Assembly (NCBI GenBank): GCA_035084275.1
Contig: CM068749.1
Span: 13,578,001 to 13,642,000, forward strand
DNA: 64,000 nt
Source of the DNA: Hydrolagus colliei
Lineage: Eukaryota
Reading direction: 5' to 3'
Each line of letters opens with the position of its first letter. Within the stretch, counting starts at the first letter, position 1. The notes under the pieces were generated by a model. The model saw only the letters and a list, made by a program, of their open reading frames with translations, was not told the DNA's origin and ran no database searches. A program made the position numbers and the translations under genes. This document shows, piece after piece, positions 1 to 64,000 of the stretch.

Positions 1-1507
1 ACACGTCTAAATTCTGTCCGGCAACCTACTGTTTAGACATGATCCCATTGGCAGCTGTCAATATGATGCTGCAATAACAGCAACGAACAAGTCTGTGCAT
101 TTATGGTAGTGTTGATGATGTAATTGGAGGTCAGACAGATGGTTCATTTTTGGCACGTAGGCCGAGGCCCACAGTTTTGATTGAAGTTGCTCCCATGAGG
201 AAGTCAGAATGAAGCATTCTAACCGTATAGAATTACAGAGTGAACCCAGCAGTGAGTTTGTTTATGGGAGTGGGGGAAAGAGAAATAGAAAGAAAACTAC
301 AGAGATGAATCTGGTGGAAGTCCACATTACGTGTAAATTTTTACATTGTTGCTGTTTCTTAGGGATTCTATTTGAGTTTTGCTAAGTGGGTTGAGTGGAA
401 TAGTTTTGATGGGCCGGATGGCCTCCTCTTGTTGCCATTTTCCTACGTTCTTTCATTTATGCAGAATCTCCTGACTGCAAGGACAAACAGAAAGAAACTT
501 ACACTCTTATATTAGGAAAACACATGTGGCTACAAAACTTGTGATTGCTTCGTTTTCCTGTGTGGGCCGGTTGGTTAATCCTGAATCAGAATGTATTCCA
601 TGCTTCCAGTGTGTTTGAAATATCACTATTTGCATCAACAATGCTCCAAAACATTGATATTGCTACAATAGTGTGGGTTTCATTCAGGAGGTCGGCAAGA
701 TGTACACTACAGGGTTTATAGAACCACTGGGGAGAAATTCCATCTTTGAGTCTAGATTTGTTCCATTACAATACATGGTATTTCAGCGTCCAGAATCCTG
801 GAAATTCTTAAATTACAGTCCTAACTTTGAAACTTTTTTTTTGGTAACTTTCAGAATGATAGAAAACTGACTTCAAAGTTGACACTGAATTTGGATAGTT
901 TGCCAACGTCTGCATTCTCTGAAACATAACTGGTTACATAAATAGTTGCATAACCAGGTGGAAATTTCCCCGACAAATGTGGATTCAGACTAACCTCAAT
1001 TCTAGCTAATATTTCTAGAAAATCTCCCTGCTAATTTGCTAGGTACCACCCACAAGATTTATTATACAGTACTAGGCAACCACAGCGAAGTTGGTTGAGG
1101 CTTTTTTTAAAATCCTTTCAGTTGTATCTCTTGAATGTAAAATTCATGCAAACAAACATAGTTATCAGGAGAATCAGATGAGGTTTGGATACAGATGCAA
1201 CCATTGTATAAAAATAATTTTTTGGGGATTGTGTTTTTTCTTGGAATAAAAAAATCTGCAATTGGATGTGGAAATGTAATAGCAATTCTAAGTGCTGCCT
1301 GTCATTTACTTCACTTTAAGAACTGGCTAGATTTATTTGAAATCATTTAAAAATAGTTTGGACGTGACTCTGGATCAATTTGCCTGTAGTTCTGCTATTA
1401 GCTTTTGGATATTAGTCCCAACTGCAGCATAGGATACACTACAGAACAGTTGTAAGTCTCGCTGGTCTTGATTTTTAAAAAATGAGACAATCGTACAGAT
1501 ATTTTAT

Positions 1508-1587
1508 AACAATAATAATACTCCTTGCATTTGATATAGCGCTTTTCATATCTTCCAGATGCCTCAAAGCGCTTCACAAAATATACT
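1508..1587 (-). mobile_element. SINE 3' tail fragment (young tRNA-headed family, L2-type tail)
   Basis: (AAT)n then CCTTGCATTTGATATAGCGCTTTTCA...CTCAAAGCGCTTCACA, shared with the full copies in this window. Confidence 0.8.
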
Positions 1588-2341
1588 TATTCTAAAGGGA
1601 AAAAACTATTATTCAATACATTGTTTCATTGATTGGATTGAATTCATGTTTTAAAAGCTGCTTTTGTTTTGTCTATGGCGTTTTGTCCTTTTGAATGGAA
1701 AGTTTCTTTGGTGATCCTTTTTATTAGACAGTGCACACCCTATTTACACTCCTCACAAACTCTCATGGTCCATATGACTTCATGGTCAAGAGCAACCAGA
1801 CACCCACTCACTACCTGACGTGATAGGCGTTTGCTGTTGTTGCTGCTGAAAATCCCAATGCAGTGCTCATACTGTGAACCCCCAACTGATTGTCTTGCCT
1901 GATACCATCTTCCACTGTACAGTGGAGATCACGAATTGGATGAGCTGAGCCTTCACATTGTAATGTATCGGATTGCACTACTTGACTGCCCCAGCACTAT
2001 TTTAGCATCTTAGTAGACAATTAAAAGTCAATATAGGTTGATATAACTCAATATTAGGTTGATTAGATAAAGTGGAAATCTTGGATTCTTCATTGATGTT
2101 TTCCCTATTTGACACACAGCAGTGTCACATTCCTGAACAACACCAATAAAGCATGCTTTAATTCTTGTTTTAACTAAAGATTTTAATAAGAGCTGCAATA
2201 CTAAACTCAAAAGTAATGTTAAATATTTCATGAATATCCTATTGGTATCTCCATAGCTTTTGGAGAGAGGCTCTTAAGAACCCACATCTGTTTTCCAAAT
2301 GATTATTCCACATGATAACTACATTTGTATCTTTTTTTCAG

Positions 2342-2458
2342 TTCCTCTGCTTGAAGAACATCCGCACATTCCTCACTGCGTGTTGTGAAACATTTGGAAT
2401 GCGAAAAAGTGAACTTTTTGAAGCATTTGACCTTTTTGATGTCCGTGATTTTGCAAAG
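2342..2458 (+). CDS. VAV3: VAV3 exon 2 (117 nt), CH domain: [39 protein letters not shown]
   Basis: ctttttttcag acceptor, AAG|gtatga donor, open frame matching the Vav CH domain. Confidence 0.96.
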
Positions 2459-5400
2459 GTATGAAAATGATCTCTACTTACTTCAGTATAAATGTGAAAT
2501 AATAATTTGGCTATCTAAAACAAAACTTGTTTTCTTAGCCAAATCTGTTTGAAACCCATTTGAAACATTAAACAATGTACTTTATCTGTTATCTGAAAGA
2601 TTTCCATTGAAGAGATTTGGGAATGAAGGCAACTTTGGAGTGAAAGGTTAATGAGATTAAGTGTCTACGTTACATCAGTAGTTTTTATGCAAGTCTATAT
2701 TTAAATGATGCGAAATGATTCTGATAATCCTAAAGTGTTAGTGAAGTTTAGAGAGTTTATCATCTGGAAGCTGATCCAACAATCTGGGTCACACATCTAT
2801 TGGCATATATGGAAAACTGCCAGATGTGCAAGTGATTAATGATTCTCAAGCTGATTGGAAGGTTAAAGACATGTGCATTTGTTATAAATTGTGCAGTAAT
2901 GCTCGTAAATACTAACAGCAGCACCAATGGAAAGCATCAATGCCCACCATCATCAACAACAATAACAACTTGGATTTGTGTAGCGATCTCCATGCCAGGT
3001 GGTAACGATAAATTCCTACCATTGCCTGGGCACAATAGTCACCTAGCCACAGTGTTTCACCTGTTTCAGTGCTTTGCTGAAATCGACGGCGGAAAGCCTT
3101 TGACTTTTATTGGAACTGAACGGTTTGCTGTGCAGCTGGGTCTTGAGCACTGACACAGTCACCCAAACATAAACAGATGAATTTCATCTGAAATTACAAA
3201 CAGATGATTCGACTGGGATTTAAAGCAGTTATCTATGTAAACTTGAAGCAGCACAATGCAGCTGCACTGAAAATGGATCCGGTTTGTACCAACGGCATCC
3301 TTTGTACCTGTCAACAGCCTATTTCGAGATCCACAATTTCACTTTTTTTTATCACAATAACACTAACCTACCTAATCTGACAAATCATTTAACAGGCAAT
3401 TTAAATTAACCCTCCCTCATGAATAATGCCAGACTTGCCGAATACATATGCTTAAAATATCTCAAGTAATAATTGCTGCAAAAAGCTACGGTTTGGATAT
3501 TTACTTACTTACAGTTGTAATGCACTGTTACTGTACTTTGAAGGTTACTACTGATCAATAGCATGCTCATTTTTAGTGCTTTATAGCCACCGGTATCACA
3601 GGGCTCAGAAAGATATTGACAGCCAGCAGAAAGTGAATCAAAACCGCGATCATTGTAGCTTGGAAAATTGGTCTTTTTTATGTAAGGTTAGATTATTCCA
3701 ACCTGTAATTGATGTAGTTAAAGGTTTTGCTCTCAAACTTTAAAAGACAAAACAAAATGACTTATTCTTTATAATATTAACATGGTTTGGCAGATGTTTC
3801 TGACAGCATTTCTGATACATTATTTCTCCGTCAATGCTTTTTTAAAAATAACAAGGTTTAATTGTGCAAAACAAGGCAGATGTAGAAATGGGGTTGGGAT
3901 TTCACTGTAATAACTGTATGCTATTGTCATACTGTAAGTTAGCATGTTGGAATTATATGTATTCAGACTGACAATCATTTGTGAAGCTGTCAGTCTCGCT
4001 TCAGTTGAACTGTTTTAACTGTTGAGACAAACTGGCATTGTGACCTAGCGATGGAATAGTGTTGTGATGGCTCAATTATAACAGCTGAAGCTGAATTAAA
4101 GAACACTATGATGTTATATTGTCCTGATTCCCACTAATATAGGAAGTTTTCCTATATGTATGTCTTCACCATTTTATCTCGCAGCCTTTAATTGCTTAGA
4201 AGACATAGCATATATGTTTACAGACAAGTTAAGCTAGGCACACTGGTATGTCTTTGTGCATTCAAATCTAAATTGTGTATATACTGTACATATCTGCTCC
4301 TTGCATAGTCCTGCTATTGTTTTCAGAAAAAAAGACTAACTAGTGGACATCCCTGGTACGTGCACCTTGGTTGTGGTAGGAGGTTGGTCTGTTGGCACTT
4401 TAGAGAAACTACAGATGAATAGAAGCCACATTCTGTTTTGAATTAGTTGTGTAAAATATTGTTTGGCTCTAGATGTTTGATGAAGTTTCTGTTCCAAATA
4501 TATTCATATATTTTTGAATAACACCAGAAATTAGGTTAAGGGATACAGACTATTTTCAGCATTCACAAACGTCCAGTGCATTACGTTTGATTGGATTTAT
4601 TAATATGTTAGAGATTGTTACATGGTGATCCATATGCCTTATGGACAATTTTTCTTAATGATAGCTAAAAGTGAATCTGGTGTTGAAGAAATATTACCAT
4701 GGTGCCTTCCAGAAAATCTTTTTATCTCAAGAAGTTAGTTTGTTTTTAATTTTGCAGCATCTGAAATAGATAATAGATTTTAGATTCTTATACTTTATGT
4801 TTGTTGTATTGTTTTGCTGCTGTCTTCAGCCATGTACTCTGGCACTGTCTCTGCAAATTAATTCCAGCTGTCCACGTTACAAGAAGCTTATGTTACTAAT
4901 ATTTTGCCTCTCCGCTAATCTTATGGGGATATACTAAGCACTGGAAAGTGGCAGACATTGGTGAGCATAGTAAGAAAGAGGTCTTTCTTTCTTCCATGAT
5001 TTGGTATTGATTTAATTTTTATTGCAAGTAATCATTCAGTGGGTTTAGTGCTAGTCTTGCTCGCCTGAGGTAGTGGATAAGACAATAATGTGAAAATGTG
5101 AAGTTCTCTTGCTAATGGATACTTTAATGGATGTTTTTCCTATCATCTGCACCCTGTCAGATTAGCTTGATTAACAGGGAGGAATGATTCATCTCATGGA
5201 TGCCTCTGCTCATCATGTTGATGGTTCAATTCAACAGAGGTATACTTGAGCACAATATTCCTTTCTTGATTTCCGATAACCTATTGCTAAACAAGTTCGG
5301 GTCAAAACATCGTTTTAGGGCAGGTGAAAAGTGGATGATGGATGAGAAGGGATGGTGCTGTTTATTTGAGACTGGGATCTTGTGGAGAAATCTGCCAGAC

Positions 5401-6360
5401 AAACACTGTTACTTGGTCAGTACTAGCAGATGATGCCATTATTGGTTATCGGGAAAATTTCCACCGTGCAGAAGTGCACATTCTTTTGGGTTAATAACAG
5501 CAAGTAAAACAAGGCCTACATGGCCTGTCCAGGAGCACATTGTGTGAAGATGGTCTTTCTGTATCACAGGGAAATATATTAGCCTAGACATGGTTAAATA
5601 ATCCACAATAACTATTTCTGAAAAATGCTAAATCTTGTTGTAATAACACATAATGTTCCTTGTAATGTTCATACAGTATTTCTCGGGGGGAGGTATTCTG
5701 TGTGTGGTGGAAAAATGTAGTCAGGATGGATGTGACTCTTTGTTTGTTTGACTGGATTTGCCCAAATATTTCACTGAATCGTGGATTTCTCAAGCTTTGT
5801 TAGGTTGGGGGGAGGGTGGAAGAAATAAATTTCCTTATGGTATTCCTGTCCTTTTGCATATAGTAGTGTTTGGTTTTATATTCGCGTGACTATAACGAGG
5901 GGGCAGACAGATACATAATGCTCCATGTGACTTTACAAAAGATGATTTTTTTTCATAATTTTATCCTGTATTATTAAGTGTGGGTTGAATCAAATCTGCT
6001 CGGAAAAAAGACAATTATGGATAATTCCTAGATGACGTCCTCTATTAGCAGCTAGAAGCAACAATTAATTCTGGATTAGAATCTCTAATGATGGGTGCAA
6101 TCACATTTTGGTAAACCTGTTCTGTTATTAGCTGTTATAAACTGGTTCAAGGGAGCAGAGGGACTAATTCACAGTGTGCCAATTCAGAGGTAATAATCTT
6201 GGGAAGTACAGTAATGCTTTGGTACATTGAAAGTTTATCCCTCGTGTTAGATAGAAACAGGTCAGTCACTACACCACGCAGCAAGGGTCATAGAGCAGGC
6301 CGGAGTTTATTGATCTGAGGGAGCGGACAGCTTGCTAGGCAGTTAGCAGGTCAGATAGGT

Positions 6361-6661
6361 AATAATAATCCTTGTATTTGATACAGTGCTTTTCGCGTCT
6401 TCTAGATGTCTCAAAGCGCTTCGCAGAATATATTGTAAAGTGAATTGACTGTATATATGTCGTGAAATGTGGCAGCCAATTGCACACAGCAGTGTCCCAC
6501 AAACAGTCGTGGATTGAAATGACCAATTGATTATTTTTTTTGTGAGGGATTATTATCAGGCGTGTGGAGTAAGGAAACTTGCCAAGATTTCACCCTGCCA
6601 GCAATTGATTCCAAGGTCTCTCACTTGTAAGGCGAGTGCTCTAACCACTGAGCTACAGGAC
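6361..6661 (-). mobile_element. Full-length ~300 bp tRNA-derived SINE (Val-like head, partial Deu-like body, L2-type tail)
   Basis: Reverse strand reads GTCCTGTAGCTCAGTGGTTAGAGCACTCGCCTTACAAG (A box, TAC loop), a degenerate B box, body GCTGTGTGCAATTGGCTGCC and an (ATT)n tail; many copies in the window. Confidence 0.88.
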
Positions 6662-9484
6662 AGCTCTGCCACTTTCCTGCTATAACACCTCCCCCCACCT
6701 CATTCCCTGGCTATTTGGGAGATTGTTTGCCAAAAATCCCTCCACCCCCAAACTCCTTTCTCTTTCAAATAGTGCCACAGGATCTTTATTGTACACCAGA
6801 TTCAGGTAGCCATGTAAGGTTAAGATCCGTAGATACGTTGCCAAATTTAACCTTGAATTTGAAGAAGGGAAATAACAGCAGTGTGAGAGTTGCTGCTCAG
6901 AAGCTTGTTAAAGCAATAGGTAATTCCTGGCTTAAAATGAGTGATTCTTTCCATTTCCTCCATATTACTGACAAAATGGAAATATTCTGGAACGTATTAA
7001 CATCAGAGGTGATCCACTTTTACAGAGTAGAATGACTCAAGTCCATTTCCACTACAAGAGTACTGAGCCTTGCACAGAAGGTACACTATATTAGATATGC
7101 CAGCTAATGCTTCAGCAAGAAATTTGAGAAACTTTTTTTCCATCAGTGAGATCTAACTCAGCGGATTTAGAGGCTGACTGCGGATTGTGCGCTGTAAATG
7201 GATGAACTGGTAAAAAGAAATAACCTTAGTAGGTAATGCAATATGTTTTTTTTTGGTGAAGCAATAAAGGTGGTTACAGAACACGCAATACTCCAGTGTT
7301 GGAGAAATGTGAATTGAAGTGGTTTTTTAATCATTTACATATCTGGCTCACGTGCCTCCGAGATCTCGTAATTCTGTTTGGGTCTTCCTGTTATGGTTTG
7401 ACGAGGCTTTTTTTTCACACATTTTGGGTAGTATGATAGTTATATTGATGTAAAAGATAAATAGTATTTTGTTTAAGGTGCAGTGGTGATATTTTACCCT
7501 TTCATACCCAGTTAGTTCTTCACGGACATAAGCTGATAGTACCAAACATAGCGTTTCATTTGCTCCAATTCAATGTGATGACTGTTGTAGAATTAAACTG
7601 TTCATACCAACCAAACAAATTAAAGCACATGTAATCTATGTACAGTGATCTGATTATGATCTATGCTTTACTACACATCAAGCACATTTTTGTTGGATGA
7701 CATTTGAAAGTGCACGTTTCACTTCTGATAAATATCAGTGGTCGGTAATTACTTTTGGAAGTAACTTTTTAAAAACTAAATGTTTTTATGAGTATTACCC
7801 TCAGGCTTAAACATCCTGTAAATTAATGTGTATTTTGGAAAACGGGCTGCTCGTAGACAGTGGCATTACATATCAAACTCACACAAATAGTTTAGAGCAT
7901 CATAAACCACAGTAGAAATATCTGGTGCTTAGAATTTGCTGATTGATCATATTGATCATTTGCTAATAGGTTGAAGTGATTGTCTTTATAAAGTGAAGAC
8001 AATGCTATCAGTAAAGATAGTATTATCCTAAATAGTACACTGCCTTGTTATCTTCAATACAATACTGGTGGAACGCTGCATTGTTGGTGGTGCTGTCTTT
8101 CAGATGAGACATTAAACCAAGAGAGAAGGGATTCCAAACTTGAATCACGTTTGGCAGCACAGTGACGAATGAGTGAAGGGCAGATCATGTTGAATGACCT
8201 GTTCAGAAATCTGAAAGGTAGAATTAAGCAACTCACCAATATTATATAGTCTGAGAAAATACTTACAGTATTTTGTTTAAGGAGGTCAAGCGATTGTTTA
8301 GAGATTGCACAGCACAACAGAGAAAATGCACCAGTTACAGTTGAATGACAATAAATAGCAGGCTGTTTTAACACTGAAAATATTCATTAACAATAGATTA
8401 CTTCAGTGAACATACCATTTGCCAGTCAGGGCTTGCAAGCCTTTTGTGGTTGGACTCCCCTGGAATACATGCCCTTCTTTTTTAATTACAGATTAATTGC
8501 AATATAAATTGCAAAGTAAAACAGCTTGAACCATTTTTGTTTGGCAAGTTGTCAATTTAAAAAAATATTTTATTTAACAAAGTATGCTTGAAAGTATTAA
8601 GAAAATTTTATGCAATGGTTTTTGAGGAAATTCAGACAGACATTTAGCTACACTTTATTGCATACAACTAACGAAAATTGTATTGCTTTAGTGTATAATA
8701 TATTAGGTAAAGGGAGATAGACATATACTGTAATTGGTTGGGTCGGACTTTACAGGAAATAACTTCTCACATGCCAAAACCATAATGTCCATTACAGACT
8801 AAGGTTGCAAGATTTTATCATTTTGCATTCAGTAAAAACTTACTCTGCAAGCCTCAATACAGTACTTGTCACCTTTTTTTTGGCCACATTATTAGGTGCA
8901 TCAATGCTCAATTCTAGCAGGTTTCTAAAAATAGCTTTCATGTTTTCTATTTCAGTGGAATTCAAGGTGTAAATGTTTGAGTGTACTTGAAAGTGTTAAC
9001 ATGCTGATATAGAATGTAGCCCAATTGACCCAGTAGTTCTTTCAGCAATATTATAATAGTAATCCTTGCAAATATCTAAATACTGCATAGTATTAAACTA
9101 CTGCTTACATTGCCTGTATTATTTTATCAATATTCTTAACCAAGAAATATACACATGCTTGTATATCGGACATTAAATCTATCCTTAGTGAACTCACATA
9201 ATAATAGTCCTTGCATTTGATATCCTTGATTGATACGAAGCCACTTTTGCACTCTCATTCTCATGCTGCCTTGTTATCACTGCCTCCAACTGACTATACA
9301 AACCAACTGGACTTTTTCTCTGTATTCGTTTAGACTTTTTATTTCCACATGAAATTAATTTTACTTTTTGTTTTGAATTGGGTTGTGAATTTAGAGCACA
9401 AAGATCATGTTGTCGAAGTGGGACTGGTGGACAAAGTTGATTGAGCAAGACATAGTAGATAGAGTTTCAAAGAGATTTAAAAAA

Positions 9485-9562
9485 ATTAATAAGAACAGTC
9501 AGCAGTAGATTGACTGCTGCTGTCAATCAGCGGTCAATCTACTGCTGACTGTTCTTATTAAT
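9485..9562. repeat. Inverted repeat with 30-bp perfect arms
   Basis: 9485-9514 is the exact reverse complement of 9533-9562. Confidence 0.95.
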
Positions 9563-11147
9563 CTTTTTCTTGGTACCTTTATATTCTTTGCACTTTTGGG
9601 CCATTGGTTGAGGCTTGCTAATGTGATGCTCCATTGAAATGGAAGCAAAGACAATTTTATTGAAGTTGTCAGCTTTCTCAAGTGCCGATTAATGTGTTGT
9701 ATAGGAAGAGGTACAATAAAAGGCTACCGGTTCACCGGTGACTTTGAGAAGAGAAAATCAAGCTTTTACAGTTATGTTGATTTTCCACAACCATTCTTCT
9801 TATGACAAAAGCTTGAGGCAAACAAAGCAGACGTGCTGTTCATGGAACAAGTGCTGTGCGCAATTGGTTGCCGCGTTTCGCCCACAAAATATACAGTCAA
9901 TCTACTTTACATTATGCACTCAAAGTAAGAGAAGTATCACCACGGCACACAAATTACAAAGTGGATACGAAACATCATTGCTTCAGGGCCACACTTACAT
10001 AGTATCAAATGAGTTTTCAGTTGATAAAAAGAGCAACAGATATTAAAATTTATAAAGGACAGGGTTATCTGTACAAACATCAATGCACATTCTGTAGTAA
10101 ATGGCCATAAAGTAATTGCTTTTCCATCAGTTATCTTTGATGAAGTTAAGATTAGAAGTAGAAAATGCCATTTGACTGACCCCTAACAAATTGCAGGAAA
10201 TCCTGTAAGTTACACTATACATTTCCTGCCCTTAGCCATGGTATTTGCTATTTGCGATTCGGCTTGCACTCAAAACAGAATTGGAGCTTTTAAAATGCAA
10301 TGTGGAGGCAGGAAATGTTTTCTGCGTATGTCTGAGTTGTGTGTTATTAATCTTGTGTTCATTCCTTTTGATATTCCAACTTGAACCAGTTTGTATACAA
10401 ATTAAGTGGACTATTTCTCATAATAATTTCTCATATTAATTCCACTTTTCACGACAGGATTAGGTGTGAATTTACAGCACGTTATCTTACGTAGAGAAGC
10501 AGTTGACACAACACTGAAAATGTTGAAAGCGGTGAACTGTGAGAAGTTCCTGGCTGAATTCCAGAAAGTGATATTGTTTTAAATAGGCAGAATGTCACAA
10601 TTCAAAAAAAGCATGAAATTAGCACAAGTGGTAAATAATCTGTTTGATGAAATAACAACAACAAGAAAAACAAAATCACATTTGCATAGTGCCTTTCATG
10701 TCGGGAGGACGTCCCAAGGTGCTAAAATACCCATGAAACCTCATAAATGTCACTTCAGAAAAACATTGTAAATGCTTCCCTACTCAGCTGCTAAAAATCT
10801 GTATTGACATTTTTTCTTTCACTGATCAAACTCTAAACTTTTGTTTCACTTGAGCTGAAGTATCTTAAATAAAACTGCCTCGGATTTATAGCTGTAAACT
10901 GAAAATGTCAGCAAAAAATTTGCAGAGCGTGGAATAATTAACAATGAATAATGTTTCGTTCTGGCTTTATTCTCCATTAATAGGGAAAACCGTGCTAATG
11001 TTAATATGAAAATTGATTTGTCCAATGCAATACAATTTACTCAAATTTAAGCCAAGGTAATTAATAATACAGAATTTTACATTTGCTTGTGCAGATATTG
11101 TTTTACTGAAGGAAGGACCAGTAAACACAGAACAGGTTATAGTTTGG

Positions 11148-11197
11148 CATCATATTTAGGTGCTGCACGTGCAATTGTGCAGCACCTAAATATGATG
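11148..11197. repeat. Inverted repeat with 21-bp perfect arms and 8-nt spacer
   Basis: CATCATATTTAGGTGCTGCAC (11148-11168) pairs with GTGCAGCACCTAAATATGATG (11177-11197). Confidence 0.95.
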
Positions 11198-12651
11198 GGA
11201 CATCCTCCCGACGTGAAAGGCGCTTTATAAGTTTAAATTGTTGTTGTTGTTTGTGGAATGTTGATGTGCCCAATTGCCCACCGCGCTTGCCTATAAAATG
11301 CAGTTGCTATATTTTATTGAGTTTCGTGTGAAGTACTTTTGAAATATTTTCCTGACGTGAAAGATGTTATGACAAATGCAAAGATTGGTATTATTATTAC
11401 TCATAATTATTATTACTCATAATTATCACCATCATCACATATGAGCGGAGGGAGATGTGGGAGAGGGCCAGGCCATAGAGGCAATAGTGACGTTACTCAT
11501 TTTATTCTTGCCCTTTTGGCTTCCCACACAATGCACAGTTTTAAAAATCTAAATGTACGTATTTGCTCCCCTACTTATGCTCCCTACAGTTTTGCCCACA
11601 TTGTTTTGTGCTTTTGTTTTGCTCAGAAAGTCTATTAACCTGTGCCATTCTTTACGCTCTCTTTAAATCTTGCAGTTATAATCAGATTGGATTAGTTTGA
11701 ATGAGTCTCTGTATGTACATATTGTACTGTCACATAGTTTTCTCTTTCCTCTTTCAGTTTCTCTTTTGAACTCACCTTGCTATTTCTGTGTGTTAAATTC
11801 TTGTCGCTATCTATGTCTCTCTGTCCTTCTCTCCATGATCCCTGCCCTTCAATGTCACCTTTGTTTTTCTATTCTGTCATGAGTTATCTCTTTCTTCCAC
11901 TTGATCTCTATCTCAAAATATCATATACAGTATTTTCCTTGACACCATTTTTCATTCTGTATAAGACTCCCCAGCTTTTTTCCTTCTCATATTTCAATGT
12001 GCCTTCTGTTAATATCGCATTACAGATTATTGTACGTATTATTATTATTACATTGGACTCGAATAAATACCATACTATATATAACCCAAACTATCTGTTT
12101 TTCATAAACCTCTGATTACCTCAGTAGATAGAAAGTCGTAATTTAGAAACCGTTTTGATGATGTTTAGTTTTTTTAGTTATACAGAAGGGGGAGAAGTGT
12201 TGAATAGGATGGTTTCCAAGCCATGTGAGAAATGAGGGACGGGACTTGGAAGGCAGTGTTGGATACACCTTTAAGAGTAAATTGACAAATAATTAACAAA
12301 AGGACATACAACAAGAAGCGCAGGAAGTATAAAAGCATACTGGGAGTGGGACACAAAATGTATGTTTTAGAATTGTAGATTCATGAGTGTTTGGATTGAC
12401 CAATAAAGAAGCTTACACACACGCCCTTGATTTGGATCGAGTTATAACACAGTCACATTCAACACTAGATCCGAGAGTGAATCCAGTGTGCTCATCTAAC
12501 TATCCAGCTGCAGCAGCTTTGGGAATGTGGGTCTTGAGAGAAACTCGAGTTTGAGGTGTGTTTTTCCGTTAATTATTCCAAGTTCAACCATTTGGCTTGT
12601 GAACAATTGTAGTTTAAATGCAGCAAACCCATTCTGTAGAACAATAGCAAT

Positions 12652-12960
12652 GAATAATCCTTGCCTTTGATATAGTGGGAGGTCTCAAAGCACTTCACAG
12701 GATATAATGTAATTTTGAGCACCCTGGGATTTGTTGTTATTTTTATTGTGACTGTATATTTTGTCGGTGAACACAGCAGCCAGTTTGCACACAGCAACGT
12801 TCCAGAAACAGTCATGAAGTGAATACTCCATTTTATTTTGGGGGAAATTGTTGGCAGGACACCGGGAGAAACTCCCTTATCTGTTTTATGATCCACGGGA
12901 TCTTTAATATCCACCCGAACAGACAGACAGAGCCTCAGTTTAATGGCTCATTGGAAGAAC
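12652..12960 (-). mobile_element. Older DeuSINE (SacSINE1-like) copy
   Basis: CAGGACACCGGGAGAAACTCCC...GGGATCTTTAATATCCACC...GCCTCAGTTTAA is the reverse complement of the recalled Deu-domain consensus, preceded by the L2-type tail. Confidence 0.7.
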
Positions 12961-15733
12961 TCCAAATTCTATAGTGGCAGATGGAGGATTCAATCTCCCC
13001 CTTTCCTGGCACGTTGCATTTGTCATGGGGTGTAAATCTGGTGTTGTTATTCTTGTCGTTTGTGAATTTCGTCATGTTTCTCTGTACAGGTCTCAGTTTG
13101 TTTTGTTTTAATTGTAACCTGTATCTATGAGCTGCAAGACTCGCTTTTGGAGGGAGGGGAAATGGTGCTCTTCTTCAACTCGTCCTGTTTGGAAAATATT
13201 TCTACTAATACAGGGGTATTGCTTTGAGTTACTTTAGGAAATTTCCTTCTACTGTACTTATTTGCGGAGTGTTCTTTGCCCCTACAGTTTGCTACTTTTT
13301 TTCTCTCCCTTTGCCTCATTTCTGCTTTTGTATTCTCAGAGTGTGTCTCATGTCTACGATCTGTACCCTGTCTCTGACCGCCTGTTGTGTTGGCTATTAG
13401 GAGAATTTCCACCATTGTCACTGGCTTTCAACACATTGGGAAAAGCTGTCTTTCTGTATATTTTACATGGCTACATTATAAGGTCACAATGTCCATATTA
13501 GTGCTGAGTTTAGTGAATTTTAGTTCTGATGTTTTACAAGTGTAACCCTGCCAAATGTTTATTTGCTTCTAAATTATTTTGCCTATTAATTACATAGTAA
13601 TTACACTGTACAGTACTTCTGGTGAAATACTTTGAGACATCCCTCTTTTGTGAAAGGCACTATATAATACAATACAATATAAAATTACATTTGTGTAGTG
13701 CATTTCATGCTGGGATGATGTCCCAAGGTGCCGGACAGTCAGGGATTTGGACTGTTTCAAATTTAAGGATTATTATTATTTGTGCTATCACAAGAAATCA
13801 TTTACATTGCAGTGGTATGGTATGAATAACGTTTAATGATCGGTAAATACACATTGTTAAAGTTTTACTAGCATCAAAAGTGCCGTAATTACAACATAGA
13901 AATCAAGACTCTTCTGCTTGAGGTTTATCTTGAAGGCTGAGAACTGGTAAATGCTCAGTCCTCGGTTGCACTCAATATTTCACTTCTAAATTTCCGGTCA
14001 GGAAATCTAGCCTCCTGTTGAGGCTGGCGCTGAAATCGTAAGACATTGTGCCAATGGTGAAATATAGGGAAGTTCATTACTTCTCATCTTCAAACCATTT
14101 ATAATATTACTTTTATTATCAGAATCTGCTCTTTTATAAGATACAAATGAGGAACGTAAACTACAGGACTTGACTATACCGAGCATTATAACAAGCATGG
14201 CTAAGTGCTTTCAAAGCAGTCAGTGCAAATGGGAAAATATATTTTTTAGCACACAATGGAGGCTGCTCTAAAGATACAGGATGTCTCTCGCAAACATTAA
14301 CATTTACTTTAGGAGTGAGTACATGTGCCATCAAAGCAATTGTTCCTTCAGTCATCTGTTTATAAAACACACAGTTCACTTAGCAATTAAATACAGAATA
14401 TCTGAGCAGTTGTATAGCATCTTGTATTCACAGAAACCAGAAAAGAGGTGAAATTTGTGCAAAAATAGTCATCTCATGGATATTTTAGGTATAGTACTCT
14501 CGTGCTCCAGAAAGCTATCAGAGTAAAAGACCCAAGACTTCCTTTTTGCTCATTGTGGTTTCTGTACTTCGCCTTTATCTTTGTGCTTAGTATTTGCATA
14601 AGTTTGGCCAATGGTGAAATGTTATTTTGTGTTATTGAAGTTTCTAAATTTATGTCTTAAATTCAGGGGTACATAATAAGCTATTTCAAAAGTAGAATCT
14701 GTGCAAAAACCTCTAAAAACAAGTGGGACAACAAACAGAATGTTCCACATGAACAGGTCGCTCAAATGTTTTAAACGAGATGAATGAATCTTTGTCTGCT
14801 ATGAAGCAATACATGCTGCATTTGTCAGCTCCAGTGCTGATGCTGCATTTACATTATTCGGGCACTTCTGTAACACAGCATTTCACTATCCACATGACAG
14901 CTACTAAGAAGAGATTATTATTTTCTGGCGTGTTCCTATTAACGAGATTTTGCTCTGTCAAACTACCAGTGCCTTTTTCACCCCAAATGGCAAAACAGGA
15001 ATGCAAAATGCCTGATGTTTGTACGAAGAGCTCTGTTTACTCCCCTGAAATGGACAAGCCATTTTAGCATCCTTTTCAATTGGCTGAAACAGTTTCCATA
15101 TGCAGATTCCACACTTAGTAAGCAGAATTTTTGCCTATCCTAATGATGACATACAATACCTGTTTGAAGGGCCCTCATGCATTTGTATCTGGCGCTGGCA
15201 ATGACACAACAAAGTGTAGAGAACTACAAAGCACATTTCATGGGCTTGACATTTGACAAATTACCGAAGTGCAAGTAAAGGCTTTTGGACAACTAGCAGG
15301 GGACCTAATCCATTGACTGCCAAATATTACTGGTATGATCTCTAAACGAGGGTGAGTGAATTCTGTGACTCAGATGCTGGTGATGTAGATGTATTTGCCG
15401 TTGGATGTAAATGCAAAGGATATAGCCTTAAAATGAACTAGCTTCAAGTGAGACTAGTGATGAGAAGGATTTTTACCCACCCACAGGTTAGTGGATGTGT
15501 GGAAGAGCCTCTCAACAAAATTAGCTGATGCTACATTGATTTAACTCTTTGAAACAATAACTGGCAAAGTATTTGTTTGGGAATAGTTCTGAAGATTGTA
15601 TGTGTAGTGGAGGGAAGCCAAACCCTCAAAGCATCTCAAAGCTTTCTTGTTTAGTGTATCAACTGTAGGCAAATGTGAGGATGGATCAATATTGTAGATA
15701 TTTTGCTTCATTTTACCATATAGATTAGAGCAT

Positions 15734-16082
15734 ATAATAATAATCCTTGCATTTAATATAGCAGTTTTTCACATCTCCTAGATGTTTCAAAGCGCTTCAC
15801 AGAGTATACTGTAAAGTGAATTGACAGTATATATATGGGCGAAATGTGGCAACCAATTGCACACAGCAGTCGTGCATTGAAACAACCAAATTTTTTTTGG
15901 AGGGATTATTATCAGGCATGTGCAATAAGGAAACTTGCCCAAGGTCCCAGCACTTTGCGACGTCCTCCCAACTTGAAAAGCGCTCTATAAATGTAATTTT
16001 GTTGTTGTTTCACTCTGCCGGGAATCAAACCTGGGTTTCTCACTTGTAAGGCAAGTGCTCTAACCACTGATCAACAGGACTC
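15734..16082 (-). mobile_element. Full tRNA-derived SINE interrupted by a + strand L2 3' tail (~15948-16008)
   Basis: Colinear with 6361-6661 except for a ~60 bp insert ending ATAAATGTAATTTT(GTT)n. Confidence 0.85.
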
Positions 16083-16667
16083 TATGCAATCATCCCTTTC
16101 CTACCCAAAGGTAGAGTTCATCGGGACCTGTAGAATGAGTAGGCTTCAAGAACTAAAGAGCTATTGTATACATTATAATGTATAGTATTCTGAATGTTGG
16201 CTTGTGAATAGGGAAAGCTTGCTGACAGAAATAGAGCTTTGTCCTTGGCAGGCATTTACTTTTCTTCAACAGTTGTTGAACATATCAGAATGATATTGTT
16301 ACCTAAGGTTCCAAGCTGCCTCCAACACCACCCACCAAACATCCATCTATGTCCTGAGTCACACTCAAAACCCACGTAGCCCAGTTGTGAGGTGGACAGA
16401 ATGTGTGAATGGCTTCAACATTCGCTTCAACACATTGAGGTGCAAGCAGTACAATTATCCATTCCTTTAAAATGCCGTTCAAATTCACAGGTCAGTTGGA
16501 TTCCAAATGGTATTGAAACTTCTCTATCAATCATACGTACAGAAAGTATTCTCACTTTTTCTCTTGAAGACTTGACTCATTTCTGAGTAGGAATCCACCC
16601 ACTTTTATGAGTAGCTTTTGTGACCATTTTAGGTGGAGTAGTTACTATTGAAAGACTATTTTGTGGT

Positions 16668-16688
16668 GGGGGGGGGGGGGGGGGGGGG
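16668..16688 (+). repeat. G21 homopolymer
   Basis: Read directly. Confidence 0.9.
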
Positions 16689-19600
16689 AAATGGGGGAGG
16701 GAATATTTGTATATTAATGAAGGGATGAATGCTGCTGCAGTTGAAGTTGATCCTGCTTCCAACAGGACGCAAAAGGGAGGCATTAGATTGCAATTTGGAG
16801 TGGGATATCTGGCTAATTTATTAGATTCTTATTACTGCATGTGGCAAAATGGTGCCATTACCCATACTTAGCTGATCTAACCTTAAAACAGAGATAGAAT
16901 GTATCTAGCAGATCGTTCATCCCCTCAGCTGTTGGAGGAGCTATCAAAAATTAACCTGGTAAAATATTTAAGTTCTTCACCACCAAGCCATTGCTTGAAG
17001 TTTCATATCATGTGGCAGGCAATTGCATTCTGATCACTAAGAATACGCTTGGCTTCAATTAAGCATTCTTCATTTGCAATACAAAAGGGCATAAATCTTT
17101 CAGGTAAGAATACTTACTCTGCAAGCAATATTAACCACTCTGCATTTTTATAAATAATGGCAGCTGGCTACCTCTCAGTGAATTTAAGACAGGAAACCAT
17201 TCCCAGCAGTGAGATGATGGATATCAAACACCAGACAATCTGGCTTGCTCTTTATGATGTCATTGGAAACCTATTAATTGGATTTCTGTCTTGTAATTTT
17301 TTGAGCAATGAATTAAGTTTGGTTCTCAGTGACTGGCATGTATGTTTGCTTTTTCGAACCATAGTGTTTGATTGACAAAGCTGCATGCTATGCAAGTGGA
17401 CTGTGAGAGCTGATTGGAACTTCAGATGATATTTAATTTATTTGCTGGTTGCAGACTGAAATATAAAGAACATGGAAGAGAGAGAGAAGAGAAGGTTCAA
17501 TTTAAGTACAGCATATTAAAACATTTCCCATTCTGTCCCCTGCTGTAAAAAAAAAGCTTTTGTTAAATAATGGACAAGGAGATACTCAGGAAAAGCATAT
17601 CAAAGAGAGAGGGAATAGTTAGGGATTCTTGTTAAAAACATTTTTTAAAAATAGAATTATATTTCAGATGTTTTATATGTCTTCAATGGCACTTTTGCAG
17701 CTGGCTACATAAGAATTAAGTGATATTGATGGGGCTTTACTTCTGATAGTAAATTCTGACTGTGTTACAGAATCTTGAGTGGGGATATTTGTCATATTTT
17801 ACTGTTGTCATCCCATGTTCGAGGTACACCACATCTAATGAATCATTTTAAAGTTTTTATTTTGTTATTTTAATCGAATTTGGAATTCATTTTAATGGAT
17901 ACTTTTACAAGCATAAATGCTTCAAATTCCCTCCTGAAATATTGTCTGTTGAACACTTCTCTCCCGAGGCTGTTAATACCACTCATTGGAAATAAGGCAT
18001 TATAATCACAAGACCATGTGGTACCCATGTGGATCTGGTGGGCTGTGGGTACAGCGTGGGATTTTAAGAGCTTCTAGGGAATCAAGTGGGTTAGGAGGGG
18101 AGTTTAGGAGGGGTGAGGCACTTTGTACAAACATTAGCACAAACTAGTTGGACTGAATTCTTTCCTTGCTGTATCACTCTCTCTCTTTCAAATGCAAAAT
18201 ATTTTTCAAAATTCTGAATTTACCAATGGAACTAAAGCCCTGTCAAAGTTGCTTGAAGTAGATATTGATATTTTTCTTTGAATCTGGTATTTGAAATTGC
18301 TCATTGACGAAAGCCAGATTGTTAGTGTCTAAATCGACCCTGAATATAAACACATTTCATTTCTTATGTAAAGTCTACTTTGAATATGAAATTTGCGCTG
18401 TTACGTAAGACATTTTTCTGTGAAAAGTTTTGCGATATTCTGATGTTCTAGGCACTATATCAAATACATGGATTAATTATTTTTATAATATCCCAATATC
18501 ATTTCCATGTATACATGGGATGCATGAAATTTTTGGTTTGGATACACTTAATCATCTTGCTTGTTTTCTGTATGTCCGCTGTGAAATATTGCAACTTTCA
18601 CCCCCAAATGAATCTGTGACTGTGACCCTGAAAGATGTGATCCCTTTGGCTTTAAAATAAAACTTAAATTTTGAGTCAACATTTATTGATCACACTGATG
18701 GGTTTGTGGTGTATGCATCCTGTTCTCTTTAATTTTCCGATCTGCTTCCTGCTCTTAGAAGTTTTCTTCATAATGAAATACATTTAATAGTAGCCGGTTT
18801 GCAGTGAATTGGGAAATGAACATTTAAATGGCTCTGCATTATTTAACATAATTTGAAGGAACAAACTCACTTCAATCACTTGGTATCATGTCTGTGTGTA
18901 TCTTTGTGTCTGCAAGGAACAAAAAATGTGATAGCTAATGACTATTTGTCTCAACATTCTGTGGATTATCAGCATTCCCACAGAGACTTAAAGCAAGTAA
19001 CTGATAAACGAACACTAAGTCAGCCCTCAATATATTACAATACAAAAGCAAAGTGACTCATCACATCACATGGCTGGAAGACCAATTTTGCTATAAAAAT
19101 AATAAATACCAAAATAAAAATAGTCCACTGGCCTAGAGTGTAACTTTGTCAGTCAAACATTATGGTTTATAAAAGCAAACATTAGATGTTCCAGTCACTG
19201 ATGAAAAATAAAAGAATAACGCTTGAAGTTATTAACCTTTTTGTGTTCCTTTGGCTTAATATGAGATAATTTAGTGGCTTGAGTGCATATGTTGTGGTTT
19301 GAATTGAGAATTAATAGAAAATATAGTTTTCTTAGATAAGCAAGCATGATCCTGGCTGCCTCCGTACAATATAACCACAACTATCCATCCCAGCTCCAAA
19401 CTTAAACTTGCTGCTTGATGAATACAGTCTGAGAGAATAGAAATAAAGACTTAACCAAGCACACCCAAATCGGTCCACATGGGAAGATGTGCACAGTTGA
19501 AACTGGTTTGTTTAATAGATTATTATTACAGCCTTACAATAGTATTGTAGCAATAAAACAAATGTATCAGGCACCATGTAATGCCTGCTCTTATTAAAAT

Positions 19601-19884
19601 TGCAACTAAGGTTGTATGAAAAACAAGAGTTCAAGTAGTTACCTTGATGCTTTTTTACGAATCTCATTGGCTCTAACCACACCCACATCCAGTCTATCTA
19701 ACAAATAATCTCCATTATCCTAAAGTAGATTATGAAGCATACAGTAGTTATTTTTGAAATATTCGGCATGTGTTCTTAATTGAATTGAAATATTGTATAC
19801 ATTGATATTGGTGATAATTCAACTTAGTGCACATACACATCACAACAACAATTAACATTAATATGGCAACTTTTACTTTGTGAG

Positions 19885-20101
19885 AATTTTGTTCAGTTCT
19901 GGAATACATTGCCTGAAAGGCTGGTGGAAGTCGATTCAACCACAACTTTCAAGAGAGAGTAGATAGATATTTAGGGAGGACAAATTTGCAGAGCTAAGGG
20001 GACAGAGAGGGGGAGTGGAATTAGTTTGGACAGCTCTTTCAAAGAGCTGGCACAGACACGTTGGGTCGAATGGCCTCCTTCTGTGCTCTATAATTATATG
20101 A
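19885..20101 (+). mobile_element. CR1 LINE 3' end, degenerate
   Basis: Encodes WNTLPERLVEVDSTTTFKRE-like ORF2 end and a 3' UTR GGGTCGAATGGCCTCCTTCTGTGCT; same family as 49093-49550. Confidence 0.85.
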
Positions 20102-21099
20102 ATGAAGTGCTTTATAAACACTGTGTGGGAGTGGTCACACTATAAGACTCGTATGATTTCCTGCTATACAGTGATGCTTCATGAAATGGTAAATGGGACA
20201 ATGCAATACCAAATAAGATTAAGGAAATAAAGCCTAAACAATACTTTCAGATGTGTTGAAGCAGCAGAACAAGAACAAGAGGTAACTGAGATGGTAAAGT
20301 GCAACGTTAGGCCAGATTCCAGGAAGTTTATCTTTGCACAGAGGGTTGTCAGTTGCTGGAATGAGTTTGCAGGAAGGTTGAAAGCTTCTTAAATAAGACC
20401 AGCATCCTGCTGACCTCTAGCCAGGATACCGGACTTTTTTTTAAGAAATAGCCTGAAGCTGCAATGAGATTGTAGAGTGTATATTGTGTATGGATGTGAT
20501 CAAATCACGAAATGAATGGGCTTCATCCTTGTAATATAGCACGTTTTGTATCTCCTTCAAGGAACCCATCTAACACATATCACACACCCTCTTTATTACC
20601 TGTTTTCACATGGTTCAGTAAAAGTTGCACTCATAAACAGAACCTAGATATCAGTCCCAAACAGTAAATGCTGGCAAATTCAATTATATTGTATCATATA
20701 ACTGATCCGAATCTTTGGAGTGAATTGTGTTCTTTGTACCATGCCGAGCTTTATTGTGACTCTGTGTCAGAGTTAAACTAATGCTTGTTACGACCTTTCA
20801 TGATTAGAAAGAAAGCACTATTAAGCTGATGATTTTATGGCTATTTGGATTATAAATTTCAGTTTCACTCAGTGTCAAGACAATGGTACCCAGCTTTATT
20901 ATTTATTATTACTTTTAGCTCAGAAGATTGTGTGTTGAAGCCCCATGTTGGTGCTTGAGCTCATCATATTATATGATTTTACTATTATATGTATTATAAA
21001 CCAGGCTCATCCTTTGTCCAACGTTTAGTTGGCACATTAACTTGAGATGTCATCTGTCTACTCAGTAGATGTTACGTATTTTGAAACAAGAATGCAACT

Positions 21100-21403
21100 A
21101 TAATAATTTGTGCATTACATGTAGTGCCTTATCACATCTTTGAGATGTCTCAAAGGTTTCTCACAGAATATGCTGTAAAGTAAATTGACTGTATATGTTG
21201 TGGGTGAAATGCGGCAGCCAATTGCACACAGCAGTGTCGCACAAACTTCGTGGATTGAGTGACATTGGACGAACTTCCAACTTGCTTCTAGGTAAACAGA
21301 AATGTTTGGAGTAAGGCAACTTGTCTATGGTTTTGCCCTGACCAGGAATCAAAGCCAGGTCTCTCGCTTGCAAGAAAAATCTAACCAATGTGCTACCAGC
21401 CTC
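21100..21403 (-). mobile_element. tRNA-derived SINE, near full length
   Basis: Colinear with 6361-6661; ORF 21161..21430 shares [12 protein letters not shown] with ORF 6335..6526. Confidence 0.85.
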
Positions 21404-21429
21404 CATAACAGGCTCCATAACAACCTCCA

Positions 21430-22056
21430 TGTGCTACCTGTCTCTGGCAATACCTCATCCCAAAAGCTGCTGAAACCCTGTTCCATGCCTTCGTCACCTC
21501 ACAGCTGGACACACCTCACAAATGCCCTCCTCGCCGGTCTCCCCTCCACCACAATCCATAAAATCCAACTCATCCAAAATTCTGCTGCCCGCAAACTCAC
21601 CCGCACCAAACTTCGCTCCCCCATTACCCCAGTCCTTGCCAGACTTCACTGGCTCCCTATCCCCGAGAGGATTGACTTCAAGGTCCTCACCCTTGTTTTC
21701 AAATCCCTCCACTCCTCTGCACCCCACTACCTCTCTGACCTCCTCTCTCCTCAAACCAGCTCCCGTTGCCTTCGCTCCACTTGGTCTGGCCTCCTCCATG
21801 TCCTCTGAATCCTCCACTCCACCCTCGGCGGCCGGGCCTTCAGCCACTATGCCCGAGGCTCTGGAATTCCCTCCCTCACTATCTTCGTCTTGCCCCCTCT
21901 TTTCTCAGTTTCAGTTCCCAGCTGAAGACCTTTCTCTTCGACCGTGCCTTTGATCACCTTTCTACCCCTGGCTCGGTCTCAGGCGCTATTGTGAAGCGCT
22001 CTGAGACACTGTTCGGCATGGAGGGTGCTATATAAATCGAAGTTGTTGTTGTTGTT
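21430..22056 (+). mobile_element. L2-clade LINE, 5'-truncated 3' end (ORF2 C-terminus with frameshifts)
   Basis: NALLAGLP...IQLIQNSAARKLT...ITPVLARLHWLPIPERIDFKVLTLVFKSLH is the L2 ORF2 C-terminal signature; ends in a stem-loop and (GTT)n. Confidence 0.93.
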
Positions 22057-25000
22057 ATAACTATCCTGCACTTCTCCACAATGGAAGAATGTAACTTGTA
22101 GCTAACACCAAGAGTTGCTCCATAGTTTTATTGTTTAATAATAATAATCCTTGCCTTTGATATTGTAAAGGTTATATTAAAGGATATATTAAGTTATATT
22201 AAAGGATAAATTGACTGTATATTTGTGGTTTCACCCACAAATATACAGTCAATTTTTCTACTCTTCTTCGTCCTGCCCCGGCCCCTCCCACCCCTGTTCT
22301 TGTCCCTACCTAACTGTACAGCGCCTTGGGACGTCCTCTCGATGTGAAAGGTGCAATATAAATGTAAGTTTTGATTGACTGATTGATTGATACTGTATAC
22401 TGTAGTGCCTTATGTCATCAAGAGCTATTACTTGAACAACTGTTAAGTTGTTTGACAAGTTGTAAGATACAATTTATAGCATATATGTAGCACTGATCAT
22501 AACCCCTTTGCAACTGTATCATTTTGAGGTCAACCCATTGAGGGATATTCAGCAGGGTCTTTATCGTGTATCCTAACTGCATATGTCCTGGGAAGCTCGT
22601 GCTCACAATTGTAAGCTGTGCAGTTTTATTTGATTAAACATCAGTAATACTTTAGGGCATACTATAGGTTGTCTATGCCTTGGCTGTTGCCATTCTGAGC
22701 CGAATACATTCCACCTTTAGACAAGCAGGGTGCATAATTCTGGGGAGAAATATTTCATTTCGGACCCAGGGACATTTCCATGCATAGGTGACATGCATAT
22801 GTTGCACTCTGTCTGTTTGGGATACTTTTAAGCATGATGACATGTTTCCAGGCCAAAAGCAATTCACTAAAGTTAAGAATTTCCCCAAATTCTGCACCAT
22901 CTTAAATTTCAAGGCAAAGCAGGCTCACAGACTAAGACAAGGTAGATTGTGAAATTGTGCAAACTGAATCATTACTGCAAATCATTGTTTCTTAGAATCA
23001 TTTCTGAATTATTTTACATTGGGACTTGTTGTCCAGTTACAGAGCTTGCATTTAACTGACTCAGTGAGTCAGTTAAAATCAGGATGTGAAAAATGCAGTG
23101 AATACAAGTTTGGTTTATTCAAGTTATTTATGAGTGTGACTTGCTGTTCACTAATTGTCACATTATTCTCGTGACTCTTGGGAATAGTGATGCAAAATGC
23201 TTGAGGAAAATGGGGGTTTGTTTTAAATTGACATATTTCACATAGCAGTAGTCTGATGACACAGAAGGTGGCCATTTAAAAAAATACATTTCATTATAAT
23301 CGGGCGTCTGGATTTCTGGACCCAAACCATGGTGTTATCACAAGGTTAGCTATATTTCATAGCATTAGATGCTGAAAATATTCATAGAAACTTCTGTGAA
23401 ATCAGGTGAGTGAAGGGGAAAAGGTGACTGCAATAGCAATTGAAGAGATAGGATCTAAGGTGAAAGGAAGACTCTGTGGTAGAGGTCCAATGAGTTGCGA
23501 CACAATGACTGAAAGCTCCCCCACTCCCCACCTTGATTCTTGGTCTTTGCTGGATCACCTAATCTCTGCCAGACCTCACATGGCATTGTGGTTAACTTCT
23601 AACTGTGTGAGGAGGAGGAGGGGAAATCAGCCAGTGTTCTTGCTCATGATCACTAACCATCCGATCTGATTTTGTTGCTGAGAAAACACTTTGATTTGTG
23701 ATGACCATTGGAAAGTGCACCTGTTGGGATCTTGCGTGAGGAGAGCATGAGGCTTAGGAGAAAAGTGGTAGCGAGGGGGAAACACAGAAACATTATTTTC
23801 AGAGTTGCAAAATTCACACACTGTAAAAATACAGTGTAGGCAATATTCAATATTGGTGTTCATTATCAACCCCTTGAGAGGAGGTGCAGCTCAATTTCTT
23901 AAATTGATAGATTCCCAGAGGTATCCATCATGGAATTCAACTGACAATAAATCTGTTTCGTTTTATTAATTAGCACATGAATGAAAATATTCATAGATAT
24001 TAAATACATCCTGTGGTACATTTCAACCTTTGGCACTAGGAAGCAAATGCAAGCTGAGTTACTTCTTCTCATTATGAGCACTAATGTCAACTGTAGAAAA
24101 TCAGTGGGGTATTTTCATACTTCATACTTAGGGTGTCATAGGGGAAGATCCCAATTAATTGCTGCATGGTAAAATCTTTTCTTGTTCTCAGCCATGAACA
24201 GAATAAATGTTTCATGAAAGTAATATTGATCATGAATTTAATAATCTTTCTATGACAGAAACTAGGATATTCTGCAGCAGAATGAATGACTCAGACTCAT
24301 GCTGAGCTGAATGTCCATAGAAGGTACTGTTTATCTTTTACAGGAAGAGGATTTGACATCAGAAGCTCATAATGTCTTGTTTAAATTATAATCCTGTTAA
24401 TCGTCAAAAGAAAGCCTGCTATCTTCAAATTTGAAACTTTACACTGACAACGAGACTTTAAGCAGCTCCAACATCAGGCAGGCTTAAACGATAATCACTC
24501 TCAGATTGATTTTGTTGACAGTAAAAACTAAAATGTCTCCAAATATTAAGGATAGAGTTAGGCTATATAATATTTCTTGCTTGTTTGTAAGGGCTTATCC
24601 TCAGGTATCTAACGTTGGATAGGAAGGTTAATACCGTATCATCAATGGCTAGATGGAAGGTTATAGTTGAACTGATCAAACATTCTAAAAATGTTTGCAT
24701 ATCCTAAGTTTGTTGCTCTAATGACAAAGTATTGCATTGGATAAACCTGTTCTTGTAAACTCAATTGGTGGCTGTATAGCACAATACAATATAAATTTGC
24801 AATTATGTAATGCCTTTCATGCCAAGAGAATATGCTGTTTATAAACCTGGATTTGCTGGAACCATTGTTTCTTAGAATTGCAAATGATTAGACAAGCTTT
24901 CCTGTTGAGAAATTGTACACTGCTTTCCACACTGCATGTGCCAACCAAGATAATCTCATTGTCAACCCTCCAACATGTTACAGACTCAGTAGATGAAATA

Positions 25001-28000
25001 AATGGTGTCTGCTCCAGCAATGTGAGGTAATTGGGACTTTTGGTCATGTTTGTGTAGGTATGCATTTCATGCTTCTGAAAATAATTTGAAATTGGGCAAC
25101 AGATACTTGTAATCCATCTTGGTTTTATTCAACATCTTTGGTTTTTGAATTCAAATCCAATTCTAAGCAAAATATGATCTCCACACTGTATTAGAATTGT
25201 AAGTGTCTTTGTTTGTCTGAATTCAATTTACCGAAAGTACTGTACATTGTGTCAACATGAAGTAGCACAGGTATAGAGGCGCTAAAGAGATAGCAATGTA
25301 AAGCACTTTGAGACACTCTCCCTACATAAGGAAAGAGATTATGGGGACACATATGGCGCGAGAGGAAGTTCTTCCGACAGGGGGTGGGGGGAAGGGATGA
25401 CAAAGTGGGATTTATCGTCTGTGTAACACAGTATTGGCATTGACTACACCCACTCTGGCCCACTCTTTAATATTCTCAGTGGCTACAAGGAGAACAGTTT
25501 TAGATTTCCTAGGCACGTTATCCTTGATTGTGAGCACATTTCCTGAAATAATTCTGCACCAATTTGTTAGATTTATATGGAACTGATTTAAAGGTAATGA
25601 GGTTCAGACTGTTCTTAGCCAGAACATTGTTTGGATATTTTCCAATCAGCTTGAATGAGATGAATTGCACCCCATATTTTTCTGCCCTTTTTGTCTCAGC
25701 CACTGAATTTGATTGTTGTTGAATTTTCAAACATTGTTGTGCCTCTCATAGACCTTCCAGTTATGTTTTATACAGATTTAACTTTTCTTCTTGGAATATC
25801 TAACCGTAATTTTAGTACATGTTCTGCTGAGTCAACTGCTGAGTTGACTGTTTGACAATACACCATCGTTTTAGAAAGTTGATATGTGGATTGAAAATGT
25901 TGGCGACTTGACAAAGAGGAAGTTATTGCTTTTGCAAGTTTCTGCAAAGTTGCCCAGATCTTGCTCAATGGTGCTCATTTCAATTAGAATGGTCAAACCT
26001 GAGGCAGACGCTGAAATCTTGAATATGTTATGAAAGTTGCAGCCCATTAACCAACTTCTAAAGGGAAGTAGTCATCAGAAAGAGATCTCCTTGAGTAGAG
26101 GGATATCAGCCTGATGGTAAACAGCTCACTCTCAATTCATTTTAGAATCAATATTTTTACAATTAAAATGAGTAATGTATTATTTTGAAAAAAAAGCACG
26201 TGATGCTCTGACCACACATGTGACTGGTAAGATGAATGGAGAAAACATTTCGGGAGAAAATCAGAGCATAGAATCATTGAACTTTGCAGCGCCGGAGCCC
26301 AGTGGGTCTGAAACAGCTTCCAGAACTGTTCAAATGGTCCATTCAATTCTAACTGCCCCGCCTTGTTTCCCTTACCCTGTCAAACCTTTTTTTTTCTTTC
26401 ATTTGCCTGTTTACTTTGCTCCTGAAACCCACAATGGACTCAGAAATCCAGTTTTAAGTGATGAATTTGGATCAATAAAAATATTCCCAGAGATGTGACT
26501 GCCTATGGGCAGGGCAAATTGTTTTCAGCACACCATCTAAATTGTATAGAAAGCCTAAGATTGTGAAGGATTCCAGTTCCCTGGTGCATTTAATGGCCTA
26601 GTTTATCATAAAGGAAGCCAAACCGTCTAAATCACCTTAAAAGCTGACAAACCCATCAACATAAAAAGCGAAAAGAAGGGAATTTTGAAAGGTGTTCATT
26701 TACTAAATCCTGTTTTAGGGTTAAACCTGACTTATCAATAAGATTTCAGCAAATCAGGGTTGTGTTTGAATTTGCTGAGAAGGTAATTTGCAACCTTACA
26801 AAAATTGCCGAATGTCAGAGTGATATTTTATGTCTCCGGGGACAAGCGCGGTAGCTGCTGGCACACCACTTACTTTTGTCGAACAGATGATTTGCAATCG
26901 GCTGCACTCTTTCCATTGATTGCTATGTTTTTGTGACCTGCCATTCTTCCCGTTTGACCTTGGTATTTGGCAAGAAAAATGGAATGACAAAAGATCACAC
27001 GCATCATAATTTATTTATTCATCTTTTTCAATCCGTCTCGAATTGCCAACAATCATTTTGAAAGCAACTTAAGAAAACGCCGGCTAACCATAGATGAAAT
27101 GTTAGATCCGGAGACAGTCAAATTATGACTCCTTGCATAGTGCTTAGTGCTTTTCGTTTATGAGTTTTTAAGGGGAGAAAAGAACAAAGGTTACTTTCTC
27201 CACTAAGTTTAAAAATTGGAGCAAGCTCCCTTCTACCTTCTAGAAGACATTTTAGCTTGTTTTTATTGCCATGGAGATCATCATTCATGAGCTGAGCTGA
27301 TGATAATGTATATTATCAGCAAATCCATTCATTTCAGTGGGAGATGGTTCTTTTAACTGGTCTGGAGCTTCTCTCCAGAGAGATACTGCTGGAGCCAGGA
27401 TAGTTTTTCACTAACTATGCACTGACTGGCTATGCAGTCGGTAAAAAAAAATCCACCTTTCAGATGATAGAGTTGCACAGATACTTAGCTCTGAGGCTTT
27501 TGGGCTGCCATTGTGACTGAGTTGGGGGGGTGGGAAGAGGGGAAAAGAGGAAAGAGGGATCGAAATTGCAGATGGAGAACATGAACGCTGTTTTTAAAAA
27601 AAAAATCAGGAGTGTGTGGGATGAGATAACTGCTAGCAGCTGGTAAAGAATGTGCTTCGCAACCAAGGGGAAGCAAGCGTCAAAGCCTTGGCATCTTACC
27701 AACGCACTGAATCTCTGCTAAAGCCATGAACCAGACACCGAATATAAATCATTAGTTCAGATGTGTGTGGGTAATTCCTGATGGCAGTGACTGAAGGTTA
27801 CTATCAGATATGTGATGACACAGGTGGGGGCTGCAGTATTTATCCAAGGACAGCATTGTCACTCTAACCCATTTTAAGCAACATGCCGCAAATCTTAAGC
27901 TGTTGACACTTTTATCTGAAACCAGAATCCAATGGACAGCTATCAGCTGTATTCTGATGTTATCCCTAAATCAACTGAGCACTTTATGCATTATGCATAT

Positions 28001-28421
28001 CCTTCACAACCTCTTAACAATATCACACTGTGTGTGTGTGTGTGTGCCTTACCTATTAGTTACCTTAGAAACATGCTAGTCACTGAAAAATCAGCATTAA
28101 GAATACGTGTCAAAATATCAACCTCTGCCAATTCGTTTTTTTAAATCAGTGAAAAGAGGTAGATGTTTTTATTTATCAATATCAGATTTGGAAGATGGTA
28201 CAAAAACATTTCCTGACAAACAATGTTAAATCGACAGAGGATCAGAGCTGAGTAAATGATGTTGTATTGAATTCAAAGTTGTCCGCTCTATGTTACAAAA
28301 TAAATAATAAAAAGATCTTAAAAAAAAGGCAATGATTCAATCTTGGGATTCAAATGACAGACACTTAAACCACTTAACCGAGATTAAAAGGTATGAGGAA
28401 AGAGCAGGGAATATATAGATA

Positions 28422-28710
28422 TATAATTCTTGCATTTGATAAAGTGCCTCACCACGTCTTCTAGATATCTCAAAGCACTTCATTGAATATACTGCAAAGA
28501 GAATTGACTGCATGTTTTGTGGGCAAAACACGGCAGCCAGTGGTGCACAGCAATGACCCACAACCAGTTGTGGATTGAAGTAACCAATTTTTGTGTTTAT
28601 CTTGAGGGATTATTATCAGGCGTGTGGAGTAAGGGAACTTGCCCAAAGTTTCGCCCAGTCGGGTATCGGACTCAGGTTTCTCGCTTGTAAGGCGAGTGCT
28701 CTAACCACTG
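28422..28710 (-). mobile_element. tRNA-derived SINE (left member of head-to-head pair)
   Basis: Colinear with 6361-6661. Confidence 0.85.
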
Positions 28711-28830
28711 TAAATTGTTATGGCTATTGAGCAGGCAGTCCTGTAGATCTCAGTATTTCAGAGACAGTTCACAGAGTACTGGCTAACCTCAACATTAAGA
28801 CTTGAACCTATTGCTTAGACTATGGTTTGT

Positions 28831-29128
28831 GGAGTACTGTAGCTCAGTGGTTAAAGCACTCGCCTTGCAAGCAAGAGACCTGGGTTCGTTTCCCAGCCAG
28901 GGCAAAACCTTCGGCAAATTTCCTTACTCCATACGCCTAATAATAATCCCTCAAAAAAAAATTGGTCATTTCAATCTTTGACCGTTCATGGGACACTGCT
29001 GTGTGCAATTGGCTGCCATGTTTTTGCCCACATACAGGCAATTCACTCTATATTCTGTGTAGTGCTTTGAGACGTCTAGAAGACATGAAAAGCGCTATAT
29101 CAAATGCAAAGACGATTATTATCATTAT
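28831..29128 (+). mobile_element. Full-length tRNA-derived SINE (right member of head-to-head pair)
   Basis: A box TAGCTCAGTGG, B box GGTTCGTTTCC, Deu-like body, tail AAAAGCGCTATATCAAATGCAAA..(ATT)n. Confidence 0.9.
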
Positions 29129-29319
29129 GGTCAGGATGAGCAGATTGCATCTAAATATAGATGGCCAAATCTTCAGATAATACACCAATAAAAAAAAGAG
29201 GGGAAGAGATTAGAAGTGTGGGGTGAGAAAAGTTCCCAGTTATAAGGAAGTCCTAGGGGTTAGGAAGGGATTTATAGTTGAAGGTGAGGAACTGAAAGTT
29301 GAACCCTTGGAAGATGTGA

Positions 29320-29592
29320 AACTGAAGTCCCATCTACCTGGTCAGGAGAACATTAAAGATCCCATGGTACTGTTTGAAAAGACAGTTTGTCCCAATGTCC
29401 CGGTCAACAATCCCTGAAATAAAATTGTTCACGCACTTTGTAGCTGTTTGTGGGATATTACTGTGTGTAGATTGGCTACCGTTTGTTACCTACAAAATGC
29501 GTACAGTCTGCACTTTTACGGTAAACTCTGTGAAGTGCTTTGAGACATTTTCCTTTTGTGAAAAGCTCTCTATCAAATGCAAAGAATATATT
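29320..29592 (+). mobile_element. Older DeuSINE copy
   Basis: AAAGATCCCATGGTACTGTTTGAA...TGTCCCGGTCAACA...TGTGGGATATTACTGTGTGTAGATTGGCTACC plus L2-type tail. Confidence 0.72.
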
Positions 29593-29767
29593 AGCAGTGA
29601 TAGGGTGCAATAAAATTCTTTCAAAAGTACTAAAAGTTCTCTTTTATCGAATGTAAGTTAAGTATTGCCACTGTGACCTTCGAATTTATATCATACATGG
29701 GAACATAAAAAGAATAAAATACAATACTGTCCTCCGTTACTGTGCCTCTTACCACAGACTGCTTGCT

Positions 29768-29780
29768 TGCCACCTGCTGG
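29768..29780 (-). promoter_or_regulatory. CTCF-like motif
   Basis: TGCCACCTGCTGG; reverse complement CCAGCAGGTGGCA equals the CTCF core consensus. Motif match only. Confidence 0.45.
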
Positions 29781-29964
29781 TTCAATGGAGAAATGTGCAG
29801 CTGCTGGAGAAAATAATGGCTTGCAGCCCAAAGCAAAAGTGGTCAGAATTGAGTAGGATTGATGAATTAACCCCAGTTAGTCCGAGTGTCACCTGTTCTC
29901 TGTTGAGGGCCTGTCAGTTCTAATAGTGCAAAGTGCCAAAGTGCCATTCAGTTGCCTTTCTCCC

Positions 29965-30153
29965 TGCCTTGCCTCGTTCAAGGCACGAACTCAAGGCCCT
30001 CTTTTTTGATCGTGCCTTCAGCCACACTCCTACCTCTCTGCGCTTCCTCATCCCAACCCTGCCTCCCCATGCTTGGGTCCTGATCCTCAACTGTTCACCG
30101 CCTTGGAATGTCCTCCCAACACGAGATGTAATTTTTCTTGCTGTTGTTGTTAT
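29965..30153 (+). mobile_element. L2 3' fragment
   Basis: LKALFFDRAF-like ORF2 end, C-rich 3' UTR, (GTT)n tail. Confidence 0.75.
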
Positions 30154-30537
30154 TGAGTTATTCCACTTTATTCAAATACAGCACAAAGCAGGTTTACTAA
30201 ACCGATTGAGAGATGGTATTTAGGTCCCAAAGTCTGATTTCAGATGATTGATAACCATAAAAAATTTACATTTTATATAGCACCCTTCATGTTTGAAATA
30301 TAACCCAAGGTTCAGGGCAGTACAGAGTTCGCACCTGGTTGGTTGATACCAGGAATGTGGAGTTATATTTATGATTCAAAGAAAATTGGTCTGTTTTCCC
30401 TGGAACTGGAGTTAACTGGGGATTTAATACAGACTTTTGAAATACTATATGATTTTGAGTGAATAAATAAAGGAGGATTATTTATGCCTGTTGGTAAATT
30501 GGTGGTTAATAATGCCTTTTTAAAATTCTTCTTGCAG

Positions 30538-30596
30538 GTTATAGAGACTTTATCAAAGCTGTCCCACACATTAATAGCACAATCTACTGGGATAAG
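30538..30596 (+). CDS. VAV3: VAV3 exon 3 (59 nt), end of CH domain: VIETLSKLSHTLIAQSTGI(R)
   Basis: ttcttcttgcag acceptor, AG|gtaagt donor, phase 0 to 2. Confidence 0.95.
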
Positions 30597-32518
30597 GTAA
30601 GTGTTAGACTATATTTGTGTAATTTTGTTACATGTATCAGTTTTTTTTACACAAATACAGCACAGATAAAACAAGACAATTTTCTCTCTTGGCACCACAA
30701 CCACCGTGTTGCTGTCTATTGTGGAGTTACGTCAATACGTTCTGGGAGATTTCTTTAACACTGGCATGAATGATACTGTGAGTTTCTGTTGTTATTGTGA
30801 CATATTTTGCACAGCACATAGAGCAAGCAGATGGACAGTATAATGTCTGTCTACCTGGTCTCCTAAATGGCACTTGTACTGAGACCACCTGGGAGAAGTT
30901 GTTTGTACCAGCAAAGTAACATGACCCCTGCAGTCAAAAGCTGTGCTCATTGTTGCTCAAGTTGTCACCCTAATATAAACCTATAACACATTTGACAAGT
31001 GAGCATTACTTGTAGCCAGTGCTTCTTGAACGACAGATGAATGTTTAAGGCACCACAGAATAAATAAATAAATAAATAAATGAATAAAGATGAAATTTAA
31101 CCTGTGCCATGACTCTTTTGAAGATTAAAATAATACTCATTGCCAATGAGGATTTTATACTCATCAAAGTACAGAAATGTGTGATCAGCATTGGCAGAGC
31201 TAACAAAGGCATTTTTGCTCTGTATAACGTTGTGTGCTTGCCCAGATGCTCACACATATGTACTGGGTATTGATGTGTGCCCAAAATATTAATCCACAAA
31301 AGGCCCAGGCTGCTGATACATAGTTTCACCCTTCAAATGATGTGGGTGGAAAGTGCCAATGCACATTTCAGGCTCCCACATTTTTCTGGCTACACAACAA
31401 GAAAATGAAGCCAGGATAAGTGGCATCCAAAACCCACTATCTAATAAAAAGAAAGAATTCAAGTAAAAAATGTAGAACTTTTTTTCTCATTTAAAAAAAA
31501 GTACAGTGGTCTGATTCTGATCTGTCACCAAACACTGTAACATTGGAGATTTTAAAGGAAGTTTTTTTTGGTGCTGTGGTAGTGTGGTTTAATCCAATGA
31601 TTTCTGTTCTGCTTTGCAGTATGAATTATTGCAGAGCAGCAGAACCTGGTTTCTTCTCTACCACCACCACAGTTCACAATTTGTACTCGGTTCCCTGCTG
31701 AGCGAAGACATGGCAACTCCTCAGAGACGTTGCGTGGCAAATCACTGGGTGAAACAATCCAGATTGATTGTCACCACTCTCCCACCAGCAAGTTCAGAAA
31801 CTGCGTCTTAACTTTGTCTGTGGTGAATTGTAGCCCTGTTGACAATCTGTCAAGGCACCAAAAAAATCCTAGAGCTGGCGTAGAAGTGCTTTGCGTGATA
31901 TGATTCTAAATACAGTATTGTGTACCCGAGGGCACAATTAGAAAGCAGGAGGAAGCAATTTCTCTTATCCTAATATCCTGGCCAAGAAGACTCCAAATAA
32001 AAGTGATCATTTATTTCATGGCTATTCACTCCTCCCGACGTGAAAGGCGCTGTACAAATGTAATTTTGTTGTTGTTGTCTGTAGGATATTGTTGTGTACA
32101 AACTGACTGCCACACTTATGCTCAAATACACTGTAAATACATTGTTAAGTACACTTAAACCTGTAAAGTGCTGTGAGACATTTGATAATGTGATAAGGAG
32201 CTATACCAAGTGCAAGTTTTTTTTACTATTTCAGTGTGATAATCATCAAGAATCTATGTCGTCTAACTGTCTGGCAAGGTATAACTGCTAACACAAAATG
32301 ACCCAAATTGAAATGTACACAGCACGTTTACTATTGTGTAGTAAAGTCCCATAATACGGATTTATGGGAAATGTGTCAAGGATGTAACTGTGCTGTTGGG
32401 ATTCGTGATATGGTTATACGGTGCTCAAGGTTTGCTCTTTTTAATACATCATTTGAACTCCTCTGTGAGTTCATAACTTCATATTATCCACTATTTTTCT
32501 ATGTTCATTTTTTTTCAG

Positions 32519-32584
32519 GCCGTTCCCGACTGAGGAAAGTGTGGCTGATGAAGATGTCTACAAGACATTAGCTGACCTATTAGA
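32519..32584 (+). CDS. VAV3: VAV3 exon 4 (66 nt), acidic region: PFPTEESVADEDVYKTLADLL(D)
   Basis: tttttttcag acceptor, GA|gtatgt donor; carries the first regulatory tyrosine (EDVY). Confidence 0.95.
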
Positions 32585-34102
32585 GTATGTATTAACTTCA
32601 ATCATTTTGACTATTTTGTCTAAATAAAGTCGTGCAGAGCAAAACAAAAGACCACAAATATAAATTTAGGCGCTAGAAAAAATTCTGGTTCATCTTTAAA
32701 ATGAACATTTAATTAATTATGGAAATTATTGATATATTGCTTGTTAGCATTGTATATTTGTATCTCTGTTCACTTTTTATTCTGTTTTTTTTGCTGCTAT
32801 CCCTCTGCTCTGTGTGTATCCTTTGGTTTTTCATGTTCTGTCATACTCTGGTTCTCTCTTTATTTCCCCATATTCCTCAGTGGCTTTGTCCAAGTCTCCT
32901 CAGCAGCCACGTCCAACAATCTATTACTGATCATTCTACACCTCCTCTCTCCTACTGCTACCTCACCAAACACACTTAAAACATAATACCTGCATGGCCT
33001 CTGAGCACAGATGAAGCGTCTTGAACTGCTTAAAGCAGCATGTGGACAACCTACACTGCTGTTCTCATCCTCCTCCGAACAGCATCGTATTACAAGAGAC
33101 CATCTGTGCTTTCTAAATTGTGGCTAATGGAGATGCCCTCCCACCCTCCTTCCTTGCACAATTTCCAACCCCATTGTGAAGAAAGAAAGATCAAAATGTT
33201 CCACAATGTTACGACCGGGGCCTTTGATTCACAACGAATACAGTTACTGTGACTTTAGAAAAATTCACAAAATTCGGGAGACCAACTGTGAGGTTTTGCA
33301 TCTGGGGATGTAAACTTTTCCTGCCATAATAGGTAGTCGGGAGCCTTAACTGAAAGGTCCTGTGCAGTGATTTAACTATTAACTCAATTTGAGTACAAAC
33401 ACAGTTGTAAACTAGTTGAAACAAAGAGTGTTTCCATGTAGTATTGTTCTGTGCATACATTTATAGTTTTATTTAATTTTCATGAAAATATATCGAAATG
33501 GAATGGAGTGGCTTATCAAATTTGCAAAATGTATGAAGTACAGTGACTAAACTTGGGTACGTTTCTGAACTTATTTTTGTTTGGTCTGTCAAGATAGCTG
33601 ATTTTAAATTGTATAACATCCTTCTCAGATAAAAATGTTTTGAGGCATGGAGCTGTGCTGTCACTTTTAATATTAATATCTACTTGAAGGGAAAATTTTA
33701 ACTCAAGAAATTGCTCTTTTTGTGGAGGGGTGGGGGTGTTAAATATACCCTTAAAGGATTGTAATTTGAATTCAGAAATGACACATGATTGCCATCACTG
33801 TACTTTGTACATTTAATCTTTTGGGAAAAGATTCTCCAGTATTTTTCCTTCTCAAATAAAAATCACAACCGTAGCTTTTTCTTGGGTCGCTAAGTGCGAA
33901 TAATTGCATCCTGATTAAACCTCATAAGCTATGGTGCTACACTAGACAGCAAAGGTCTGTTGGCATTGGACTATATCTGTTATATCACACATAGCTTAAC
34001 CCTTGAAACCCTGCTATGCATATCAAAACAACTCCTAATGAATGTGAGTTAAGGATATGGTCAGTAGACTTGTACAGTACTTAATACTGTTTTGGCATGT
34101 AC

Positions 34103-34229
34103 GAATGCCGCGTTTCCCCACAAATATACTGTCAATTCACTTTACAGTATATTTTGTGAAGTGCTTTGAGATCTAGAAGATGTGAAAAGCGCTATATCAA
34201 ATCAAGGATTAATATTATTATTATTATTA
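34103..34229 (+). mobile_element. SINE 3' half
   Basis: TGCCGCGTTTCCCCACAAATATACTGTCAATTCACTTTACAG...AAAGCGCTATATCAAA..(ATT)n. Confidence 0.82.
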
Positions 34230-35669
34230 AGAATGCCTCATTCCCTGGGGAGGGAGCAGAGAAGTTGAATGATATTTCAACACCATTAATACAGTACTAC
34301 ACTTTTCATATTGATTAGATTCAAACATGATCCTAATTAAGACATTATTTAATAACATTAAAAACTAACTGGTGTTTAACCCTGGCTCATAAAGCTTTGT
34401 ATATGTGCTGGCTAGCAGAGCTCTGTATGCTAGTTAACAGGGCTTTTTATATGGGTTGTTTGTGAAGTTCTATATACTGTATGTTCTGTTTTTTAGATTT
34501 CTGTATATACATTTTATTATTGCCAATAGCCAGAGCCTTCTACATCCCCTACCTAGCGAGCACATTGTTGGAGCAGGAAATATAAATCCTATTTCCTGTT
34601 CCTGATTGCTTTAATGCTGGAAGCTATTCCTAATCAATCACAGCAGCTGAAATAGGGCAAAGAGCAACAAGAAGTGAATTGAAAATCTAGGAGCTGGACA
34701 TTGACATCCACTTGTTTACATATTATTCAGCACTGAAAAACCAATCTAAAAACAGAAAACCACAACAGTTCTGTCTGAAAGAGAAACCAGAGTATTATTT
34801 TGTCTGATGGAGAATCTCCATCAGAACTGGAATCATTTGATGAGAGATGAGATAACTAAGACCTGAGCCAGAAATCAGAGGCATTAGTTACAAATGGTAC
34901 ATTCGTGACACTCTACAGAAATGTTGCAAAGCTTTAAAGCATTTTAAGTGCAACATCAAATGGAATGATTATTATTATAAGTGGAAAGATTTGAAAATTC
35001 AGGTGGATTATTGAGGGTACCAGAATCTTTGCCTGCGGTGAGGTGTGGGCAAAATGCCAATTTAAAAAAAGTTAGACACCTAACAGCTGTTTTTCATCAG
35101 CGAAGGTAGGTGGTATCTAATTTTACAAAAGACAGACTCATTATTTGGAATGCTAAATTCACTGCCACTTGTATTTAGACAAGTTATTACCTGAAAAAGC
35201 AAAAATGCCCAAGACTGTCGCTTTACATTGTAGGATTAATATTTAAGTTTCCCAACAAGTTTATGAACAGCATTTAAGGAAACATAAAAAGGTATGATTA
35301 TGTAACTTAGCCTCTATTTTTAGCTTCCCACTGACTACTACGCCTCCCGTAGAGAAGTCTCCTCTGTTCAGGAAGGTGGGCAGTGGACAACTCCTTCTTA
35401 GGCACGTCACCAGATCCCAATATGTCGAGTCAGCAATAAATATGGGAAACAGGATGCTTGACTGTATTGTATTGACAAAGGTGTTGGATTCAGACTCCCC
35501 AGAAAGTGCTCTCTCGTCAGACCAAACCTGGAGCATTGTGTCATGTTCTGATCACCGTGATCCTGCCTTCAGGAGAGAAAGGGAGAAGTTCGAAGGAGGA
35601 ACAATTAACAGCATGTTAATACACAGTCTATTCTATTCAAAATACTGAAGGAATTCTCTTCTTTTGCAG

Positions 35670-35778
35670 TGAAACTGGAGTGGTTGAAGATGATGAACTA
35701 TATGACTGTGTATATGGTGATGATGAAGGTGGCGAAGTGTACGAAGATCTAATGAAAGCAGAAGCAGCACAACCCCCT
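35670..35778 (+). CDS. VAV3: VAV3 exon 5 (109 nt), acidic region: ETGVVEDDELYDCVYGDDEGGEVYEDLMKAEAAQPP
   Basis: cttttgcag acceptor, CCT|gtatga donor; carries the LYDCV and EVYEDL (Y173-equivalent) autoinhibitory tyrosines. Confidence 0.96.
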
Positions 35779-36195
35779 GTATGACCATCTTTTCAAATAC
35801 TCGGTTTTTAATTTATTAAACAATACATTATTTAATTAAATAGAAGAGCAAGAAATCAAAATCTATTTTTTTATCCCATCTTTCTATTTTGCACAATTTC
35901 ATAAATCAATCATAATCCTGTTCCATGAAATCATATGAATATTGGGTTGTCTTGCTCCAAAGCACAGCACATTGTGGTGTGGAGGATTGCGATCATTATT
36001 TCCCATGTTCTTATTTCCTGTTCTCTAATGTTCCTACCAGGTAGCGACAATCAGTGGCATTCAGCTTTTTCTCGGAGATTGGATGCTAGAAGAGAGCCAT
36101 TTAACGTTTAACACATCTTTTGGGAATAAATGAAAGAAGAACATTTGTTGGCAATGTATTTGCTTTTGCGGCAGTCTTATGGGGCTATAGTGTGT

Positions 36196-36368
36196 AACAA
36201 CAACAACAAAATTACATTTATAGAGCGCCTTTCTCGTCGGGAGGACGTCCCAAAGTGCTGAACAGTCAGGTCGGGACCCGAGAACGGGGGGAAGGGTCGG
36301 GGTAGGGGAAGGAGAGTAGGAGAAGTGGAGGAGTCAGGAGGGGAGCAAAAGGCACGATTGAAGAGGAG
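36196..36368 (-). mobile_element. L2 3' end fragment
   Basis: (AAC)n then AAAATTACATTTATAGAGCGCCTTTCTCGTCGGGAGGACGTCCC and a G-rich UTR; CpGs retained. Confidence 0.82.
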
Positions 36369-37100
36369 TGGTAAAGGTGAAGCGGAGGCTTTTATTTAAC
36401 ATTGAAAACAATTCTAATATGATAGAAATGTCTTTTTGTGAATCACATTCCAAGTAAAACATCCAAGTTAAGAACTGTTGTATGTGCAGTCAGCACATAC
36501 AACATTTTGAAATCGCATTTCAGCAAATCTGTGTACTGTATATTTTTCTCTTGCAGAATCAAAGATTTTGACTGGATTTAATGAATTCACCCCACCCACC
36601 ATCACTTGTTACAAATTAAAAGTAAAATATTATTGGACAAATTTTGTATTGTAATAATCTAACTTCTTGATGCCTTTTATGGGCTGTCTAATCTGTAGAT
36701 TCTGCTACTTCAAAAGAATAGAATCTAATTAGCAGTTTTTCCTCATGGGATTTTGCCTTAGAATTTCCTTTGAACTACGGATATTTGCAAGTAAATTATG
36801 TTGGGGGGTAGTTTCAACAAGAGCGTGATGTACTTCTGGTTACTGGAAAGAATTTCCATTTACACAGCATTGAGATTTTTTTAATTAAAGAATTAAGTGA
36901 CATGAACAGCACTTTTTTTTGTGGCTTTCAGTTACATTTTGACTTGAAGGAAGAAGAGGAATTAACATTGTGTAGCCAAATTCCCTTTAGTTTAGTTCAC
37001 AATTTTACTCCTGTGCATTCAGAGATAGTCCCCTGTGTGATATTCTGAATTATTGTTGAATTGGATTTTGTGTAACTCATTGTCTGATGACTGTATACAG

Positions 37101-37193
37101 AAGCTGACAGAAACTGACATCCGGAGCTGCTGCCTATTAGAAATAAAACAAACAGAAGAGAAGTACACAGAAACACTGGAGTCTATAGAAAAA
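37101..37193 (+). CDS. VAV3: VAV3 exon 6 (93 nt), DH domain start: KLTETDIRSCCLLEIKQTEEKYTETLESIEK
   Basis: tatacag acceptor, AAA|gtaagt donor; overlaps ORF 37053..37289. Confidence 0.95.
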
Positions 37194-38105
37194 GTAAGTA
37201 ATGTGGAAATATTGTTTCATCAGTCATTTTCTCTGAATTTCTCCACTGACCTTCCCTTGAAATCAATGACTCATACTAGTAGGGTATGATTTGAAGAATG
37301 ATAGCTGCTAACTTGTGCTACTTTGACCATGTGTGGTGCTAGTATAGTGCGTGTCAATGGGCCATTCATCCCTGGGGAGGGTTGTCACTGTTGTCAATAC
37401 TATTGATGAATTGCATCACTAGGGATTGCAGGATACCAATCTGGAGTTAGAATTCTAGACATTATTGCCTTTCCTTTCCCAGGGGATATGGAGGTTATGA
37501 CCACTGAAAGCCAACTGATATTGATCAACATTAACGCATAGTGGAGATCAAATGTCAGACCTTTCCAGTATTTGTGGCTTAGAGACACACCAAATTTGCC
37601 CGTAAAGGGATTGGAGGAGGGTTAGCTGGCTGAACTAATTTAAGTGTTTTAGGAGAGTAACATAGCGTTGGTGTCTAAAACCTCTATATCACAGAAAAGT
37701 AGAACTTGAGGCCTGTTGCCTGGAATTCTCCACATCATCAGGTCATCTTGACCAGCCCTTCAACCGGAAATGTTGAATAGAGTCTAAACAGTATCAGGGA
37801 GGGAGGGAGGCAGGAAAAGTTGAATGGTGTGATAGCTAAAGAGATACACAAGGAGAGACAACAGTATTTTGCAAGATTGCCTGGAACACATGTGTGGTAA
37901 ACATCTGGCTCTAAGAACCTATTACTTTGTGAATTGTTCTGCATTATACTTTTTCTTCCAGTAAAGAATATTTTCTTGAGTCCCTTATACTATCATAGCA
38001 TGCTATCAGGAGAATTCTCTATTCTTATGTTCAAATAACCCTGCTATGTTGCATCACAAATGTTATGTTATAGCATATTATATATCTCCAAAATTTACTT
38101 TATAG

Positions 38106-38174
38106 TATTTTATGTGTCCGCTGAGAAGATTTTTACCTGCTGCAGAAATTGAGACTGTTTTCATCAACATTGAG
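38106..38174 (+). CDS. VAV3: VAV3 exon 7 (69 nt), DH: YFMCPLRRFLPAAEIETVFINIE
   Basis: tttactttatag acceptor, GAG|gtgagt donor. Confidence 0.95.
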
Positions 38175-38319
38175 GTGAGTGAAATTATTTCTTTCCTTTT
38201 ATCATGGTGGGAATTATCAACAATAAATATATTTTTTAAAAAGACACATGAATTTTCATTCCTGTGAAGCTTAGTTTAAGATGACACTGCATCTAAGGTG
38301 ACACGGCTGTGGGCTTATT

Positions 38320-38525
38320 GCACGGTTGGAGGAGCTGTCCTTTGGATAAGATATTAAATCAATGTCAAATCTGCCTGTTCAGCTGGATGTTAAAGATTCC
38401 ATGGAACTAGTTGAGAAGAGAAGGGAGTTTCTGTCGGTGTCCTGACCAACAATCCCCAAATGTATATTTTTTGTCATCGGTGGCTATTCATGGGACATGA
38501 CTGTGCACAACATTTATGCCTGAAT
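38320..38525 (+). mobile_element. Older DeuSINE body fragment
   Basis: GGATGTTAAAGATTCCATGGAACTAGTTGAGAAGAGAAGGGAGTTTCTGTCGGTGTCCTGACCAAC. Confidence 0.7.
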
Positions 38526-38993
38526 TGCTTTGTCTCAACATGAATTGTGATGTTGGCTGGATGAATATTGAATTTTGCAGATTTTGCTTGGTTAAGTTTG
38601 AGGTAGTAGGGGTACCCACTTAATAACATGAGAGATGAGTGTGAATTAGGACCTCATTGACGCAGATTTTGTTTGGCTGTGTAAGAAGCAGCTTAAGTGT
38701 TTGTTACCTCATCCACACTTCTTTACTTTCTTTGTTTTCACTAAAATAACTAACTTTATCAGTAGATTTTAAACCACAGCATTGGAGTTCTTTAACTTCT
38801 ATATCTTAAGATACCTTATTTTCTCTCATCTTTTCAACCTCGAGTCTATCCAGAACTGTGTGCTTTGGAACTTTGAGTTTTCTCAGTAAATGTACTGATG
38901 TATTGACTTCAAATACTCCATGTGAAGATACATGTGTAATAATTTTACCTACGCTAAAATCTTATTTCTTCTTTTCTGAAACAATTTAACCAG

Positions 38994-39097
38994 GCGCTAG
39001 TTAAAGTGCACAAAGCCCTGATGGTGGATATCAGAAATGCTATTATGACCAAAAATGACCAGAACCTCTTTCAAATATTCATTGATTATAAAGAAAG
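38994..39097 (+). CDS. VAV3: VAV3 exon 8 (104 nt), DH: ALVKVHKALMVDIRNAIMTKNDQNLFQIFIDYKE(R)
   Basis: ttaaccag acceptor after a pyrimidine tract, AG|gtaaca donor. Confidence 0.95.
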
Positions 39098-39879
39098 GTA
39101 ACATGTTTCCCATTTTCTATATTTTATAAAATATTTAAAATCTTGTTTAATATCTTTAGAAACGGATAAGCAACTGATTGAATAGTGGTAAATGTTAAAT
39201 ATTTGCAGTGTGCATCGAGTATTACACAATACATTTTAGTTTAATATTTGCTCTCTGTTGCTAATTTGAGGGAAAACAACCAACTGTTGCCAACTGACCA
39301 GTTGTTCAGGTTGGCTGTAAGAAGCTTTGCAAGGAGTAAAAGCTATCGGATATTAAAAAAAAATCAAGTTGTGTTATGTTTGTCTCTTATCCTTAATGGT
39401 ACTGATATGATTTAGTAATGACACAAAGGGAGCAGAATCATGTCCTTATGGTGCAATATAATTTATTTTTGCGCTATGTTGCAATCTCAGTCACTGATGT
39501 GGCCAGATGATGTAAGCCCCAGAAATGTGTTTTATATTTTGCTGTGCTCCTCACAGATGCCCAAAGCCACAACTTTGTTAGCTATGCCAAGAAAGAATGG
39601 CTATCATGTTTCAGTGAACTTGAGCAGCTATTTCTATGCCACCTGCCCAGCATTATCTATTTTAATCTTTCATCTGTATATAAAAGAAGTTTTAACGTAG
39701 TTTCCAATTGTATCTTCCCAAAGCGCCAAAGACCCTTATTTAAAAAGTCCATGAACCAACAGAAGAGATTGGCACAGTTTCAGACCATGGCTGTGAACAT
39801 TTTTATATCTCTTTCTAGGGTGCAGTTCACGACTGCTGGTTGCCCACTGCTACCCCATCACCTACAACCAGTAGAGAGT

Positions 39880-40050
39880 TCTGTACAGGGATCAGGAGCA
39901 GGAACTCTGTTAATTTTTATCTCCTTAATGCTAAGAAGGCCAGGGCCAATTTAGTAGCCTGATTGAGATCAAGATCTTGCTAGTTCAAATCCCTATCTAT
40001 GCTCAGCCCAGATCGAGGTATGAATCAGCAAGCTCCAAAAATTCTGGCCC
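39880..40050 (-). mobile_element. Ancient SINE fragment, AmnSINE2-like (tentative)
   Basis: GATCAGGAGCAGGAACTCTG...GGCCAATT...TGAGATCA resembles the reverse complement of the AmnSINE2 consensus as recalled; needs alignment. Confidence 0.45.
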
Positions 40051-40366
40051 TATTCATTACTCCATTGAGGTTGCCTGGGCTATGTGATTTTGTTGGCCTA
40101 GTCACAAAAATCATAAAAACAATTGTGTTTGGAACTTCAGTGTCATCTCACTCCCAGACCTGCAGTACAGTCGTTTTCTCCAGTCGGGGAAAAAGATAAA
40201 CCACTGACAGTAACAGAACAACTTGTATTTATTTAGCAGTCTTCAGGCAGGGCAGCGGCTCTGAGCGTCTTAGTAATACAAGTGCAACAAAGTTGTATTG
40301 CTTCCTCTCACTGTTGTGGAGGTCTTTAGTCATTTTACTGTGTAACGTGGTTCATTCTATCCACAG

Positions 40367-40466
40367 GTTGCTTATCTACGGTGAGTACTGCAGTCATGTG
40401 GAGAGAGCAATAAAGTCGTTGGATGAGATCAGTAAATCAAGAGAAGATGTACGATTGAAGTTAGAG
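40367..40466 (+). CDS. VAV3: VAV3 exon 9 (100 nt), DH: LLIYGEYCSHVERAIKSLDEISKSREDVRLKLE
   Basis: ctatccacag acceptor, GAG|gtagat donor; overlaps ORF 40293..40550. Confidence 0.95.
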
Positions 40467-41413
40467 GTAGATAGACTTCATTTTATTGCAATTTTTAGGT
40501 TTACACACTTTGATCTTTATATGGTGGACATTAAACTAACCATATGCTAATTTAATATTGATATTTTGTGATACAAAATGTACTAAGATGTGAAGTAATT
40601 TGCTATACACTTTTGTGTGCAACTGATGTGGCTGCACAAAACATTTGTCAGATCCAATGAAGCAGTGGAGTATTAGATACTACATCTTGGTTAGAAATGG
40701 CCCAGAGAACTTTAAAAATAATTATGGAAATGTCCTTGATAGAAATCCATTTATTTTGAAATTCTGTTTTGGTCAATGTAAGGATTTTTTTTGGAAGAGT
40801 AGACAGTCACATTAAATTATATTAAAGTGGAAGTTTGGGATCTTCAATAATACATTGCAGTTCAAATTAAGTTATTCCATCTGGTCAGTCATTAATATCA
40901 ATTCAGCTGGTACATTTTTATTTGAATGGGATAAAATGCTAAGCACCAAATTTCTTTGAGAAATTATTTCCAATTTAGTTTCTCTCCAAAGACAGAAGGG
41001 TCCAGTTGGTATCATTAAAACAACATCAGTTCTCATTTTCGAGAATTTACAATTTCATGAATCGTTGTCAATCATAACCTGTTCCTTGCAGATGATTTAA
41101 TAAAGCTGTGCAAATCATTACCTATTGAATTGCCCTAAGTTACTTTGATCATTTGCAAATGACATACTAGCTAAGTCCAGTTAGTTCCTTTTCTTTCTAG
41201 TAGAGCGGAATTCCTGAAAAGAAATAGCCTGTAAGTAATACTGATTTGATGCATTATTTGGAACACTGTCACTTGGCGTGATCTTCATTAAGTGTAACGT
41301 ATACACATTAATCTGACCTGAAAGTAGAGAGTTGCAATATGTTCTGCACTGAATGGAATCAACCCCTAATTGCTTTATATCTGCAGTGTCCTTATACATA
41401 ATTGCAATCTTCA

Positions 41414-41705
41414 GGCTCGTTCAGTTGGTAGCACTCTCACCTCTGGGCCAGAAGGATGTGGTTTCAAGCTATGATTAGGACTTTGAGTTCGTAGTCTGGG
41501 CTGATATTGTACTCAAAGCAATACTGGCAGTGTGCTGCATTAATGTAAATGCTATCCTATAGATGAAACATCTGCCTTTACATGTGGACGTTAAAGATTC
41601 CATGGCGTTATATGGAAAGAGAAGGGAGTTTCTGGAGATTTCCAAGTCAACACGCTGCCAGATAATATTGGTCATTCACTTCTTATTGGTATATTTACTG
41701 CTACA
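41414..41705 (+). mobile_element. Older tRNA-headed DeuSINE (SacSINE1-like), ending about 50 nt before exon 10
   Basis: Head TCAGTTGGTAGCACTCTCACCTCTG..CAGAAG..GGTTTCAAG and body GTGGACGTTAAAGATTCCATGGC. Confidence 0.75.
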
Positions 41706-41754
41706 TTGTAATATGCAGATAAATATTAACCTACGGTTGTGTATTGCATGCTAG

Positions 41755-41850
41755 GAATGTGCCAAGAGAGCAAACAATGGGAAATTTACTTTGCGAGATC
41801 TTCTGGTTGTACCTATGCAGCGAGTTCTGAAGTATCACCTACTGCTTCAG
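41755..41850 (+). CDS. VAV3: VAV3 exon 10 (96 nt), DH: [32 protein letters not shown]
   Basis: atgctag acceptor, CAG|gtgagt donor; canonical DH conserved motif [12 protein letters not shown]. Confidence 0.97.
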
Positions 41851-41929
41851 GTGAGTTAATACTGTTCAACTTTGACTTGAAAACCTACCTACTGGGGAAG
41901 CAAAATGATAAAGTTAAGTTCTTCATCTC

Positions 41930-42102
41930 TGTCACCCCTCTCTCCCCTCCTTCAAGTCCCATCTGAAGACCTTTGACTTTGATCGTGCCTTCAACCCCCC
42001 CCCTCCCCCCCCCCCACCATTCCCCTTCTGACCCTAGTATCTAGCACCATGGGGCATTTACCCCGAGGTGAGAGGCAGTATACAAGTGTAATTTGTTGTT
42101 GT
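41930..42102 (+). mobile_element. L2 3' fragment occupying most of the 282-nt intron 10
   Basis: TTCAAGTCCCATCTGAAGACC...TTTGATCGTGCCTTC, poly-C, tail GTAATTTGTTGTTG. Confidence 0.72.
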
Positions 42103-42132
42103 ATCAAATTACTCTTTTATCATCAAACACAG

Positions 42133-42201
42133 GAACTAATGAAGCACACCACTGATCAGCACGAGAAGTCTAATTTGCGGTTAGCCCTGGAAGCTATGAA
42201 G
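42133..42201 (+). CDS. VAV3: VAV3 exon 11 (69 nt), DH: ELMKHTTDQHEKSNLRLALEAMK
   Basis: aaacacag acceptor, AAG|gtgaga donor. Confidence 0.95.
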
Positions 42202-42448
42202 GTGAGAATTCAGTCAAACCAGATAGAATTGTAACTAACTCGTAAGTTCTAAAATAACATTTCTGCAACACTAATTTATATAATACATATATTGATAGAT
42301 GTGATTTGTAATCACTTCACGCATAGAATTGAGTTGGAGCAGGAAGCAGAAACAATCATGCAATGTACTCGCAGAAGTGCGTTGGCTGTTGATTTAATGC
42401 CGAGTGCATTTTTGTCAATTTACATGTGTTTGCTTCTTGTCTTTGTAG

Positions 42449-42535
42449 GACTTAGCTCAATATGTTAATGAAGTTAAGAGAGACAACGAGACTCTTCGGG
42501 AGATTAGCCAATTTCAGCATTGTATTGAAAACTTG
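42449..42535 (+). CDS. VAV3: VAV3 exon 12 (87 nt), DH end: [29 protein letters not shown]
   Basis: tctttgtag acceptor, TTG|gtacgt donor; VNEVKRDNE motif. Confidence 0.96.
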
Positions 42536-42649
42536 GTACGTTGGTGAATACGTAGTACAACTACAAAATTTCTGGGTGGGGACATATTTCGTAGTAATAA
42601 CTTCACTATGTTATGCTTGTAATAATTGCAAATACTGTCATTCATTTAG

Positions 42650-42735
42650 AATCAGTCTCTTTCAATCTACGGAAGACCAAAAGTGGATGGTGAGATACGG
42701 GTCACTACATTAGACAAACGAACACGCCAGGAAAG
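42650..42735 (+). CDS. VAV3: VAV3 exon 13 (86 nt), PH start: NQSLSIYGRPKVDGEIRVTTLDKRTRQE(R)
   Basis: ttcatttag acceptor, AG|gtgaga donor. Confidence 0.95.
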
Positions 42736-42747
42736 GTGAGAAATAGC

Positions 42748-42885
42748 CAAAAGGCAAAATACCTCAGATGCCGGTAAACTGAAATAAACATAGAATTTGC
42801 TGGGAACACTCAGCAGATCAGGCAGATTCTATGGAGGGAGAGAGGAAAGTGAGTTAATCTTTCAGGTCGATGAGGGTTCTTGACA
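42748..42885 (-). mobile_element. Penelope-like element terminal remnant (tentative)
   Basis: AAAATACCTCAGATGCCGG..CTGAAATAAACATAGAA..TGCTGGGAACACTCAGCAGATCAGGCAG..GAGTTAATCTTTCAGGTCGATGA matches an abundant chondrichthyan repeat as recalled. Confidence 0.55.
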
Positions 42886-43333
42886 GCAATAGTACAGATC
42901 TGAAAATCCCTTTATTGAAATGTTTTAAAGCTACATTGTCCTACTTTTGTTGCTTGAGAGACTGATATAGCAAACAGTAGACAGTGGCTCCGACAATGGC
43001 TCTAACAATGGCTCGCTAGCATCATTGCTGCCTCACAGTGGTTTGCGGTTTAGTACATTTTAGACGTTCTCAAGTAGTAGACCTGAAATTGTGAAATGCG
43101 TTTGTGTTCGAGTGCTAAATAGAAAAAAAAAGGCACATAGTTTCCAAAGTAGGGCATAAACACAGAGACGGAAAGTTAGGTTTTGCACAAAACAGACGCT
43201 AGCAATGAATGGCACTGCACGGGTACACACCTTTGAAAACTTGCAAGTTTCCAACAAGATTTTGTAACAATGAAGAACAACTTGAGCTTCTGCAACTATA
43301 GCTCCTAAATCACATTTTCCGTTTTTAATGCAG

Positions 43334-43466
43334 GCACATATTTCTGTTTGACAAAGCTGTGATTGTTTGCAAAAGAAGAGGTGACAATTATGAAATGAAG
43401 GAAATCATTGATCTGAATAATTATAAAATCACCGATAACCCAACAACTGATAAAGAAAATAAGAAG
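43334..43466 (+). CDS. VAV3: VAV3 exon 14 (133 nt), PH: [44 protein letters not shown]
   Basis: tttttaatgcag acceptor, AAG|gtcagt donor. Confidence 0.96.
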
Positions 43467-43683
43467 GTCAGTAGAGAAAATTATTTCAGATGGTAAATGA
43501 ATGCATGCACAACGCACAATATTCACCGCTGGGGAGTAATTAGAAACATGAATAAGGGATTGTAGTGGCATTCATCTTGCTGTATTCCAGTGGTTTTTGA
43601 GATACCAATTGGATGACAAAATAATGTTATCAGAAGCAAATTCCTTCCTGTAGTAGCTAACTGTGTTCATTGAATCTTTATAG

Positions 43684-43793
43684 TGGTCACATGGATTCTA
43701 CCTCACTCACCTCCATGGCCAGAATGGGTTTGAATTCTTTTGTAAAACAAAAGACTTGAAGAAGAAGTGGCTTGAGCAATTTGAGATGGCCCT
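43684..43793 (+). CDS. VAV3: VAV3 exon 15 (110 nt), PH: [36 protein letters not shown](L)
   Basis: ctttatag acceptor, CT|gtaagt donor; PH terminal helix KKKWLEQF. Confidence 0.96.
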
Positions 43794-43949
43794 GTAAGTA
43801 CAAACTGTATTATAGCTCCTTTGCGTGTGTAAGATTCTATTCTGCTGCATGCAATATATTTTAATGTCTGTAGCACTCACTATCCATGTATCTGTTTAAA
43901 ATAATAATATATTTGTGGACATAAAATAATTTTTGTAAGTTATAAATGC

Positions 43950-44230
43950 AATAATAATAATCCTTGCATTTCATATAGTGTTTCTCACGTCTTTCTAGAC
44001 GTCTCAAAGTGCTTCACAGAATATACTATAAAGTGAATTGACGATATATATGTGAGTGAAATGCGGCAGCCAATTGCACACAGCAGTGTCCCACAAACAG
44101 TTGTGAATTGAAATGACCAATTCATTGTTTTTTTGAGGGAATATTATTAGGCGTATAGAGTAAGGAAACTTACCCAAGGTTTTGCCCTGCCTGGAATCGA
44201 ACCCAGGTCTCTCACTGAACTACAGGACTC
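43950..44230 (-). mobile_element. tRNA-derived SINE with a small deletion in the head
   Basis: Colinear with 6361-6661; B box GGAATCGAACC retained, anticodon/D-arm region missing. Confidence 0.88.
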
Positions 44231-44813
44231 CTATCAGTAAAGTCTTTTTAACATGAATTAACGGATGCCGCTGGTTTCTTTTGATTGAAAAGCTTGTGAA
44301 TTAATGACTTGAGCTCATATCTAATGTTGGTACCTTGATGCAGTAATTGAGAGTTCAGTTTACTGTTCGAGTCATTGCCCTTTGGACAAGGCATCATATG
44401 AGGTGCTATATGCTGGTCCTTGACGAGGAACTTCCTGCAGCACTAATAAATAAGCAATTAGTGATCCAATCAATAGGCATTATGATTAAATAGATTTTCT
44501 GCCAAAAAGTAGTAATTCCTATAGAATCCTAGGATAAATGATCTGCACTATCTAATTGTGCTTTACAGTTTGATGTGATCAAATAATAATGTTTGCGATT
44601 CTCCTGCTGTTGTCTAGGATGATAAATCAAATGCCTGAGGAATTCTGCTTGTTCTATGTTTTCAGAAATTCATAGCATTCTCAGATAGCATCTCAACATT
44701 GACTGTGTGGTCTGATTTTAAAACCTGGAGATGGAACTACTTTGAATGATGTTTTTGTGTTCCATACCGTGCTTTGATCTCTTAAATCAATGACCTATCT
44801 GCTTTTTCCGTAG

Positions 44814-44915
44814 GTCGAACATTAGGCCTGACAATGCGAATAGCAATTACCACGATTTCAAGATCCACACCTTTGAACGTATCACATCTTGCAAGGTCTG
44901 CTGCATGCTGCTGAG
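44814..44915 (+). CDS. VAV3: VAV3 exon 16 (102 nt), C1 zinc finger, first half: SNIRPDNANSNYHDFKIHTFERITSCKVCCMLL(R)
   Basis: gctttttccgtag acceptor, AG|gtgagg donor; H...CxxC ligands. Confidence 0.95.
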
Positions 44916-46339
44916 GTGAGGCTCTCTGACCTGCAGACATGGAGATGGTGGCATAACACACTTCAAAACTAAATCGCAGATAACAACATTTCATCTCAAG
45001 ATTTTTGCAAAATCTACCCCAATGACACAGCAGAGTAGCGGCTGTTCTAACAAGATAGTTGAGGGTTCCAACCAACCATGTAAACGGGGCGCAAGCTCTC
45101 ATCAGCTCTTCCACAGTGTGTCATCACTGACCCTGTGACTGGCCTCGTCACCGTGTATGTGGACAGAACGCCGGTCGGCCGCCCCCACCAACCCACAAGC
45201 AGGAAGTGGTGTCAGTGGTGACCCGATGATCCGGAAATCAGCCGTGTATTTTAGCACGTGGGAAGCAGGGCATCCATCTTGTAAGCGAACCCACTTTATA
45301 GAAACCTCCCCGTGTCACTTTATACAATAATCTGAGTTTAACTGTCCCAAGTTGTTGGACATGCACCACTGAATGCACATAGTAAACTGATGACACCTAC
45401 TGGCAACATGCAGTTATCTTTAACTTTCCATTCTTTTCTATTTTGTAATAGAAATATATGTAGATAATTGTTAATTCTGCTTCTAAGTAAAATGTCTCGA
45501 GTCTAGCTTTCTTTACCTCACCTCTATGATGAAGGTATTTTTGCACAGCATTCCACATGTCAGTAAAGCGTTTTGTCTACCCAATTTGAGGGTTTTTTTC
45601 AATCCACGCAACTGATACTGAAACCAAAAGAGAGAAGTGGGCCCGAGACAGGAGGTTTCTGAAGGAAATGACTACTTTTCAGATGAAATTTCTTCAATAG
45701 TAGTGAGAAACACATCAGGGTTACATGGTAAATGGTTAATTTGCTGGTATCAGGGGTTGTTTTAAGTGCTAGCTTGGTTCAGTTGGTAACATCTATTTTT
45801 TAGTGCCTTTCACATTGAGAGGGTGTATAAAGCACATAACTGACTGGCTGCATGAGCTTGAAATGCCAGGAAGTGGGGGGAGGGGTGCGGGGGTTGATGG
45901 CAGGTGGGAAGGTAAAGCTTTAAAAGTGGGGAGGGAGGGAGAGTGACCCCTGGGTAGAATTCCATAAAGTGGGAACAGAATGGATGAACACTTCCCTCCT
46001 AACGCTCGTACACCATATGGCAGTCTATTTGTAGAGGGAGTTTATTGCTTTTAATTTGTTCAATAGCAAATCCCACCCAAATCCATGTTGTTTCATTGCC
46101 AGCTTGCTTTCTACATGAAGTTATCACTTTTAACCTTTAAAATATTTTTTGGGAGGCAGTAATCACATATGGACAGATCCTCCTTTATTGGTGATGGAAC
46201 GTATCGTATGTTGTAATCTTCAATCTTGTTTGTAAGGTAAACCATTAAATGCAAACACAAAGTTATAGATTCTAATTTATCACCACAGTACATATTGAAG
46301 AACATCATCTCCTTAATAATAGCAAACGTATCTGAAGGT

Positions 46340-46984
46340 TAATAATAATAATATAATAATCCTTGCATTTGATATAGCGCTTTTCACATCTTATCGATGT
46401 CCCAAAGCGCTTCACAGAATATACTGTAAAGTGAATTGATGGTTTATTTGTGGGTGAATCGCGGCAGCCAATTAATTGTGTATATCAAAGTGACAATGAC
46501 TTCTTTCTATTATTAAATCGGTGACATTTTTTTAAATGAGCAACTCCATGCTCAAAAAAGGAAAATGCTAGTTAGGGTTGGCAGAATGTGTTTACTTATT
46601 TTTTTCCCAATAAAACTTACATCATAATGTAACAGTCATAATGGTTATCCTTGCATTTGATACAGCTACCATCTTATCCTGTCATCAAAATGCCAATACT
46701 TAAAGGATTTACTGTAAAGTGTCGTGAATATATTGTGTAGACAAACTTGGCAACCAATTTACGCACAACAATGTCCCCCACAAAAAAAACAGGAAGTGAA
46801 TGACTAATTTAATCTGGGTTATTATTGGCCATGAGGAACTCCTATCTGTTTTCAAGCAGTGCTATTGGATCTTTAATGCATACCTGAATAGGCACACCAC
46901 AGTTTTATCTGGAGGACGGTTGTCCTGACAATGTAGGGATGTCCTCCCAATGTGAAAGGAGCTATACAAATGTAATTTTGCTGT
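46340..46984 (-). mobile_element. Cluster: young SINE 3' half (46340-46473), older DeuSINE (46640-46930), + strand L2 tail (46936-46984)
   Basis: Tail and body motifs shared with other copies in the window. Confidence 0.75.
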
Positions 46985-47219
46985 TCAATGCAGTGTTCCA
47001 AGCACTGCATTGAATTGCCAACCAAGAGACTATGAGATCAAGATAATGTAGTATGAACCAATGTATTATAGAAAGAATGAGTAATTATTGTTTGTAAACA
47101 CTTCTTGCACAACAGGGAATGCGTTGAGTTGCAATATTCTACATTGTATAATTCCATAAAGTTGAAATACAAAGTATTGTTTTGGACACTTTAATCATGG
47201 AATTCCATTTTCTTCTCAG

Positions 47220-47317
47220 GGGAGTGTTTTTTCAAGGTTATTTGTGTTCCAAATGTGGTGCAGGAACACACAAGGAATGCTTGGGCAGACTTGGGAGCTG
47301 TGGGAAGTCAACTGCAG
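47220..47317 (+). CDS. VAV3: VAV3 exon 17 (98 nt), C1 zinc finger, second half: [32 protein letters not shown]
   Basis: ttcttctcag acceptor, G|gtaatc donor; QGYxCxxC...HxxC motif; overlaps ORF 47182..47379. Confidence 0.95.
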
Positions 47318-47629
47318 GTAATCTATATGTTTGTTGTTGCGTGTCTCAGAACCTAGTTGTACAAAATACTACACATTGATCTGCACCAGATGGGGATTAT
47401 GCCACATTCAAGGCTCCAAATACTCATAATACCTCTGTTATGTGCTGGCTAGACAATTAAGTAATATTTTAGTGATGAATATTAATGTCAAATATCAGGT
47501 TCTCTCCTTTAGTTTCTGTTGTAATAATGTCTCAACTACTTGATTTTGTGACTTATTTTCATAGTAATTAGAAAAATCTAGTCAGCAACCATACTTAGTT
47601 CTTGTTTGATGCTCAACTGTATTTTCTTA

Positions 47630-48301
47630 CCCCACACCGCTTTCCCTCACCTCCGCAACATTGCCTTACTCTGCCACTACCTCACCCCACAGGCCACTGA
47701 AACTCTCATTCTTGCCTTCATTAAGTCCAGGCTCGACTATGCCAACACCCTGCTTGCCGGCCTCCCCAATTCCTTCCTCCATAGGCTACAGATAATTCAG
47801 AACTCTGCGGCTTGTGTCCTCTACCGCTCAAAGCTTTGAGACCCCCATCTCCCCCATCCTCGCCTGACTCCATTGGCTCCCCATCACTCAGAAGATTCAA
47901 TTCAAGATGCTGGTCCTCACCTTCGAAGCCCTCCATGGCCTTGCCCCACCCTACCTCTGACCTCTTAAGCCCCTAGCAACCTGTCCGCTTCCTCTGCTCA
48001 GTGGGCTCCGGCCTGCTCCATCTCTCCCAACCCACCTACCTCACCATCGGCAGGTGAGCCTTGTACCACTCTGTCCTCAACCTTTGGAATTCCATCCTGC
48101 AATCCCTCCACCTCGCCCCCTCCCCAGCCTCCTTCAAGTCCGCCTCAAGAGCCTCCTCTTTGACTGTGCCATTGGTCACCCTCCCTTCCCTCCACCCTCC
48201 CTGATCCCAACCCCAGTTTAGGTCTGAAACACTGTCCCTCCAGCGCCTTGGGATGTCTTCCTGATGTGAAAGGCACTATACTGATGTCATTTTGTTGTTG
48301 T
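47630..48301 (+). mobile_element. L2-clade LINE 3' end, frameshifted
   Basis: HLRNIA..YLTPQATETLILAFIKSRLDYANTLLAGLPNSFLHRLQIIQNSAA; ends in a stem-loop and (GTT)n. Confidence 0.93.
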
Positions 48302-48870
48302 ATGTGTTCCTGGAGGATTTAGTAAAAAAACGATTTGGAAAATGGCAAAAGGCTGAAAGAGAAATAGTTTGTGAATAGTGTGCTTGGTGTAGTGATGGGA
48401 TTTTCCAGGCATAAAATTATACATTACAAAGCAAAATAATGGCCAGGTGTTCTTATAGGCTCAGCACATTCAGAGTAAAGCTTTATTGAATCTTTTAGCT
48501 CCATTTCTTTACATTCGGTATTCATCAAAAACAGGGAAAAATGTTGCCTGAATAAAATGAAAAGTGAAAGGTTACCACTCTCACTTTTAATGATATTCCC
48601 CAAAGAGTTGCAGTGTTATTCTGTCTTGCTTTCTTTCAAAAGCAGAAAGGTATTGCATAAATGAGAGAAGCAAAGACTGTGAATGAATATCTGCACTGAA
48701 AAGAAGCAATCAGCCATGCGCATGTGATCCACTACCCAAACTTAGCCCTGCCCTCAGAAAGCAAAACAGTACTCTCTGCAGGTAGAAACAACGCAGCAGT
48801 TCTGCAGGTAACTGGGAGTGCAATGCAGGAAATAGTCTGCTCTTGCTGAGAAAAGTTTAGATCTTCCCTA

Positions 48871-48918
48871 ATGCCAATGTTCAAATTTGTTTTAGATTCT
48901 GCAACACATAAACATGGG
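48871..48918 (+). CDS. VAV3: Putative alternative first coding exon of a short VAV3.1-like (SH3-SH2-SH3-only) isoform: MPMFKFVLDSATHKHG
   Basis: In-frame ATG 8 codons upstream of the micro-exon acceptor; resembles the human short-isoform N-terminus MPIFTFLS (recalled, not aligned). Confidence 0.65.
48896..48918 (+). CDS. VAV3: VAV3 micro-exon 18 (23 nt): (D)SATHKHG
   Basis: tttgttttag acceptor, GGG|gtgagt consensus donor; converts phase 1 (end of exon 17) to phase 0 (start of exon 19), so an exon of this phase is required here. Confidence 0.88.
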
Positions 48919-49092
48919 GTGAGTAGTGGTGCTGTTTCTTCTGTTCTTGCTTTTGCAACTTTCTGTGCCAGCTATTGTGTTGTGTGTGTGCTAGCATTCT
49001 GCAGTAAAATGATTCTCTGCTCCGCAGTAGTGCTGAATTGTTGCTACGATGCATGCATTGCCTTATTGTGCTTTTGAGATTATGCGTGCATT

Positions 49093-49550
49093 CATAATCA
49101 TAGAATCATAGAATCATAGAATTTTACGGCACAAAAGGAGGCCATTCGGCCCATCTAGTCTGTGCCGGCTCTTTGAAAAGAGCGATTCAATCCCACTGCC
49201 CTGCCCGCTCCCCATAGCCTAATAGACCCGTTCTCCCTAAACAAAGATCTAATTCCCTTTTAAAAGTTGTTATCGAATCAGCCTCCACCACCTTTTCAGG
49301 CAATGCATTCCAGATTCGAACAACTCGCTGAGTGAAAAAATTTCTCCTCAGCTCCCCTCTACTGCGCCTTGAAACTATTTTAAATCTGTGACCACGAGTC
49401 ACAGATTCACCCACGAGTGGAAATAGTTTTTCTCTATTTGCCCTGTCGAAACCCCTCATGATCTTATAAACCTCTATTAGGTCTCCCCTCAATCTTCTCT
49501 GCTCCAGAGAGAATAACCCTAGCCTATCTAGCCTCTCCTCATAGCTGAAG
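49093..49550 (-). mobile_element. CR1 LINE 3' end with intact ORF2 C-terminus and (ATTCTATG)n tail
   Basis: ORF 49187..49492 RGDLIEVYKIMRG...TRGH.FK...FFTQRVVRIWNALP is the CR1 signature; octamer repeats CATAGAAT on +. Confidence 0.95.
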
Positions 49551-50102
49551 GAGAGGCTTCTTTAATTGTAGTATGGTAGACAATTAAATTGGAGGAAATA
49601 TTTTAGGATTTAAAAGACATTGGACCTGAATCTTTGCAAAACAAACACTTTTGTGCAGTGAAATAATTATGCTTCGAGTCTTATTTTAAACATCTTCAAC
49701 ATTGTGCTTATTTTCCTTTTAAAGCGACGATACTGTGATTGACTGACTAACTTGTTTTGTAACTTCATTTACATCCTTTAATGCTACCACCAAATGAAGC
49801 ATTTAAAGACCCAGCAGAACCAGTTTTACTCAATTCTCTCTTGTAAAATATTGAGATTTTATGAAAGTAGCTTTGTTAGGAAGCTGGACTGGAAACTCAA
49901 TTTGTATTTTAAGAGTAATGTGGAATTCTGTATAAAATAAATTTATCTTGTTCTGCATACAATATAACTGAAATGAGTATGCTAAAGGCCATTTGTCGGC
50001 ATATCATGTAAATGTTCTTAATGTGAAGAATTTAGTAATATTCATAGGAATGTTTTGTAAAATGTACGATTGAGAATATATGCCTTTTTTTTCTTACTAC
50101 AG

Positions 50103-50148
50103 CATAGGATTAATGGACACAAGAGGCACAACAGGCATCTAGATCCAG
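50103..50148 (+). CDS. VAV3: VAV3 exon 19 (46 nt), C1-SH3 linker: HRINGHKRHNRHLDP(G)
   Basis: ttttttttcttactacag acceptor, CAG|gtagat donor; same length and R-x-NG...DPG pattern as recalled human KRTNGLRRTPKQVDPG. Confidence 0.9.
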
Positions 50149-52549
50149 GTAGATTTATTTTTCTGACTGAGAGGCAAACAAACTAATGTTATCTCTGATC
50201 AAAATCATATCTATTTGATGCTAACCAGAAATATTGCATATTGCTTACGAACCCCTTTGTTTGAAATGTGTTGGATCTTGAATTTACCCATGTTTGTACA
50301 ATATTATATAAAATAAATTCTCACTCCCGTAGGCTATTTGGGAGAATTGCACATGTACAGCATTAATATACCTTTTGTGGTGAAGAACAGGCAGGCACTT
50401 GAAAAACCTCAATGCAAACAGGTTTGGAATCTTAATATTGTATCAATGATTTCTCACAGTGAAATCTTCCATCATAGATTGCCTACAAAATCAATGTTAT
50501 GTTACTGTTTTACCGCTTTACCCCAGCACACGTAGACTCTACTATCTTGTCAAAGGAAAGAGATAAGCATTTTGACTGGTTCTAATTTCACTGTCAATGA
50601 ATGGTGCAAAAGTTGGATATTTCAGCATACTCTTCTTGTGCATATGCCACACATTGAAAACATTATGTAGTTTTCCTTGGTCCGGTTACAATAGTGCTAC
50701 AATTTCTACATTGGCACTTCTTGTTTGATTGATAGAACATCACTGAATCAGGCCCGAGACAATGTCTGAGCATAGTTTGACAAAACAGTGGCACTTTGAG
50801 CAGTCAAGTGAATTAGAGCAAGAAACCTGAAGCTTCTTGCCAAAAATAAAAAAGCCAGGAATTTGTGCAAAACTTCAAAATCGAGAGTCTTTAAAAGTTT
50901 ATCAAAGAACTTGTTCCCCAATGATACGAAAATAGTTTTGGAACACCAAGAACGTTTAAGGAAGTACTGTAGACCCAGACTTCCACCCACTGGATTTATG
51001 CTCCACTGGCACAACCAAAAGTGCTGCCAGACCTTCGCTGGCACGTATTGTTGGCAGTACAACAGTATGTGCCAGCATCCAGATTCAGAAGGGAATCATG
51101 TTATTCAATCTCAAAAAAATACGAAAACCACAGTGTAAGCAGCAATGCAGTTTATTCAGATACTATTTAGGGTATTTCTTAAAAAAAAGATGCATCACTA
51201 AGGTAAGGTCTGCAATTCAGCTTGACAAGAACTGAATTAAAAGCACTTCTTTGATGCTGTGCACAAGCAATGTAAAAATAATGGGAAACTTGGAGCAGAT
51301 GGTTTGGCATTAACTAAAGCTCAAGTTCAAAATAGCTGAAGGCTGTTTTAGTACTCCAATGAAATTTCCAACCTTTATTTGTGAGGGAGTGTACTAGAGT
51401 TTAAGGGCTGCTGCAGCATTGGCAGGACTAAGGTGGTGTGCAGTACAAAGTTTAAAGCAAAGTGTGTTAAATGGGGTGTAACTTGACTAAGTGAGCACTG
51501 CGCAGTTCGTAAACACTTCCAACTTTTAACTACCAAGAGTGTTTTGATTGGTAAATCAGAGGCCTGCTTCTAAGGTCTATTCAGAGTAAAGGTGACTCAT
51601 CTGCAAAACAGGTTTCAACAAAGTCATATTCTGTACTTCGACTATAGTTGTGAGAGTAAAAGACATTTAACCAGAAGATGCATCTGATCGACCACTAACT
51701 GACGCTGGAAATATGAATGCCAAATTCAGCTCATTATGTGAATTGAATTGCAAACAATTAGAGCAAAGGTACGTCAGAGGGTGGTAGTGGGTGAGTGAAC
51801 AGAAGAAATCATGTTGAATCAGTATGTGAAAACGTAAGGAATCAAATGCTGGTTTTGCATTACAAGTCTGCCTGCAGAGGCAAGCCTACCTCTCCTGACA
51901 ACTTGTAGTGAAATGTGGCTGACATTCCCAGCAGAAAAAGTATTTAAACCTTCCTTTGAGTCCCATCTCCCAGTGTCTCTATACTGTTGGCCTCCGTCTG
52001 CAAAATCAGAAACGGTTAACGCCAGCACTCAGTGAAAGCCTCCCGTTTACTTCCTACTATCCTCACCTGCAGCTAGGAACATATGGTGTCATTTGTTTAT
52101 GCTACTTTAGCACCCGCAGATGCGAAAACACTATGGTGCATAAAGGTCGGGTGAAGTCACCTGATATTCGGGTACATCTTCTGGTCTCTGTCGCGGCGAC
52201 AATCGGCAAAATAATCTACTTAAGACACAGCAACAACACCTTCCATTTATATGGAGCCCTTTGTGTGGGGTAGAGTCCCAGAGCGCTTGTTCATTTTGTG
52301 CATCCTCAGAACGTCATCTCACTGTGAGCTTCTGGCCCTACCTAGCTCAACTCCTTCTTCTGAGCTCTGACAGCAAAATGTGCAAATGAAAACGCAGCTG
52401 TCACATGGAAAGCAGCACTGAGATTGTCAATGTTTGCCTTTCATCTTTGTCACAGTCTGCAGCCTAGGAACCATAATATAAAAGCAGCATTAGCCAAATT
52501 CACAGACTACACTCTGAAGTAGGTGGAGGTGAGCATACCATGTTCCCAG

Positions 52550-53123
52550 TTATCATAAGCCTTTGTCACCTCTCGGCTGGACTATTCCAATGCCCTCCTC
52601 GCCGGTCTCCCCTCATCCACCATTCACAAAATCCGTGTTATCCAAAATTCCGCTGCCCACATTCTCACCCAAACCAAACCACTCCCCGAATAACCCAGTC
52701 CTTGCCAGACTTCACCTGCTCCCTGTCTTGGAGCAGATCAATTTCAAGATCCTCACTCTTGTTTTCAAATCCCTCCACTCCTCTGCACCTCCATATTTCT
52801 CTGACCTCTCTCCTCACAAGTACCCGTTGCCTTTGCTCTACTGGGTCTGGCCTCCTTCTTGTCCTCCAAATCCTCCATTCCACCGTCAGCGGCCGTACCT
52901 TCAGCCACTGCACCCCGAGGTTCTGGAACTCCCTTCCTCACTCCCTTCACCTTGTCCCCTCCTTTCCTACTTTCAGGTTACGGCTAAAAACCTTTCTTTT
53001 CAACCACGGTTTTGGTCACCCTTTTCCCCCTCCCCCTGGCTCGGCCCCGGGATCCGTTATTGTGAAACGCTCTGATATGCCATTTGGCATGGAGGGCGCT
53101 ACATAAATCCAAGTTGTTGTTGT
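52550..53123 (+). mobile_element. L2-clade LINE 3' end, same subfamily as 21430-22056
   Basis: PVLARLHLLPVLEQINFKILTLVFKSLHSSAPPY; tail GGCATGGAGGGCGCTACATAAATCCAA(GTT)n. Confidence 0.92.
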
Positions 53124-55587
53124 ATATATACCATCAAGTATTCATTCACAAAATCAAGCATAAAAGCGCTTTGGCTTCAAAGAATAACACAAATCTCTTT
53201 TTGTTTACCTTTTAAATCGCTGTGTACTTTCATTCAGGAGTAAAGAACAAAAGTGAAATCTTGCTGCAGATATTGGTTTGCTGGGCAACTGAAGTTTGGA
53301 AATGATAAGGGACATTACTGAACATGTAGAGACTTTCAAACAGTAACCGAAGCAAAGAATTGATGGTTAAGATTGAAAGAATATGAAGAATAAAAAAAAG
53401 CATTCAATACCCATTAATGCAATGGTTGCTAATGCAGATCTTACTTATTTGCTTACAATTTTTTTATAGAACTATATCAGATATGAAGTTCTTTGTACCT
53501 TCACCTCCTCTGCATCTGTGGTTCATACATTTAATAAAATTTATTAAGCTGAATCATGATTTTAGCAGTAAACTCAACTGAGTGCATGAACTCCTTCCAG
53601 TAACCAGAAGTACATTAGGCATATCACACTGATCCATGTGAACACTGCTTTGAAAGTACAACAACAACTTTGATTTGGATAGCACCCTTCACATTGAATA
53701 GGGTCTTGGATGGTTCAAAGTGATTTACGTTTGATCGGTCTCCCTGCAAATTAATGTATTATATCGCACACTTTCATAATTTAGGAATACTATTAGAATT
53801 GTTAGGCACCAGTCTTCGCATAATTATTGCCAGTACTGTTAGTGAGCACACATTACACTGCCTGCTTCACAAACACATCAGAAAGTAACTTGTTCACTGC
53901 AACAACAAAAAAAACTGAACAGGAATTTCAAGTTTTTGGCCACAGCAAAGGAAAACAACCTTTGTTGTTTGACATGGCAGACTGGATTGCACTTCACCAG
54001 CGCAACCTTGATTTTACTTGACTTGTAGTTCATCCTTGATCATGCAAAAGAACAATATTTATTCATTAAGTAGCTGACGTGATGTATGAGAACCAGAGTC
54101 ATGAGGTCTTTGAAAAGAACAATGCTCTTGTGCACATTATTTTTAAGTACACATTTGAGATATTGGGTGTAACACACCCGAATCGTATGACGGTGATCAG
54201 ATTAAGTGTATTTTACTCTGTGCTTTTAAACAATGTATGGATTGTTTTCAATCAATAGAATTTTTACAGGTTTTGTACAGAACAATTCTGTGACATTACC
54301 CTGATAATTGGATCGTGTGTTCATTGTCAACTTAACTAAGGCACCAGGAAAACAGCTGTGATCTGCACCAGCTGTGAAAGAAACAGGTCTTTTGGATCTC
54401 ATTTCAAATCATACGATTGTTTGCGCTTCATGCATTGAGTTTAAATGACTGGTTTACCCAATGTTTAAATCCTTTTTTTTTCTTTTTACAAAAGGAATAT
54501 ATAAATTGGGAATGTGAGAAGGCCACCTCGTCCAATTAAGTCATTAATAACCCTAATTGTAGATGTGGATAAAGCTCTCAATTGTTTTCTCCACTTCGCT
54601 TAATTCTTTTACTTTCAGGTGTTCATTTTGATGCTCCAAGTTGTTATTACTCGCCACGTATCTATCATCTCTTTTCTAAATATCCCAATCATTTCTACAT
54701 CTCTGTCCTTCAGGGGCTATGCATTCCACGTTCTCACAACCCTTGCAATAAAGAAATGCTTTCTGATCCCTGCTATTACTTGTTGAGCATTCCTACCATT
54801 TAACCTGATGTTTTACAGCCTTACTGAATGCGAGTGGCTAGATAGTGCCAATTGCTGATAAGATAATAAGAGAAAGGAATACCCAAGTAAAACTGGCTGG
54901 ACATGTCTTATGCCACAGAAATGTTCTTTGTACCAGTAAACCATGAAGCAGCAAATGAGTAAGCATTGAAGTAAACAATTGTTCCCTAAAGTGGAAGAAA
55001 ATTGTACATAAAGATGAGTGTAAAAGTAACCATAGGTGGCTTCATAATAAATTTACCGCAACACATTAAATGGCGAATTGTTGTGCTTTTTATCATTGTT
55101 ATCTTTTATACTGGTAGATTTTGTTGTGGTTACATTACAGTATGTGGTAAGTTTTTTTTGTTTAAAAGTCTGTGCTTCACAGGACCCAGCCTATGATCTC
55201 ATGCATTAAAAGGCATTATGCTGCACTAGCAAAATATCGTTGTCAAGTTTACTTTGTTAATCACATGTAAACCATAGCTTTACCTTTATCCGTTTCTGAG
55301 AAATAGTCCTTGGAGTTTGGCTTGAGATCGCATTTCTTGTATCCCAGCTATAGTACATTTTGGGTGGGTCCAAGCTTCTGGCAATGTTGTGCAGATCCAT
55401 TACCTGTTTTGCGATAGTCAGAGAGTCCTGGTTAATTAACACAGAGGGTATTCACGGAGGATCACACAGGAGAAATGTGGTGTAACCAGCCACATCACAA
55501 TATGCAGTATTTGAGCTGGTTGTAAAAAAAATGTCACTCTTGTCCTTCATTCACTACATAAACCAACTGCCCTGACTTGTGTTTCAG

Positions 55588-55724
55588 GATTACCAAAGAT
55601 GCAAGTTACCAGAAGGTATAATGGGGTACCTCAACCTCCTCAGTATGCTGGACCTCCGTTAAACATTCAGTTGGGAGATATCATTGAAGTTGTGCGAGCG
55701 GAAGCACACTACTCATGGTGGGAG
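55588..55724 (+). CDS. VAV3: VAV3 exon 20 (137 nt), N-SH3: LPKMQVTRRYNGVPQPPQYAGPPLNIQLGDIIEVVRAEAHYSWWE
   Basis: gtgtttcag acceptor with CCCTGAC branch site, GAG|gtaaga donor. Confidence 0.96.
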
Positions 55725-56929
55725 GTAAGAACTCAAGTCATTAAAAGGTCTAATGAAAATTAAGTAAACGCGGTATGACTAATGGGTAGAATTATTTATC
55801 CATCATTAATGTGCCTTTTTCCCTACACAAATCTGGCCTTGTTTGTTAATGTTTAGATGTGAAACCTTTATGAGGATTGGAAACATTTCTTGCCAGGTCA
55901 TTAACATAATATTGTTGTCATTGGAGTTTGTATTACAGTATTGGCTTTATACTGGGATTGGCTTCATGCTGTTTTTTGAATATAAGAATCACCTTGAAAG
56001 TGTAAACTATGCTTCAGATTATGCTAGCTGTGTGATCATAAAGTTATGTATGTTAGTTAACCAGAAAGCTTTTGAGCATTCCCTAGAAAGCCTGTTACTT
56101 AAGATAACATGCTGTTACATGTACTAAAAGTAGAGTCAGTAGTCTGGGATGATTCACTAGTCAGTTGAGATTATGTTTTAAAAACAATTTGCTTTATTAC
56201 AGAAGTGGTTTCTGAAGGCATGAATAAGGCTTCCACTGATCTGGGTTAGGAACACTTAAGCTGTTTTTCCCAAATTCCCAATCTTTAATGTATGTTTCAA
56301 GCTATAGAGTTTTGTGCAACCATTCTTCATGGGATTTTGTTTAAACCAAGAACTAAGGTTCAGGATTTGAAAACACCATTAAATAGCAGAAACAAATTGG
56401 TAGATGCTATTCCACTATTGAGCTACCAGACTCAGCAGATAATATGAGAAAGTATGACCAGAAACAAGCTGATCTGGTAAAAACGAATAATTGTACTGTG
56501 TCCCAAACAATCCTTGGTCTGTTTTTTGTATTTACAGCCCTGATTGTAAAAAAGTAGTGTGTAGGCTGGGGATTTGCCAGTTTCAAAAGATAGTTTATCC
56601 TGACTGCCACATCTATAACCATATGTAGAAGAAAGAATACAAAATAGTGATTATAAATTAAAAGTTAACCCAATAGTCTTCGAAAGTCAAACTTATCAGC
56701 AACTGAGAGCAGGGTGGTCCAACTGGAGGTCCTCAGCTGGATCCGACAGGCGGTTAGCAGCAAAACCTGTTAATCACTTTCAAGCAGTCATAGGAGAGAT
56801 ACAGAGAGAGAGAGAGAGAAAGAAAGAGGGGCAAAGACACACAGGTGCAGAGAGACAGATATCTCATCGCTGATTGTATTATATTATAATTGTATGAATT
56901 TTTACATTGCCTATTAACTTTGCATTGTA

Positions 56930-57035
56930 ATAATAATAATCCTTCCATTCAATTTAGTGCTTTGCACATCTTCTAGATTCTCAAAGAGCTTCACAGAATA
57001 CTGTATACTGTAAAGTGAATTGACTATATATTTGT
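56930..57035 (-). mobile_element. SINE 3' tail fragment, about 100 bp downstream of a (GA)n tract at ~56800-56822
   Basis: AATAATAATCCTT...CTCAAAGAGCTTCACAGAATA..CTGTAAAGTGAATTGACT. Confidence 0.75.
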
Positions 57036-57739
57036 ATATTGTAACAAATATTATGTTTTTGGAAGCGAATTACAAAAATATTGCTTATGCAGCCAGTGGA
57101 CATTTCTCAGATCTAACATCCGACTCTTGGTAGCCCAAAGTTTGGACTTCCCTGATCTGGAAAAATCTCTTATTAAAGAGGAATTGGTGCTGGGTAATGA
57201 AAACAAAGGATTGTGCAATGGTACAATTGGCAACACGATCTTATCAGATTTCTGAATATTGGAGCAAAGCCACAACGAATTAAATTGTGCACTTTACACA
57301 ATATTCCCAAATGTCTGTGTAGTCTTGCCCCAGGAGCTCTCCATAAATTGTGTAATTTATGGAGGAAAGAACAGGAAAGAATTTTACAGGAAAGAATTTT
57401 GGTAGATAATAATAGTCATTTTTCAAACAACACTCACCTACGTCTGAGAACGCTACTTTTATAATGTGAAAGTATACAGATGTTTGGCTCGGTTTTGTCA
57501 TATCGTAGAGCAATAACATTTTGCTGTGTATTTGTTCATCATTCAGTGGACTTATTGCTCTCTGGTAATAAGCTTTAACATTAACAGCAATTAAAGTAAA
57601 ATAAACTGTTAAATTTAAGGTTTTGGCCCATTGGACATTCTGTAATATAAATCAGTCAGAGATCAACATGAAGAGCATCTGTCCATTTGTTTTCAAATGT
57701 TAAATGGTTTCCCATTTCAATATGTTCATGACATTGCAG

Positions 57740-57805
57740 GGTAAAAATCTTACAACAAAGGAAGTTGGCTTCTTTCCAAGTGATTCAGTAAAGCCTCTGC
57801 CATGT
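57740..57805 (+). CDS. VAV3: VAV3 exon 21 (66 nt), N-SH3 end: GKNLTTKEVGFFPSDSVKPLPC
   Basis: acattgcag acceptor, TGT|gtaagt donor; overlaps ORF 57704..57892. Confidence 0.95.
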
Positions 57806-58903
57806 GTAAGTACAAACATTTCGATATTTGTTAGTCAATGTTCAAATGCGTTTCAAATCCATTGTTGGAAATGTGAAACATGTCTGAATTAATGAAACTA
57901 CATTTGGGAGTTTTTCAATTCGGGCCCAGTGGAGGGGGTGAGGTGCTTATCTTCATGTTTAAATGCACAGTGAAAATTCAATTTACAGATCTAACAGTGG
58001 TGTACTTTTAAACGACGGGTCAATATTTTTCCAAGAGGAAAACAGAGTTCTTGGGGAAATAGAAGAAAATTATCAGGGCTTGAAAGTACTGTACTGCAAT
58101 GCATAAGGAAATAACCCTCAGGCAATATAAAACACCAGGGGGAAGCCAAATAGCTGTATTGATCATTTACAAAGACAATTAACCTAATGTAGTCAACGGG
58201 CAAGGTTGATAATTACATTTGTATCTTTTCCCTCCAAAGCATTTTCTTGAATAAAACAAGAATGCAGTTTCTTACATTGCAACTAAAGAAAAGTGAATGA
58301 CGCCTTAGTTATTTTGTGTCTACAGAGCAAAATAAAGAATTTAATTATCTCCAATTTCAGACCATTTACAAATGATCCACCATACATGCGATATTTTTCA
58401 ATAAAGAACGCCTTTTCAAGTAGTGTGATATTATATTGTAGGAAGAGATTTCTCACTCTAAATCCAGCAAAGTGATAAGAATTCACAAGTCAATGAGAAC
58501 ATTAGCAAAGGTATGTAAACAAGAAGATAGCAGATTATAGAAGATTTATTTAATCGGTTGACAAGATGCAACTCTTATTAGCTACACTGGCTTTGATTTC
58601 TTATTCGTGATATTTGGAGGATAATATTATTCGAATAATGACAACAGTAATTACCAACCATGCCATTTTAAACTTTTTCCTAATCTCTATTTTTGGACAG
58701 GGGTATTTGAAAAGATGGATAATATTCAATTACATTCATTGAATATTACGTTCAACCCACACGCTAGCTGACTATTGAGCATGTTGTTTGCTGATTATGT
58801 GCTTTTATTTAACTTTCACCAAAATCCTTGACGGATTGTAGGGGATTGTTATTGACTAGCATTGACTGACTGTGATGTATCCTTTTGTTCCAATTCAATT
58901 TAG

Positions 58904-58938
58904 GTTCCAAAACCCACAGATTATTCTGGATATCCATG
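58904..58938 (+). CDS. VAV3: VAV3 exon 22 (35 nt): VPKPTDYSGYP(W)
   Basis: caatttag acceptor, TG|gtatgt donor; matches recalled human VPKPVDYSCQPW. Confidence 0.93.
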
Positions 58939-61078
58939 GTATGTATAAATGCACATAAAATATTGTTTGCAGATTTTGATTCCTTTAAGAATTTACCACA
59001 CTGTAACTTTAAGAATTCTAAAATGTTATTTGATATACTTGGTATAGTTGGAAGATTTCTGTTGGAAACAAAATCAACTGAATTCTGATGTTAAATTATA
59101 ATTTAATTCTGATGACATAGATCAATGATGTTTATGCTGAACATTTCCTGATAAGACGTTGTATTGTGCATTTGAATAAAGGAATGGAAGATCTATTTTA
59201 ACGGAAATCCTCTTTGACATTTTCTTCTCAAATTAATAAACTGCCATTCACAAGAACTGAAATGTAATTAATAATGACAATTAAAAAAAAAAAAAATGCA
59301 CTTTGGCTGAGAGAAGACACCAATGGAAACAAATGCACCCTCACCCAACCACCATATCTATTCATCCTTGGATTTGACATTAATCTTGAATTTCTGTGGA
59401 ATAAGGCAACAATTAAATATATTCAGCAATACTTCTCTAGGGTTCTAGCAAAGATTTCCAAAGCCTAATTTATAATTGATTCAATTATATGAAAACAATA
59501 ATTTTCATAAATTCTCCAAACGAAGCAAAAAAAATCTGAAAGTTTTGGTGCTAAAACGCACGAAAAGAAAACGGTGAAATGTAACAGCATTAAATGTTGC
59601 TTCATTTAACTCTATTAATATAAAATCTACTCCAAATCTACTCTAAATGCAATTAATTGTATTTTCTTGCGTATAATGTATGTTGCAAAACAGAATAATG
59701 TCATACAGGCTATTGAGTGTAAAAATAAAGTTCCATGAATAGTGTTGCAGTCTATAAATTAACTGTATTATGAGATAGATCAGTGAATGACTATTGAAGT
59801 AGTCAGTAATTTTGTGTAGTGTGTAAGTATTGTATCATTATAAATTCTGTATAGGTATAACCACATGAAGATTGTCTGCACCACCTGAAAATTTTCTTCT
59901 ACAATTTGTTAAATAACATCCATAAAATATATTATCATTATTCCCCAGAGACTTGTTCCATTGAATGGAATTATGTATAGATAGCTCACTCACTGAGGTA
60001 GTGACAGTGAATGGCATAATATATTTCTGTCACATTGTGAGAAGAACCGGTTTAGTTGTAACCTGTGTGCTTGATGTTCAATAAATGAACATAGCAAATT
60101 TTTAGTGCACAAGGATCTTATTTAATAATGCTGATCTTCCCAGAACTTATCTATTTCATGCAATATTCTGATCCACCTGATTAGGAACAATCAAATTGTG
60201 TTTATTTCTACTTTCATATTTTAATGAACGCTGAGGCTTCTGAATTTATTTTTAGTGACTTGGTGGGACTGTACATTTTTATGATTCATAAATGTGCTGA
60301 TATAGACTGAATCCACCTTGCTCTGATCCAACCCCAAGTGAGATTTTAGGAGGATTTATCTGAACAGGACATACTTGCTCACGCACACATCCTAAAGTAC
60401 AGAATTGCGTACAGAATGCAGCATGCCATCTTTCAAGTGAGCACATGAAACTGAACTAAGATGCATTTACAAAGCAGGAGAAAGTTAAGAAAGCTCTAAA
60501 ATATTTTCTAGTTTGTAATTGGAAGCAATTACTTTTTCCCCCAACTTCATAAGCCAATTCTCATTCATTAAAGGGATTTGCCTAAACGTTGCATTAGAAC
60601 AACTTGCATTTAATATAGCATCCTTCACACAAAGTAACATCTTGGAAATGCTTGAAAAAGATGGGATTGAGTGCCAAGCTAGTCTTAGCCTGTATTGTAG
60701 GGTAAAACTAGGTGGAATTTCGGGCTTTTTAAAATTTATACCTTAGCAATGAATATGGAATTTACAACCAGCCGGCACCTCATTTTTATGTATGTCTTGT
60801 CTCATTGTAGCCAATAGCAATTAATGTTATTGCATTTATCCTTTGTTCCAGTGAGTTTATTAAAACATCTACTCAGTCCAGGTAGTATGCCAATGCTGTG
60901 CCTAGGTATACCAGTGTGCTGTGCTCTTCAAGATTAGATAACTTTTCTAATGAAACTTTGGCTTGGTTTGATTTTGGAGGAACTTAATTCAATTTAAACT
61001 CTATTCAATTTAAACTGCTTCAAGACTTGCGACCAATAGTAGTCAGAATGTGTTAACTAACCGTCTTGTCTTTCACAG

Positions 61079-61195
61079 GTATGCAGGAATAATGGAGCGG
61101 CCACAGGCAGAAAATGAACTCGCGGACCGAGGCAACAGTACTTTCCTTATACGGCACAGGGCAAAGGAAACTGGAGAATATGCAATAAGTATTAA
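61079..61195 (+). CDS. VAV3: VAV3 exon 23 (117 nt), SH2: YAGIMERPQAENELADRGNSTFLIRHRAKETGEYAISI(K)
   Basis: ACTAAC branch site, tttcacag acceptor, AA|gtaggt donor; FLIR phosphotyrosine-binding arginine intact. Confidence 0.96.
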
Positions 61196-61397
61196 GTAGG
61201 TGTCCGTTAGATTTAAATTTACATGCATTTAGGAAATTCTTACTTTCAGCCCTGTTTGTGTTTCATCCATTAGCTAGCCAACTGGAAACCATATGGACCA
61301 TTGATTTTTCTCTGGCTATTATCAATGCTATTATGCAACTGGTTGACAGGAGATGTACTTCTGTGTGGTGACTGTTCAGTTTGCTCTAACCCTTGCC

Positions 61398-61850
61398 TGG
61401 CTCAGTTGGTAGGACTCTTTTAGTCATAATACAGTAATAATAATCCTTGCATTTGATATAGCGCTTTTCACGTCTTCTAGACGTCTCAAAACGCTTCACA
61501 TTTAGTGTCCCACAAACAGTCGTGGATTTTATCACAATCAGAAGGCTGAGGGTTCAACTCATGACCTTGAGCTCAGACTGACATTCCCAATACATTGCTT
61601 GATTGTTAAATAACAGATGAGATGTTAGACTGAGGTCCTATCTGCTGCCTGTTAAACATCCCATTACACTATTTGAAAAGAGAAGGGAGATTGGCCAACA
61701 TTTCCCAAGGTAACAAAAATGATCATTCACTTGTTGTGAGATATTGCTAATAATATTAATCCTTTCATGTGACAGCCTTGTCATGTCGTTGAGACATCCC
61801 AAAGTGCTTCACAGAACATATTGTAAAGTGAATTGACTGTTATTACATGT
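61398..61850. mobile_element. Nested SINEs: older + strand DeuSINE split by a young - strand SINE fragment (~61436-61527), followed by a second - strand tail (~61750-61850)
   Basis: Head GGCTCAGTTGGTAGGACTCT resumes as ATCAGAAGGCTGAGGGTTCAA after the insert. Confidence 0.75.
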
Positions 61851-62301
61851 TACAGAAAAAAACTCTGTAGTGCATTGCGATATTTCAATGCTTTAATCAC
61901 TGTATCAAATTAGAAAGTTTATTATTATAATTATTTTTCGCAAATTGCTCCTTTTAGTGACCATGGTGATAAATGAATGTTTACCTGAGGTTGTGTTCCA
62001 CTGTCAATTAGAAGTCTCTCAGATTAGAAGTCATTTTTGTGACACCTGTCAGACTGCCTTTGCAAATGTATTTTACTCTGAGCTGTAGGAAAGCAATTGC
62101 AATATCATCCAGAGAGGTTGTATGTAATTCCTACCTTCACACAGGATGTACTGAACACATTGTTTTCTAATCATATGCCTAGTCTACAAACTGATAGTGC
62201 AAGCATAAGTTAGTTGTTGTAGTACCTGACCTTTAGTTTATCCATACTTTACAACATGCTGCTGATCCACCCAACATTTCAATCCAATTCATTATCCGCA
62301 G

Positions 62302-62389
62302 GTATAATAATGAAGTCAAACACATCAAGATTATATCCAGAGATTGCTGTTTCCACATTGCAGAAAATAAGAGATTCAGAAGTTTAATT
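62302..62389 (+). CDS. VAV3: VAV3 exon 24 (88 nt), SH2: YNNEVKHIKIISRDCCFHIAENKRFRSLI
   Basis: atccgcag acceptor, ATT|gtgagt donor. Confidence 0.95.
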
Positions 62390-63030
62390 GTGAGTATTGA
62401 TTCCACTAGCAAGATTTACACGTCCTGTAAGCACACCTTCAATAAAGTTACTTAAATGATTACATACCCCTTAATTAAAGCAGGGGAAGTACTGAAAGCT
62501 TCTTCTGTTTATTGAGAACATTAAACAGAGACTATAAGACAGGAGAATTTATTCGGTGCGAGGCTGATGCCTGATGGATGACTGAATTGGGACTTTAGGT
62601 TCGTGTCCACGATAGAAAGCAATGCTGACCTCTAGTGTTTTCAGCCACTTGCTAACGCTGGTTGTTACTGAATATGGATTGATGTCCATAGAGGGCATCA
62701 AATGTTCCAGTCTCCACTGGATGGGCTGCTGGGCTCACACAATCATTTCTCCTCAGAGTTTTATTTTCATTTTAAATGGTTTGATTTGAAATGTTCCACC
62801 TTTCGGTGCCAGTCCTCTTTTTTTCTTCTATGATCATGTTTCTTGCATGATTTAATATACATTCATTTTTTAAAAATCAAAAGCAAACTAGAGTTCCAAA
62901 TCGGAAAGCTAAACATTCTTGATAAACTCTTCATTGATGTACCATATGGTTTAAAAATTCCACTAAATCACCTAGAACTAATACTGGTACCCGCGGGTAT
63001 GTATTAACTTAAGAACTATTCTTTTGACAG

Positions 63031-63160
63031 GAACTTGTAGACTATTATAAATATCACTCCCTTAAAGAGGGATTTAGAAGTTTGGATACAACACTTCAGT
63101 ATCCATATAAAGAACCTGAAAACACCACAATTGCAAAAAATCACAGACCGGGGAGTCATT
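63031..63160 (+). CDS. VAV3: VAV3 exon 25 (130 nt), SH2 end: ELVDYYKYHSLKEGFRSLDTTLQYPYKEPENTTIAKNHRPGSH
   Basis: cttttgacag acceptor, T|gtaagt donor. Confidence 0.96.
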
Positions 63161-64000
63161 GTAAGTATTTGATTTTATTGTTCATCTGCAAGTAATAAAA
63201 AAAAACTTTATTTTCTGCAAATCTACTTGTGAATATAGCACTAGTTCAGGAGAACTGTCAAACCTAGACCAGAAGGTTTGAGCCACCAGCTGCGATTTAA
63301 GCTCAAATGTTTGTGAGACATTCAAGAGTTATGGCTGTAGTCTCAGTTGTAGCCTTCAAAGCAACAAAATGGTGGATAAAAGGCATCTCTGCAAGTCAAA
63401 ATTAACATGGGAGAGCGGGAACTTTCTCCTGTCTGAATCAAACCTGCACAAATGAGATACTTGGATCTCTTTGTTGAGCAGAACAAACGGAAATTACACT
63501 GAATTTCAACCTTTTGTGCTTCCACATTCACTGATGATAAGCTTCATTGCACTCGGATGGCCCTGAATCGCATCCCAGTATTTTCATGAACAGGGTTTCA
63601 AGGTACAAATGTAAGCCAGTCTGACAAACACGTGGGTATTTGATTAAAACAATAAGCATTCAATTTAACCTGTTTCTTTCTACACTCAGTCAGTACCTTA
63701 TGGTGATGATGGGCGTGTGCTGTACATCGTAAGAGTAGAGTTAAGTTTATGGTGCAAAGGGGGCAGGAATTTCATGTCATTCTTTTATGGCTTTGTATGT
63801 ATAAGTGTGTAGGTTTGGGCATTGGCAGATCATTTGTTTGTTAACAAGTGGCATTTAAAAAAAAGTAATCCAACTGGAATCCCCGATAGACACCAGCCTC
63901 ATTCTTCGACAGTTTAATAGTAAGACAAAGAAGACGAGACAACAATGAAACGATAAAACCCTAATTAATCCAATTCATTTAAAAATGTTCCCAATCCCTA

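What the first reader, a model, noticed from the sequence alone, without database searches (positions are those of the whole stretch)
48871..48918. VAV3.1-like GEF-less short isoform start apparently conserved in a cartilaginous fish
Seen: ATG CCA ATG TTC AAA TTT GTT TTA runs in frame through the acceptor of micro-exon 18, giving MPMFKFVL-DSATHKHG, then splices to exons 19 onward. Recalled: human VAV3.1 begins MPIFTFLS, an 8-residue intron-derived extension of the same exon, and encodes only SH3-SH2-SH3. The offset and the MP-x-F-x-F pattern agree. Inference: this adaptor-only or dominant-negative isoform dates to the jawed-vertebrate ancestor. Caveat: both ATGs have weak Kozak context (C at -3).
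Basis: partly seen in the sequence, partly recalled or inferred. Interest (0 to 1): 0.75.

Follow-up and report, generated by a model that had tools for sequence, protein, structure and literature searches.

The report
Ancient short adaptor form of VAV3
This chimaera-type fish has, at the end of one VAV3 intron, the same in-frame start codon that begins the enzyme-less human short form VAV3.1, and a close relative makes the matching spliced RNA, so this form, known mostly as a human tumour marker, is likely as old as jawed vertebrates and is predicted to act as a signalling adaptor or brake.

Summary
Confirmed and extended. The window holds VAV3 of a holocephalan (691 of 714 residues identical to elephant shark VAV3). 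An ATG at 48871, 25 nt before the exon-18 acceptor, reads in frame through exons 18-25. Human VAV3.1 (NP_001073343.1) starts with an equivalent 8-residue head. So do database proteins of other mammals, platypus, kiwi, a lungfish-like record, reedfish, carp and pipefish: Met-Pro is invariant and there are no indels. None of 1,015 acceptor-like control sites matches the human head as well. In stranded RNA reads from one sample of a related species, 6 sense reads cover about 48708-48918, and 3 splice from intron-17 sequence through exon 18 into exon 19. None lies further upstream or in intron 18. The ATG overlaps the likely branch point here, but apparently not in rodent, pipefish or reedfish, so splice signals alone do not explain it. 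Not shown: the transcription start, translation (weak Kozak context, upstream ORFs), function, and the start in sharks, rays, amphibians or squamates. Likely an ancestral SH3-SH2-SH3 adaptor or competitor. The isoform is known; its depth was not found in the papers searched. The scan had no earlier VAV3 note.

The parts
47220..47317 (+). VAV3 exon 17 (end of the C1 zinc finger); last exon private to the full-length form
   Evidence: tblastn with P0001; AG/GT borders and open frame 17-18-19-20
48621..48645 (+). Pyrimidine tract followed by AG and CAG: a possible upstream alternative acceptor (rival reading of the RNA)
   Evidence: 16 of 20 pyrimidines before the AG ending at 48642; use not tested
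48652..48662 (+). TATA-like and C/EBP-like words upstream of the RNA-covered region; candidate promoter
   Evidence: sequence; motif names recalled, no function tested
48708..48870 (+). Intron-17 sequence present in sense poly(A) RNA of a related species; likely 5' UTR of the short form (true 5' end at or upstream of 48708)
   Evidence: depth table; read coordinates inferred from bin depths
48716..48727 (+). Upstream ORF, out of frame (ATGs at 48716 and 48722, stop at 48725)
48823..48849 (+). Upstream ORF in frame with the start, 8 codons, stop at 48847
48868..48872 (+). CTAAT branch-point-like word; its branch A (48871) is the A of the start codon
   Evidence: only yTnAy match in the last 60 nt of intron 17; use not tested
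48871..48895 (+). Start codon and eight intron-derived codons (MPMFKFVL), ending in the exon-18 acceptor AG
   Evidence: homologous heads; covered by RNA reads with no listed difference
48896..48918 (+). Exon 18 core (23 nt), shared by both forms
   Evidence: P0099 includes it; 3 reads leave at 48918 into exon 19
50103..50148 (+). Exon 19 (46 nt)
   Evidence: the 30-letter loose end equals window 50103-50132
55588..55724 (+). Exon 20 (proline-rich stretch and first SH3); in-frame ATG at 55599 with A at -3, a possible alternative start
57740..63160 (+). Exons 21-25 (57740-57805, 58904-58938, 61079-61195, 62302-62389, 63031-63160): rest of the first SH3 and the SH2; the last SH3 exons are not in the window

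Best explanation
The last 25 nt of VAV3 intron 17 hold an in-frame start codon at the same place as the start of human VAV3.1, a related species makes spliced RNA across it, and it is likely the start of a short isoform inherited from the jawed-vertebrate ancestor that is predicted to work as a catalytically inactive SH3-SH2-SH3 adaptor. Likely mechanism: a promoter inside intron 17 starts a transcript at or upstream of 48708 (inferred). Its first exon runs through the exon-18 acceptor, uses the normal donor at 48918 and joins exon 19 (junction shown in RNA of a related species). Translation from 48871 (inferred) would give about 291 residues, reckoned with the elephant shark C-terminus. The product would lack the CH, DH, PH and C1 domains and keep the proline-rich stretch, SH3, SH2 and SH3. 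It would dock on the same phosphotyrosine sites and SH3 partners as full-length Vav without activating Rac or Rho. It would therefore most likely damp Vav exchange signalling while supplying exchange-independent scaffolding (inferred from paralog fragments). The same 25 nt also serve as branch point, pyrimidine tract and acceptor for the full-length mRNA.
For: Sequence and open frame. Human head verified, and the match is beyond chance (0 of 1,015 control sites). Met-Pro sits eight codons before the exon-18 residue in placental mammals, platypus P0030, kiwi P0225, lungfish-like P0004 (92.8% to Protopterus from residue 9), reedfish P0015/P0358, carp P0049, an unnamed teleost P0020 and pipefish P0236. 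Of 28 short proteins that reach upstream of exon 20, 17 carry this head. RNA: 6 sense reads lie within about 48708-48918, and 3 of them splice at 48918 to exon 19. None lies in 48320-48707 or in the 167 nt of intron 18 laid. Summed sense depth at the ATG is 4.65, against 0.31 in 8 repeat-free intron bins. The codon before the Met is Thr in rodent and pipefish and Pro in reedfish, so base -2 is C and the ATG cannot be a yTnAy branch point there. Thr and Ile (kiwi) put A at -3. Function by analogy: a Vav2 PR-SH3-SH2-SH3 fragment inhibits killing in an SH2-dependent way (PMC2193212 passages, partly cited as unpublished), and an isolated Vav1 SH3-SH2-SH3 fragment rescues Cbl-b-ICN1 scaffolding (PMC5691892 passages).
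Against: The RNA evidence is 6 reads from one sample of another species, with 27-30% of each run read. One of three runs laid no read on the stretch. No capped 5' end was seen, and upstream intron sequence could be too diverged to lay reads. The ATG has C at -3 and C at +4, and three upstream ATGs lie in the likely 5' UTR, two with G at -3. The start was seen in 0 of 31 shark and ray proteins held and in no amphibian, squamate or turtle protein among 444 held; these are annotated proteins, not genomes. Some records use other 5' exons into exon 18 (tortoise P0292, hippo P0118) or start at the exon-20 Met. The heads of ray-finned fish are diverged: the pipefish and P0020 heads score no better than 7 and 2 of 1,015 control sites. 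The kiwi and pipefish heads come from read-through gene models, not from isoform records. No functional test of VAV3.1 was found in the passages read.
Confidence: 0.75

Rival explanations
1. The short RNA is real and old, but the ATG at 48871 is used little in this lineage. Ribosomes are diverted by the upstream ORFs or scan on to the exon-20 ATG at 55599, giving a form about 36 residues shorter.
For: C at -3 and +4, and upstream ORFs at 48716 and 48823. The exon-20 ATG has A at -3. Many records start at that Met, e.g. P0113, P0125 and bamboo shark P0260.
Against: Invariant Met-Pro and exact spacing across lineages imply selection on this start. A at -3 is inferred in rodent, pipefish and kiwi. 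The domain content would be much the same.
Confidence: 0.12
2. The reads come from a retained intron 17 or from an upstream alternative acceptor (such as 48642 or 48645) in full-length pre-mRNA. Such an RNA would meet the in-frame stop at 48847 and probably be degraded, so no internal promoter exists.
For: The 5' end was not mapped. An acceptor-like tract lies at 48621-48645. Low intronic background exists in these runs.
Against: No read lies in 48320-48707, and depth rises towards the exon as at a transcript 5' end. The human form has its own exon 18 (PMC551616, PMC6153599 passages) and is discussed as a chromatin-linked transcript variant (PMC12104440 passages). This reading does not explain the conserved start codon.
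Confidence: 0.08
3. The likeness is a by-product of conserved splice signals: the branch point supplies AT, the pyrimidine tract supplies the Phe codons and the acceptor supplies the last codon.
For: The only yTnAy word in the last 60 nt has its A on the ATG. Residue 8 is Leu, Ser or Ala, as an NYA-G acceptor allows. 5 of 24 acceptors have an open in-frame ATG nearby.
Against: The G and the following Pro codon are not part of the branch consensus (recalled). In rodent, pipefish and reedfish the preceding codon excludes the ATG as branch point (inferred from protein, DNA not seen). No indel was seen in any lineage. Spliced RNA carries the region.
Confidence: 0.05

Closest known systems
Human VAV3.1 (VAV3 isoform 2, NP_001073343.1; transcript NM_001079874.1 in PMC6153599)
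   Same: Eight-residue head starting Met-Pro joined to exon 18; 4 of 8 head residues identical; 62% identity over the 221 aligned residues available; SH3-SH2-SH3 only.
   Different: Third residue is Met, giving a second ATG; C at -3; start overlaps the likely branch point. Promoter and protein not shown here, whereas a western blot of human VAV3.1 is cited in a figure legend (PMC12104440; figure not seen).
Predicted short VAV3 proteins of other vertebrates (platypus F6QDR7, reedfish A0A8C4SQE3 and A0A8C4SPN3, carp KTG38248.1, lungfish-like P0004)
   Same: Same Met-Pro start and spacing; P0004 shares 6 of 8 head residues.
   Different: Automated predictions with no experimental support seen. 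No cartilaginous-fish record with this head was among those held.
Engineered Vav1 and Vav2 SH3-SH2-SH3 fragments
   Same: Same domain content; they act as inhibitor (Vav2, PMC2193212) or as a sufficient scaffold (Vav1, PMC5691892).
   Different: Artificial, overexpressed and from paralogs; no equivalent Met-Pro start was seen in the VAV1- or VAV2-type proteins held.

Membership tests
VAV3 gene | Orthology to VAV3 rather than VAV1 or VAV2 | tested here: met
   All 3 hits of exon 20 are named VAV3; 691 of 714 residues identical to elephant shark VAV3. No tree was built.
VAV3.1-type isoform | In-frame ATG eight codons before the exon-18 core, inside intron 17 | tested here: met
VAV3.1-type isoform | Head homologous to the human head | tested here: met
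   0 of 1,015 control sites score as high
VAV3.1-type isoform | Spliced RNA with a 5'-extended exon 18 joined to exon 19 | tested here: met
   3 reads in a related species, one sample; no RNA run of the window's own species was listed
VAV3.1-type isoform | Transcription starts inside intron 17 | tested here: inconclusive
   Reads begin near 48708 and none lies upstream, but there are only 6 reads and no cap data
VAV3.1-type isoform | Product lacks CH, DH, PH and C1 and keeps SH3-SH2-SH3 | tested here: met
   The start maps to residue 568 of P0099, after C1 (514-560). The last SH3 lies beyond the window and is inferred from P0099.
VAV3.1-type isoform | Protein is made from this start | not testable with these tools
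   Needs ribosome profiling or proteomics
Dominant-negative or adaptor isoform | Competes with full-length Vav or scaffolds partners in cells | not testable with these tools
   Only paralog-fragment analogies

The most novel reading that the evidence does not exclude
VAV3 has made two proteins since the origin of jawed vertebrates: the exchange factor and a dedicated SH3-SH2-SH3 adaptor that tunes Vav signalling. The adaptor's start is written into the branch point, pyrimidine tract and acceptor of intron 17, so one 25-nt stretch is read both by the spliceosome and by the ribosome. The conserved hydrophobic Met-Pro head may have its own role in stability or targeting. VAV3 knockouts and tumour expression data would then mix two gene products with possibly opposite effects.
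Probability: 0.45. Interest if true: 0.65.

Novelty: new member of a known kind. Interest (0 to 1): 0.48.

Why it matters
In the passages read, VAV3.1 is called 'without known function' (PMC9977432) and its properties 'virtually unknown' (PMC6153599), although it is reported as the main VAV3 message in some tumours and in prostate (PMC6153599, PMC2957443). Conservation from chimaeras to mammals argues that it is a selected gene product and not tumour-related transcriptional noise. It gives an exact target, one ATG or one internal promoter, for isoform-specific tests in fish, chick or mouse. It also warns that edits at this start can disturb splicing of the full-length form.

Tried and rejected
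No whole genome is held for the window, so no genomic DNA of other species was compared; cross-species evidence is at protein level. The run search listed no RNA holder for the stretch; this is no evidence either way, and the three RNA runs came as additions. The 14-kb lay was swamped by repeats, so its joint tables were uninformative; only exon depths, fixed differences and intron background were used. For the background I kept 8 bins without exon or repeat and dropped the others, including 53807-54273, which had repeat-like reads on both strands. The profile search of 1.84 billion representatives added no new short-form head. The sigma-70 promoter scan does not apply to a vertebrate and was ignored. 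The alternative N-termini of tortoise P0292 and camel P0120 found no convincing match in the window. First exon borders were off by one at several exons and gave false stops; they were corrected. In one search the end of exon 25 was over-extended by 4 nt. Nine paper searches listed no study of the isoform's conservation. The library lacks most subscription journals, the original description (Trenkle 2000, seen only in reference lists) was not read, and no supplements were opened. The scan's notes held no VAV3 finding.

Full report
Gene and anatomy. The window holds exons 2-25 of a VAV3 gene on the + strand. All three hits of exon 20 are cartilaginous-fish VAV3 proteins, the best from elephant shark. 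A 24-exon model is identical to RefSeq elephant shark VAV3 (P0099) at 691 of 714 residues. The species is therefore most likely a holocephalan, close to but not identical with that record. Exon 17 is 47220-47317, exon 18 is 48896-48918, exon 19 is 50103-50148 and exon 20 is 55588-55724. The route 17-18-19-20 is open and matches P0099 apart from isolated substitutions; skipping exon 18 breaks the frame.

Observation. The ATG is at 48871, 25 nt before the exon-18 core, and a second in-frame ATG is at 48877. Both have C at -3, and the nearest upstream in-frame stop is at 48847. From 48871 the frame is open for 222 codons through exon 25. Human VAV3 isoform 2 (P0112, NP_001073343.1, 287 aa) begins MPIFTFLS and has only SH3 and SH2 Pfam families. 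Full-length P0099 also has CH, RhoGEF, PH and C1 families, all before residue 561. The window's ninth residue maps to residue 568 of P0099, so the short product would be about 291 residues; the last SH3 exons lie beyond the window. Passages of PMC551616 describe VAV3.1 as a unique exon 18 plus exons 19-27, and PMC6153599 distinguishes exons 18a and 18b. Human genomic DNA was not seen.

Chance. An open in-frame ATG within 60 nt of an acceptor occurs at 5 of the 24 acceptors of this gene, so the ATG alone means little. I translated the 24 nt before 1,015 other pyrimidine-rich YAG sites on both strands in the same geometry. None scored as high against the human head (23; best control 18) or against the lungfish-like head (32; best control 20). 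Against the pipefish and unnamed-teleost heads, 7 and 2 controls scored as high.

Other lineages. Searches for short and full-length relatives and three cluster look-ups gave 444 proteins. Met-Pro eight residues before the exon-18 residue was found in placental mammals (human, pig, hamster, ground squirrel, whale, bat), platypus (P0030), kiwi (inside read-through model P0225), an unnamed protein 92.8% identical to lungfish VAV3 from its ninth residue on (P0004), reedfish (P0015, P0358), carp (P0049), an unnamed teleost (P0020) and pipefish (inside read-through model P0236). The offset was read against full-length relatives; for carp it rests on likeness to P0020. In nine heads compared, positions 1 and 2 are invariant, position 3 is Ile or Val (Met in the window), position 8 is Ser or Ala (Leu in the window) and position 9 is Glu or Asp, with no indels. 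Of 146 proteins under 470 aa, 28 reach at least 14 residues upstream of exon 20; 17 carry this head and 11 do not. The 11 include one teleost record starting at the head's sixth residue, two records with another 5' exon (hippo, tortoise) and gene-model fragments. Against the reading: 0 of 31 shark and ray proteins held show the head, nor does any amphibian, squamate or turtle protein. These are annotated proteins, so absence does not show loss. A shared start in holocephalans and bony vertebrates places it in their common ancestor by established phylogeny (recalled); jawless fish were not tested.

RNA. No RNA run of the window's species was listed. Three raw-read runs, X2-X4, come from one sample of another coded organism. 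Their VAV3 exon reads all lie in one orientation and carry fixed differences from the window (44897, 44898, 55655, 55658, 55703), so the library is stranded and the species is a close relative. On the repeat-free stretch 48320-49085, 6 reads were laid (0, 5 and 1 per run), all sense and all between about 48708 and 48918. Three reads in X3 leave at 48918, and their loose end equals window 50103-50132, the start of exon 19. With a median of 30 loose letters out of 101 they hold about 70 laid letters, that is exon 18 plus the ATG and the sequence before it. Four of the 6 reads are at least 99% alike and no difference was listed. No read lay in 48320-48707 or past the donor. Summed sense depth at the ATG is 4.65, against 0.31 in 8 intron bins without exon or repeat. 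A Poisson estimate gives 2e-5 for five reads and 0.004 for three, ignoring intron divergence. Depth at exon 16 was 4, 13 and 4, so the short form looks like a minority of VAV3 RNA in that sample. Only 27-30% of each run was read, and the true 5' end is unknown. An acceptor-like tract at 48621-48645 keeps alternative splicing open as a rival.

Splice-signal rival. The only branch-point-like word in the last 60 nt of intron 17 is CTAAT at 48868-48872, and its branch A is the A of the ATG. Here, then, splice signal and start overlap. In five records the residue before the Met can be read: Thr (two rodent-like records, pipefish), Ile (kiwi) and Pro (reedfish). Thr and Pro codons put C at -2, which does not fit the yTnAy consensus (recalled), so in those lineages the ATG is likely kept without being the branch point. 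Thr and Ile put A at -3, a better start context than in the window. This is inferred from protein; the DNA was not seen.

Translation. Not shown. Besides the weak context, the likely 5' UTR holds ATGs at 48716 and 48722 (stop 48725) and at 48823 (stop 48847). An in-frame ATG with A at -3 lies at 55599 in exon 20, where many database records begin, including a 284-aa bamboo shark record. A mix of starts is plausible and would leave the domain content much the same.

Function. Inferred. A Vav review describes the catalytic core and the autoinhibitory role of the last SH3, and says nothing was known about isoform-specific signalling (PMC4601183 passages). A dominant-negative role for VAV3.1 has been proposed (PMC2957443; PMC6153599), and so has a constitutive scaffold role (PMC12104440, whose figure legend also cites ATAC-seq tracks and a western blot for VAV3.1; the figure was not seen). 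Paralog fragments support both: a Vav2 PR-SH3-SH2-SH3 fragment inhibits killing and needs its SH2 (PMC2193212, partly cited as unpublished), and the Vav1 SH3-SH2-SH3 fragment alone bridges Cbl-b and ICN1 (PMC5691892). I favour a competing adaptor that damps exchange activity at shared docking sites. My odds: homologous and ancestral start 0.85; internal promoter 0.8; translation from 48871 in this lineage 0.65; net inhibitory role about 0.5.

Novelty. The isoform is known in human (PMC9977432 calls it 'without known function'), and automated annotation already predicts it in some other vertebrates. I found no cartilaginous-fish record of it among the proteins held and no paper on its evolutionary depth in nine searches. 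Eight papers were read as matched passages only and the rest as listings; no supplements were opened, and subscription papers such as the original description were not available and may bear on this claim. The scan held no earlier VAV3 note; an unchecked note on a PATJ short form in a ray (e1-9386797) reports a similar pattern in another gene. Verdict: a real, new and early-branching member of a known kind. It turns a poorly understood human isoform into a conserved and testable one, but it is not a new kind of system.

Noticed in passing
window 47318-50148 versus P0001, P0100, P0101, P0102: Four UniRef elephant shark models mis-handle micro-exons 18 and 19 (reading into introns), while RefSeq P0099 has both.
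   Followed up: partly
window 47197 and 57704-57728: Open in-frame ATGs also lie before the acceptors of exons 17 and 21 (and of exons 2 and 3); none resembles the human head, and RNA was not examined there.
   Followed up: no
P0292, P0118, P0120: Tortoise, hippo and camel records splice a different upstream exon into exon 18, which suggests further internal starts in amniotes; no match was found in this window.
   Followed up: partly
P0105, P0258, P0141, P0015, P0319: A conserved optional segment of about 28 residues between the SH2 and the last SH3 appears in shark, reedfish and frog isoforms; it has no match in the window, whose end falls in that intron.
   Followed up: partly
window 2459-30537: Intron 2 is about 28 kb and exon 1 is not in the window; the intron was not searched for other first exons.
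   Followed up: no
window 44000-44466, 46335-46801, 47582-48300, 49100-49560, 52406-53339: High-copy repeat fragments with very deep read pile-ups in DNA and RNA runs; some carry decayed reading frames that look retroelement-like (likeness recalled).
   Followed up: no
cluster of P0192: Short Campylobacter protein fragments are clustered with an anole VAV3, a clustering artefact of the database.
   Followed up: no
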